A stretch of DNA of 63,568 nt, counting the filler, from Rhabdomonas costata (lineage: Eukaryota), in assembly GCA_019059605.1 (NCBI GenBank). It is 56 parts of 56 records of this genome, joined end to end, with 100 filler letters (N's around TTAATTAATTAA, not from the genome) between each part and the next. Parts side by side here need not be neighbours in the genome. Positions count along the whole stretch, not along the records: positions 32,984 to 34,020 come from JAHMHO010032102.1; 55 more parts are not named here. One strand, 5' to 3'. Every line of letters begins with the position of its first letter. Position 1 is the stretch's first letter. The translations under genes and the position numbers were made by a program. Positions 1-63,568 of the stretch are shown one piece after another. The notes under the pieces are model-generated. The model saw nothing but the letters and a program-made list of their open reading frames with translations, was not told where the DNA came from and searched no databases.

Positions 1-9
1 GGTGTTTTG

Positions 10-839
10 TTAGCTCGGCCTCCCGAGCACGGGCCTCGGCGAGTGAGGCTCGAAGCTCTTGCAGCTCTGCGGTGGACTTCTGAAGGTCAGAGGTGAGCTT
101 GTTCTCTGAGCTGCCCTGTGCCTGAGACCAGAACAGCGGGACCACGAGTGCTGCATCAAGGACGAAAAAAATGTTTTGGTGCCGGTTGGTGTCATATCAG
201 TCAGAGCGATGACACTGCGTTTTCGAAAGAAGCTCAGGTGTGCAGTAATGCTTCACGACAGAGTGACGAATGGCAGACGGCGGTGTCCAAAGAAGGAATG
301 CTGCATCATCGCAGGCGACCAATACAAACCAAATTGCACAAGATCTCTGTTGAGGCGTTGAACATACGATTCATCAAAAGTGGGTTCTTTGCACAAGGGG
401 GGGGGGTCCTTTCTCGATGCTCCAATACGGTTCTTGAACTTCCTGCGCCGGACCCGCAGTCCACGCAAAACGAATTTCCGCTCACCGGATGTACAAAGCC
501 TGTCCTTAACATCGACCAACAGCCCATATTCACCGCCCCATGTACAGGTTCCGCAAGGGCTGTCGACTATTCTGCGTCGGTATGTCGAACAGATGCATTT
601 CTCCTGTCCTTGAAAAACAAAAATCTAACGGAACCCAACCAACAATGAAGTTACAAGAGGAGGTGTTCTCTGTCCCTCGTGAGAGCAACGTAGCAGAAGA
701 CCTCGATCTGCAGGCGAGCCTGAGCAAGTTCCTTCTGGGCAGAGTCGAGCTCCGCCGTGGCCTTACGGAGCTGCACGTCCCTCTTGGTGACCTCTCCACT
801 GATGTCCTGAACGGCAATCAACTTGGCCTGCTCGGCGTC
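10..839 (-). CDS. Coiled-coil protein, two internal exons (839-702 and 121-~10)
   Basis: DAEQAKLIAVQDISGEVTKRDVQLRKATAELDSAQKELAQARLQIE | AQGSSENKLTSDLQKSTAELQELRASLAEARAREAEL. Phase-0 GT..AG intron 701-122; heptad pattern. Confidence 0.65.
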
Positions 840-1038
840 CTGCAAGGAGAATAAACAAACCACCATCCCTCTCACACTTCAAGGGAACATCGCAGATGGA
901 GTTCTTATTACTGGGATTATCGGATCACGAGTGGGACAGCATTTGTTTGGGGCTCAGACCAGTCAGCGGAACAAGACCTGGGGTAACTTTAAGGACTTTA
1001 TCTGATATGGTCTCAGGAAAGCTGCTTCCAATGGTAAC

Positions 1039-1138
1039 NNNNNNNNNNNNNNNNNNNNNNNNNNNNNNNNNNNNNNNNNNNNTTAATTAATTAANNNNNN
1101 NNNNNNNNNNNNNNNNNNNNNNNNNNNNNNNNNNNNNN
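1039..1138. other. Artificial contig spacer (first of 55; recurs about every 1137 bp)
   Basis: 44 N + TTAATTAATTAA + 44 N, identical each time, with stops in all six frames. It separates contigs of nearly equal length. Confidence 0.98.
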
Positions 1139-1806
1139 CGTGTGTGTGTTGTTTCTACCTGCGTACGGGCCGCGCGTGGTGCGGGGTGTATTTATCAGTA
1201 ACCACCTGTGATGACACCTGATGGCACAGCCAGGATTTGTGCTCATTTTCAATTTTCCTGGTGTCTTTCAAGCCATTAAATAAATGTGATTGCCTGCCTT
1301 CCATTGTTTGTAGTTGTGGTGTGTGCGATTGGACCAAACACTAGCCTGAATGGTTTGAGAGACGAAGCTGGATATGAGGTGAGTACGCTTTGGATCCATC
1401 TTCCCGTTCATTCCTTGCTTTTCAGCTCCATTGGTGTTGAAGGACCTCCCTGGACTGCTCAGCGCAGCAACCCGCAAATTTTCTTTTTCTTGCAGCCCAC
1501 GCTCTGAGCCGGTGAAAGTGGACTGGTCGACTCCTCTCACATCAGCGATTCTCAGCCAGTTGGGAACTAAGAGTGGTGTTGTGTACCTTTTTTTTTCTTG
1601 CCAAAGTGTGATTGTCGCATAGAATCAGGCCGGCAATGACAATGAACTGAATCAGATCTCGAGATTACCAACGCCCCATCCATACTCTTGCCTTTTTCTT
1701 ACATATCTGTCGATCCAACTTCCCTTCTGGTTCACCCACTGCTACCGTCTCTCATCTCGTGTTTGTATAATGATTCTCGGGTGGATCTGGGCCAGCGGTA
1801 CCCAGC

Positions 1807-2169
1807 CTTTTGTCAAGGAAGCTATCTCGAATTATCCCTCTCGAATCTACCGATAAATCACCTGAAGCCAAAAAAAGCAGGGTCATTCCTGCGAAGTCAA
1901 TGTAACGTTTCTTTTTGATTTTGACTTTGACAGACACTCATCACTTTCCATCAATATCTTCTCATAAAATTTAAAATCTTCCCTTCGCACGCCTAAATGA
2001 CCCGTGGCGTAGCTTCATACTACGTATATTTCCTGCTTTGCTTCTTTTGTCAAGGAAGCTATCTCGAATTATCCCTCTCGAATCTACCGATAAATCACCT
2101 GAAGCCAAAAAAAGCAGGGTCATTCCTGCGAAGTCAATGTAACGTTTCTTTTTGATTTTGACTTTGACA
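1807..2169 (+). repeat. 126-bp direct duplication (1807-1932 and 2044-2169)
   Basis: Identical copies read directly from the sequence; the second runs almost to the contig end. Confidence 0.9.
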
Positions 2170-4174
2170 AACACCCNNNNNNNNNNNNNNNNNNNNNNNN
2201 NNNNNNNNNNNNNNNNNNNNTTAATTAATTAANNNNNNNNNNNNNNNNNNNNNNNNNNNNNNNNNNNNNNNNNNNNGGGGGGTTGTTTCTTCATTTGAAC
2301 AGCATCCACCTGTCCTGCGGACAATTTCTCAGTGAACTTTTCCTCAAACTCTTCCGCAAGGAAATCCGCTCTCTTGAAGTTGCTGTTTACCGGGAGCGGA
2401 AGACTCTCCAGCGCTGGCACGGGGCTCCCCCGAGACCAAATCTACCTTGGTCTTCCTCAGCTACCGCTTTGAATCCTGTCGAACCGCTCGATGATCCCGC
2501 TGACCCTTCGTACGTCAGGAGCCCTGCCCATCCGGGGACTACGACAGTACACTCCCCCAGCTCCAGTCCATTTTGTCTGCACCCCACACTTCCTTGCTCG
2601 TGCCCAAACCTCTCCGAGCGCAGTAGAATCGTATTCTCACTGACCTGCTGGGGACATCCTCGGCCATGGATCTCGCAATTCGTTTCAGCTTCTCATGATG
2701 GCCCTTAAATGCCTTTTTGCACCACTGCAGCGCGAAGGTTCCGCGACCCTCTCCGTCCTTCTCCCTCTACGTGTTTGACTCTCCTTTCCGTCGTTGGATT
2801 CAAACAAACACAAACAAATCTTACAACTTATGGGTGGATAATACCACCAAATACTTGTTGGCTTGGTACCAACCGGAACGAAACCCATAGTACAGTACAT
2901 ACAGTAGGAAGTGCGCTCTTGCGCCTGGAATATTTTTTGAAGGATGTTTAAGAGCCGCGAGGAAAGGGAGAAAGCCTTCACAGGTTGTCTCGAATGCAAG
3001 AAAAAAGACATTGCTTCCTTTTGTAGTATCCCTCGAACAAGGGAACATGCACCAACCAAAAGTAGCAGTAAAAAATAAAGCTTCTCTCTGGAGAGTTTTC
3101 GATGAATCCAAGAAGGGAAAACTCCTATATCGTAAAGAGACTCAGTTCGAGTGTCCTTTGGGCGGTTCCTTACATCCGATCAGAAATGTGCTGCAAGCAG
3201 TGCAACATTGTGAGAATGGCGCAGAGCAATGGGTCAATGTGCCCCTGGTTTGATTTTTCCACCTAGGTGGCAAAAACGCACTTATACAAAAAGGGGTCAG
3301 CAGCACACAAACATNNNNNNNNNNNNNNNNNNNNNNNNNNNNNNNNNNNNNNNNNNNNTTAATTAATTAANNNNNNNNNNNNNNNNNNNNNNNNNNNNNN
3401 NNNNNNNNNNNNNNGGGTTTGTGGGAGGCCTGGTGTATGGTTGCGTGGGGCTTTCCTTTTTTCCTGGTGTTTGTGTGCGGGCGTGCCTGCGGCCCCCCCC
3501 CTCTTCTTTTCTTCTGCCCGGTTTCTGAGGCAGTGTGGTGGTATAGGTGGGCGTCGTCGCCCTTGTGTTAGGGCGGTTTAGGTGCTTTTGGATCAGGGTG
3601 CGGAACTCGGGCCCGGGTAAGACGGACCTCTCTGTCACGCCATTTGAGCGGCGTTGCGAAGGAAACGCTATCATTAACTGGCGTTAGCACGCCTCTGGCT
3701 TCTGCCACCATCGATGATCCTCCAAGCTTGATGCAGGAACTCTGAGGAAAAGGCTAAGCAAGGCAGCAAGGAAAAGCTTCGGTCAAACCCCCATGTGGTT
3801 TCGTGACATCCAGGATTTAGCGCAAAAGGTGCAAAGACACGAGAAAAAAACAGTTGCGCAATGGGAGGGATAGTGATGGTGCATCTTACAGACGAGAGGT
3901 TGCTGCGAGGGTGTATTTTCACTCGAGAACCGGGCAAAATGCGATAATGAGTTGGTGTCAGGTATGCCACCAGCATTCGTGGCTCGCCTCCTTCAAACCG
4001 GTGTTTTTGTTGTTCCCCTTGACCCCCGGGAAAAGTCCCACTCCAAAAGTAAATGAGATAAAATTGAGAACGCTGTGCCGGCACCACCTGAGCTGTAAAC
4101 GCTCACGCCCACCACAATTGCATCACAATTGCGGCACTAGTCCCACCTTTCTGCGCTATCTGCTGTTTCTTCCC

Positions 4175-4284
4175 TCACTCCACCCAGCAGAATACGCGGC
4201 CGTCCGCCCCCGAGGTGAACAGCCACGGCAGGCTGCTGTGGAACTGGCACGACAGCACCCCCATGTGCTGCCTCACCCAATGCC
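4175..4284 (-). CDS. BOP1: Ribosome biogenesis protein BOP1/ERB1, last exon (C-terminal WD40)
   Basis: ccgcag| then GHWVRQHMGVLSCQFHSSLPWLFTSGADGRVFCWVE*, matching the BOP1/Erb1 C-terminal pattern GH..GVL...FH...PW.F.SGADG. Confidence 0.75.
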
Positions 4285-4851
4285 CTGCGGGATCGCACAC
4301 CAACCTCGTCATAATCATGATCCTCATCATTGTCATTATCTTATCTTTATAATCTATTTCATGATTTGGGTACGTGCATTGTGAGTGGGGGCGAATGCAA
4401 AAATTTCTCGAACGTTTCACGCGTGTGCCCGGAGTGGTTGATCCGCAAACAANNNNNNNNNNNNNNNNNNNNNNNNNNNNNNNNNNNNNNNNNNNNTTAA
4501 TTAATTAANNNNNNNNNNNNNNNNNNNNNNNNNNNNNNNNNNNNNNNNNNNNGGTGTTGTGGGCCAGCTGGAGTAGCGCTTTCGCAGACCGCTGTGCAAC
4601 GCTCCACCCAAAAAGATGTGCGCGATCCGCATTTCAGAGAGCCAACAGAAGGTCCGCCGAATAATTCAGGCAGTCACAATCTCGGCAGTTTTCAAAGGAA
4701 ATGTATCCGATTTCTGGGCCTTTTGGGTATGCGGTGCTCGCCAGAATCGGAGGGGCGAAATGGGATGGGATGGGCTTTGGTGAAAGTTCGGAGGATCCTT
4801 CAAACTTCGAAGAAGAGAGAGAACCCCCCAATATGCGCGTGTGTGAGGGAC

Positions 4852-5512
4852 CTGAGATAGTGACGTTCAGCCAGATCCCCGCGAAGTACACGGTAGGGCT
4901 GACCACGTACGTTGTGTCACCCGGGCCTCGGGTTCTCGAAGACCTAAGCCATGCAAACGTCGAGCTTACACGCCCACTGAGTTGGGTATAAAGGATAAAC
5001 ACTGGTCTTGTTGTGCTCATTGGGAGCGCCCAAGGCTCCGCGTCTCACACAAATATGGGCGCCTCCAGACCCCGAATCCACAAAACTCCAGGAGGCACGA
5101 CCAGGCAACTTTGAACCCGAAAACTGCGGTGCGCTATGTCAGCCGGACAATTCTCACTCTCTCTCTTTCATCAGGTCAGCAAGGCTCAGACAGGAATTTT
5201 TCTGCATCAAAAACGAGTCTCATGTCTTTTATTTCGACTTCAGAGGGCAAGAAGCAGATCTCATCTCAGGGTTCCACCACCCCATATATGCTCCTCCCCA
5301 CGCCCAATTTCCGGCCCAGAATAGAGATGTCAGCAGGAACTGTCAAACAAAAGGTAAAAAAAACGGTGGGGTGGAGGGCACAAACCCCAGGGCAATGTAG
5401 GAGCCTTGGCTCTGCATGTAGCACATCGTGAACACTCCTCCGGCTCGAAAGGTGACGGTGATGTAGGTGGAGCTCCCGCCCGGGCCAAACAACGTCATAT
5501 CGGCCTGAGTGC
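4852..5512 (-). CDS. Unknown beta-rich, probably extracellular protein, two exons (5512-5386, 4976-4852)
   Basis: A phase-2 GT..AG intron joins ...FTMCYMQSQGSYIALG to GRVSSTFAWLRSSRTRGPGDTTYVVSPTVYFAGIWLNVTIS in frame. Confidence 0.45.
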
Positions 5513-5689
5513 CTGCACCCAACACACTAACTCTCACAACACAACAGAACGCGCGCGGGTGGGCGTCCAAGCGAAGGGTCAAGTGAGATNNNNNNNNNNN
5601 NNNNNNNNNNNNNNNNNNNNNNNNNNNNNNNNNTTAATTAATTAANNNNNNNNNNNNNNNNNNNNNNNNNNNNNNNNNNNNNNNNNNNN

Positions 5690-5720
5690 GTTGTTGTTGT
5701 TGCTGCTGCTGCTGCTGCTG
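5690..5720 (+). repeat. (TTG)n/(CTG)n microsatellite
   Basis: gttgttgttgttgctgctgctgctgctgctg. Confidence 0.85.
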
Positions 5721-5727
5721 TTTGCAG

Positions 5728-6260
5728 GTTGCTGGATTTTGACAAGAAATTGTGCGAGTTATGCTTTGTACGTTGGTTTTTGGCACAGGAGGAAGATCAA
5801 GAAAGCCCGCTAATGGGAAGCTGGAGAGAGATTCAGAGGCTGCACGCGGAGTCTTGGAAGGTGTGTGTGTTTGTATGTTTGCTTGTGTGTCCATTTGTGA
5901 ATGCGCCTCGGTATGAAAGAGTACCACAAACAAGGAGTTGAGGAGTTGAGGGGAGAGAAGGAAGAAGTAGGGGACGCTTGTGAAAGGGGGGTCCCCACGC
6001 TCTCTGGCCCGTGGTCTTTGTTCGCGTCCTTCCCTTGCAAAGGGTTTCGATTAGTTTGGTTGAACTGAACGCAAACACAAAAATTCTTGATCCTGAATAT
6101 CCTATGGTGGCTTCGCTGGACGGTGTTAATATGTGCAACTTTTTCCTCACAGAGCTGCACCCAAGCCTTGGCCACACGGCCGTACAACCTTCCTGAGCTG
6201 AAAGACCGCCTTCCGGCTCAAACCCCGCTTCCTGTCCATCACTTGCCCAGAACAAAAGCG
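5728..6260 (+). CDS. Hypothetical protein, two candidate exons (5728-5860, 6153-6260)
   Basis: Open frames bounded by AG and GT and joined in phase 0. No family recognised. Confidence 0.35.
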
Positions 6261-6827
6261 GTCTGCCCGTCTGTCATGCGCATGGGGGCAACCCTCGGTG
6301 GAGTGCCTGAAGTTTTCATTTCGCTGCCTGCCTGCCTTTTTTCAGCGTGGAGCCCGTGCAGCTCGCCATGCTGCGGCTGAGTCGGTGTCGTGCTTGTTTA
6401 ATATTATCTCTTGCCGAGCCTTTTTTTTCTTCCGTCGAATGGATTATTGTTATGCCTTGTCTTTGTTGCCCTTTCTTTGGCTATTGTTCTTTTGGTTCTT
6501 TTGGTTAGGAGCAGAAAGTCACCGAAGAAGAGGACCTGCTTCGTATGTGCTGTCTATCAGCTTCCTAAAACGAGCGATGCATTTTGTTGCAAGTTGTAGA
6601 GATACTTGTAAAGTTGTAGAGGTACTTGACCTCACATTTTTTCTGCTGGTTATTCTGTGGAGGTGGCAGGTGGCGATCTTTTGTTTACCGTTTCTCCTTC
6701 CCCGAATACGCCACTCCCCCCCCAACCNNNNNNNNNNNNNNNNNNNNNNNNNNNNNNNNNNNNNNNNNNNNTTAATTAATTAANNNNNNNNNNNNNNNNN
6801 NNNNNNNNNNNNNNNNNNNNNNNNNNN

Positions 6828-7865
6828 TTTGTGTTTGCATTCGTTGTTGTTGGATGCTATGGAAGGGCCAACACCGTTTTCGTCATTGCTGCATTCGGCT
6901 ACGTATTATGTGGTGCTGCAGGGGTTGTGGTTCTGGTGACGGTGGTGGGTGGTGGTGGTACTGGGGTGTGTGATTCGGGGCTGTCGGCGTGTGTGAACTT
7001 GCTTACTTACTTAATTACTGAACTTACCAATGGGTGTGCTTGCTTGTCCAGTTGGTGTCGAGGTGTGGTGTGGGATTGGAGGTGTGGGTGCTATGGAGGG
7101 TGCAGGGGCGTGTGGTTCGTCGTCGGTTAGGTGTGGGTGATGGTTGTCGTGTTGGTCCAGGTGTTTCTTGCGTGATAGTTGTGGGTGTGGTTCATGTACT
7201 CGAAGCTGGCGGTGGCTCTGAGTACGATTGTGCTTGTGGAGTTGATGGTTGTGTGGTTGTGTGAGTTTTCTTTGTTGGGAGGTGTGGATGGTGGGGTGTT
7301 GGCGGTCTGTGCTTCGTTTCCTAGTGGTGCTTCGGTGGTCCATGGCTGTGGGGGTGTCGCGAGTTTGGGCTTGGTGCATTTGTTTGTTCACTTTATTGAT
7401 GGCTTTGTTGTTCATGTGTGTTGGGGTATTGCTGCAGGGTGCTTTGGCTCAGGATGTGCGTATTTTGGCCGGTTGGGTGGGGTTGGGTGTGGTAGGTTGC
7501 GGTTTGTGTCGGCGTGTTTCTTCTTGTACATCTGTGCAATCGCTTATCCATGTGTCTGAGGAGGGAAGTTGTGTAGTGAGGAGTGTGGGGTAGGTTTTGT
7601 GGTGTGGGGTGAGTCGTCGGTTGGAGGCTGATGGTGTGGGATGTGCTAGTGGTGTGCAGTGTTGTGGTTGGTAAGATGGGTGGGTCCAGTGCTGTGTTTT
7701 CCTCGCTTGTGTTCTTCTTCTATGGGTATGTGTTAGGGTTAGGGTTCTGTGTGTGATTCTGTATGTAGTGTAGGGTATGGGGTTGTTGGTAGCGTTGGTG
7801 TTGGTGACACCGTGACACCAACACCCTACGCAACACCAACTGCAGAAAGAACACCAACAACACAC
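6828..7865. other. G/T-skewed low-complexity contig, probable amplification-primer artefact
   Basis: Strong G+T excess up to about 7805, then an abrupt switch to C/A; no coherent ORF. Confidence 0.6.
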
Positions 7866-8403
7866 NNNNNNNNNNNNNNNNNNNNNNNNNNNNNNNNNNN
7901 NNNNNNNNNTTAATTAATTAANNNNNNNNNNNNNNNNNNNNNNNNNNNNNNNNNNNNNNNNNNNNTACGGCAGTACCAAGCCCACGTATCCAACTCCACG
8001 CGTGGCTCAGCGCGCCCCCAAGTGCCGCTTTGGCCTCCTTGTGGACTGACTTCAGTAGTATCTGCCTTCTGCCCTGCGATTACGATTTGGCCGCTTCCCG
8101 GTCTCACGCCACAGACTATATCTCTACGCCGAGACACGAACTTTTCAAGGTCCATTTTGGCGACTTGGGCAGTTCACCAGTCTCAGTTGTCTTTTGGAGC
8201 GCAGAAAGTGTACAAAATGCAATGGCTTGCCCACCACCCACCACCGGTCACAGGAACACACGGATTCCGCTCTCCCCCTCACTGCCAGCCTGCGAGTGTC
8301 TTGCGTGTTTTCTTGTATAACCGCGTTTTTATTCACTGCGGACTTTTGCTTTGTGCATGAACCGGCACTTCCCCTGGTGCAGACGCAAGCCAAAGGGCTG
8401 TGC

Positions 8404-8628
8404 TGGCCATCTCGTCCCGTCCTCGTTGGTGATCCTCTGAGCTCTTGAACGTTCACCTTCTGCTCTCTCTGCCTCGCTTCCTACATGGCCATCGCCCCCG
8501 TCCTGGTTGGTGATCCAATGGGCTCTTTGTCATTCCCCTTCTGCTCTCCTTCTTCTTTCTCTCTCTGCCCCTTCCTCCATGGCCGTTGGTGATCCACTGG
8601 GCTGTTTATCATTCGCCATCTGCTCTCT
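8404..8628 (+). repeat. Degenerate tandem repeat, about 82-90 bp unit, about 2.5 copies
   Basis: The core gttggtgatcc..tg.gct recurs three times (about 8425, 8506, 8585), each followed by tctgctctc; tggccatc..cccgtcct precedes the first two. Confidence 0.7.
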
Positions 8629-9101
8629 GTATGTGATTCACCCCAACGCCTGAAGTGCGCGAGAGGCGTACACCCACGATCGTACGTCCCGAGGGGGACA
8701 AGAACCCTGGGGGCAGGGGAAAGCAACGAGGCGAGAAGGCAAAATGGGCCTGCCCATCGAGGGTGAGGAGGCTTTCGCACATCTAAGAGTGCACCTTCAT
8801 CCACCGCGCACACCCTCACACATGTACACATACACACCATCAAGGACCAACGGCGCAAAAGCTTTCAGTCGATCCTTGCATTCACGTCATCTATTAAACC
8901 CCCATTCAATGCCCCTCCACTATTCAACTTTTTTTGTGCTGCTTGATTGTCATTTTTCTGATTTTTCCCACACCAAGGAGCGTTATTCTGCACCACACAA
9001 CNNNNNNNNNNNNNNNNNNNNNNNNNNNNNNNNNNNNNNNNNNNNTTAATTAATTAANNNNNNNNNNNNNNNNNNNNNNNNNNNNNNNNNNNNNNNNNNN
9101 N

Positions 9102-10100
9102 TGTGGTTTGGGAAGCCACATGGTCAGGAACGGCCAATGATATCAAACTCTTGCCAGCGTGTCGATCTTGCGGAAGTTGAGACGTGATGTTGGAGGCAGC
9201 TCTATATCTCCTATGATGAAGGTGGAACTTATCCAGGTTAATGGTGCTGGGATCTCAGAGCACCAGAGCCCAGTTTTACCAATGTGAAGCTGCACACAAA
9301 GCCACTTACACCAGCTGTTATATGCGCCCACCAGTAGCTCTACTTTTCTCAAAAAAGTGGAGAGAAAGCACACATTGTCAGCGTAGCTGATGGACTCAAG
9401 ATAGAAGTCGTGCACGCGTATACCCACCTGCTGAGCTCCATCACAGCGGTAAACTGGTTCAAAGATGAGGTTCATGATATAAGGGCTGTACGGGAAGCCC
9501 TTGGCAAGCCCATTGGCCATGGTCCATTTATAACCGTCAACTTGGCCGTACATAAGACGGTGACGAGTGTGGGAATAAAATTACTTGAAGCATCGGATAA
9601 CGGCCGCAGAGATTCAAGTCTAATAAATCAACTCCAAAGACTGCCAACAAATAAATGGAAGGAAAACATTTGATTACATCACGTTTGACGATCCAAAGAG
9701 TTTTTTCTCGCCGCCGCTCGAGCTCAATGGTGTCGGTCAGCAGCTGCTCCATGTGTACGGTGCTGGACTGTGCACCAAAAACACATAACAGAATGACGCA
9801 GATAGAATCCATTCTGTACAGTGGCCAAGAAATGAATATTATCATTGGCCCACGTCCAGCGCCGTAATGAAACGTTGGTCCTGGGGAAGAGTACCACCAA
9901 AGGCCTTCAAAATCATGGCGACATATGCCCGAAGCATCTAGTCCGGACAGTGCCCATATTTTTCCACAATATTAAAGAGTTCTCGTGCATAATCATTCCA
10001 TCATGGACTCCTACAAGCGACTCACCCAATCCACTAGCTCCTCAAATTGTGTGGGATACACAAGTATAGCACTACGTTTGCAGTGGTGGGACTCAGCTCC
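9102..10100 (-). mobile_element. Decayed non-LTR (LINE) retrotransposon reverse transcriptase
   Basis: RT motifs LWIVKRDVIKCFPSI, GLAKGFPYSPYIMNL and SYADNV, split over frames by frameshifts. Confidence 0.85.
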
Positions 10101-10239
10101 GCATCCACGACAGAATTTGGAGTCTTCAAAGGCAAAACANNNNNNNNNNNNNNNNNNNNNNNNNNNNNNNNNNNNNNNNNNNNTTAATTAATTAANNNNN
10201 NNNNNNNNNNNNNNNNNNNNNNNNNNNNNNNNNNNNNNN

Positions 10240-11271
10240 GGTGGGTGATCTGTAACATCGGCCTCCTCTTCCAGTGTATCCTCGACCTCTGAACGCCAAC
10301 ATTCCTCTGGATGGAGTCACCCTCCTCTCTGGACAAGGCGTACGCGTCGCATTAAATTGTGGCTGTGGAGTGGCGGAAAACATTACTGAACTCGCCGGAA
10401 CTGTGACTGCTAACGTTGGCGGTGTCGCCATTTCAAACAAATTTGCACTTCTCTGCACCGCACTTACGTTAACCATACCTCTGGATACTGTGGAAGGTGC
10501 ACCGCTGACATTTCTCTCTGTAGAGGTTAGAAAGGCCGTACTCCCCGAGAAAGGAGTGTATCCATAACGTATGGCATCTAAATCCATTGCCGCACCCCCC
10601 GTTGTGATTCGATTCTTCGCCATCACTTTGGCCTGGATGTCCCCTTCCAAACCTCTGACATACAGATGCTGCAAACGATTTTCGTTGTCAAACTTCGTCC
10701 CCTTCATCAGATTCATCCAGGTCACAAACTGCTGATGGTAGAATTGGAAATTACACTCCGATATTTTTAATTGCTCCAACCTCCGCACTACATTGTAGTC
10801 CCACGTATGTGCACACAGCCGCCTCTTCAACGTCTCTACAAACTCTTTCCAGTCTGTAAAGACTTCACCTGGCGCAACAATTCCTCTGGAATGTGCACCC
10901 AAGGCGCCTGTGGCATAAGTAATTGCAACTTGATCTGGAAGCCTGCAAAAGTCCTTCAGCTCTTCTACCGACACAAGCCACGGTAGGAAATTAGCTAGGT
11001 TTCCATCGTACTTCTGAAACTATGGAGCTTTCTCCTGCAATTTCCGCAATGCTCCAAGCGCCTCTGGAACTGTGGAACCTCCTCCACTCTGTAAACCTTC
11101 CGCTGATGGTCCAGCCACCACTCTCCGCAGCAACTCCTGTGTAAGATCGTGATTGGCCCGCTGCTGCTGCTACATGCTCTGGAAAAAGGATACCACTTTG
11201 GTTAAAAACGTCTGCTCTATCTGTGGTTCAGAGGCTGCGCTTGACTTAGGAGGTGGCGGATTTCCTGACAT
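10240..11271 (-). mobile_element. Ty3/gypsy-type gag, pseudogenised
   Basis: KYDGN..FLPWL, DWKEFVETLKRR, YVRGLEGDIQ, MDLD motif, then RGRG...CY (start of a zinc knuckle). Two in-frame TAG stops in the N-terminal part. Confidence 0.8.
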
Positions 11272-13803
11272 CAAATCNNNNNNNNNNNNNNNNNNNNNNN
11301 NNNNNNNNNNNNNNNNNNNNNTTAATTAATTAANNNNNNNNNNNNNNNNNNNNNNNNNNNNNNNNNNNNNNNNNNNNGGTTGTTTTGGAATTGTCGTTGC
11401 TGCCCTTGAAACCCAAAAACCTTGTCCCATTTGTCTGCCAAAGCCCAGCAACGACAATTCCAAAAAAATCCGCAAAAGCCAAAAACGCAGTACTCAACGT
11501 TGGCGGTGCTAAACGTCTAACGCCCCCCTCCCTCCCAATACAATTATCCCTTGATATGAGTGGATATAACAGGTGGAGGGGTGGAGGGTGGGGATGCGTC
11601 TGGCGTCTGAAACCATACGTTGATGGCTCGAAACCATCCATTTCGGTAGGCAACTGGACGGTTTATCAAACGTCCCATGTCGGTTTGGTCCACCTAGACG
11701 CACCGGATCTTAAAATAGGAAAAATAATCCCTCAGAAAACGTTGCCGTGCGGTTTCCATGCTTCCGTTGGAACGTAGAGGTTTCAGCGTGGTGCGTGGTT
11801 GCAGCCATGTTACACGGTTTAGGCCACCACCACGTGCACAGTTTTTGCTGGAGACGGGGCGTCCCACACACCACATACACACTTTGTGCATTTGGCCAAG
11901 GTACCTTTTCTCCGGGGAAGACTATAGTTCTCTTCCCCAGGGCTCCACACACTCGATGGGGTATGAGCCCATCGGACCAAACACACAACTTTACAATACC
12001 CTCCCCCAGTCTCTCGATTACTCGAGAAAATCAAAATAAACTGAAGAGGGCTACGCCGAAGGCCAACAGCGAGAAAGGTCCTGGACAAAAAGGCAGGATG
12101 TCTGTCGTGCGGAGGGCATACGTTGCAGCCGGGGGGCCGTCGGTGGAGGAGGAAGAAGACGACGATGCCTGGAAAGCCTCGTGAAACCTTATTACCTGTG
12201 GGTGAGGTGCGGAAAAAGCTCCAGTTGCTTTCCAGACTTCCCCTCTCTCATAGTCGAGCATCCCAACTCAACAAACCCAATACGCAATGGTCGGCGAACT
12301 GGTATTCTTGACTGGAAGACTGTTTTTGCCTGGAAACGGGATCTGTAAATCCCATACATCCCATAAAATGAAGGAAGGCACCTAGCTCCGCTATCCGCGC
12401 TCAAGACAACACAAANNNNNNNNNNNNNNNNNNNNNNNNNNNNNNNNNNNNNNNNNNNNTTAATTAATTAANNNNNNNNNNNNNNNNNNNNNNNNNNNNN
12501 NNNNNNNNNNNNNNNGGGGGTTTGTGGAGAAGGGAACTTTTCCAGCTACCACCATCAGTTTGTGATCTTTATGATCCATTGAAAGGACTTTTTTGACCGT
12601 GGAACTATAACTCTTTAAACCTTGGGCAAGGAAGGCCCGGATACAGACGGCGTTGCGCCGAGCGCGCGGCGGCCTCAAGCAACGCAGGTGTAACCGCAAT
12701 ACTGTTGGAGCGTGGCCCGTGGTGTGGTTGTGGGGCTGCTTTCTTGAGCGGCGCCTTGAGGCCTTCTGGGTTGTGTGGTGTTCCGCTTAGCGCGGCTGGT
12801 TGAGGACTGTTCACGCACCCTATCTGGTGCACCGGGGCGCATGTAACCGGAAAGTGGGTTTAAATATCTGAACGTTCGACGCTTTCAATAGGCACTTGGA
12901 AGCGCAATTGCCGCCACCTCAATCAACCACATCAAAACCTGGAGACTGGAAATTTTGAAGGCTTGGCGCTAAAAAGCTCCAAAAAGTGGGCACGCACAGG
13001 CACAAACACGCACACGGACATTTTTCCGCTTTCCTTACCAACCAAACCATGCGCTTACAACGGTTCCAGCAAAACAGTGACATAATTACGAACTTTCTGG
13101 CACTCCATCTGCCCGAGGGCTGTTTTTATCATGAGGGGTAGTCCTCCCCGTGAAATTGCCCTTCCATTGTGTTCTTGCGACTTCCTCCCAACATTGACGG
13201 GCGAAGATGCATAATGAAAGCAAGTGACACCACCAAAGATAATGAATCGTGCGCAACGAATTCCAATATGAAACTTTTTCATGGTGACTTTCAAACGGTG
13301 GGCTTTTGGGGCGTTACTGTCAAACCGTAATTTCTACTAATACTACATTCTAAATTTACGGTGTAACCTGCTTTGCCCTTTCAGAATCCTTTTATTTTGA
13401 GTCTTTTCAAACGCTGAAGATGCAAGAGCCGGCGCGACACCGTTTTTGGATAACCGTTTGAGCCTAGAATTCACCTTTTCTGGCTAATTTAGTGGCAGTG
13501 GTGATGCAGAGTAATCGGTGTTCACAGGCTGTTCCGAATACCACACAACCCCNNNNNNNNNNNNNNNNNNNNNNNNNNNNNNNNNNNNNNNNNNNNTTAA
13601 TTAATTAANNNNNNNNNNNNNNNNNNNNNNNNNNNNNNNNNNNNNNNNNNNNGTTGTGGGGTAAACTGGGGGGGGGGCAAGCGATCGCGTTTTCTGTGTG
13701 CCGTTGTGCGCTGACTCTGTCGAGCAGTCGAACATACTTTTTATCATTAAGATTAGCACAGCGCCATCAGGACAGTGTGAGCTCCGTTGAGTGTGGGCCG
13801 CAG

Positions 13804-14553
13804 GCATCACAGCCTGGAAGCAGGGGGTTTGTTTTTCCACGGCATCACAGGCCACTGCGGATTCCCCGGAGTTGCCCCGGGTGGAGGTCATTTTCTACGA
13901 CGAGATGGGCCACGCCACAGTGTTCGGCGATGACATGCTTACCAGGCATATGGCTGGGGCCTCTCGTCGTCCTCCACTCCTTAGCATATGGCCACGCCTC
14001 CCTCACATTTTCTTTTACCTTTGTGCATTTTTGCATTGCAGTGAGAAGATCTTCTGTTCTCGTTTCTCCTCGGTGCACAACCTATCGCCCTGTGCCGTTT
14101 ACGTTAGGGTTGATTAAGTGACTGCATATGAAGGACATCACCAAAGCGTTGCCTCAACACTGATCCACCCACGACATGTGTGTGGGAGCCCACCACTTCC
14201 ACTTCTCTACCTTTATTCTTTTATTTTTAAACCACACTGGGATTGGGTTGAATGATTATCATCACACACACACGAGATCACATGTTCCCATCTCTCTCCC
14301 CCTCAGAGCCGTGGTAAGCGCTCGCCTGGAAGGCGCCCCGAACACGACTACCCTCACCGGGGCCACCACCATCGCGGTGTCCTCCAACGGCACGGCCGTG
14401 TTCACTGGGGTGCAAGTCAGCAGCCGCACGGCCATGACGTACACTGTGGTGTTCAGCATCTCCCTTCCCACCAGCTCTGTGGCCTCGCTGCCCAGGGCTG
14501 CGTTTCGCCCCATGGATACAGTCTGGTCCACCAGGGCCCAGTTCTCCGTGCAG
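13804..14553 (+). CDS. Surface protein with Ig-like (invasin/Big-like) domain, two exons (13804-13945, 14307-14553)
   Basis: VEVIFYDEMGH...AVVSARLEG..TTLTGATT..VSSNGTAVFTGVQVS...TYTVVF. The exons join in frame through a phase-2 GC..AG intron. Confidence 0.6.
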
Positions 14554-14789
14554 GTTCTCTCGCCTTGTTATCCTTTTTACACTGTCCATTGTCCTCATTG
14601 CACTTTTTCTCCCCCACCCTTCCCGCACTTATCCCCGTTTTTTTTTCCGCATGCTTGCCCGCTCAGTTAAACAAACCCGTGGACATTGANNNNNNNNNNN
14701 NNNNNNNNNNNNNNNNNNNNNNNNNNNNNNNNNTTAATTAATTAANNNNNNNNNNNNNNNNNNNNNNNNNNNNNNNNNNNNNNNNNNNN

Positions 14790-15324
14790 ATGAAGGGTGC
14801 TCGAGAAGCAGAGACAGTGTGTAGGAGAGTACTCCAATGGGCGCGAAAAGAAGTCGGTCGCATTGCGGGCCGATGGTACCCAGGCAATCTGGAAGCAAAT
14901 CTCAAACCGGAAACAAAGGCAGAATTTGCGTCGGAGAATGCGGGTGACTTGGGGAACCCAGCCAGAGGAAAGAGAGAGAGGGCGCATGCACGGCCCGTGG
15001 TGGTTGATAACATACACCGTTCGTGTGGGTGCCTGCTTTTGGGAAACCCGAGACAATGAAGAACCACAAAAATAAACGTTCACCTACGTACGGATTTCAG
15101 ACCGGCAATACTCTTCCAGATGGAACATGGCTGGTCCGCGCGCATACAGATGCACACACAACAACAAACGCACTAGAACTCGCCGCTGTCGGGGTAGCAC
15201 AGGGTCACCGCTGAGCTGAAGTTCCCATCTTGCCCGCAGTACACCAAAGGGAGGCCCAGCTCTGTGCTGTAGCCCTGAGCACAGGTCTGATTCAGCGCAG
15301 TGCAGTTCACCCATTCCGGGGGAG
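14790..15324 (-). CDS. Cys-rich extracellular protein, two exons (15324-15184, 14888-14790)
   Basis: PPEWVNCTALNQTCAQGYSTELGLPLVYCGQDGNFSSAVTLCYPDS (Sushi-like C..GY...C..DG.F), GCGAGT donor, phase-1 join to CLGTIGPQCDR... Confidence 0.5.
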
Positions 15325-15926
15325 CTGCACAGACACAAACAGACCCATGAGTCCGGTGTGGTTGTATGGAAATCCTTAATCTCCTGGGAACTCCCAATCG
15401 CAAGATTCCAGCAACCTTTCCCGGCAGCAACATTTCTTTCTCTTATTTTGCCTTGTGGTTGCTCTCTTTCGTCTCAAACGTGCACGCGATGCGAGAACAA
15501 CAGGACAAAAAGGGAGGTCCTCGGAACACCTGCACACGACAGCGATTGTGAAAAGCGTCACAATATGCGGATTGGTTTCTGTTCCCCGGCCCACACAAGA
15601 ACTGCACAAAACGTGAAAGGCATCCAATCTCCCGGTCTTGCCCACCTTGCAAAGTCCTACTAATACTCACCGTCACCGCCTCCAAACAGGAGCTTCTTCC
15701 CTCTTCATTTTCCTCGTTCTTCCCATCCTCACTCACCGCCCTGCTCTTGGCCACTATCTCCGTGAACTTTGCTCACATTCTCCTTTCAGTTTTCCCTGTG
15801 CTCGCGTCTGTCATCCCCCCCCAACANNNNNNNNNNNNNNNNNNNNNNNNNNNNNNNNNNNNNNNNNNNNTTAATTAATTAANNNNNNNNNNNNNNNNNN
15901 NNNNNNNNNNNNNNNNNNNNNNNNNN

Positions 15927-16963
15927 AAACCAACGATTCAGAATCCAATTCCGATATCGGAGAGACCTGAACCGACCAAACCACTCTTTGATACTCCAAC
16001 CCACCAATATAATCACAAAAGTGAACTTCTCGAGCCTCGAGCATCGCGCAACGGTCACTAGTGTAACGGCTTCTCCCCAAAAAAAAATATTATGAGCACC
16101 ACGCCGTGAGCAGCGTTCGCAGCGCGAAAAATTGCTTTCATTCTCCTTTGTGAAAGTGTTTCTTCCTAAGTTCCGCTGGCACCTCCACCCTTCGACCCTG
16201 AGAGCAGTGGCGCCCCCCCTCAAGCCCCAACGCGCCTGGTTGGGAAAGCTAAGGCCCTCCGGGCACTCGTCGTACAGCATTCGCAGGGTGGTGAGGCAAT
16301 CGGAGATCCGCTCGTTGTTCTGCTGCCCGCTAAACGCCGCGTTGTCGTCCACGTCGCACAGAATGTGGTCGCTGAGGATGAAGAACCGCGCCGCCATCTC
16401 CGTCACCTTCACCCGGGCCTCGGAGATGACCGATTGTACGCTGAACTCCTGGTCAGATGGAAAGCAACAAGCAAAGACGGGCGGGGAAGACCATTAATCA
16501 GATGTCGTCAGGTGGCGCTAGAAGCGGTGGGCTGAATTTTCAGGCTCGCAAACAACAACCACGCTCCAGATTTCATGTATTGAGAGATTTCCTGACACCA
16601 TTCACCCCTGGGCTTCCACTTTTCGATGGGGGCTTGTTGGTCCTGCGTGCCTTGTCTCTCTCTTGTCACGAAGCTTTCCCCATGTAAATCCGACCCACAG
16701 TGTACGTGGGGTCTTGGGAACCCCGACTGGGGCGTTCACAGGTCTCATTATGGGTTCGCGCTCGCACACTGCCGCCCACACACCACGGAGCCAGTGACAT
16801 CTCGGTCGTTCAGTGCACTTCACTCATATTAAAATGAAACCAACGATTCAGAATCCAATTCCGATATCGGAGAGACCTGAACCGACCAAACCACTCTTTG
16901 ATACTCCAACCCACCAATATAATCACAAAAGTGAACTTCTCGAGCCTCGAGCATCGCGCAACG
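15927..16963 (+). repeat. Exact 127-bp terminal direct repeat (15927-16053 and 16837-16963)
   Basis: The first and last 127 bases of the contig are identical, as expected for a k=127 assembly-graph loop. Confidence 0.92.
16236..16448 (-). CDS. SAC3/GANP-family protein, internal exon
   Basis: EFSVQ...KVTEMAARFFILSDHILC...FSGQQNNERISDCLTTLRMLYDE...FPNQ matches the SAC3/GANP domain. ccag| acceptor and GC donor; 71 codons. Confidence 0.8.
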
Positions 16964-19900
16964 NNNNNNNNNNNNNNNNNNNNNNNNNNNNNNNNNNNNN
17001 NNNNNNNTTAATTAATTAANNNNNNNNNNNNNNNNNNNNNNNNNNNNNNNNNNNNNNNNNNNNTTTTTTGGGGGCATTTTGAGAACTTTTTGATAACGCA
17101 CATTTCTGTTAGTAGTCTGAAAGTTTGAGGAGATCTTCCGCTGGGTTCGGAACGGCACGCGCCGCAGGAAGGCCCCAAAACAGGCTTCTCAAGGCATAGG
17201 TAAAGCTCGGCGTCAAGCTGGGAAAAAGGAAAATCGAGGCCGCAGAGAATCACCGCCCAACGCCCAAATTACACTGAAGCTGAAATAGTTTTCAGAGGCA
17301 AAAGGAGTGTCCAGGCTGAACACCCGGGCAATAAAAAAGGACAAAATGATGCTCTTGGCTCCTGGCAAACCGGCAACGCACGTCAAAGAGTTGAACACAA
17401 ACGACAGGCTTGTCTTAGTTTTGTGGTGGGAAGAAGAAAAAATGGGGGCTGGGCTTCAGTCAAAGGAATCAAAGAAATCACCCAAATGGATCGCCTCCTC
17501 ATAAGAGTGATAGAGTGAGATCATGAGAGTGATAGAGCCGGAAGAAATAGTCCAACAGAAACAAAATATCAGCCCTAAAAACCGGACACTGGACACGTTG
17601 GGAGCCGTCCGGTGCACAGCGCGCCTGCTGATTTGTCAAAGACTCACAACGTGAGTCTTCAAGATGATGGCACACCATGCCACTCCTCACATGTCCTCAG
17701 TAAGAGAAAACCACAGAGGAAGGGTAATCGCATAGTTTGCTTGACAACGCCAATTCAACCCCACCTCAAACGAAACATTTGTACCACCTTCATAATCACT
17801 TGATTTAGAAGCAAACGGGCAGGATCGCCTGTACACGGGGGGGGGGCATAGGAAGCGAAAACGCAAGAGGTCCCCACTTGGATCGCAAAGCAAACAAAAG
17901 CAATCCTAGTTCTAAAAATACCTAAAACGAGTCATGATAATGTATGAGTGAGCTCCGGGGTGAGTCTCGCTGTGTTTATAAGATGCACTGTGTGTAGGGT
18001 ATTCAGCTTTTCAGGGCAGATGAATCAACGGTCTCAATCCGTGCCAAACTGTGCCGAAGCAAACGACAGGAAGCACGCCCAGAAGAACGACGCCACGCTG
18101 NNNNNNNNNNNNNNNNNNNNNNNNNNNNNNNNNNNNNNNNNNNNTTAATTAATTAANNNNNNNNNNNNNNNNNNNNNNNNNNNNNNNNNNNNNNNNNNNN
18201 GGGGTGGGGGTCCCCACCACCCGTGCAGAGGAGCGCCCAGAAGCGGAAGTAGAAGTGGGTGCCGCGGCGTTGAAAGACATCGACGCACGCCGACGCTTCT
18301 TCGATCTGCGTGGGCTGGAAACTGGGGTGCGGACTAAGGGTGCCACAACCTTCAACCCTCACCAACGAGATTCTTATTCTAACGCTCTTATTCTAGTTGG
18401 GTTGAAGAGTGACCTCCTTAACGAAATGTGATGAGTCATAGGAAACTAACACAACATGAATTTCTTCTGCGTAGGTATTCCCCTTGGCTTCGTTCGTTCT
18501 CGGTCCGCATGTTGTCTTTTTTTCAATCTTTGCCAGTCCCCTTGCCATTTTTTCTGCGTAAACTGTACATAGTGCCTTTTGTTTTCTTCTTCTCCTTTTA
18601 TGTCGGCCCCCCGGTCCCCTGCTGTCCCATTTGCTTGTGCCCCACATTTCTACGCTCTTGTGTTCAAATGGCAATTGGACAATGTTCTGTTGAGCAACTG
18701 TGGTTATAGGAAAGCCAACGTAGACAGAAATGATCACCATCATCTCTGCGAAACTCGAAGAGCAACCTGCAATGTCTACTGATTCACGCCTCACAACAGG
18801 TCAACCCTTCCACGGCTGGGGCCGGGTCCTCCACCTTTTCAAAACCAAAGAAAGCTGTCGCTATATCCACAAAGTCTGTCCGTCCTCATCAAATCGCACA
18901 CTTTCAGCTGGGAAAAGAACGTGGATAAGGGAATAAGGATCTTCTCAGATGTATATCCATCCCTTTTCAGAAGCAAACCACAGCTGACAACAACTCCGCG
19001 GAATGTACAAACTGCTCGGAAGTTGCATCCACAGAGGACTCTTGCCGGTGGGCACGATTGGCACAAAGAAAAATAGCACAAACACTGGGAACCGCTTACT
19101 CGCAGACATATGACCGGCTTCCCCAAGAAGCGGCGCGGCACATTACAGGAGCTACGCCAAATTTGCCCAAGGATGGCGGCGACGGAGGCAGACAGGGAGT
19201 CGCAAACTCCAACGCTCGCTGTCCTTCCACCTCCCACNNNNNNNNNNNNNNNNNNNNNNNNNNNNNNNNNNNNNNNNNNNNTTAATTAATTAANNNNNNN
19301 NNNNNNNNNNNNNNNNNNNNNNNNNNNNNNNNNNNNNATGTAAAACTCTTTAGAGTTCTGGTTACTCTACAGTTTCCACTCCTACACGCGAGCAAGATAA
19401 AGTCATGAGAGAAAAATGGAACTTCGTCACGCACAAGAAACGTGCACATGAACACAGAAGCAACGTGTGTCATGAACAGTTGGTTTCTGTACCATGTCCA
19501 CACAAGAGCTGTATAGAATAAGATCACACCTCTCCCTCCAGTACTGTATACTTCTTACATCAACCTCCTTAAAGCTTGTGCTCTAGACACTAGTGTTCCT
19601 ACTTTTCCTGATCCTCATTGCTTGGAGGTAGCACCACTCGCATATAAGTTGGCAAGCAGATCATTGGCGCGCGGTACCATGCTTGAGGTAATCTCTCTGC
19701 CACATGAATCTCTCCTTATGGCGGATGGATGACAAAAGACCTCCAACTCCACCCCAGATAAACGTTCACGCATCAGAGCAGGCTCACGCGTATCTTTCCA
19801 TTACGGCAATGTTCTCACGTCTCAACTCTCGCCATGTGGATACGCTACACCACTTTCTTCACCGCGGCTTTGCTCCTTCAGTATAGACGCAGCTCAAGGA

Positions 19901-22900
19901 ACCTGGATAATCTGCCTGCCAGCTATCAAGGGTCCAGCGGCAGAAGCACCGCTCCGCGAGAAAGTACGGGCTCACTAAGCCTAGGCGCAGTTTCCTCGTC
20001 AGCGGATGAAAGTAAATTTGCCAGTAAATTGCAGAAGCTTCTGTGAACAGCTTGTCCGGATGGACTTCAGCGCCATTATACGCGCACGTTCTGGTGCAAA
20101 CCTGGGCTCTGCTGAACACCATGAACTTACAGGATGAACCAGAAGCCACGTGGCTGCTGCAGTGCGTCACGTTTTTGGAAGCAAACTTCCAATGTTGCGC
20201 GCGATGTAATGAGTTAACTACCTGAGTAACTTACCATCACAGTACGCTGCTTCTCTTGCGCTGAAGCACAGAATGTGTCGCAAATTACTATCTTTGAAGC
20301 AATAAGCGCAAACAACAGGCATGGGACCACAATCAATCACATCAGTGAGTAGAATGCCACAAACACCCAACACANNNNNNNNNNNNNNNNNNNNNNNNNN
20401 NNNNNNNNNNNNNNNNNNTTAATTAATTAANNNNNNNNNNNNNNNNNNNNNNNNNNNNNNNNNNNNNNNNNNNNGTGGGTGTTTGGGATAGAGTTGTAAA
20501 GGGTGTTCTGCGCTCCTGCGTTATTTTTTTTTGCCGTGTTACCTTTTCGCGGGGCTCTACCTTGGGTAGGGGGTGGTGCATTTCTTTCTTTCTTTCTTTC
20601 CTTTCTTCCCTGCTTGGATACAAAATGCAAGTGCACTTGCGGGGTGGGTCGTGTTTTTGGTCTGCTTGGTTTCAACTGTCTGTTAAGATTGGTCTGATTG
20701 TTTCGTTTCTTTCCTTTTCGTTCGTTGAGGTGCTGGTCCCCTTCTGCCTTGTGTACACAACCAACGCCACCTGCGGCAAAACTGAATAACCCAGGGAACA
20801 AGAGGATCACATTGTCGAAGTATGTAACCCCCCTGCTAAATCGCAATACAGGAGTCATACACACCGTCCTGTGAACCCCAATGACAAGCATTCCATCACT
20901 TTTGCAGGGGACTGACACTGGTATGACTCTCTATGTTGGAGGGGGGGGGTTACTAAAACTGATTTTGTGCCAGATAATCTGAGCTCTCCCACCAGAAAGC
21001 TTCTCAGGCGCTGGCCGAATCTTCGGGGAGTAGATGGTGCACTCCGCCTCCTGGAACAAACGATAAGACACCATGCGATCCGCACTGCCGCTCCGGGGTG
21101 TGCGACTCATTCAGAGTCTTGAAGCAAACACCAAAGCCAAAGAGAAGCCTCCATTGACCTTTACAGTGCATGGACTTGGACAGCAGGCATCTGACAATGA
21201 TATTTCGGTGGATCCAACATTAGAGGTGCCACCGAAGATGCGCAGACTGGCCAAGTTCAGTGAATAGCTGATGAGTGAGCACGCAAAGGTACGTGCACAC
21301 ACACATACACACCGTGCTTCGGGCCCCGGGAATCGCAGAGCCCTCCCTGGAGTACCCTATTGCCGGGGAGCCCCCACCCAGCACAGGGGACCCTCCGTAG
21401 CTCGTCCCTGCGGCCACGGAGTAGCCGTGGGCTGGAGGGTGGAAGACTGGGGAGCTGGAAGCCGCGGCGGCGGCAGCCTCCTCGGACAGCATTTTCGCTA
21501 GGCCCCCAACCNNNNNNNNNNNNNNNNNNNNNNNNNNNNNNNNNNNNNNNNNNNNTTAATTAATTAANNNNNNNNNNNNNNNNNNNNNNNNNNNNNNNNN
21601 NNNNNNNNNNNGGGGTTGGGTGGTACGGATACTGTCAAGCACCGAAGTTGGCTCGAATCCATATCACGGTCTAACACGCTGGTCTCGATTAGGGGTAGGG
21701 ATGAAGGCAACTCTGGCCCCACCCCAACGAGTACTTCCCCTGTGGAACAAGGGGGCCAGCAGGTGCCTGGTTGGGGACATAAGTTGCCTCAGCGCGCTTA
21801 ATTGGCCGGAGTCTCGTTCCGTAGTGAAACTTTGGATGCTACTGGAAAGGGTCAACCACGGGGCATTCTTTAGGCGCCCCTTTCCTCGGTTCATGGTAAT
21901 GCACTGCTTTCGGTCTCTTTTGCCTTTGAACACCATACCCCTCGTTCGGGTGTTGTTCCCTCACCTACTAGAGGAGCCGGCACTCGGGCTGCTGTAGGGT
22001 GTTCCCCCCAGTACCCCCTCACTACCGTTTAGGTGCTCTCTGGCATGGACACGTCGAGCGGGCGTTACTCAAAAAACCTGGTCGTCATCGTCATCGTCGT
22101 CGATGTGGTGAGCGCGCACAAACAGGGAGTATTGCTCCTTGTCTTGAGAATTTCTTGAGAATTGCATCAGACCGACAGGCGTATGGCCTGGAGATGATCC
22201 CATGAATGTACAGCATGTGCATCTGCCGCTAACCACACACACACACACACACACACAAACGCACAACAGTAGCAATAGCAGAGGCACACCCCAGGGGAAG
22301 CTTGAGGGGAAGCACCCGCTGCGGCGGCGACCACATCAGCGGGATGAGGCTGCGGGGCAGAAGCAGAAGCGGAAGACGAACAACAACAAAACAAGAAAAT
22401 GGTGCAACTTTTTGAACAGATGCAGCTTCAACTTAACTCCAAAGTAGCGGACGCACACAAGCACAAACGCGCAAAAAATGGAAAGAAGAGCGAGAGACAA
22501 TATCCCTGGAGTTCCAGAGGCATTGCCCGGAGCGATGGGATTAAACGGCTCTGGGGAACGTGACTTTCCCCCTAAATCTTGCAACCCTTCGAGTACAACA
22601 CAGATGGCTGCATATCGAAAATACGAAAACCGTTTCGTCCCACCCAACCNNNNNNNNNNNNNNNNNNNNNNNNNNNNNNNNNNNNNNNNNNNNTTAATTA
22701 ATTAANNNNNNNNNNNNNNNNNNNNNNNNNNNNNNNNNNNNNNNNNNNNGGGTGTGTGTATCGTGGCGGTCCATCACCCAGGAAGGAGATAGCCCACTTC
22801 CGATGGGGAGGACGTGGAAGAGTTCCTACCCGAAGACGCTCGGATGGTTCCACGGTTCCACATTCCATTAGAGAGGCTCCTCATACGTGGATGCCACACC

Positions 22901-24407
22901 ATCATCAAACCAGCGACCGCGTGCACGGTCACCCCCAAGCCATAAGATCAGAAGAACATCACATTCTTCGTCGCAAGCCACCGAAACGTTTGGAAGAGCG
23001 AAGACGAAGAAGCCCTCCACAGTCGCGATCAAAGACCCTGTGTCAGCGTCCCGTGTGGGAGCCCTCACTACCACCGTAGCGGAAACCATCAGCCACGTCG
23101 TCCCCCACATGACCAAACTAATCAGCTGATTTAGATCAAGCTAAGCTCCAAATTCTACTGTGAGCCTGTACAGCGAGCACGGTGGTGGAGCCTTCCGTGC
23201 AGCGCTCCCGAGAACTACAAGATCCAATCCCTAGGCGTAAATCACATTCATTATTCCGGCAGCCTGTGCACGTGGTGGAGCAAGCGTAACGATCAGTTAC
23301 AGTACCATTGTCACCACCACAGCGTTTTGCAGATTTAGATCAGCCGGAATAACAGGCTTCTTCACCATCACTTCCCACCTGTCCGTCAGTTGCGTAAGAC
23401 ACGACACGCATGGGCAAGAGAGCCCTCTATAGCCCTCTATCCTCCAGCCCTCTATAGCTCCGCAAAGCTTTCCAACAGGACATCCACATCTCAGGTCTTT
23501 TCTAAATAAATGGAAGCCTCAATTGAGCCAGCTACATGGTGAACATGATCAGTTTCATCGACTGCCATAGACAGCTGATCCGACCATCAGAGTGCAGAAA
23601 TGGGTTGTACGCTCGACTTCACGTTACCGACAATCGCATTTTGTTGGATAACCAGTTGATCGCAGACATCGACTCGCAGGTTCCAAATTACGCTGAGCTA
23701 CTCCAACAAGTCGAAGAAGAGTTTCGACGAATCCAGCAGGCAGACCATTGCAGTGCAGAGGCTCTCACACAAATTACACAAAGCAGNNNNNNNNNNNNNN
23801 NNNNNNNNNNNNNNNNNNNNNNNNNNNNNNTTAATTAATTAANNNNNNNNNNNNNNNNNNNNNNNNNNNNNNNNNNNNNNNNNNNNGGTTGGGTTTTTAA
23901 AAAATGCAGACTGGAAACGCCAAGAGAAAGACGTTTCACTGTCGCCAATGTGTCAAGCGCCGGAAAACTATTCTAGAATGTTGTCGAGTCATTGTCTTAT
24001 GTCGATGGTCCAGTTGGTACTGCCCAGGGGTATTTTTCAGCTCTCCAAACGCGCGCATAATCTTAATCTCTTCCTTTTAGTGACACAATTGAGGAATTAC
24101 GACCTGTGTCTGTGTGATGGCAGGGAAAAACCTTTCTTCAAAAAACTCCCGCCCGTATGCTCTGGAAAAGACACAAAGGCGCGGTCGCGCAGTCACGGTG
24201 TCCAGCATCAACGTGGCCACTGAGAAAGGGTTCGCGCAGGCGCATTACATGGGAGGCGTTTTCCGCACAGCCGGCAAAACAGAATAGTTTTGATTCTTGC
24301 GAGACCGGAATAGGCGGGAAAGCATCAGAGGTCGTCCTGTGCCATGCCAATGGTGTCAGATGTAAGCCACTGTGATGGGATGGTTGGCCCTTCCTAATTT
24401 CTGTCAG

Positions 24408-24632
24408 GGAGCACTGGCCCCCAAGGCGGTTAACGGCCGCGAGATCACTGCGTCGGAGCTCCTGCAGTTCATCAAAGCCTACGCGAAGGTCTTCCACGAC
24501 GCCGTGGAGCAGCACAGCAGCGGCGGGGTGGTATTCCCGGAGGCCCGCACCTTGCTTGCCGCGACGGCGGAGGCCAACAACCACAACGCCAGGGACGCTG
24601 CCTTCCGGGTTTACCGGTTGGATATGGACGCG
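24408..24632 (+). CDS. ATL: Atlastin-like dynamin-family GTPase, internal exon (end of GTPase domain and three-helix bundle)
   Basis: LAPKAVNGREITASELLQFIKAYAKVF...FPEARTLLAATAEANNHNARDAAFRVYRLDM has the atlastin K.ING..IT...KAY and ATAEANN motifs. AG/GT bounded; 75 codons. Confidence 0.82.
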
Positions 24633-25412
24633 GTGTGGGGGCGCCCCCTCCCCTCTCTGGCCGTTGCTCCGATTGCCTGGCCCTGGCGTGGGTTCTTTTT
24701 TTTTGTGAAATACATTGTGGCGGCTGTCGTGCCGTGAACCCTCCACTGCGTACTGCGTGGGGCAAGAAGCGGCGCAAAAGCGATGCCAAACAGCCGCCAA
24801 AGGGCACCCATAACCGGTCCAGATCCGACCGGTTACAGATCCGAAAAGCTTCACCCCAAGTTCCGGCCGCAGCGTTTGGAGAGGCCTTCTTTGTGCACAA
24901 AAGACCCAGTGCTACCAAAAACANNNNNNNNNNNNNNNNNNNNNNNNNNNNNNNNNNNNNNNNNNNNTTAATTAATTAANNNNNNNNNNNNNNNNNNNNN
25001 NNNNNNNNNNNNNNNNNNNNNNNGGTTGTGTGTCATATCCTCTTCATGAAACTGCGTCTCTCTCTCTCTTTTTTTTTTGCTTATTTTGCTTTTTTGGTGG
25101 CTCAGAACCGAAATAGCAGCAAAGACCAATGACGTCCCAGGCGAAAAGGCTAACTCAACAAAACTCCTGAGGGAAAAAACGGCAATTGTACTCAGCACAA
25201 CAAAAGGTGGTAATCTAAACGTGTCCACAGAGAAGCTCTGGATACGTAGCCTTTCCTTAGCAAAAGATGCAACCCCAACATGAATCCGGTTATCACCATC
25301 TGTCCAAACAATTCTTTGCAATCGGGTTCGTTTGGAGTCAAACGAAATTCCGATTCGAAACCCAGGTACTGGCAACTCGTCCCCATCCCCCTACTAGCTC
25401 TAAAAGAGGCAC

Positions 25413-25563
25413 CTGTCACAGCCAAGGTTCCAATGGAAATCACCCAGTTGCCCAGGTCGACACAGTTGTTGGGGAGTTGCAAGTTCGTGATCTCCCAGCT
25501 CAGCCGAGCAGGGCCCTTGACCACAGAAGCGGCCACGATGGGGACAGTGAGGTTATGGGCCAC
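25413..25563 (-). CDS. Hypothetical protein exon
   Basis: tttag|VAHNLTVPIVAASVVKGPARLSWEITNLQLPNNCVDLGNWVISIGTLAVT|gt. Confidence 0.4.
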
Positions 25564-26866
25564 CTAAACAACAGCGAGCATCCGTTTACACAATTGGCGC
25601 CAGAGAGAATGCCTTGCCATCATCGTTCCGAGTTTGCTGCCACCCTTCAATTGATGCACACCCATTCTCCTGCATCTAAATCCGAGCAACGGGCGTTTTG
25701 AAATGCAAGCCAAAAAAGCTCATGGCCCCTAGTAACCTTCCTCACATCACTACAGAATAACAGGGTGCTGACAAACAACGTAATCTCGGTTACCACTGGA
25801 TAAATAACTCACTCAGAAGCCAAGGCAGGAGGTAGACTCGCTGACAATTGAATGGTGACCAATATAGCCTCTTCCCCGCATTCTGTTGTGGGAGAAGAGT
25901 GGGCGTGCCACATGAGTGCACCACACCACCACAAAATTTTCTCGCCCGGGTGCCAGGTGGGGGAGGACACAGTTTCTTTTGCGGGTTTTTGTACATAAAA
26001 TTGGGACACCTGGGACAGGCGGATGAGGGTCTTGGCCTGTTGTCTGGTGAGCCGGCACCCCNNNNNNNNNNNNNNNNNNNNNNNNNNNNNNNNNNNNNNN
26101 NNNNNTTAATTAATTAANNNNNNNNNNNNNNNNNNNNNNNNNNNNNNNNNNNNNNNNNNNNAGCTCTCCCAGGCGTCCTAAAAGGCGCTCTTACAGTCAC
26201 TGCTGGCCTTCGTCAAGATGTTTGCGTGGCGTTTTTTTTGGCGTAACTCTCCTTAGTTGGCGATTCCAGCACGCAGCTCCACTATACTTAATGAACGATT
26301 AACTGTCCCCCTGCTCTGTTGTGCGCTTCCCAGGAGGTGAGAGCTATTACGGCTAAGGCAGCGGGCAATGTTGAAGGAAAGACCCAGGTATCTCCTGAGT
26401 TTTGCGACGCTCTGGCTTTTATGCAATGTTGAAGGGGGCACCATGTTGTGCTGCCTTTCCTCCCTTATGCAGAGCGTGGGTGCGGGGGGATCTTCACCCA
26501 CAGTGCCCGCTGTGCTTCCCGTCAAAGTGGGTACGTCTTGCGTTCAGCTTGTCATGCACTTGCCTGTGACTTTCAGCATGCACAGCGTTTTTGGAGGTGG
26601 ACACTGTCAGCTTGTTTTCTTGTTGGTGGAGACTTAGAGCCCCGGTCTGTGCGATCAGCAACTCTGTTGTTGTGGGCGAAGGGGTGCCTGTCTGATGGTT
26701 GCACGTGCTGCTTGTATGAGGTGCGCGTTTGGAAGCCCTTTAACACTTTGTTTGATCCATCTTCAGTGTGCGTCCTCCTGTATGTATGTGTGTGTTCTGT
26801 TGTTGTTACACTTCACCAATTCCAATTCGACCGTGTTAGTTACGCCGCTTACCATCCTTTCATCAG

Positions 26867-27198
26867 GGGCCCCTTCCACTGCCTCCAAGCCGATGGTTAA
26901 TGCGGAGGGCGCTCACTATTCCAACTCTCAGTCTTCGATACTTTCCAGTGAGGCAAGCCCCAGTGGCGCGCAGCCAGGGCGAGCGGAGGTTGAGCTGCGG
27001 AAGGTTATGGCGCAGATGCAAGAGCTCATGGTGGACTCGGACGAAGAGGCGGAGAGGCCTCATAATCACGTGGGGCATGCAGCTGTGCAACCTGCAGCTT
27101 CTGTGGAATTGAGTAAGCCTGGGGGCAGCACCGATCTGGAAGTCAGCACTGCGCGAGAATCCCAACCACCCAGCCTGCCTTCGAAAGAAGAGGGGGCG
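26867..27198 (+). CDS. Hypothetical low-complexity protein exon (truncated)
   Basis: catcag| acceptor, then an open S/E/A-rich frame to the contig end. Confidence 0.4.
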
Positions 27199-27298
27199 NN
27201 NNNNNNNNNNNNNNNNNNNNNNNNNNNNNNNNNNNNNNNNNNTTAATTAATTAANNNNNNNNNNNNNNNNNNNNNNNNNNNNNNNNNNNNNNNNNNNN

Positions 27299-27720
27299 TG
27301 AACTACGGATTCCACCCTGTTTTTTTTGGTGATGTACCAGATGCTACCGACCCGGAGCAGTTCTACGCAGACAGAGAGCAAGAGACAGTCAAGGAGTTTG
27401 TGAAGCGTTTGAAACAAGGTTGGAAAGACATTCAGGCCGCCTTTGAAAAGAACCAAGAAAGCATGGTAGCTCAAGCCAACCGAAAACGACGGGACTACGA
27501 GTTCCGCGTAGGCGATCTGGTACTGGTCAACCAGACCAAACATCAGCGAGCCTACATGGGCCCCCGTTCACCCTTGTCACCGAGAGCAGTCGGACCGTTC
27601 CGATTGAAAAGGTAATGAGCCGCACGTCCATGCGTCTCGAAATCCCCTTCGAAATCATTGGACACGAGACCCCTGTCTTTCCACACCAGCCAACTCATTC
27701 CCTACCAGGCACGGATCCTG
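27299..27720 (+). mobile_element. Ty3/gypsy integrase C-terminal (GPY/F) region, decayed
   Basis: QESMVAQANRKRRDYEFRVGDLVLV...LSPRAVGPFR...FHTSQLIPY, with frameshifts. Confidence 0.85.
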
Positions 27721-29951
27721 GACCCTGTTGGTTTTCTACCGGAAGACGACGACGAAGATGACGCCTACGGCAGTCCTTCTCAACCTGGACCGCCGCCGCC
27801 GCCAACCGATGATCAACGGGTAGATCTACTGGCCCCCCCGCAAGTAGAACAACGAATGGGACCGGCATCCTTCGAACCTAACAGTGGGCCAGCCTCGGAT
27901 TCCACCGCCTCACCAACAACTCACCCTGAGCCGTCTGTCAGGGAGCAATCCCCTCCAGTGGGGGAGCGTTCAGCCCCGCTTACCAGCTAACGACCACTTA
28001 GACGAAGACCCCTTTGACTTCGCACGTGAAGTACGCAACCAAACGCCCCTGAGTTCTGCAAGACCCTTGTCTCTAACGACACCACCTGTTCCAGAAGAAC
28101 CTCCTGAGTTGCCTGCCTGGGACCATCCCGTACCTAACGCAACCAGTGTCCTCATTAACGGAATCAGCACCCTTGCAACCTGTCGTTCCTGAGCCTCCAG
28201 ACCCACTACCTCCGGAGGATTTTCCTCCACTAACGGATGCGGATGCCGATTCACCCCCTTGGCATGAGTTGGATCCCACGTCTATCCAAGGCACCACCCC
28301 AGACGAGGTCGCGCGTTGGATTCGCACGGCTCGANNNNNNNNNNNNNNNNNNNNNNNNNNNNNNNNNNNNNNNNNNNNTTAATTAATTAANNNNNNNNNN
28401 NNNNNNNNNNNNNNNNNNNNNNNNNNNNNNNNNNGGGGTGGGGGGTGGCTCTGTGTTGTGGGAAGCGGTGGACATCCGTGTTTGTCGTGGACAGGGGGAC
28501 ACCTGCTCGCCTGTGCCTCACCAGCGGCGGTTCATGTTTTGAGCTGTGATACCCACGGATGCCTGGCCACGGTCTTCTTCCACGCTGGTTTGTGCTTGTT
28601 TTTCTTGCCTTGATGGGCTTCCTCCCTATGGCCTTATGTACGGCCGTTTAACAGAGAAAAGTCCCCATCAAAGGGGACTGCTCTCTTTTGTTTTATTGTT
28701 CTGTGTTTGAATTCATTTGGTACAATGATAAAGACGACAGGAAGACGAAAGTCCACTCCTTCTCATTGTGTGCCCTCAGTTACGTCTCCTCGAACTCTGT
28801 GCTTCTCACCCGACGACCGTGGCGTGCTTTGCTTGACCACTGCGGCGGAGGTTGTGCACGGCACCCTTGGGTTGGACGCCGCTTTTCACCGACTGGAATG
28901 CCCCTCAGGTCCTGAGCTGCCTTCTGTGCCGTCATTCACAGTCTTGGAAGAAGGACCAAATGTTCACATGTTTTGGTTCCCGGAACCGTCCATTGAGCAT
29001 GTTAGTGTTTCGGTGTTAGGCTTGTACGTGAGATCATGTCGGGAGGTGCTAGAGTACGGCACAAAATGCGTTCCTCGGTTCAAAAACGTCAGCAATTGTG
29101 GAATGCAAAAGACAGTCGAGGGCAATTAAATACTCATCTGTTTTTCTTAGGGGTATAGCGCGTGCAACGGGTGGCATCTCAGCATGCGTGCAAATTGCAG
29201 ATGACTGCACATCTGGTGATATATTTGCCCAAACTCCGGTAGCTTGCTTCCCTCACTTCTTGTGCTCACACCTGATGGCTTCCAAAATCTTGTCACACCG
29301 GACGCAGGTGTCCGCAGGGTCAGGATCGACCTTCTGCTCCGCTGCACTCGCAGCCATTGTGCTGTGTATTGCTGCGGCTCAGCCGCTCCTTTCTCCTTCC
29401 TCGGGCCCCTTTCTCGCAAACCTTTCCCTTTCCACCTGCACTTCATCCCCCCCCCCCCAACCGTCCTATTTNNNNNNNNNNNNNNNNNNNNNNNNNNNNN
29501 NNNNNNNNNNNNNNNTTAATTAATTAANNNNNNNNNNNNNNNNNNNNNNNNNNNNNNNNNNNNNNNNNNNNGGGGGGGTGGTGAAGGTGCTTTCCTGCGT
29601 GAATTAGTGGTATATACAGAGCACAAAGCACGGAGCACAAAAAACGCAATGCCACTAATTCACGCAGGAAAGCACCTTCACCACACGCACGCACACACAC
29701 ACACACACACACACACTGCAACGGCATCGAAAACTTGGCGCTAACTCCAACAAAGGAGGCGAAAAGCAAGCACAACAGCACACATAGACACAGGGACACG
29801 TGGACTGGGAAAGAAAGAAAGTCCAGGATTTATAGACGGAAAAATCGTCGAAATGTCTCCTGCCCACAAAACTGTGCCACATAATTGCTTCCGCGTTCTC
29901 TAAATCTCCACCACCTTTCGCTTCTCCAGGAAAGATGTTAGATTTTTTCAG

Positions 29952-30291
29952 ATCACCTTGGCACACGATCTCAAAGATCATCCCACGGTAACGTTGGTTC
30001 AGGACTTTTTCAACACGGTTATCCCGCTTCCTCGGGAGATCGCTCGGCAAGAGAACCAGTTTGTGGTTCGCGTTTTGTTGCGTTTTGGTGCGGGCCCCGC
30101 GCTTTCGTGTTTGCTGGATCAAGGCATTATGTTTATTGGTTTTGCGCAGCTTTTCCAGGACGACCTGTACTTCCTCACGCCGTACCCCGTGCAAACACAG
30201 ACCACTGTGTTGCTGCTTCCTTCTTCGAAGGTTGAGTCCCTCGGTCCGATTTCAGAACTTGTCAAGCGGAATGCAAACAACAAAACCTGTG
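29952..30291 (+). CDS. RPN1: Oligosaccharyltransferase subunit ribophorin I, two exons (29952-30065, 30150-~30230/30291)
   Basis: VIPLPREIARQENQFV | LFQDDLYFLTPYPVQTQTTVLLLPSSKVES matches the ribophorin I pattern P.P.EI.Q.E.Q.V...Y..SPY....QTT. The 3' donor is uncertain. Confidence 0.75.
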
Positions 30292-30709
30292 GTATCTCTT
30301 TTCCTTGTGGTGTTGGTTTGCTGCCTGTTTAAAAGGGTTTTCTTCTCACTTCTCTTCGTCGATTTCTCCTTTTTGTCTTTGCTTTGCTCGTGGTAGTTTC
30401 CTAGCAACGGACTACCGCACCACACCAGAGAGACTGATCACTCCCGCAGGTCAGGTCAGAAGCGGGATATAATTTTTCAAACGGAGAAGGAACAGGCACA
30501 TGAGCGCCAGGTCCAGCACAGTTGTGAGCAGACTGGCAAACTGACGAGAGACTCGCACAATTAAAAGCATTTTCTGCGCAGCCACGGTGGCGGCATCTTC
30601 CCCACAACANNNNNNNNNNNNNNNNNNNNNNNNNNNNNNNNNNNNNNNNNNNNTTAATTAATTAANNNNNNNNNNNNNNNNNNNNNNNNNNNNNNNNNNN
30701 NNNNNNNNN

Positions 30710-31740
30710 GGGTTTGTTGGCTCTATGAAACCAAGCTTTTGCAAGCTCTTTAGCTGCTTCCTCAGCTCCTCATCTTCAGTTGGGGACATACGATATAGCC
30801 TTTGTACCGGGACCTTGCTGTCCGGTTTCAAATCTATCCGATGATCTGTTCTTCTGGAGGGGGGAAGCTCTCCGGGAACTGAAGCTGGGAAAATTCTTGC
30901 AAACTCCCGATTTAGCTTCTCAATCTCGGGCTGTGTGTGTAAAACTTCACACAGGGGCCACAGATGCTGTGGTCCACTTCCTTTATAAGTTTCTCCACCT
31001 CTTTCCTGGTAGAGTTGCGTTCACTTGAATCTCAGGGGTGGCGGTAAACATCACCGTTATTGCAGGGATTGTGGCCGCCAAAGTTGGTGGAGCTGACACT
31101 GCAAACAATCCAGCACTCCGGCTCACAGTCGCTGAACTTGGCACCCCTCAGAACACAGGTAGGCGTGGCACAATTACCGAGTCATCTCCCGAAGTCAGAA
31201 ACGCTGTGCTTCCAGAAAACGTGGTATATCCGTAACGTATAGCATCTAAATCCATAGAAGAGCCACCCGCTGCGACATTCCTGTGTAGCTGACCTTCCGG
31301 AACTGCCAATATAACTTGGGGCGTGGGTCTTGATTTCCGAAAATACTCCAACGCTAATTCCATGGCATCGTGCAGCGTCCGCATGTTCTTGGACATCACT
31401 CTAGCTTGTATATCTCCTTCCACGCCTCGAACGAACAAATACTGCTGCAACGGCTTGTTGTAAAACATCGTGCCCTTTAGCAGATTGATTCCAGTAACAA
31501 ACTGCTCGTGGTAGAACTGGATGTTCACGTCCGTCATTTTTAGCTATTCCAGCCTCCACACTACGTTGTAATCCCAAGTCTGAGGAGTCTGAGGTTCCAG
31601 TCCTCAAAGGTCTTACATGGCGCCACTATACATCTTGCTAAGGATCCAAGTGATCCCGTGGCGTAAACTTATAATATATTAGCAACTTGATCTGGAAACC
31701 TCCAGACATCTTTTAGCTCTTCGACGCTAATCAACCACCC
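30710..31740 (-). mobile_element. Ty3/gypsy-type gag, second decayed copy of the family at 10240-11271
   Basis: Shares FVRGVEGDIQARVM and MDLDAIRYGYTTFSGSTAFLTS with the first copy; contains frameshifts. Confidence 0.8.
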
Positions 31741-33210
31741 CCCACCNNNNNNNNNNNNNNNNNNNNNNNNNNNNNNNNNNNNNNNNNNNNTTAATTAATT
31801 AANNNNNNNNNNNNNNNNNNNNNNNNNNNNNNNNNNNNNNNNNNNNTGTGTTTTGGTAGGGCCGTCCTCCGAGGGGTCGTAATGCGTGCGATGAGGTAGG
31901 GAATTGACAAAGACAGGGGAACGGTTGAGGTGGGCGATTGAGGCTGGGCGGAGGTGTGTGGCATATACTTCAGAGAGTGTAAGAGAGTGAGTGTGGGAGG
32001 GATTTAGCGAGAGCGGAAGGATGGAGAGTAGGGCGGGTGTTTATGGGAGTCGGAAGGTCATTTAGCTGTTTGGTTGGGAATCAAGGATAGGGTTCTACCG
32101 CGCATTGGGTCTTCTGTTTTTCAGCTTACTGGGAGGCGAGTGGTGCTCCCGTCTATGCGGGGCGGCGGCGGTGGTGGGGTCCGGGCTAGGTTCCCCGCTT
32201 GGTTTCTTCGGCGTGGCTTACCGTTCACTTCACTTCACTTCAGTCCCAAGGCAATGGAGGCGAGGAGGGGGAGGGAGGGAGCTCCCATCTACCGTGGCTC
32301 CTGTCTTTTTCATTCTGTGATGTGGGTTGGGCTCAGACTCTGCGCACACAGGACGCGCTCAGGTGGCACCAGGCCTGAGGGCGTCCACCCGTCCCCGCCC
32401 CCTTCTGCTCTTTTTTCTAGTCCCACCTTCACCCTCTCCTTCTCACACATCCATGTCTTTAGGTGCCGAGGGCTTCCCCTCGCCGAGCAAATGCTTTTTC
32501 TGAGATCTCTCTCCTAGCGCGCTCTCCTCTTTGGAGGGAGAATCAACCTCCCCCACTCATTTAGGTCACTTCCGTAGGAGCGCCTTCCCCCCGTAATAGC
32601 GTAGTGTTCTGAAGTTGTGTGTATGGGGGAGACGGGGCGATAGGGGCGCCTGGTGCCGCTGAGCGGTTGGAGGTGTGGCGGCCGTTTCTCACCCGAGCCT
32701 CTCACTTTCTGGGGAGGGGGTGACCCGCAGCCACAGCCCACGGGCTGCCCAGCCCACTGCCTGCGCCCACACACACATACACATACCTTCACGGGGGGGC
32801 TCTTCTCTCTCGTCCGCTTCCCCGCTCCCAACCCCTTTCTTGGGCTTTTTCGCGCTCCCTTCTTCATCGGTTGACCCCACAAANNNNNNNNNNNNNNNNN
32901 NNNNNNNNNNNNNNNNNNNNNNNNNNNTTAATTAATTAANNNNNNNNNNNNNNNNNNNNNNNNNNNNNNNNNNNNNNNNNNNNGGTTGGTGTGTTTGGTT
33001 GTGGGGTGTCCCTCAGTGCAGCAATACCTTGAGTGTCCGTAAAATGCACCGTAAATGGGGGGGGGGGGATCCCATAATATCCATATGCAATTCGTCACCG
33101 CTTTGTTTTACCCTGGCCTGTGCTCCGATCGAACCGCGCGTTCAGCCCTTCTTTCTCTCTGGTTGTGTGTATGTGCCTTGCTTTTTAATTCTCCCCTCCC
33201 CTGCCCTTAG

Positions 33211-34020
33211 CGGCGCCCAAGAAGGCGAAGAAGGACAGCGCTGCAACCGCCGCAGCAATCGGTAGCGCCGCGGTGCCCCGGATCAACATCGGGGTGTTTG
33301 GGCTAATGAACAGCGGGAAGTCCACCCTGGTCAACTGCATCACCCGTCAGGAGACCTCCATTGTCGACAGGTTTGCGCTGCCCCCTTGGGAGTTGGGCGG
33401 GTGGCCGTGGTGGATGGAGTGTTGGTAACGCAGGCACTGGCCTGGTCTGATGGTTCTCCTTTGCTGGATGTATGTCTGTGAGTTTTTATGTTTGTGTGCA
33501 ATGTGTCCAGCAAGCCAGGCACAACGGCCGATGTAAAGATCGCGCTGATGGAGATTCACGGTCTGGGACCGTGCAAGCTCTTTGACACGGCGGGCGTCGA
33601 CGAGGAGGGTACCCTGGGGCAGAAGAAGCTGGTCAAGGTGTGCCTTCCGTGGGAAACTCCTCTCTCCTTCATCCCCCCATAAGAACCACTCCCACCACTC
33701 TCACCCTTGTTGTTGTTGCACTCCCGCCACTCTACAACATTTCCAGCGTTCACCTCTCGCTATGCATCGATAACCGTAGAGCTTGAAATTTTTTTGCGCA
33801 ACCTCTTACGTCTGATCAAGGGTTCCTCCCTGTTTTGCTTAATTCCATTTAGAAGCAATTGACTCAGGACTGGCTTCCTAAAATTAACTAAACGTGTCCC
33901 ACTGCTCCGCCAAAACCCCGTTTTTCCCTCTTACAGGCTCAGAACGTGCTGAAGGAGAGCGACCTGGCGCTGCTGGTTGTGGACCCCGCACGCACACCGA
34001 CGGCGGCACAGCTGGCGACG
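33211..34020 (+). CDS. hydF: [FeFe]-hydrogenase H-cluster maturation GTPase HydF (possibly a HydEF fusion), three exons (33211-33370, 33511-33637, 33937-34020)
   Basis: Spliced product: [112 protein letters not shown]. It has G1, G2 and G3 motifs plus the HydF-type LGP..L.DTAG.D..G.LG.K. Two GT..AG introns with consistent phase. Confidence 0.85.
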
Positions 34021-37000
34021 NNNNNNNNNNNNNNNNNNNNNNNNNNNNNNNNNNNNNNNNNNNNTTAATTAATTAANNNNNNNNNNNNNNNNNNNNNNNN
34101 NNNNNNNNNNNNNNNNNNNNTTAGGATGGAGCCGGCAGTGGGCGCAATTGGCGGCATGTGTGGCAATGACATGTATGAAGTGTTTTCCATCATGGCCCCA
34201 GCGCCCAATGGGCCATTGCCGTTTTCTTGTGTCTCTAAACACAGATCCCCCCCCCATTGTCCCCTTTTGCTGTGCGCATTGGTTTCCGGACTTCTCCGAG
34301 CTTCGCCAATGTTTCGAGGAAAATGGGGGAGGCGTTCTCGCACGAGATCTTTTCGGAGTCTTGTTGTTTGGGCGACTTTTGCGGCTGGAGTGTCTCTCTT
34401 GCTGCTGCTACTTACGCCGTGGGCTTTGGCCGTCCACCGCAGACCCTCGAGATGTGTGAAGGGCAGGGGTCAGCAGCGCGGAGCCGATGGCTGGAGCACA
34501 TCAGAGCTGTGCCGTAGACTCCGGAGCCATCCTGTGGACTCCCGGAATGAGGCAGGCCGGTCGGGGCATTCTCCCATTCGGCTCCACGGCCCCTCGCCCT
34601 CTCTCTCCCGAAGCCACACCGACACGGTTGTCCACGGTTCTTAAGGGTAGTGAGAGCGGTGACGGCGATTTCTTTACCAATAACCGTGATGTGGACCATG
34701 CACACTGCAGTGTTGCGAGAGTTTTCTGTCATAGTGAACTGAGCATCTGAAACTTCGCGAGCCAATTGAAATCAACGAGTGTTAATTTGTTCCCAGGGCA
34801 GAGGTGCGGACGTCAGCTGCCACTAGGACACCACTGTCGCCTCGTGTGCTCGTGCAGCGTTTCGGCGAACTCAACCCATTGATCTCGTGCGTGTCCCTTC
34901 AGAACTTGTCTGCCCTCCTGGGCTTTTCTGATGCAGGATTCTTAGAAAGAGGAGCTGGTTGGCGGTTGATTGAATCGGCAGGTGGTGAGCGAAGCTCAGT
35001 GACCCGCCGCGACACATCCCCCCCGCCGGTCCTTGAAGTCCTGGAATCCCAGGAGGCGGAGACCCAAGCTCGGCAGCCCTTGGCCCCCCTTCTGCTACTT
35101 TGGGAAGCCCTGGAACGCTTACTTCTCCCCTACAAACCTGCGCCCTCCAACCCCACNNNNNNNNNNNNNNNNNNNNNNNNNNNNNNNNNNNNNNNNNNNN
35201 TTAATTAATTAANNNNNNNNNNNNNNNNNNNNNNNNNNNNNNNNNNNNNNNNNNNNGGGGGGTTGGGTAGGCCTGGCTTTGCCGTTTATTGTGTTTGATG
35301 TTACCCTACTGCTGCGTGCAGCAAAGATGGGCTCGCTTTCAATATCTGTGGAAGCTCAAGGACTTCCCTTCTTTGTTTTTCAAAAAGCAGTCTTCTCACA
35401 TTTGATCCAATGGTTCTCGAAATACGGCAGCACGCGTGCAGTGGATTTCCTTTTTCTGCGCAGCTGCGGCTGTTAGCATTAACCGGTGGAGCTGATTATA
35501 ATATATGCTGAGACTTGTGCTTTAGAGGCGTGGGCCTCCTAGTTTTATTCGACACGTTGTCCGTCTCTCCCATGAGAATACTTTCGCCGTTGCTTGAATC
35601 CGCGTCCATCGTGAGCCCTTTTCTTTTTCTTTTTCTTTTTCTTTTTCATGGAAAGTCGGTCGCCTTGTCTTCCCCGTTAGACATGGAAGTTTGACCGCGA
35701 CATGTTGGCTGACCCCCAGAAGCTCTCGCTGCGCGGAAGTCCTTCCCCACAAAAGAGCGAGGCCCCAGTCCCGTCTCCGACGAGCGTTTGGGCAGCCTTG
35801 GCACACAACCAGGAGACCCAGCCCGTGCCCGATAATAGCCTCGCCCCTAGAATGGGCAGCCTGGTACAGTGATGAACGTGGCGAGACGCTCCCGCACCAG
35901 CACCCGAACCGCTATATGTGTATAGGAGCACGTATATGTTGGTTTAAGGTAAATGTCGTACGTTGATTGGTGGAGCTGGGGGAGGAGCTGCTCCTCTGAC
36001 TGACGGCGAATTTGCTCTTCCATTCCTCGTAAAGAACTTTAGGCTGGCAGCTAGCGACGGAAACTAGCACAGGGGTGCTTATTTAGTTTGTTTTTCCCCA
36101 ATAATCGCTTCTTTCTGTGAGTTTTGATCTCATTCTTTGCTGTTTCATGAGACTCCCTTTAGTGTGTTCACTGTTCACACATGCTCCAATGCCGGGGAGG
36201 GATTGCCTTCCGCGCCGCTTTGCATCGTGTGTTACCCACACAAAGACCCCCTGCAGAGGCGGAGTTCCGACCGGTGCCTGCGCTTTTCTCATCNNNNNNN
36301 NNNNNNNNNNNNNNNNNNNNNNNNNNNNNNNNNNNNNTTAATTAATTAANNNNNNNNNNNNNNNNNNNNNNNNNNNNNNNNNNNNNNNNNNNNGGTGGGT
36401 TGTTGGCGTTAAACGTTTAACAGCCCCCCCCCCTAAAAAAATGCAGCAGCTCAACGTCAGGTGAAGGGCTTTGCAGGCAGTTTTGCATGCACTGGACCAC
36501 TGAGCATTGATATCATCCGTCTAATTATCATTGAACGTATTCTCTTTTTGTATTGTATTAAAAGTTCCACTGCTTATTTTTCGATGCTTGATCATTTGAG
36601 TGTGCCTCTAATCTTTGTCTCCGTGGTGTTTCGGTTTGACGGAATACCACTGGGTTTTTTCGGATTTCTTTTTTGCTCCTGGGTTGACGGGTTCGTGTTT
36701 ACTACAGATTGTCCTTCCTGACTTTCCTCTCTGTTCCCTTCTCTTTTCCGACTCATTGCTGTAACCCTGAACCCTGTTTGTTTGCATTGCACTTCTTACC
36801 TTTCTTCGCTGCATCTGCTGGTCTTTCCAGCATTGTTTGGGGGAGGGGCGTGCGCCTCTTACCCCACCATTCCGAATCCCTTGCAAAATCCTGTCCCTTC
36901 TGCTCCACCACCTCTCTTCCCACTTCGGTGGGAGATGTCTCGGGAGATTCCCTCGTTTCCATTGGGTCACGGGGGCCTTCCCGAGGTGGCGAGCGCACAC

Positions 37001-37537
37001 AGCCCCGGCGGCTTGGGGGCGGAGATCCTGGCCCCCAGCGTGCACAGCGTGCACAGCGGGGTCGGGGAGCCCGAGCACACCCAGACCCGCAACCCGCTGT
37101 GCTCCTCCACCTCTAGGGCCCGGGCCCTTTCGTTGTCTCGCCGGCGCTCTTCTCTACACGCCAGCCAGGGCATGCCACACATCCTTCCCTCCCACCCGTC
37201 TCACCCGTCTCACCCGCTGGCGTCCTCCACTTATTCTCTGTTCCGGCTGAGTGCTGTGAAACCAAGCCCAGAGTGGCGCAGTGTGCTCATTGAAGGTCCA
37301 GGCTGCCTTGAACCGCGGAGGAGTCAGGGTGGTGGCATCATTTTGTCGCAAGTCTAAATAAAAATTCGAGAGTAACCCCACTATGAAAGCTGAATGACAG
37401 CTGGAAATCTGACGTACGGTCCCCCCACAANNNNNNNNNNNNNNNNNNNNNNNNNNNNNNNNNNNNNNNNNNNNTTAATTAATTAANNNNNNNNNNNNNN
37501 NNNNNNNNNNNNNNNNNNNNNNNNNNNNNNTTTTTGT

Positions 37538-38084
37538 TTGCTTCCTTTCGCTGTTCTCGTTTTGTTTCGGTTTTGCGCGAGAGGAGGGGGCTGCCGCAGG
37601 ATCGGCCTTTGGCTGGTCCTGGGTGGAGGTACTGCGCACCTCTTCGTCATCCTCGGGAATGTCCTGAGAGCACATCAATGGTGGGCAACTCCACCCATCC
37701 GTCAGAACCACGGTACCCAGCCACCGCGCAGGTGGATAAGTGGGGTCGATCCACCATAGCGATTTTTTTAAAATATTTAAACCTAAACAGTCCGGTACTT
37801 TGACTGAGCACCAGAGCAACCGCGAACTACCAATATCGCCATGGAATGGGGAAATCATCGGGGCTTGAACTGCTTCTGTCCTGTTCAGTCCTTTGTTGAG
37901 CCCCAAAGCAGAAACTTTAGGAGCAATTTTGCGCGACACGTATTTCAGTTTGTTGCCGGAAACCTTTGATCTGGGTTTTGTTTTCAAGGCAGCGCGGATC
38001 TGATCAATGCCAACAGGACGAAACCAGGCAGCCCCCTCCTCTCGCGCAAAACCGAAACAAAACGAGAACAGCGAAAGGAAGCAA
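37538..38084. repeat. 58-bp perfect inverted repeat (37538-37595 and 38027-38084)
   Basis: Exact reverse-complement match; one arm lies at the contig start. Confidence 0.88.
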
Positions 38085-38362
38085 TGAAAATCCAAAAAGA
38101 AGGCAAGCAATGGAAACACCGGCAATTCCAGGGCTCCCACGCCCACGATGCCATGTCCTGCAATTACTTACTCCCCCCCGCCCCGCCCTTTCAATATTTA
38201 CACCTGGTCGACGCGGGTGGTGATGACGGTAGGAGTGCCCTCCAAAGGGGTCAAAGGAGTGGGACAGCGGCAGAGCTGCAGCAGAGAGGTCCACTCCAGG
38301 GCCTCAGAGCTGAGCTGCAGCAGCCTGTCGTGGGCCTCCTGCTCGCACACCATCGCCCGTAG
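37590..38362 (-). CDS. Hypothetical protein, two exons (38362-38204, 37663-~37590)
   Basis: Phase-0 exons bounded by AG/GT: LRAMVCEQEAHDRLLQLSSEALEW... and DIPEDDEEVRST... Confidence 0.45.
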
Positions 38363-39303
38363 CTGCACGAACATCCCCCCCATAGTGGCATCACACCAAA
38401 TGCAAGTATCACAAGAGCCACCACCCCAGGGACTCGCGAGGCAGTAGTACGCGTGCGAACTCTAACCAGGATCGCCTCACCGCTATGTTGGACTGGTCGG
38501 TGCCTTGTCAAACCTCAGTGGCGCATTCAGCCGCAGTTTGACAAGGCTCCAAATCACTGAGATCGCCNNNNNNNNNNNNNNNNNNNNNNNNNNNNNNNNN
38601 NNNNNNNNNNNTTAATTAATTAANNNNNNNNNNNNNNNNNNNNNNNNNNNNNNNNNNNNNNNNNNNNGCCCTTCTGTAGATACAGGTTTATGTGGGGTTG
38701 AGTGGTTCATGTAACGCGTGTGAAGCCGTTGTTCGTAAGACCAGTACGTTCATGATTGGAGAGGTGTTGCATTGGCTCCTAACCACACGCTGCCTGAGCC
38801 ACCACGAGGCAAATAAGTTCATCGCTGAATCTTAGAACGAAAATATGAGAATAAAGGACCCACACGCACACACTTCTGTAAGTAGTAGTACTGCTCCTGT
38901 ATTGCTGTGGCCCCTTGTCTCCCCTGTCGCGGCAGCTGAGGCTGAGTCGGGGCGGTGTTTGCGAGCGCCTTGTATGACGCGTATCATCTGAGAAGAAAGA
39001 AAAGCAAGACATCGACACAATCCGCAAACTCTACAAAAGTGTAGTAGTTCTCGGAGCACCTTCCGACAGTTGGTTGCCAAGACGGGCGTGTACCACCTAG
39101 TTCACGAACGTGAACCACAGACGCACAAGGCTACCGTGCGTTTGTCCTTTCTGTTTGTCCCATCCGCGTTTGTCCCATCTGTTTGTCTTCTGGCTCCCAA
39201 GCCTTGCTGTGTTTCTCTGATGTTGGCTGCAAGCGGCTCCTTGGCGACGAGGCTGCTTCAGGGTTTCTGATGTTCAGTGCTTGGGGAGGGGTTGCATTTG
39301 CAG

Positions 39304-39416
39304 GCTACATCCGGCAGCTCAGCTCAAAGCAGAGGCGGGAGGTGGTGGAGCGGCTGCTACGGACGATTGAGGTGCGGAAGGTGCAGCACGAGCAGCAGGC
39401 CCGCAAGAGAGCCGCG
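39304..39416 (+). CDS. Hypothetical helical protein exon
   Basis: ttgcag|..YIRQLSSKQRREVVERLLRTIEVRKVQHEQQARKRAA|gtacgt. Confidence 0.5.
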
Positions 39417-42400
39417 GTACGTTTTTCTGTGTGCGTGGATTGCGTTACTTCGTCCTTCTCGGTGTGTGTGTGTCACCTGGCCAAGTGTGGGATGGGCTTC
39501 CAGACCTGCACCAACCTCTAGGGAGACTTATTTTTCGTTGAGAGGTGTGGGGGTTACGTGCTCCCACAGAAAAAATGGTAACCATCCAGAGCACCGGAAA
39601 AAGAGGCTCGAGTGACTTAAGCAGACCGGGCGTGCGCAGAGGGGTGGAAACTAGAACCGCATTCGGCATTGAGGTTTCCCAACAAACCCACCCACACCCA
39701 CCACNNNNNNNNNNNNNNNNNNNNNNNNNNNNNNNNNNNNNNNNNNNNTTAATTAATTAANNNNNNNNNNNNNNNNNNNNNNNNNNNNNNNNNNNNNNNN
39801 NNNNGTTGGTGTGTTGGTGTGTTGGGGTAATCGGATGCAGGGGAGAGGCACTGCTGCTTGTGAAGAAGGATGCTTGCAGGATTTCGGGTTGTGGTAAGTG
39901 TGATGACGGAGGAAAGGAGAGATGGACAAAACCGGATGGGAGTTGGAACTTTGGTCCTGCCTTGAGCAGATGTGATTGGCTTTGATTGATTGAGGGTAGC
40001 CTTGTCGGGCCGATATCGGCCAGTGTCGCCAATGTCGGCCCAACATATACAATCTCCCAGTCACCAAAAAAAATCGGTCCTGTTTGTCGAAGGAGTGGTT
40101 CTGTTGGTGTGAGAGACCTGAAGGTACCGTACCTTTCCCTCAGTGCCCTGGATCCTATCGAGCCTCGCTAGGCTGCTGGAGAGACCCATCTAAAGGCGAG
40201 AGAGGCGGGGGTGACTTTGGACTGGTTTGGTTTCTTTCCTGCCGCCACGCACTCCCTTTTGTCGCTTTTGTCGCTTGGAGTCTGATTGTGGGTGCACCCG
40301 TTTGCCTGCTTGTTTATTTGTTTGTTTGCTCCTTTGTATGTCCCGCCGTGTAGGTCCTTGCTTGTGCTTCTGTTTTCTGCAATGGATCTCTCCCCACCAC
40401 AAGGGGCGGTTTGGCCGAATGCTCTCGGAATGCTCCCGTGCAATGCTTTCCCCACCTGTTTAGTTTCTGCTTTTTTCACTGGCGCGCCTGTGAATAGCAA
40501 GCCAAGCCGTTGCACTCAGCCCGGCTCACTGTGTGCGTTTCCGCTTGCGTGCATGCTACTTTGTCTAATCGGCGGCGATGCTGCAAGGGCGAAGTTTCGG
40601 GGAAGAGAGCGCACCTCCGGCGTCCACTAGTTTCTGCCCAACTGCAACTGCTGGCATTGTATTAACAATAGCTGTGTTTCTCGACCTTTGGATTTCTGCC
40701 GTCGTGCATTTCAGCCCCACCCCCTGGATTTTCTTGCCTTTGTCACCTGCAAGAGGTGTGATTGTGCTCATGCGTAAATGTCTGTAAATGTTTGTATGCT
40801 TCATTTGTAAATGTCTTCCTGTACTTCACCACCACCCNNNNNNNNNNNNNNNNNNNNNNNNNNNNNNNNNNNNNNNNNNNNTTAATTAATTAANNNNNNN
40901 NNNNNNNNNNNNNNNNNNNNNNNNNNNNNNNNNNNNNGCCTTGTGTGGTCACGAAAAATCGGAACATAAAAGAACTGATAAACATAGAATACCCCCACCG
41001 CCTCTTGGACAAGAGATAAGAAGAAGCCGCCCTTTCCACCGTCAAGGATTGTCCTGAGTAATATTTTGAAGCACTCTCGGATTTTGACGACCTGGAACCA
41101 GACGCACAGCAATCCAACAGGGGTGAGTTTTAAAGAAGGAACGTTCCCGGTTTCACGTTTGCGTCCAGATTTTTCACCTGTTCTTTTTTGCACGTATTTT
41201 GTCGCGAAGGGCTTTTTCACGTTGCTTCGCGTTTTTTTCGACGAGCATGAAAACCTCACCAGACCTGCAACCAGTCACCTACCTTGGGGCGGGCGGCATT
41301 TGTTGACGTGTGGCGTGTGTCACATGACTGTACTCTGCCTCCACGGTTGTACCCCTCAACGCTTAAAAACCTACATAGCAAGCAAACATGACCAGCAGTC
41401 GTTGGGGTACTCCACATTCGCAAGACAAAGAAAAGTATTCTACGTCGCACACCCCTCAGCAGCTTCTTAGCAGCTGTGAGGCTGCAAAAAGCACCAGTTC
41501 CGTGCTCACAAAAAAAAACAGGGGAGCACCCGACTGCCGTGAAGGCTGCCCCTGCAAAAAAAATCGAATGCATTGCAGAACAGGGAAAGAAAAGGAGCGT
41601 CAAAGAGGTCGCCCTTCCGAATCACCAAGCAAGACGCAACCAGCTTCTTGATCAGAAGGGTGAAAGTCAACATATGTTTCAGACTGGGGCGACAGTTCTC
41701 TTCATTCCAACCAAAGGAAAAAGCTTGAACCGATTCCACCCAGGGCTCAGAGTGGGATGTCGAAACAAAAACTCTGAACTGAACAGTGTTTTCCTGCAAC
41801 ACTTTGATTCAAAACACCATTTTCATCCTCAGTTGGTATGGATATTTATACTACGGAGGAAGCTTGGAAACTTCTATTGTTAAGCATACAGACCCTAGGC
41901 GAGAAAATAGCTCCAAGTGAGCAAAATATTTCTACACCCGTACCTCAAAGTGAAAGTTGTATCGCCACAAAAACNNNNNNNNNNNNNNNNNNNNNNNNNN
42001 NNNNNNNNNNNNNNNNNNTTAATTAATTAANNNNNNNNNNNNNNNNNNNNNNNNNNNNNNNNNNNNNNNNNNNNGTTGTGTTGGAAATGCCCTCACTGCA
42101 TTGTTCGGAGGAGGACGCAAATGAAGCTCTAGATCACACAGCAATGGTTGGTGCGACACACAGGAGCCTGCAAGCAAGGAGGACTTTTAAAGCTCTTGAA
42201 TGACCCTCGGTCCATGACCCCCAGAGTGACTGGAGGTGCGGTCTTGTGACCATCTCAACAGTTTTGGTGTTCTCATTTAGTGGCCCACCATTTCACCCCT
42301 TGAGGTCCACGCGTTTCACGCAGTCACACTTAGTTGTATGGGTTTTTGAAACTTGACTCATCTGCGACGTCAAGATTTCGGCACAACAGGCGACCAGGCT

Positions 42401-42544
42401 GCTATCACGTTCTGCATTGGCCCCACAGCTTCTGTGTGTCTGTTTTATTCTTGTGTCTACGCTGCCTGGTAAGTGAGTGTCTGCGTAGGCTCTGTCTCCC
42501 TTTGTGTGCGGGTCTTCGATTTTCGGTAATTGCAACCCGTTACC

Positions 42545-42703
42545 ATGGCTGCGGTTGCCGAACCCGACGAGGGGGCATCCCCAGAGTCTCCTCCTCCGGC
42601 GCCGTTGTCGGTCCCTGACGTGGACCTGGCGAGGGAGTTCGACCACGTGAAGGTGGCGATCCGGTGCAAGCCCTTGTCCGAGGAAGAGAAGAAAAACGTG
42701 CAG
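42545..42703 (+). CDS. Kinesin motor protein, first coding exon
   Basis: MAAVAEPDEG...DHVKVAIRCKPLSEEEK matches the kinesin N-terminal V.V.(V/I)R.(R/K)PL motif; followed by cag|gtatcg. Confidence 0.75.
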
Positions 42704-43207
42704 GTATCGCAGTCAAACCCATTTACAAAAATAAAAATACCCTCCGCGTTTTCACGGCAAACCGAAACAAAGCCGAAAGCCGACGCCACGACTACGCAGT
42801 GGTTCAGGGGTGGCTATGCACAAACAAAAAAGCCTTACGTTTTGGCAGACCCACAGCTCTGGAGGTTTGCCACGGTTAGGTTGAGGTGGGGAGAGGGTAC
42901 GGGGGTGTGCCGGAGCCCTTTTCGGTGAAGCCGGTTGGAAAGCTCACCATTGCCCTTATTTCTGAGATGGTGGCGAAAAGAAGTTTTCCAGCAGGGGTGG
43001 ATGCACGCTGAACAACTGGTTACGAGATTTCCACTTTCGGAAAGCTTTCCAAAGGGGTGCGCCCCCCGGTAAAACGAATACGCCAAATAATGCCACCCAT
43101 TTTCCCTNNNNNNNNNNNNNNNNNNNNNNNNNNNNNNNNNNNNNNNNNNNNTTAATTAATTAANNNNNNNNNNNNNNNNNNNNNNNNNNNNNNNNNNNNN
43201 NNNNNNN

Positions 43208-43789
43208 GGGTGTGTGTCGCGTCTGAGCGAGGGCTGGGTGCCCGCGGTGACCCCCGGGGTGGCCCTGTGGGTGGCCGTGTGGGTGGTCGGGCTGGTGACC
43301 TTCTGCGCAGTTTGGGTTTGTGTGTGAGGGGTCACTGGGTCCATGGTTGGAGAGGTCCTTATGAATAGCCGTCAACTTCACCCTCGCAAAGACGGCTTGA
43401 TAACTGCCCATAACTGTGTGCAACATTTCATTCCGATGCCCTCGGGAGGGAGCACAATTGGTTGTTGAAACCCAAGAGCACAAGAACATGGCCATCACTC
43501 CAACCACTGTGCTCCATCTGAGGTTCACCTGATGAGCCTTCCATTTTCGGTTGCAAGGCTCTTCCGTTGCTCCCACCCATACGTAGTGCTACCTCCCTTC
43601 CCCATCCACATCTATACACGACCGCCGTATATGTACAAAGGGTTCCAGCGCGGAGGATCTGACGGTGTGGCGTTCCTTTGGCGCGGCGGCCGTGTTCTGC
43701 TTCGCCTCTGTGCTGTTCCCTGTGCTGCGGAACTCCCCAGTGGCATACCTTTTGGGGACCTCCTTCGAGCGCACCGTACCCTACCACCG
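43208..43789 (+). CDS. Ferric reductase-like transmembrane protein, two exons (~43208-43323, 43649-43789)
   Basis: TM helix VTPGVALWVAVWVVGLVTFC joined by a phase-2 GTGAGG..CAG intron to WRSFGAAAVFCFASVLFPVLRNSPVAYLLGTSFERTVPYHR (FRE/FRO motif RNS....LG.SFE....YHR with a haem-ligand His). Confidence 0.75.
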
Positions 43790-44074
43790 GTGTGCGCCTG
43801 CCTCGCCTCGATCCCCCACCACCGCCAGGGTGAGGTCAACCCCCACACACACTTCTTTGTACCAGTACCAACGGGCAAATTGAACGTTTCAGACCCTGGA
43901 TCGCGGTGCATCGTGCACCTTCTTACATCCCCGTGTGGATGGATGACCAAATTGAGTCTGCTTTTTGCTCTCCTTTCCGCTCAACAACGCCAGCGAGAAT
44001 ACAAAGCAAAAACTTTTCGAAGGCCTTATCTGCACAACGAAGCGTCCACAGACACTGATTTCGTTTTTTTTTGA

Positions 44075-44235
44075 TCCTGGTGTGGCCACAACCGACACCA
44101 ACCCTCAGCCTAAGTCAGTCTCAGAGTCTTATGCAGCCACGGAGCCGCGCTGGTGGTCGGGGGGAATAAGTGGCTGCATAAGACTCTGAGACTGACTTAG
44201 GCTGAGGGTTGGTGTCGGTTGTGGCCACACCAGGA
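44075..44235. repeat. 66-bp perfect inverted repeat (44075-44140 and 44170-44235)
   Basis: Exact hairpin with a 29-nt loop at the contig end. Confidence 0.9.
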
Positions 44236-44344
44236 CCAAAAAACNNNNNNNNNNNNNNNNNNNNNNNNNNNNNNNNNNNNNNNNNNNNTTAATTAATTAA
44301 NNNNNNNNNNNNNNNNNNNNNNNNNNNNNNNNNNNNNNNNNNNN

Positions 44345-45200
44345 TTGTTGTGGGTTTATTTCGTGCATCTGAAGAGGCGCCCCGCGCAAACCTCATAAGC
44401 CACTACAAGGGAGGGGTAGACTGCTCTGCTGAACTCCAACACCAGGAAGTCCGTGTAAGTAAACTGGGAATCCATCGAGGTGTAGGTGGGGTATGGAGAC
44501 TCCGCCCAGGCCTGGAAGCAGGCCCCGTAGGCCAGACAGCTTGGTGGGCCCAGAGCATTGGCGGGCTCGTAGTACCCACCTGCTGGTTGCAGAGGGACTG
44601 CTGTCGACCACCATTGCAGCCCACTGGGTGAGCTGCACCATCGCAGGGACCAGAGCGGAGATAACAGTGCCGTTGAGAAGCAGCACACCCTTCTTGGGGA
44701 GGCTGCCTAGAATCACCGTGGCAACATTCTGCCAAAAAGGGAGCCAAATGCCTAGTGCAATGAGGGCGGCATTTGAAGGCTTCGTAGACGTGCTGTTGAT
44801 GAGCGCGGCAAATAAGGCGAACACCCACAGGTTAACAAAGGGAGATCGCTCCATACATATAAGCCAAGTCGCACTTCCGGCTGGGCACACCGCCCTATGG
44901 CCGTCATCCTGGCCTGCCAGGAACGTGCGCTCCTTCCTCTATCAGTGGCAAGGGTCGACACCTGCCCCATTGCTGGAAAAAGTCCAAGTGGATGACGCGG
45001 ACGCATAGGGCGCGGGCTGCCCGAAGGCCCTGGACAATGACGCCGTGGATGCTCGGGCCAAGGCGGCGGCAACTCATCGCGCCCACCGTGGCATTCCACA
45101 GACCCCGGTCGGCCGATGCCGTTCAGCTCCAGGATGCCAGGCTGACGGACCACAACGGGGCTCTCTCAGCCCTACGGTGGGAAGAACATAGCGCGCCCTC
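44345..45200 (+). mobile_element. Probable decayed non-LTR retrotransposon RNase H region
   Basis: LEKVQVDDADA*GAGCPKALDNDAVDARAKAAA resembles the RNase H C-terminus KVKAH...GN..AD..AK; contains stops and frameshifts. Confidence 0.5.
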
Positions 45201-45229
45201 GCAGCGCGGCGCCACGGGTGGCTCGCTAC

Positions 45230-45376
45230 TTTGTACCCTACAGGGATGCAATTGAATGGCCCACCTCGGTTCACATCTTTAAATGCCCAGGGTAGAAGGC
45301 GGCGCCTTCGTCAATGTAACAGACCAACCGGTACTGAAGTGGGTGGCCATTCAATTGCATCCCTGTAGGGTACAAA
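45230..45376. repeat. About 32-bp inverted repeat at the contig end (45230-45261 and 45345-45376)
   Basis: tttgtaccctacagggatgcaattgaatggcc and its reverse complement. Confidence 0.85.
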
Positions 45377-46638
45377 AAACANNNNNNNNNNNNNNNNNNN
45401 NNNNNNNNNNNNNNNNNNNNNNNNNTTAATTAATTAANNNNNNNNNNNNNNNNNNNNNNNNNNNNNNNNNNNNNNNNNNNNTACTATAAACGGCACTCAA
45501 TAGTGTTACCTGCCGACAATCAATAGTGTTACCCGGGTGATTACTGGGGATTAAATTTTTACACTCCAAAATTTTAGTGGCGGCATTTTGAAGTGAATTC
45601 CCAATTGGCGGTTACTTTCAATTGTAACCTCATTCGGTCAAAGCTTTCACTTTAATGCCACTCAAAGCAACGCCATGCTGTTACACCTGCTGAGCTCACC
45701 TCTTTGGTCCATTCCATTGACATGGACTGGAACTGGCTGCAGGTTTGGGATGTCTCGTAGCCTGCTTTACAATATATACAAGGATGGACGCCCTCATCAC
45801 GCTGAAGGTCGCCATCGACACAAAGGCATGTGATGCTTGGTGATGCTTTGTACTGTTTGGTGATAATTGAGTTAAAAAATTCTAAAGAAAATTCCCTGGC
45901 GCGACTTTTATTTTACGTTTATTTAACAAACTGCAAAATTTTATATCGAACCTTGGCCGCTACTCAACCACTTTTTTCCGTACCGTCCTGCCGTTTTAGA
46001 CTATTCCTCCACCCATTCCATTTCTGACCCTCATCCTGCTTCAGTTTGCATTTTCATTGATATTTTGCTTTATCGTCTTGTCTTAAATTGTTTGTTTTAG
46101 TGTTACACTCTTCCCGCACTCTGTGCCTGATGGGCAGAATCTGCAAGGTCCGACGAATCCCTCATTTTGGTCAACTTTGCCAATGCGTGCAACTCGGTGG
46201 GAAAGGCGGAAAGGAAATTGTAACCAACGAAAGCACACAGTACACTGCAGGTCACTTCTAGGAAATTCAATCTGTGCATGTACGTAACTAAACTACAGAT
46301 GTTAGGTTGAAAAAACACAATACACACGCTCCCCCCCACCCGAAATCTAATGAGAGGGGGAACCGAAGTCTCCCCACGCCAACTGCGACCCCACAGACCG
46401 CATCAGGGCCACCGACATGCGTCCGTTTACCGCACCTTCGAGCATGTACGCGGAAGAGCTTGTCCAGCACTTTCGTCGAGTGCCGAGGCCCAGCTTCCCG
46501 TCGTTTCCCCCAACAAACNNNNNNNNNNNNNNNNNNNNNNNNNNNNNNNNNNNNNNNNNNNNTTAATTAATTAANNNNNNNNNNNNNNNNNNNNNNNNNN
46601 NNNNNNNNNNNNNNNNNNGTGGTGTGGGTGGGGCGCAG

Positions 46639-46737
46639 GATGCTTTGGGCCGCACCCCACTGCACTGCGCAGCGCAGAGCGGCAGCCTGCACGCTGTGGC
46701 TGCCCTTCTGAGAGTTGGTGCCAACGTCGCCGCTAAG
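46639..46737 (+). CDS. Ankyrin-repeat exon (33 aa)
   Basis: cgcag|DALGRTPLHCAAQSGSLHAVAALLRVGANVAAK|gtgcag. Confidence 0.85.
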
Positions 46738-47246
46738 GTGCAGGCGCAAGTCCACCCCCACCCCGCTCGCTGCTTACGTATGGATGTGTGAATGTGTCGT
46801 TTCGATGGACTCTTGTGTTATATAATTGTCACGTCAGTCCTCGTTTAGAATGAGATATCGATCATCGGTCTCGGCGTTGGATGCACCGCCCCTCACTCCC
46901 AGCAGCGACGATGAACTCTGGCGACATAAAGTTCGCAGTGTGGTGTGTCAAAGTCAAGCGCACCAAACCGCTTTATTTGTTATACACAGAACAGTTTCCG
47001 CCCGAATTCCACGGAAAAGAGGATGGGTTTTGAGCGCACGTCCCTCACACACTCACAAAGGTGCAGGCCGCAGGCGATGCAGAAATTACCTTGCAGCTTG
47101 ATACTCCAATGCTTCTGATAATATGGGCAACACCCCGTATTTCTTGCCATGGCTGCTCTGCAAGCGGTCGCGCCAACTTGCTCCAAATTCTTAGAATCAA
47201 GGGCTTTCATTTACGGAACTCAAGACGCACAAACGCAGCGCAGTGC

Positions 47247-47345
47247 CTGAGCGGTAAGGCTCGCTCTGAGCTTCAGGAGGAATTCCACGGCCTGCACGCT
47301 TCCGGAATGCGCGGCGACGTGCAGGGCGGTTCTCCCATCCGCGTC
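47247..47345 (-). CDS. Ankyrin-repeat exon (33 aa)
   Basis: tatag|DADGRTALHVAAHSGSVQAVEFLLKLRASLTAQ|gcactg (GC donor). Confidence 0.82.
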
Positions 47346-50300
47346 CTATACATGCAAAAGGTGGCAGCAATGCAGTCGGGAGACTAACCTGCTCAGCACT
47401 AGGGAGCGCTTGTTGAGGGGGGGGGGCGTTGCCACTGCCCAGTGTTGTCGTGGGCAAAAGGATTGGGCACCCCCTTTCACAACTTCCTGGAACAAAATTA
47501 TTGCAGTTTGTTTCGTTGAGACGGGCTGATGTGAAGAGGTTAAATGCGAGTCAGTCCGCCAGCCCTGGGAACACCATATGCAGCGCTTAGCAGCACCGGC
47601 AAAGGGTACAGCACAACCCCGGCCCGCAGAAGAATATAACCGACGCCCAACAACANNNNNNNNNNNNNNNNNNNNNNNNNNNNNNNNNNNNNNNNNNNNT
47701 TAATTAATTAANNNNNNNNNNNNNNNNNNNNNNNNNNNNNNNNNNNNNNNNNNNNGGGTTTGTGTAGGAGAGGAATCCCTCGTTTACGATGGGATGGTGA
47801 GCCAGTATTTGGTTTCTGTTGCTATAATTGCTCATTCCTTGTTTGCCTCCTGGCCTTTGGGCAGGTGCGGTCACCTCGAGGAAGTGCAGGTCCCTTTAGT
47901 GTTTGGTTTTTCTGCCCCGGTGCCCCTATGAAGGCTGCCTCCTTTCCCTTCCACCTTCCCTTCCGCAAGAAGCCCGTGACCATGCAGCGGCAACCACAAA
48001 GCCAACACAAAAAGCATGAAAGCCCATCCCACTCAACTTCGTAGAAACAATAAAAGAGAGGCAAGGGAAAGAGCACCGAAAAGAAAAACAAAAGTTTTGC
48101 TTTGTGCTCCCCCGCTGAAGATACCCAATGGGGTTGTCGCAGATTCGGCTGTTCGTGTGGAAGAGGGACGCGGAATATCTCGCCGCCACCAAGGGAAATG
48201 AAGGCCAAGGGACCTACCCAACAGACGGCCAACAACAATAAGGCCCCACGGGGCATACACTGTCGGCCCTTGGCGCGGCCTGCCATTTTCTTTCACCTAC
48301 TTGTGGGATTGAGGGGACACCAGTTCCAAGGTCTTTTGCCAGGGTTCTCAAGTGGCTCTCTCTCGTCTTTAGCACCATTGTGCAGTTCGTCTACATTTCT
48401 CGTGTGTGTGTGCGTGCGTGGGAGGGTCCACCTGGGCCTTGGAGTGGAGGATGTTTTGCGTACAGGGGTACCGAGGTTGTAGTTAGCGCCCCCCGTGCAA
48501 GGTAATTTGCAAGAGTGCAAGGGAGGTTGTGGCCTACAGCTGATCTCACCACCACCGATTTTCGTGACTAGCTTCCTTGGCCGGCTTAAAAAATTGTTGT
48601 CACTGGTAACCGTTATGACAGGTAGCAATGGTAACGGTAATCATTCCCACACCCCTAATTTCTGAGGTGAAAAGTTCAAGAGAACGTGCGCGTGGGGGGT
48701 AGACGGAAAGCGTAAAGGAAACACACCGCTTTTACAGTTCCGGTCCCTCCCCAATACTCCACCCTCCACCCCTCTTCACTGGTAGCCACCAANNNNNNNN
48801 NNNNNNNNNNNNNNNNNNNNNNNNNNNNNNNNNNNNTTAATTAATTAANNNNNNNNNNNNNNNNNNNNNNNNNNNNNNNNNNNNNNNNNNNNGGGTTGTG
48901 CTCATAGAACCACTCTGAGCATGGCAGGGGAGGTGAATGAGCGTAGTATCTGCGGAGAAAAGACATGCACGGAGAGGGAATCAGCGAGCCGAGGGGAGCT
49001 AAAAGTCCCCTCGTCCCAAAAAACAACAAAAATATTGACATTTCGTGTATCGCCTCACACATACAATCGACTGTGAACGTGAATTAGTGCGCGTTCCCGA
49101 GCGTCCGAGAGAGAAAACACAAACGTACCTCCAGATAGAATCGTGCCTTGCCCTGAACAAAACACAGGCAAACCCAACCCGAATCCAAATCCAGCATTTT
49201 ATTATATGTTGGCACCTTCTGTGATTGGAACAGGGTTGCAGTCAGTTTGGTGAAACTGATGCAGCGTTGAAAAGGGTCTTGCAAAGCGGTGTTTTGAGGG
49301 TACATTACCATACACGCCAAAAGCAAAAACCGAATAAATGCAAGTTGAACTCTGAGGAGGGGAAGTCCCCGTATGATTCCCCCCCACCTCAATGTTGACA
49401 TGTGGCCGTGCAAGGCTACCAGCTCATTGTGTGCAGGGGGAGGGCGTGCACACCAGTTTTGCCCGTCCATGCGTTGTGATCCTGTTGTAATAGGGAGCCC
49501 TTTCTTTGTCAATGATATTGAAGAGCGACCACCCCTCCTATATTTGACTTGCACCAATTGGCCAAGTATTCACATTGTGTCGTTCACAACACCCAGATAC
49601 AAGGTGTGTACATACTGACGGAGTGGATGTCTCCTTCCGGCAGCCTGCTGCCTCGGAGATTGCTGTGCGGAGGGAAGGGGGCAGCACACAGGGTGGGTCA
49701 GAGGGAAGTACGCCTGAATATGCAAACACACTCAAACAGAAGTTTAGCCTGTTACACTTTAAGGACCAGAATTTCAAGAAACAAAATGCTCTCGGGCGGG
49801 ACCCACGAACTGATTTCGAAAATATGCCGCAAGCGCTGTGGCTTATTTTCTGAATGCTTTTGACATCAAAAAGAGTTTTCCGACTCGATATGAAAAATTT
49901 CTCTTCAACAACCACCCCCCCCACACACNNNNNNNNNNNNNNNNNNNNNNNNNNNNNNNNNNNNNNNNNNNNTTAATTAATTAANNNNNNNNNNNNNNNN
50001 NNNNNNNNNNNNNNNNNNNNNNNNNNNNTAGTGGGTTGTTCGGCTCTCGCGTTATACCGCGGCACCGGTTGTATCGCTTACAGGTTTTTTTAGATAGTAA
50101 TGTAGAGGGGAAGCAAAGTCGCAAAATGCACCGTGTACAAAAGCAGGTCACGATGGTGTACATAGGAACACAACGATCATCATGGCATTTAATCATCAAC
50201 CAAAGAGGTCGACAAGATGTACTTTTTTTTTTTGAAAGAAAACAGTTTATCAAGCTGAAACTTTTAAAGAGATGACCTGCTCGAGTTCGATCTTAAACAA

Positions 50301-50387
50301 ACCGAAACAATGGCTTCAGTTCAAAAAAGAATCACTCCCAAAGTGTGTTCCACCTTTTTTTTTTAGCAGATCTACAAACTCAGCAAA

Positions 50388-50804
50388 ATGCTTCGCTTCC
50401 CCGCCCCTGTGGGCACACTGTTGCTTCTGATCTCCCTTCTTGGGTTGACTCACGGGCGGATCTTCGGAGACAACACCCCAAGTGATGACAGCGCTCATAT
50501 CCCCGTGAACCACCACGCCACGATCCGTCGCATCAACGCCGAGCTGCGCCCCTCGTGGGTGGCCAAGCCCCAGCCCCGCTTCGAGGGCATGACCCTGGCG
50601 CAGGCCCGCGACCTGTGCGGGTTCCGGCCCCTGCCCCTCGACCACGAGGCCTACACCACCGCGGCAATGGTTCACGCCGGGTTGGACCGCCACAAGCCTG
50701 CCCGGGAGATTCCCGTGATGGAGGACGATGACATCCCGGCAACGTTCGACTCTCGCGAGCAGTGGGCGAGCTGCGCGGGTGTCATTGGCCACATCCGAGA
50801 CCAG
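50388..50804 (+). CDS. CTSB: Cathepsin B-like cysteine protease, first coding exon (signal peptide, propeptide, start of mature enzyme)
   Basis: Hydrophobic signal; propeptide IRRIN...WVA...RF.GMT...LCG; mature IPATFDSREQWASCAGVIGHIRDQ|gt. Confidence 0.88.
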
Positions 50805-50863
50805 GTCCGTCTTCCCACCCCATGCAGGGCCGACCTTTTTCGTGACTGCAGAAATTTGCAAAA

Positions 50864-50873
50864 ACAAAAAAAA

Positions 50874-50909
<36 letters not shown>

Positions 50910-50985
50910 AAAGAAAAGAAAGAAAGAGAAGAGATAGGGGAAGAGAAGAAAGCAAAACAAAACAAAACAAGACAAAATGCAAAAC
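50864..50985 (+). repeat. (AAAG)n / A-rich intronic microsatellite
   Basis: aaagaaagaaag... directly visible. Confidence 0.85.
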
Positions 50986-52689
50986 ATGGATGAAGGGGTT
51001 CGCGTCCCCTCATTTTTCTCCTTTCGCTTCCTACCTCTCCTTCCTCATATCCTATCTGCTCCCTTNNNNNNNNNNNNNNNNNNNNNNNNNNNNNNNNNNN
51101 NNNNNNNNNTTAATTAATTAANNNNNNNNNNNNNNNNNNNNNNNNNNNNNNNNNNNNNNNNNNNNATTTGAGTCGAAAGTGTGGTCGCACAGTGTGGGCA
51201 CACAAGGCTGACGGCTGGGCATCCCTTGACGGCCCAGCTGAGGCAGCAGCCCGCCACCGTCCTTGGGAGACGCTGCTGGGGGTGCCTCAACGGGACCCGG
51301 AAACGCATCCACTCTGGAGAAGATTATGGGGCGATGAACCGAACCATTGCAGTGTTGTCAGGTCTCAAATGGAAGCGAAAATACGCACCTCTGAGATAAG
51401 GTAGGACATTCCGAATCAAAGGAAGGTGAATTGTTAAGGTCTTCTGCTGAGTGGGCTGTCACCGTCTTGCTACATGAATTCAAGCGAACGGATCCCGAAA
51501 TAAAAAACAATGGCAATTAGTAGAGTCAGCGTTGAACAGACTGCGGTGAATGAGTGGCGACCTTTTACGTGGTCAAGAAGCTGATTCCAAGCAACTTACG
51601 AAAACAAAATTGAACACCCAAAAAAACGTTCATTACGAAGCGATGCTATTTGCTTGACACCCGCAGGCTCAAGGGTTTTTCGAGGACCTGCTGCTGGCTG
51701 AGAGCAGCGACGCGGCGGCTTCCGAGGGGTTGGCGCCTGCTGCTCCGGAAGGCGGAGAGGTGCTCGAGGGCTGCACGGCAGGACCCTCGGCACTGGCTCG
51801 GCGGACGGCGCCCTTTTTGTGGTCGGATGCATGCACCACGTACAAGCTGACGAACGATGTCGGCCAGAAACCGCAGTGGAGCGAGGAAAATGACCCACCT
51901 CAACATTCGGTAACGCCAATCAACTTTAAAGCCACTCTTTGATTCTTGGAAACTGAAGTAGATGGAACAGTCATTTCGCTCCCTTGAAAGTAAAAATTAA
52001 CCCCCTCCCCGACTCTTGAGAGGAAGGGCAGTGTGCTGCTAGGAGAGCAATGAGAACAAAAAGGAACAAGCGCAAATTAAGCCTCATCCTTGCCACTAAA
52101 AACGACAGATATTCATTTTCAATACTCTCAGGACGTGATATACTCAAACCAGGAAATGTCGCGGAATGCGGAATGCCCACCCCAACCAACCACACCCAAC
52201 ACNNNNNNNNNNNNNNNNNNNNNNNNNNNNNNNNNNNNNNNNNNNNTTAATTAATTAANNNNNNNNNNNNNNNNNNNNNNNNNNNNNNNNNNNNNNNNNN
52301 NNGGGGTTGTTGCTGCGATGTCAAGCTGAGTATGTTGCTTGTTGTGTTTCGTTGCGTAGGGTGTGTTTGGGTTCTGAGGTTCGTGGTGTTGGGGTCAGGA
52401 TGTCGGGATGTTGGGTGTGGGTGTCATGGCTGTAGTTCGGTGTGATGTGCTGAGGGTTGAGGGCCAAGGTGTGAGGTTGAGGGTGTGTTTGTCAACGAAT
52501 CGAGGGTTTGAGAGTGAGCGTAAGGTCTCAGGGTGCATGGCTGTAGTAGGGTGTCAAGGGGAATAGAGTGTAGGCATCGTGCTGACAACCCCTCCTACCA
52601 GCTGTGAGAATGAGCCCTTGGGGTGTGAGACGCGAAGGGAGAGGTGAAGTGAGGCCTTGACGTGATGCCTTGAGACCTTCCACGTACCC

Positions 52690-53262
52690 TGAGGCATTCC
52701 TCCGACTCACTAACACCATCGCCTTGGGAACACTCACCCTTCCATCCTCTACTACGCATGGCTCGCTGACGCACCCATGCTTCGTACCTTCTATGCACCC
52801 TCCTTTACGCATTCCTGGGTGAGAGGGTGTAGGGATGATGCATGGCTGTAGTGCCTTGTGTCTTTCATGCTTCTGTGAGGGGTTCCTAGAGTGGAAGGGT
52901 GGATTTCAGGACGTAGGGGTATCTTGGTGTGTAGAGGCATTCCTACCTGCGGTGCTGAACCCTCTACTCCTACTACGGATGGCTCGCTACGCACCCATCC
53001 TTCGTGACCTTACCTGATGCAAGACTCCGATTCCCAACGCATCCTCAACTCGGGGGCACTCTCTACTACGGCATGTCAGTACCGACCATGCCTACGTACC
53101 CTCTAAGCGTAAAGGCCCCGCAGGGTACAAGGGCTGAAGTCAAGCTGAGTATGCTGTAGTGAGAGAGAAAGAATGCCTAGGGGGTGTTTCATCCTTCTAC
53201 GCATGGCTCCCTCGCTACGCTCAGACCCATGCTTCGATGCTAAGGGTATTACTCCGATTCCA
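52690..53262. repeat. Scrambled degenerate repeat region, about 220-bp recurrence
   Basis: ctacgcatggctc...cccatgcttcg occurs at about 52753, 52973 and 53197; gaggcattcct and actccgattcc also recur. Confidence 0.6.
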
Positions 53263-54343
53263 GATGACAGAGTTTTCTCTTTTCTTTTTTTTTCGGACAC
53301 TGAGCGCTTGTCCGTTGGAGTGCATCCGGGAAAAAACANNNNNNNNNNNNNNNNNNNNNNNNNNNNNNNNNNNNNNNNNNNNTTAATTAATTAANNNNNN
53401 NNNNNNNNNNNNNNNNNNNNNNNNNNNNNNNNNNNNNNTTTTGGCACATGGTTTGTCTTTCCTGTCGGAATTCCCACTGCGAACAGGAAGCATTGCAGGT
53501 TTTTTTTTTGAGGAAATGAACTTCAAGAACTTGTTCATAGTGGCCCGACTTTAATCGGGCATCCCGCGAGTAGCACCGCGCGTTTTCATTTGATGGCCCG
53601 CATTGCTTGTGGTGAGGACGCGTTTCGCAGTTTTCGGGGGGGGGGGCAGCGTTTTACTTTCTGCCCCTGCGGGGCTTTCTGGTTCCCTGCATTCATTGCT
53701 CCTTTATTTTTACTGTCCATCTGGCCTCGTTTGCTTATTGACTTCTGCAGAGCACTCGCTTGTGCTGTCACACTCTGCGATGGAAGGGTGACGGCTAATG
53801 TGAGTGTGGACAGTTTTGGAGAAAGTGTGCAGAAGACTTTCTGGCGCCGCTGCGTTTGCTGTTGCTCAGGCCCCGCCCGAGGGAAGCCACGCACATAGCA
53901 CACCTTGGGAGAGAATGCTTTCCGGGTTGTGTGTTCTGCGGCTGAGATGCCTGGGGGTCTCCAGCGCTCTGGGTGCCACCGCTACCGCACTGGCATGGCG
54001 GAGTCCACAGCAGCGAAGGACAGACAGCTCTGGCGGCTGCGCCGCACCGTGGAAGTGGTTGGGGCGTCTCTTCTGCGATTTGGACGGGGTAAAGCTGCCG
54101 TGTAAAGGGAAGTGGTGCCAGGATAGCGCCTCGCCATAGCCCCTGCACACACATACACACACACACGCAAGCACACACAAACACACACAAATGCCACGAT
54201 TAGCGGGGTATTATGGTCGGCTTCACTAAAAAAAAACGGGGAAAGCGTAAAAAAAAGCCTAAAAGAAAGAAAAAGCAAAAATAAAAGCAGGGGATTTACT
54301 CTGCACCGCGGAGACGGCGAAAATTGTGATGTGTGCTCACCAG

Positions 54344-54475
54344 CAACACATGCACAAAAACACATCGAAGGTGCTCACGGACTTTGACAAGAAGGTCGTC
54401 GAGATTTGCGGTGACCGCCCAGAGAGGCTGCCCCAGAAGGCCATGTGGAAGGCTCTCTGGGCGGTCACCACAAAC
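54344..54475 (+). CDS. Hypothetical protein exon (truncated)
   Basis: ccag|QHMHKNTSKVLTDFDKKVVEICGDRPERLPQKAMWKALWAV; GC-rich third codon positions. Confidence 0.45.
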
Positions 54476-55234
54476 NNNNNNNNNNNNNNNNNNNNNNNNN
54501 NNNNNNNNNNNNNNNNNNNTTAATTAATTAANNNNNNNNNNNNNNNNNNNNNNNNNNNNNNNNNNNNNNNNNNNNGGGGTGGTGCAGCAATAGAAAGCAA
54601 AAGCCCAACAAACGTTCGGCTGGAAAAGTTTGGCAATTGGGGCATTCAGACTTAGCGGTGTGTCAACAGTCGTATCAACACCTCCGTTAATATGTATTTG
54701 CGATCCCAATTTCAGATTAAATATCTGGGGATTGAATGAGGACTCCGTTGAGTCCGGCAACACTGTTTTAGTGCAAGCGAAAAACACTACTCTTGCTTAA
54801 ACACACGCATGACAATTTACTCTTGCCGTTTTTTTTTGGTAAAGAAAATCGTTTCGGCGCGAAATGGTCATATACATCAAAACGACGGCTGACGCTAAAC
54901 AGTTAAGGCACACACACTGCATTCCGTGGGACAATATCCGGACCTGATTCGATGGACCGCGGCCACAGAAAAATTCACTCAAAAAACTTCCCGGAAGAAT
55001 ACAGGGACACTCTTAGGTCGGAGAGACACACCCCGGGTTGCCTGCAAAGTTGCCGTCGAACACCATATGGTGCTGTTATACTGGTGTCAAACTTGCGTTC
55101 CTCCTTAACCTGTTTAATGCAAACAGGTTTTTGCGCCACTCACTGTCAGCTGTTAACTGTTAGCTGTTGCCGGGACGCAAGCCGAAAAGCAGAGGGTTGG
55201 GTCTGCAACGGCTGAGAGTGAGGGGGAGGGCGGC

Positions 55235-55606
55235 AGCACAGCATCAGTTCTCAAGAATCATCATGAGAATTCAAAGTGAGGAATTATCTCGCTCAAATGA
55301 CAACTTCATGTAAGGGTCTGGGAATGCACATCCAAAGATGGAGCCTGTTGGCTTTAAGTAGATGGAGATCGCTTTGGAATCACGGCAGCTCGGCTCCAAA
55401 AGCACCGGCAAGCGAACAAGCGAACGAGTGGCACTGTCAACAACAATCTTTGTCAGCAACGAAAAGTCCTAAGAAAGAAAGTACACTTGGGTGGGGTTTG
55501 GGGATTTGGATGTGCATTCCCAGACTCTTACATGAAGTTGTCATTTGAGCGAGATAATTCCTCACTTTGAATTCTCATGATGATTCTTGAGAACTGATGC
55601 TGTGCT
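55235..55606. repeat. About 102-bp inverted repeat with one mismatch (55235-55336 and 55505-55606)
   Basis: Reverse-complement match; the second arm ends at the contig end and follows a G/T-only tract. Confidence 0.88.
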
Positions 55607-56357
55607 ACCACCNNNNNNNNNNNNNNNNNNNNNNNNNNNNNNNNNNNNNNNNNNNNTTAATTAATTAANNNNNNNNNNNNNNNNNNNNNNNNNNNNNNNN
55701 NNNNNNNNNNNNTGGGGGGACTGAAGGGAGAGTACATTTGGGGTTCTCGCAACCGCACCAACAGTGTTTACCCATTCTCCACTCTCTTCGGACAGCCATT
55801 GGCACGCACTTACACGCACCACTCACAACAGCCCCCCGCCACAATGAAGCCAAGAATCCAAGCGGGGGGGGGGGTCCTCACACACCTCGTACTCGGCCTT
55901 CCACGGCACCGGGGCCCAGGTCTGGCCCTGTTGCTCAGGGAGGGGAATCGTATCCTGCTGGATCAGCTGCAGCACATTGGAGGGCAACAGCACTGAGGTG
56001 ATTCCCACGGTGACCGTGCTCATCCTCCGGGTCCGGGACTCCATCGAGACCCTTCGGGTAGCGCGAGTGCATTTATGTGTGAATATGAATGCGAGGAGAC
56101 GCGTGAGCTGTGCACGGAGACTGCTGGTGACTTCTATCGACTAACGGCCGCTGTTGGCCACAGGGGAGCTCGAGGGAGGTATCTTTAAGGCACAAGCCGT
56201 GTGGACGGGCGTGTGTGCGCGCGTCTGTAAAAATTCTTTTTTGCGGTTTTCGCTAAATCCCTCGAATTTCTTAATACTTTCCTGGTCCAAAACACCTTAG
56301 AAAAAAATTGCCGCCACCAAAATCCTCTACTGAAAACTGAATTAATAATCCGCTTAG

Positions 56358-56432
56358 GAATGAAAGGAAATGAAATGAAATGAAATGAAAGGAAAGGAAA
56401 GGAAAGGAATGGAATGGAATGGAATGGAAATG
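56358..56432 (+). repeat. Pentanucleotide microsatellite (GAAAT/GGAAA/GGAAT)n
   Basis: Directly visible. Confidence 0.9.
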
Positions 56433-58099
56433 AATAATTAGTATAATGCGCAAGGAATCCTTTTGAGGGGTTATATGAGGGGTTAGTCCGACTCACCCTG
56501 GATGGAATCTTTGCTGATTTAAGGGGCTTCAGTGAGGCACCGTCATGGAGTGAAGGCTGTCAAAGAGAACGGCTCAGACGGGAACATGGCTGACCTCGAG
56601 GACCTGCAATGACGAATTATTATTGGCTGTGCTTGGGAAAATTGCTCCCTTGTTCCCGATAACTCACTGCAAGGTGCTGTGCCCCCCCTCTCTTTTTCTC
56701 TTTTTGCAAAAAGAGGAGTAAGTTTTTCTGCTTCGGGCAGGCAAAAACCNNNNNNNNNNNNNNNNNNNNNNNNNNNNNNNNNNNNNNNNNNNNTTAATTA
56801 ATTAANNNNNNNNNNNNNNNNNNNNNNNNNNNNNNNNNNNNNNNNNNNNTTTCCCGGCTAGCCACTGCTGGTTTGGAGCAATTGCACTTTTGAGTGGGGG
56901 GCGTTAAACGTTTTGAACTTTGTTGAGATGTTGCAAAAATTTGCTGTTAAAACCGTTAAACAACAAAAAATTGTTTTTTAAAAAGGTATTTTTCGACCGT
57001 GGGGGTTCGGTTAAGTGAGCCTGCACTCACTAGATGATGCTATTTTTTTTTTAGGAAAGGCTGTTTGCCAGTGCAAATGATGCTAACTGTTCAATATTTT
57101 GCATTTTTCTGGTCATCATTCAGAGCATACCCAGTGAACAAACGGGCATTAATTGCTCTTCGTCCGTTCGAGGATCTTTTCTAGTTGGGGATGAGTAACG
57201 GTTACGGGTGGCACAAGTCTGTAAGTTTACGGGGTGATGAAACAACGAGATCGCATTGTATGCGGCGTACCTCCTTTTGCGCAGAGTCTGCAATTACAGG
57301 GGACGGCCGAGAGCTGGATGGGCCCTGCCCAGGTTCGGATGGGCAAAACAATGTCACCCCCACCCCCAATTTTCGAACTATAAATGTGACAACGATGGCA
57401 ACTACGCAAGAACACACGCATACAAGCAGAGTGGCAGCCAAGACAACAACTCAACCACGAACACGAAAACGTACAAAAACACGGGACACGCAATGTTCGA
57501 CCAAAACCCGGGGAACTGATAGGGAATGGCAAGCTGACTGAAAGATTACCAAGTGAGATGAGTCTCTCCCTCTTTTTGTGTTTTGTTTCAACCGCAGATG
57601 CCAATTCCCCAATCTCATTCCCAATAATTCACCGGTTCACAGGCCCCCATAGGGCAACACCGTTGCAAGGCGTCTCTCTCTGTCATCGAGGAGATGGAGC
57701 ACCACTGACGGCGACAAGCCTCTCAGATGAGCACCCCACAACCATCAAATTCATCTCATGGGACACACAAAAGAAAACCTCAAACACAAAGCCCCACACG
57801 TCAAACGCACCGAACAACCTAGGGCAGGTCCCCCCCCCCAAAAAGCCCACACACGACACGAGCACTGTGTGTGTACCCCCAAACCCNNNNNNNNNNNNNN
57901 NNNNNNNNNNNNNNNNNNNNNNNNNNNNNNTTAATTAATTAANNNNNNNNNNNNNNNNNNNNNNNNNNNNNNNNNNNNNNNNNNNNTTTTTGGGGGGCCA
58001 TCGGAGTCAACCTCCATCGGCGGCCGTTGGTCAGGCGTGGAAGGGTTGGTGCCCAGAACCTCCAGCTCGTATTCGTCGGTGGGATCGGCTGACTCGCCT

Positions 58100-58500
58100 C
58101 GGACACGCATCCTGCCGCGCCGTGCCAGGGTGGTCGCAGCCCTGAGCCACACCGCAGTGGACAGCGCGTTCCACACCTTGACGTCCAGGTCCGCGGCGGT
58201 CTCGTTAGAATAGGCGCATATGATCTTCATCTGCTTGATGAGCTTTTTATTTACGCCATGCGTGTCCACGGCCCACACGGAGTAACTCCATCCTGCGTCC
58301 TGGCATCCCTGCAGGTACCGCTTATCATTGTGCTTGTGTGCATTGTCCAAAGTACAGTACAGACCGTGAAGTCCAAAGCGTGTGGGCCTTTGGGAAGCAT
58401 GTGTGGGAACAGAAGGTCGGTGGGTACTAGTTCAGGAAGCTGCGGGAGGCGCTTTTCCGTCTCTGCAGATGGCATGCATTGTCTTTTTGAGCACACTTTG
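58100..58500 (-). mobile_element. Non-LTR retrotransposon C-terminal restriction-like endonuclease (CRE/R2-group type), frameshifted
   Basis: VPTDLLFP...HALDFTV...AHKHNDKRY..GC..AGW.Y.VWAVDTHG matches PAD.L....ALD.TV...A..K..KY...C...G..F...A.ET.G. Confidence 0.65.
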
Positions 58501-58600
58501 TCCGCGTGCTGGAGTTCCCGATCCCGAGCTTTTGGTCAGGTGGATTCCGCATCACGGGGATTCCGCATCAAAGAACCATGAACGCAGATCAGATTTAAGA

Positions 58601-58708
58601 GTTGTGCGTTATCAAGGGTTTCGAATGTAGATTGTGAGTGATCGGGACTCGGTGTTCATCTAGTTGTTTTGGAAAGAGCTGATGAAGTTTCTGGACGTGC
58701 AGGTCATC
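58601..58708 (+). mobile_element. Ty3/gypsy integrase core fragment, decayed
   Basis: VVRYQGFRM*IVSDRDSVFI*LFWKELMKFLDV matches HG.P..IVSDRD..F.S.FW..L. Confidence 0.75.
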
Positions 58709-58710
58709 CC

Positions 58711-59023
58711 TGTGAGTGATCATGGGCTTCAAGAAGTCCGGTACGGTCAACACCTGGTACTTCAGCAGCCTGACATTCAGTGTCTGAAACGCCTGCTATT
58801 GAGCTTCGCCTCAAACACACTCACTGTGCTTCTTCATCAGCTCATTCAACGGCGCATCTACCGTTAAATAATCCGGCACAAACATCCGGTATAACCCGCA
58901 CAGTCCTAAGAAACTCTTCACGTCGACCGGGTTCCTCAGCTTCGGCCACACATACATGGCCATTAGTTTCTTTGGCTGGGGTCTGATCCCATTACTCACA
59001 ATGATGAACCAGCAATACCACAC
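58711..59023 (-). mobile_element. Ty3/gypsy RT thumb/connection fragment, decayed
   Basis: GIRPQPKK...WP...DVKSFLGLCGLYRMFVPDY...APLNELMKK...QAFQTL...VLTVPDF, with stops. Confidence 0.85.
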
Positions 59024-60859
59024 NNNNNNNNNNNNNNNNNNNNNNNNNNNNNNNNNNNNNNNNNNNNTTAATTAATTAANNNNNNNNNNNNNNNNNNNNN
59101 NNNNNNNNNNNNNNNNNNNNNNNTGGGGGGTGGGGGTGTGGTCATGAGCGTTTCCTGTGTGTACGGGTGGCAGGAGAGGCTGGGGAGTACCAGTTCTGCT
59201 TTGAGCCCTCGGCGGCGCTTTCCGAGGCTGAGGGCACGTTCTTTTTGGACATCGAGTCTGCACAGAACACGGACTACAGGTGTGGTGGGTGGCGGGGGTG
59301 AGGCCGTTTCTGACCACCTTTTCTCCCAGAACATCCGTATATGGTTGCTGGCAGATTCCTGACAGAAGCATTCCGGCCCACTCGGGTGGCAGCATGAAGT
59401 ACTCCTGGGCCGCTCCCTAAGGTGCGCTAAGCAGCCAACTACGAAGGCTCATTATGCAGCCTGCAAAGAGCATCACTTCCAATGCCGGCGGAAGCTTGTC
59501 ACACAAAGATGTCTCGCAAAAGAAGGGGTTGCGCGCCGAAGGGGCGACAATTTTTTCGGGGCAGAAGCTGCCGTTTGCCCCAATCCAGCAACCTATTGGA
59601 ACAACTCGGTACAGACACAAGGTTTTGATCGAGAACCAGTCTTTCCAGGTGACAAACATCTCAGTTTACGACCTACTGTAGTTCTAGCCTGGTCCTCCCT
59701 GGTCCTCCCTTTCGCTGAAGAAGGGAGTTCCCGGCGGATTCTGTCGTCGGATTCTGCTGTCGGTTTTTGCAATTCAAAGGAAGTATCCACCGGATCCTCT
59801 GTATTAGTACCAAGGGTTAATTTTCGGGTTTGCAAATAGCCCTCTGTTGCCCCTTGTGCAGCGAATTGCCTGCGCAAGTGGCGTGGGTTAGTGCGACAAA
59901 ACCTGCCACAGTGGAAAGCAACAAGTTCATTACCTGCAGTTGCCCTTTCTCCCACCACTTGATCAGGGATGAGAAAGCAGACCGAACGTGCCACCGCCCC
60001 GCAGCACGCGGAAGCAGCCGCTCTTTTCATCAAACACTAATGAAATTCATCGCGATCGCAAAAGGATCGACCCAAGCTTGGGTTCGTCTGTTTACGAATA
60101 CACCGCCTGCCGATTTCAGAATACAGAACGTGCAGGCGGTGTATTCGTAAACAAACAAACNNNNNNNNNNNNNNNNNNNNNNNNNNNNNNNNNNNNNNNN
60201 NNNNTTAATTAATTAANNNNNNNNNNNNNNNNNNNNNNNNNNNNNNNNNNNNNNNNNNNNGGGGTGGGTGTGCATCGCTGCTTCCACTACAGGTACTCAG
60301 TAACCTCAACCACAAAATTGAGTTCATAATGTGCGCTGAGTGGTGTGAGTAGAGTATGCGCTGCTGCCATACGCTACCGGTAACCACTATCAACCGTCAC
60401 CTCTCTACGTGTGGTTTGAGTGGGTTTTTTGTCACCTATGCACGGTTTCGCTGGCCATACACAGGTCGATATTGGGTCGCCATCCCAGCACTACTACCCT
60501 ACGCATATGGTAAGGGTTCATGTCCATCACTGGAGGCTTAGCAGATATACCCAACGTGAGTCAGGGCATCTACCAATCTCACCTCCAGCCACTACTAGCG
60601 TAGGAACATAGGTGTTGAGTTACGCGCTAGGTTGCATAGCCTCACCGTGATACCTGTATCATCACGTGGTTCGTGTTGACTCGATCAGTGAAACGATGCC
60701 AACCCAGGCTTTGAACTTCATGGTCCTTACTACTCAGGACACTGGGAGCGATCGTCGATATGTTGTGGATCACAGAAGTAGCGAGTGGGACATTTGTGGC
60801 ATAGCCATAACGCAGTCTTTCTGTTCGTGTTATCTGTGAGATCCCGAGGTACTTCATGA

Positions 60860-61297
60860 AAATCGAAACCGAAACCAGAACCCAAAAACGCGACTCCTGA
60901 CACCCTCGACTCGCAGACACACACGAAGCACTGACCAAGCACTACACACGAAATCCACCCTCCGAAGAGAGTACCTCGAACCCGAACTCCGACCCCGAAT
61001 ACAAGAATGCCAAATACCAACCCCGAATACATGAAGACAGTAACCCCAACGAAACGTAGCCGAACCCCACGCGAAGAATACAAAAACCCGAAGACCAAAA
61101 CCCAACACCCAACCCCAACACCCAAAGGCAGAAGACCAATACGAATAACGACACCAAATACCCAACTCAGGAACCCAAACACCCAAACCCAACCCCAGAA
61201 ATCCAACCACAAATCCAGAACCCCAAGAGAAATCCAAACCCCAAATACCAACCCCGAATTCCGAAACCGAATGCAAAAACCCGAAGACCACAAACCC
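60860..61297. other. C/A-skewed low-complexity tract, probable primer-derived artefact
   Basis: Almost T-free, rich in acccaa/accccgaa motifs, and increasingly so toward the contig end. Confidence 0.55.
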
Positions 61298-61402
61298 NNN
61301 NNNNNNNNNNNNNNNNNNNNNNNNNNNNNNNNNNNNNNNNNTTAATTAATTAANNNNNNNNNNNNNNNNNNNNNNNNNNNNNNNNNNNNNNNNNNNNGTT
61401 TG

Positions 61403-61494
61403 TTTGTTTCAAATTCAGATAGTTCAAACGTCTCTAAAAGTTGTATCTGAGAACCATTTTTAGAGACGTTTGAACTATCTGAATTTGAAACAAA
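61403..61494. repeat. 37-bp perfect hairpin with an 18-nt loop (61403-61439 and 61458-61494)
   Basis: Exact reverse-complement arms. Confidence 0.9.
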
Positions 61495-61549
61495 TAAAGA
61501 TATCACGCATATATTACAATCAGATATTTTTTATTATAGTATTATATAA

Positions 61550-62150
61550 ATGGGTTTTATTACTGATAATACTTCTAGTGGTGAAGAATAAATCACTTAT
61601 TTACAAAAACTAAAAGATTGTCAAATAGGAGCTCCATCTGATGGTCAGTCTCTTGTTTTCAGTGCTGGAAAATGGATTAATGGAACCGGTAGTGGTGGAG
61701 GTACTGGATCATCTACATTATCTGGTCTTACATATGTATCTTTGACAGGTCTTACACCAAGTCAAATATTAAGATACGATGGTAGTAAATGGGTAAATTC
61801 AAATGCTGCTATGACATTATCTGCTCTAATAGATGTTAGTATGTCTTCAGTTCATGATAAACAAATGTTAAAATATGCTTTACATCTGGTCAATTTGCAA
61901 GATAATATTGATTATGGTTCAGCTGTTCTATTTAATGGCTTATATTGGAATTTAACATCATTACAAAATGGATTAGGTTTTAATATTGATAATTACGGTT
62001 CTAATTCTGTATCTGATTATAACGCGACTACAAGACCTTCAGCATCATCAACATTAATAGATTTAAATTATGGTGTATTGGATTCCACAAAATCGTCCAT
62101 AATCTTGCCTGCATCAACAGCATATCGATATCTAATTATTTATTTATGGT
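61550..62150 (+). pseudogene. AT-rich, intronless virus-like fibre/structural protein remnant
   Basis: MGFITDNTSSGEE*ITYLQKLKDCQIGAPSDGQSLVFSAGKWIN...TLSGLTYVSLTGLTPSQILRYDGSKWVN...TLSALIDVSMSSVHDKQMLKY has three copies of L..L.DV......(G)Q.L.Y...W.N. In-frame TAA at 61589; codons end in A/T. Confidence 0.6.
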
Positions 62151-62434
62151 TCTTACATTCTCGTACATTCTCCCCGATCTTCCCCAAAATCCGACACCAG
62201 CTGAGCTTTTTGCCCACCAAACGTCCGTGGATTATTTGAAGCGCTGCCGCCGCGTCTTCAAGACGTTTAGGTTTGAGTTCTCATTCGAGGATGTCCGGCA
62301 TGACTACTTCGTGGATGAGTGGTGTCCGGCATGGTTCTCCGACGCTCTGGACTACCTGGGCGTGAGGGCCTACGATGGGACCGGGACCCTCTGTGTGCAT
62401 GAATTGCGGTGGAGGATCAAACAGCCTCACCACC
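62150..62434 (+). CDS. GC-rich hypothetical ORF fragment next to the viral remnant
   Basis: Open frame ILPDLPQNPTPAELFAHQ...HDYFVDEWCPAWFSDALDYLGVRAYDG with high GC at third positions. Confidence 0.35.
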
Positions 62435-63568
62435 NNNNNNNNNNNNNNNNNNNNNNNNNNNNNNNNNNNNNNNNNNNNTTAATTAATTAANNNNNNNNNN
62501 NNNNNNNNNNNNNNNNNNNNNNNNNNNNNNNNNNGGTGGTTGTGCGATTGTGTGTATGTTGTTGAAGCAATAATTTTTGTGCGCTGCCATCGAGGAGAAA
62601 TATGTTTATGGTTTTGTCTGTATTGCATTTGATATTGCTCACCCACTGAAACTGGGAGCCAGTATGAATGACCATCATCACGTGAATTGTGGAGTTCGAA
62701 ACAAGACAATCCCTCTGCGCCCCAGATACGAAGAGTGTAGTGCATTTTGGTCATGGCTTCGCTGTATGGTTTTAGGCTAGGCTTTACGTTGTGAAACACA
62801 TTCAGGGAAGGGGAAGCTTTGAACTGCAACTGCAAAGCAACCGTCAGCTTTCCGGAGTAAAAAACAAAATTTAAGAGTCGAATTGTGGCCATACAGTAAG
62901 ACTGTAAGATGATCACAAAAAAGTGGCCCAAAACTACAGGTGGTCAGGCTCATTTTTGGCAAAAAAAACGGATTTCGGCAACCAAAAAGAAAAATACCTT
63001 CATTTATTACCCCCCGCACAGAAGGATTTCCACAGGATCCATTCGGGTACTAAAAGAAAGGAAGAGTAAGGTGGATGCAGCAACCCCTCGATCATCTCTG
63101 AGGCTCGCACGGCACAGTCGGGATAGTGCCCCAGCGTGGGAATGTCCACAGCACCGCCAAGTGGCATCAGCGCAGTGTGCTGCAGTGCCAAAAGGAGCGC
63201 TAGCAAAGGGGACATCATCGCGTAGAAGCTGCCCATCCAGCTTCCAGGCATGAGTTTTAAACCAAATATAACAAACACTAAAAAGAAATGCTTTGAATGA
63301 TCAAGGCACTGGCCCCTCCAAAGGGAGGGGTAATAAAGCTGCAAGGAGGCAGGAAGTCCTCGGGGAAAATATTGAGAGAGAGAGAGAGAGCGGAGTGAAG
63401 TGAGCAAATGAAAAAAGGACATGCTATTGGGAATCGCTCCGTTGGTGCACCTGAAGAAGAGACCTTAAATCAATTTCCGTAACGGCTCCGCGCCTTTTCA
63501 ACGTCCGACGCTGATACACTATCCAAATCAGGACAGAGGCAGCTCCCGTCGCAGAATCGCAACAAACA

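What the first reader, a model, noticed from the sequence alone, without database searches (positions are those of the whole stretch)
33211..34020. Intron-containing [FeFe]-hydrogenase maturase HydF/HydEF in a protist nuclear genome
Seen: three phase-consistent spliced exons encode a complete G1-G3 GTPase with [22 protein letters not shown] and LGP.KL.DTAG.DE.G.LG.KK. Known: this pattern is typical of HydF, especially the HydF half of the green-algal HydEF fusion. HydF works with HydE and HydG to build the H-cluster and is patchy in eukaryotes. Spliceosomal introns rule out bacterial contamination. Inference: the organism may make H2 anaerobically. The K/A-rich linker after an upstream acceptor suggests an N-terminal HydE domain or targeting peptide. 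If the host is a euglenid, this would be notable.
Basis: partly seen in the sequence, partly recalled or inferred. Interest (0 to 1): 0.78.

Follow-up and report, generated by a model that had tools for sequence, protein, structure and literature searches.

The report
Intron-split HydF hydrogenase maturase gene fragment
A one-kilobase piece of a eukaryotic genome carries the first three surviving exons of HydF, a helper protein that builds the metal centre of hydrogen-producing enzymes; this kind of gene is already known in many protists and algae, so the find is real but modest.

Summary
The finding lies on a 1,037-nt contig (32984-34020), one of 56 short contigs chained by N/TTAATTAATTAA linkers. 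Three GT-AG exons (33211-33370, 33511-33637, 33937-34020) sit in three different frames and join without any indel relative to homologues.

Exons 1 and 2 score best against NCBIfam HydF (31.5 and 41.3 bits; next families 25.9 and 12.0). The spliced 123-aa peptide keeps all 25 covered invariant HydF columns.

Its nearest relative is an unnamed environmental 1,033-aa HydE-HydF fusion, P0009 (75% over 114 aa; sister at 100/99 support). Both sit in a clade holding Vitrella, Chromera, Paulinella and green-algal HydEF. A fused gene here is therefore likely (about 0.6) but not shown. The HydE part, the G4 motif and the Fe-S motif all lie off the contig.

No genome or reads were available. The host lineage, hydA/hydG and H2 production remain untested, and the euglenid idea has neither support nor refutation. 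Verdict: a new member of a known kind, of modest interest.

The parts
32984..33210 (+). Start of the contig. It is non-coding-looking sequence ending in a pyrimidine-rich tract and an AG acceptor at 33209-33210, and is presumably the 3' end of an upstream intron.
   Evidence: An in-frame stop lies at 33186-33188 and there is no in-frame ATG before G1. tblastn with HydEF proteins found no HydE-like piece here.
33211..33370 (+). Exon A: a K/A-rich linker or presequence tail followed by the G1 P-loop (GLMNSGKS) of HydF.
   Evidence: TIGR03918 31.5 bits, E 8.4e-08, model positions 6-35. PF01926 24.3 bits; tblastn hits.
33371..33510 (+). Intron 1: 140 nt, GT..AG, phase 2.
   Evidence: The junction restores the ..IVD-S-KPG.. 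stretch with no indel against homologues.
33511..33637 (+). Exon B: the G2 (PGTTAD) and G3 (DTAG) region. This is the most HydF-specific part.
   Evidence: TIGR03918 41.3 bits, E 8.3e-11, model positions 39-77; the next family scores 12.0 bits; 83-86% identity to eukaryotic HydF/HydEF; 3 of 3 PDB hits are 3qq5, 5kh0 and 5lad.
33638..33936 (+). Intron 2: 299 nt, GT..AG, phase 0, with a pyrimidine-rich 3' end.
33937..34020 (+). Exon C: the strand after G3 (..LKESDL..LLVVDP..). It is cut by the contig end before G4.
   Evidence: tblastn against P0009 gives 83% over 18 aa; no family hit on its own at 28 aa.
34021..34120 (.). Artificial joiner (N44-TTAATTAATTAA-N44). What follows is an unrelated contig.

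Best explanation
The contig holds the 5'-proximal part of a nuclear gene for the [FeFe]-hydrogenase maturase HydF, interrupted by spliceosomal introns. It covers the first half of the GTPase domain (G1-G3).

Function, by established knowledge of the pathway: HydF is the GTP-binding scaffold on which the radical-SAM enzymes HydG and HydE assemble the 2Fe subcluster. HydF then hands that subcluster to apo-HydA.

Family placement: the gene belongs to the eukaryotic HydF clade, and within it to the subclade whose members are nearly all HydE-HydF fusions (green algae, Vitrella, Paulinella). Its sister is an unnamed environmental 1,033-aa HydEF, P0009.

Shown: the exon structure, the HydF identity of the fragment, its eukaryotic origin and the sister relation.

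Inferred:
- The missing upstream exon(s) encode HydE (about 0.6) rather than only an organelle presequence (about 0.35).
- The missing downstream exons carry the dimerisation and CxH...HCxxC Fe-S domains.
- The host has HydA and HydG and can mature a hydrogenase.
For: Family scores. Exon A: HydF 31.5 bits, against Der 25.9, Era 21.7 and MnmE 17.7. Exon B: HydF 41.3 bits, against MnmE 12.0 and Der 10.9. The two matches are colinear on the model.

Database search with exon B. 16 of 18 candidates passed E<=0.01. All those with full domains carry HydF Pfam domains (PF18128/PF18133). The best are 83-86% identical.

BLASTP of the spliced peptide. P0009 is best at 74.6% over 114 aa and 168 bits. Fungal HydF gives 72.5% over 91 aa. 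Bacterial HydF gives 51-61%.

Conserved residues. 25 of 26 columns invariant in 14 eukaryotic HydFs are kept. The 26th falls where our row has a gap near the contig end.

Nearest relative. P0009 matches HydE at 285.1 bits (cut-off 254.6) and HydF across model positions 7-386.

Careful IQ-TREE, 58 rows x 466 columns. Ours + P0009 has 100/99 support, inside a 24-row clade at 98/96. In that clade 21 of the 23 other rows have 250 aa or more upstream of G1.

Quick tree without the 20 linker residues. The same pair has SH-aLRT 99 and the 24-row clade 100.

Gene structure. GT-AG borders, three frames, no indels at the junctions.

Composition. The contig's trinucleotide make-up is typical of the window: rank 45 of 56 by distance from the centroid.
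Against: Only 123 of roughly 450 HydF residues are on the contig. G4, the dimer domain and the Fe-S motif are unseen, so a truncated or decaying gene cannot be excluded.

The summed exon scores (about 73 bits) are far below NCBIfam's whole-protein cut-off of 325.55. Full-length eukaryotic HydFs also fall below it: 307.2, 249.8 and 242.2 bits.

Exon A alone is not HydF-specific in the PDB search. Its 44 hits are generic P-loop GTPases and ATPases led by mt-EngA, and no HydF chain was listed.

FastTree on 110 rows left our row unresolved. It sat outside the fused clade, in a polytomy.

The AU test did not reject forcing our row together with the unfused fungal/glaucophyte group: p 0.085, lnL difference 24.75.

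No HydE-like sequence lies in the 227 nt upstream. The K/A-rich stretch is compositional only, and PMC3897525 (passages read) reports no conserved HYDEF linker among algae.

The window also holds a contig with a phage-tail-fibre-like ORF. The assembly is therefore not pure, and host assignment of any one 1-kb contig is unsure.
Confidence: 0.82

Rival explanations
1. The gene is an unfused HydF. On this reading the upstream exon(s) encode only a mitochondrial, hydrogenosomal or plastid targeting peptide, as in anaerobic fungi, Pelomyxa, Willaertia and Gloeochaete.
For: Unfused eukaryotic HydFs have 15-57 aa before G1, and the fungal ones have a Lys-rich stretch there. Fungal HydF is nearly as similar as P0009 over the G domain (72.5% over 91 aa). 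The AU test does not reject grouping with the fungal/glaucophyte clade (p 0.085). Chromera P0056, in the same 24-row clade, has only 53 aa upstream.
Against: The sister relation to the fused P0009 has 100/99 support and survives removal of the linker. 21 of the 23 other rows in the clade have 250 aa or more upstream. Of the two exceptions, P0031 belongs to a 90% cluster that also holds a 1,031-aa member.
Confidence: 0.35
2. The contig comes from a co-sampled eukaryote (prey, an alga or a contaminant) and not from the organism that dominates the assembly. It would then say nothing about the nominal host.
For: Each contig is only about 1 kb and unlinked. At least one contig in the window looks foreign: 61398-62434 has 37% GC and phage tail-fibre-like hits. 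No genome or reads could be consulted.
Against: The contig's trinucleotide composition is ordinary for the window (rank 45 of 56). Its exon GC3 (0.79-0.83) and pyrimidine-rich non-coding style resemble other coding pieces in the window, whose GC3 is 0.67-0.78. Both tests are weak at this length.
Confidence: 0.2
3. The fragment is a non-functional remnant (pseudogene) of HydF in an organism that no longer has a hydrogenase.
For: Only a fragment is visible. No relative closer than 86% identity was returned by the one search run for it: exon B, proteins of 75-2000 aa only, 18 candidates that shared short words with the query. This is consistent with low or no expression, or simply with an unsampled organism.
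Against: All three exons are open. All 25 covered invariant residues are kept. The splice sites are canonical, and codon GC3 is high like the other coding pieces.
Confidence: 0.1
4. The fragment belongs to another TrmE-Era-EngA-type GTPase (MnmE, Der/EngA or Era), not to HydF.
For: Exon A's P-loop region also matches Der (25.9 bits) and Era (21.7 bits). Its PDB hits are generic GTPases.
Against: Exon B scores 41.3 bits for HydF against at most 12.0 for any other family. Its only PDB hits are the three chains 3qq5, 5kh0 and 5lad. All close database relatives carry HydF-specific domains. The tree places it deep inside HydF.
Confidence: 0.02

Closest known systems
   Same: It is 74.6% identical over 114 aa of the spliced peptide, and 80% over 98 G-domain columns. 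It is the sister in the trees at 100/99 and 99 support. It shares GLMNSGKS in G1 and a K/G/A-rich stretch before G1.
   Different: P0009 is full length, with HydE (285.1 bits) plus a complete HydF. Only 123 residues of our gene are visible. A 20-25% difference means a different species or lineage. The organism is unknown for both.
Green-algal HYDEF (Chlamydomonas, Volvox, Chlorella, Tetraselmis), and the HydEF of Vitrella brassicaformis and Paulinella micropora
   Same: They fall in the same 24-row clade (98/96) and are 57-75% identical over the fragment. Fusion of HYDE and HYDF is documented in PMC8003979 Table 4 and in PMC3897525 (passages read).
   Different: Our row and P0009 lie outside the 20-row subclade (96/94) that holds Paulinella and the named green algae. 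The HydF part of P0009 is only 48-49% identical to the best of them.
Unfused eukaryotic HydF of anaerobic fungi (Piromyces, Neocallimastix) and of protists (Pelomyxa, Willaertia, Anaeramoeba, Aduncisulcus, Gloeochaete)
   Same: The fungal proteins are 86% identical in exon B and 72.5% over 91 aa. All belong to the same eukaryote-wide HydF clade.
   Different: They are separate genes with short presequences and branch outside the fused clade. The AU test does not strictly exclude kinship, however.
Bacterial HydF with solved structures (PDB 3qq5, 5kh0, 5lad). That these entries are HydF is recalled; the depositors' names are 'Small GTP-binding protein' and 'Putative GTP-binding protein'.
   Same: They are the only PDB sequences matched by exon B, at E 0.0002-0.002. 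The G2/G3 layout is the same.
   Different: They are distant in sequence, have no introns and no fusion.

Membership tests
HydF (NCBIfam TIGR03918) | HydF is the best-scoring family model, with a clear margin over MnmE, Der and Era. | tested here: met
   Exon A: 31.5 bits against 25.9, 21.7 and 17.7. Exon B: 41.3 bits against 12.0 and 10.9. The matches are colinear at model positions 6-35 and 39-77.
HydF (NCBIfam TIGR03918) | The whole-protein score reaches the curated cut-off (325.55 bits). | tested here: inconclusive
   Only a fragment is available, about 73 bits summed. Bona fide eukaryotic HydFs also fall below the cut-off: P0004 307.2, P0009 249.8 and P0017 242.2 bits.
HydF (NCBIfam TIGR03918) | N-terminal GTPase motifs G1 (GxxxxGKS/T), G2 (Thr) and G3 (DxxG). 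| tested here: met
   [14 protein letters not shown] and DTAG are present. 25 of the 25 covered invariant columns are kept.
HydF (NCBIfam TIGR03918) | G4 motif ([NT]KxD). | not testable with these tools
   It lies beyond the contig end at 34020. No genome or reads are available.
HydF (NCBIfam TIGR03918) | Dimerisation domain (PF18128) and the C-terminal Fe-S domain (PF18133) with CxH...HCxxC. | not testable with these tools
   It is off the contig. It is present and invariant in relatives (C385, H387, H437, C438 and C441 of alignment A1).
HydF (NCBIfam TIGR03918) | HydA, HydE and HydG are present in the same genome. | not testable with these tools
   No genome is held. Within the window, tblastn with HydE- and HydG-containing proteins found nothing besides the HydF exons. 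HydA was not searched.
HydEF fusion (HydE radical-SAM domain fused N-terminally to HydF) | A HydE domain in the same reading frame upstream of the HydF G domain. | not testable with these tools
   Exon A starts at an acceptor with no in-frame ATG, so an upstream exon exists. The 227 nt upstream hold no HydE-like sequence.
HydEF fusion (HydE radical-SAM domain fused N-terminally to HydF) | Phylogenetic position inside the clade of fused proteins. | tested here: met
   sister of the fused P0009, inside the 24-row clade. Caveats: FastTree left the row unresolved and the AU test gave p 0.085 for one alternative.
MnmE / Der (EngA) / Era | The family's own model is the best match. | tested here: not met
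   all score below HydF on both exons. Exon B gives at most 12.0 bits.

The most novel reading that the evidence does not exclude
The contig truly belongs to a host lineage in which no [FeFe]-hydrogenase system has been described, for instance a euglenid. PMC10407231 (passages read) found no HYDA and barely detectable H2 in Euglena gracilis. Together with the environmental P0009, the gene would then mark an unsampled, deep-branching eukaryotic HydEF lineage. That would point either to a hidden hydrogenase or to a maturase with another client.
Probability: 0.12. Interest if true: 0.7.

Novelty: new member of a known kind. Interest (0 to 1): 0.3.

Why it matters
HydE, HydF and HydG are patchily spread among eukaryotes, and they mark the ability to mature an H2-producing [FeFe]-hydrogenase. 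This fragment and its environmental sister P0009 form a lineage only about 48% identical to the next fused HydEF proteins. They sit beside chromerids, Paulinella and green algae. That adds a data point to two open questions: how often the HydE-HydF fusion arose or was passed between algal and protist lineages, and which organisms can make H2 under anoxia. Because only 123 residues and no host identity are available, the present value is that of a lead, not a result.

Tried and rejected
Own genome search: none is held.

Earlier findings: nothing by place or by sequence. A search by words returned only a Naegleria HydF note from another genome.

Rfam on the whole window: 0 matches, so no RNA marker for the host.

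Host identification through another gene: a papain-family-like exon (50388-50846) gave no hit among 564 candidates. Pfam found no family for it. Atlas scores reached only 0.88, which is a lead at most.

Metagenome scan with exon A: 9 loci, all distant (44-62% over 26-43 residues), none a close relative. A first try with exon B was too short for the tool.

MnmE, Era or Der identity: rejected on the scores.

A HydE remnant upstream on the contig: not found.

FastTree with 110 rows gave no resolved position. It was superseded by the site-heterogeneous IQ-TREE runs.

Literature: searches for HydEF+Euglena (7 papers), HydF+Euglen (14 papers), HydEF+Vitrella (1 paper) and two broader ones. In the passages I read (PMC10407231, PMC3660698, PMC8003979, PMC12924338, PMC3785491, PMC3897525), no euglenid HydF is reported. 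Supplementary tables and trees of these papers were not available and could hold more taxa.

Full report
WHAT THE WINDOW IS. The 63,568-nt window is not one locus. It is a chain of 56 contigs of 1,033-1,038 nt, each pair separated by N44-TTAATTAATTAA-N44. The finding lies on one such contig, 32984-34020. Everything beyond those borders is unrelated sequence. All conclusions therefore rest on 1,037 bases plus comparison with public proteins.

THE OBSERVATION.
- Exon A is 33211-33370 and is preceded by a pyrimidine tract and an AG.
- Intron 1 is 33371-33510 (140 nt, GT..AG, phase 2).
- Exon B is 33511-33637.
- Intron 2 is 33638-33936 (299 nt, GT..AG, phase 0).
- Exon C is 33937-34020 and runs off the contig.

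The blocks lie in three different frames, and reading through either donor meets a stop within 19 or 14 codons. Exon GC3 is 0.79-0.83, while the introns are 48-55% GC. Joined at these borders, the 123-aa peptide aligns to homologues without any gap at either junction. The G1 (GLMNSGKS), G2 (PGTTAD) and G3 (DTAG) motifs are there. G4 would lie past the contig end. There is no in-frame ATG before G1, and a stop lies 22 nt upstream of the acceptor. At least one further 5' exon must therefore exist.

IDENTITY.
- NCBIfam. Exon A scores best to HydF TIGR03918 (31.5 bits, E 8.4e-08, model 6-35), ahead of Der 25.9, Era 21.7 and MnmE 17.7. Exon B scores 41.3 bits to HydF (E 8.3e-11, model 39-77), with only MnmE 12.0 and Der 10.9 behind it. 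Exon C (28 aa) hits nothing.
- Pfam sees only the generic MMR_HSR1 GTPase domain.
- PDB. Exon B matches three sequences and no others: 3qq5, 5kh0 and 5lad. I recall these as HydF structures. Exon A matches only generic P-loop proteins, so the specificity rests on exon B.
- Word-indexed search with exon B, longer proteins. 16 of 18 candidates passed. The best were Neocallimastigomycota HydF at 86%, and a 1,033-aa protein with radical-SAM plus HydF domains (P0009) at 83%.
- tblastn of eight HydF/HydEF proteins against the whole window. Only these exons were hit at E below 1, in colinear order: three HSPs for 5 of 8 queries (a sixth, P0041, had its third at E 1.1), two for P0023 and one for the bacterial P0014.
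- Conserved columns. Of 26 columns invariant in 14 eukaryotic HydFs within our span, 25 are kept. The last coincides with a gap at the truncated end.

RELATIVES AND PLACEMENT. BLASTP of the spliced peptide (made inside the script box only) against all 212 fetched proteins ranks them as follows:
- P0009 first, at 74.6% over 114 aa and 168 bits.
- Fungal HydF, at 72.5% over 91 aa.
- Several unnamed fused proteins.
- Pedinophyceae at 64.5% and Vitrella at 59.5%.
- Bacterial HydF at 51-61%.

P0009 is a genuine fusion: HydE scores 285.1 bits (cut-off 254.6) and HydF covers model positions 7-386. Its HydF half is only 48-49% identical to the next fused proteins, which are Vitrella, Pedinophyceae and chlorophytes (57 proteins at E<=1e-5 among 7,998 scored). 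An exhaustive profile search found 583 proteins at E<=1e-30, with about 40 scoring above 350 bits before the scores fall to the 250-300 bits of the rest of the list, which I took to be bacterial (no names are given there). Names could be recovered for some of the high scorers: Gloeochaete, Aduncisulcus, Pelomyxa, Willaertia, Anaeramoeba and Paulinella micropora.

TREES. From the 212 proteins I kept the 177 that hit our peptide and had 370-620 residues from the aligned start. For FastTree I used all 86 with ids below P0114 plus every fourth of the rest (23), giving 110 rows with ours. That tree left our row unresolved, outside the fused clade.

A hand-picked set of 57 proteins plus ours was then analysed with IQ-TREE LG+C20+F+G4 (careful, 466 columns):
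- Ours + P0009 has 100/99 support.
- The pair sits inside a 24-row clade at 98/96, together with Chromera, Vitrella and a 20-row group at 96/94.
- That 20-row group holds Paulinella micropora and the green algae, and it excludes our pair.
- 21 of the other 23 rows in the 24-row clade carry 250 residues or more upstream of G1. The exceptions are Chromera P0056 and P0031. P0031's 90% cluster also holds a 1,031-aa member.

Removing the 20 linker residues did not change this: SH-aLRT 99 for the pair and 100 for the clade, with 80% identity to P0009 over 98 columns. Against this, an AU test did not reject forcing our row into the fungal/glaucophyte group (p 0.085, lnL difference 24.75).

FUSION OR NOT. 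The phylogeny makes a HydE-HydF fusion the more likely architecture, at about 0.6 on my estimate. The K/A-rich stretch before G1 resembles P0009's linker only in composition. Unfused fungal HydFs also have Lys-rich residues there, and PMC3897525 (passages read) found no conserved linker among algal HYDEF. No HydE-like coding sequence lies in the 227 nt upstream.

HOST. Nothing in the calls names the host.
- A papain-family-like exon elsewhere in the window (50388-50806; a poly-T/AG lies about 20 nt before its ATG) had no database hit.
- Rfam found nothing.
- The HydF contig's trinucleotide make-up is ordinary for the window (rank 45 of 56). That mildly favours its belonging to the main organism.
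- The window also holds a 37%-GC contig with phage-tail-fibre-like hits, so foreign DNA is present in the assembly.
- No protein above 86% identity to exon B was returned (proteins of 75-2000 aa only, 18 word-sharing candidates scored). This organism's HydF is therefore probably not in the reference or transcriptome sources searched.
- The euglenid idea is neither supported nor refuted. PMC10407231 (passages) reports no HYDA and barely detectable H2 in Euglena gracilis, which would make a euglenid HydEF puzzling.

COMPARISON WITH WHAT IS KNOWN, AND VERDICT. Eukaryotic HydE/F/G and the HYDEF fusion are well documented:
- PMC8003979 Table 4 shows the fusion in Chlamydomonas, Chlorella, Tetraselmis and Vitrella, and separate genes in Cyanophora and Nannochloropsis.
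- PMC12924338 states that core chlorophytes have one set of maturases, usually predicted to be mitochondrial.
- PMC3785491 describes Acanthamoeba HydF in mitochondria.

The present fragment is thus a new member of a known kind. Its modest novelty is the distinct lineage it forms with P0009. Function (a GTPase scaffold for the 2Fe subcluster), fusion, a complete C-terminus, partner genes and H2 production are all inferences that need the rest of the gene and the genome.

Noticed in passing
window 1-63568: The window is an artificial chain of 56 contigs of about 1,037 nt joined by N44-TTAATTAATTAA-N44 (six-frame stop) linkers. Neighbouring features are therefore not linked in the genome.
   Followed up: yes
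window 61398-62434: A compositional outlier at 37% GC and the farthest from the window centroid. It carries a 215-aa ORF (61592-62236, +) that matches phrog_9627 (E 5.1e-11) and a tail-fibre PHROG (E 6.5e-06). This is probably phage or bacterial DNA in the assembly.
   Followed up: partly
window 50388-50806 (+): An ATG-initiated exon with a hydrophobic leader and a papain-family (C1) propeptide-like region. This is my own reading; Atlas scores of 0.88 are only a lead and Pfam had no hit. Its donor is GTCCGT. A poly-T tract plus AG lies about 20 nt before the ATG, as at a trans-splice or 5'-UTR acceptor. No database relative was found.
   Followed up: partly
window 15927-16493 (-): An exon with a SAC3/GANP domain (PF03399, 50.3 bits), which marks an ordinary eukaryotic nuclear gene.
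   Followed up: no
window 10240-11019 (-), 27301-27612 (+), 9146-9580 (-), 58814-59023 (-): Fragments of Ty3/gypsy-like retroelements. The first three give weak hits below Pfam cut-offs (Ty3 capsid-like, Tf2-1 SH3 and RVT_1). The fourth had no Pfam hit and is my own reading of the sequence. They suggest a repeat-rich genome.
   Followed up: no
window 6828-7865: A contig with strong strand asymmetry (GC skew 0.25 and AT skew -0.38 in the 6001-8000 bin). It is the second most atypical in trinucleotide make-up and looks like low-complexity repeat.
   Followed up: no
proteins P0070 and P0071 (857-861 aa): These proteins have a HydF-type G domain at the N-terminus plus radical-SAM and BATS domains, and one is named '2-iminoacetate synthase'. 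That is a HydF-HydG-type fusion, a different fusion order from HydEF.
   Followed up: no
protein P0035: Paulinella micropora (Rhizaria) has a 998-aa fused HydEF that branches at the base of the green-algal group. The fusion is thus spread across at least three supergroups.
   Followed up: partly
proteins P0004, P0009 and P0017: Full-length eukaryotic HydFs score 242-307 bits, below NCBIfam's HydF cut-off of 325.55. Cut-off-based annotation would therefore miss them.
   Followed up: no
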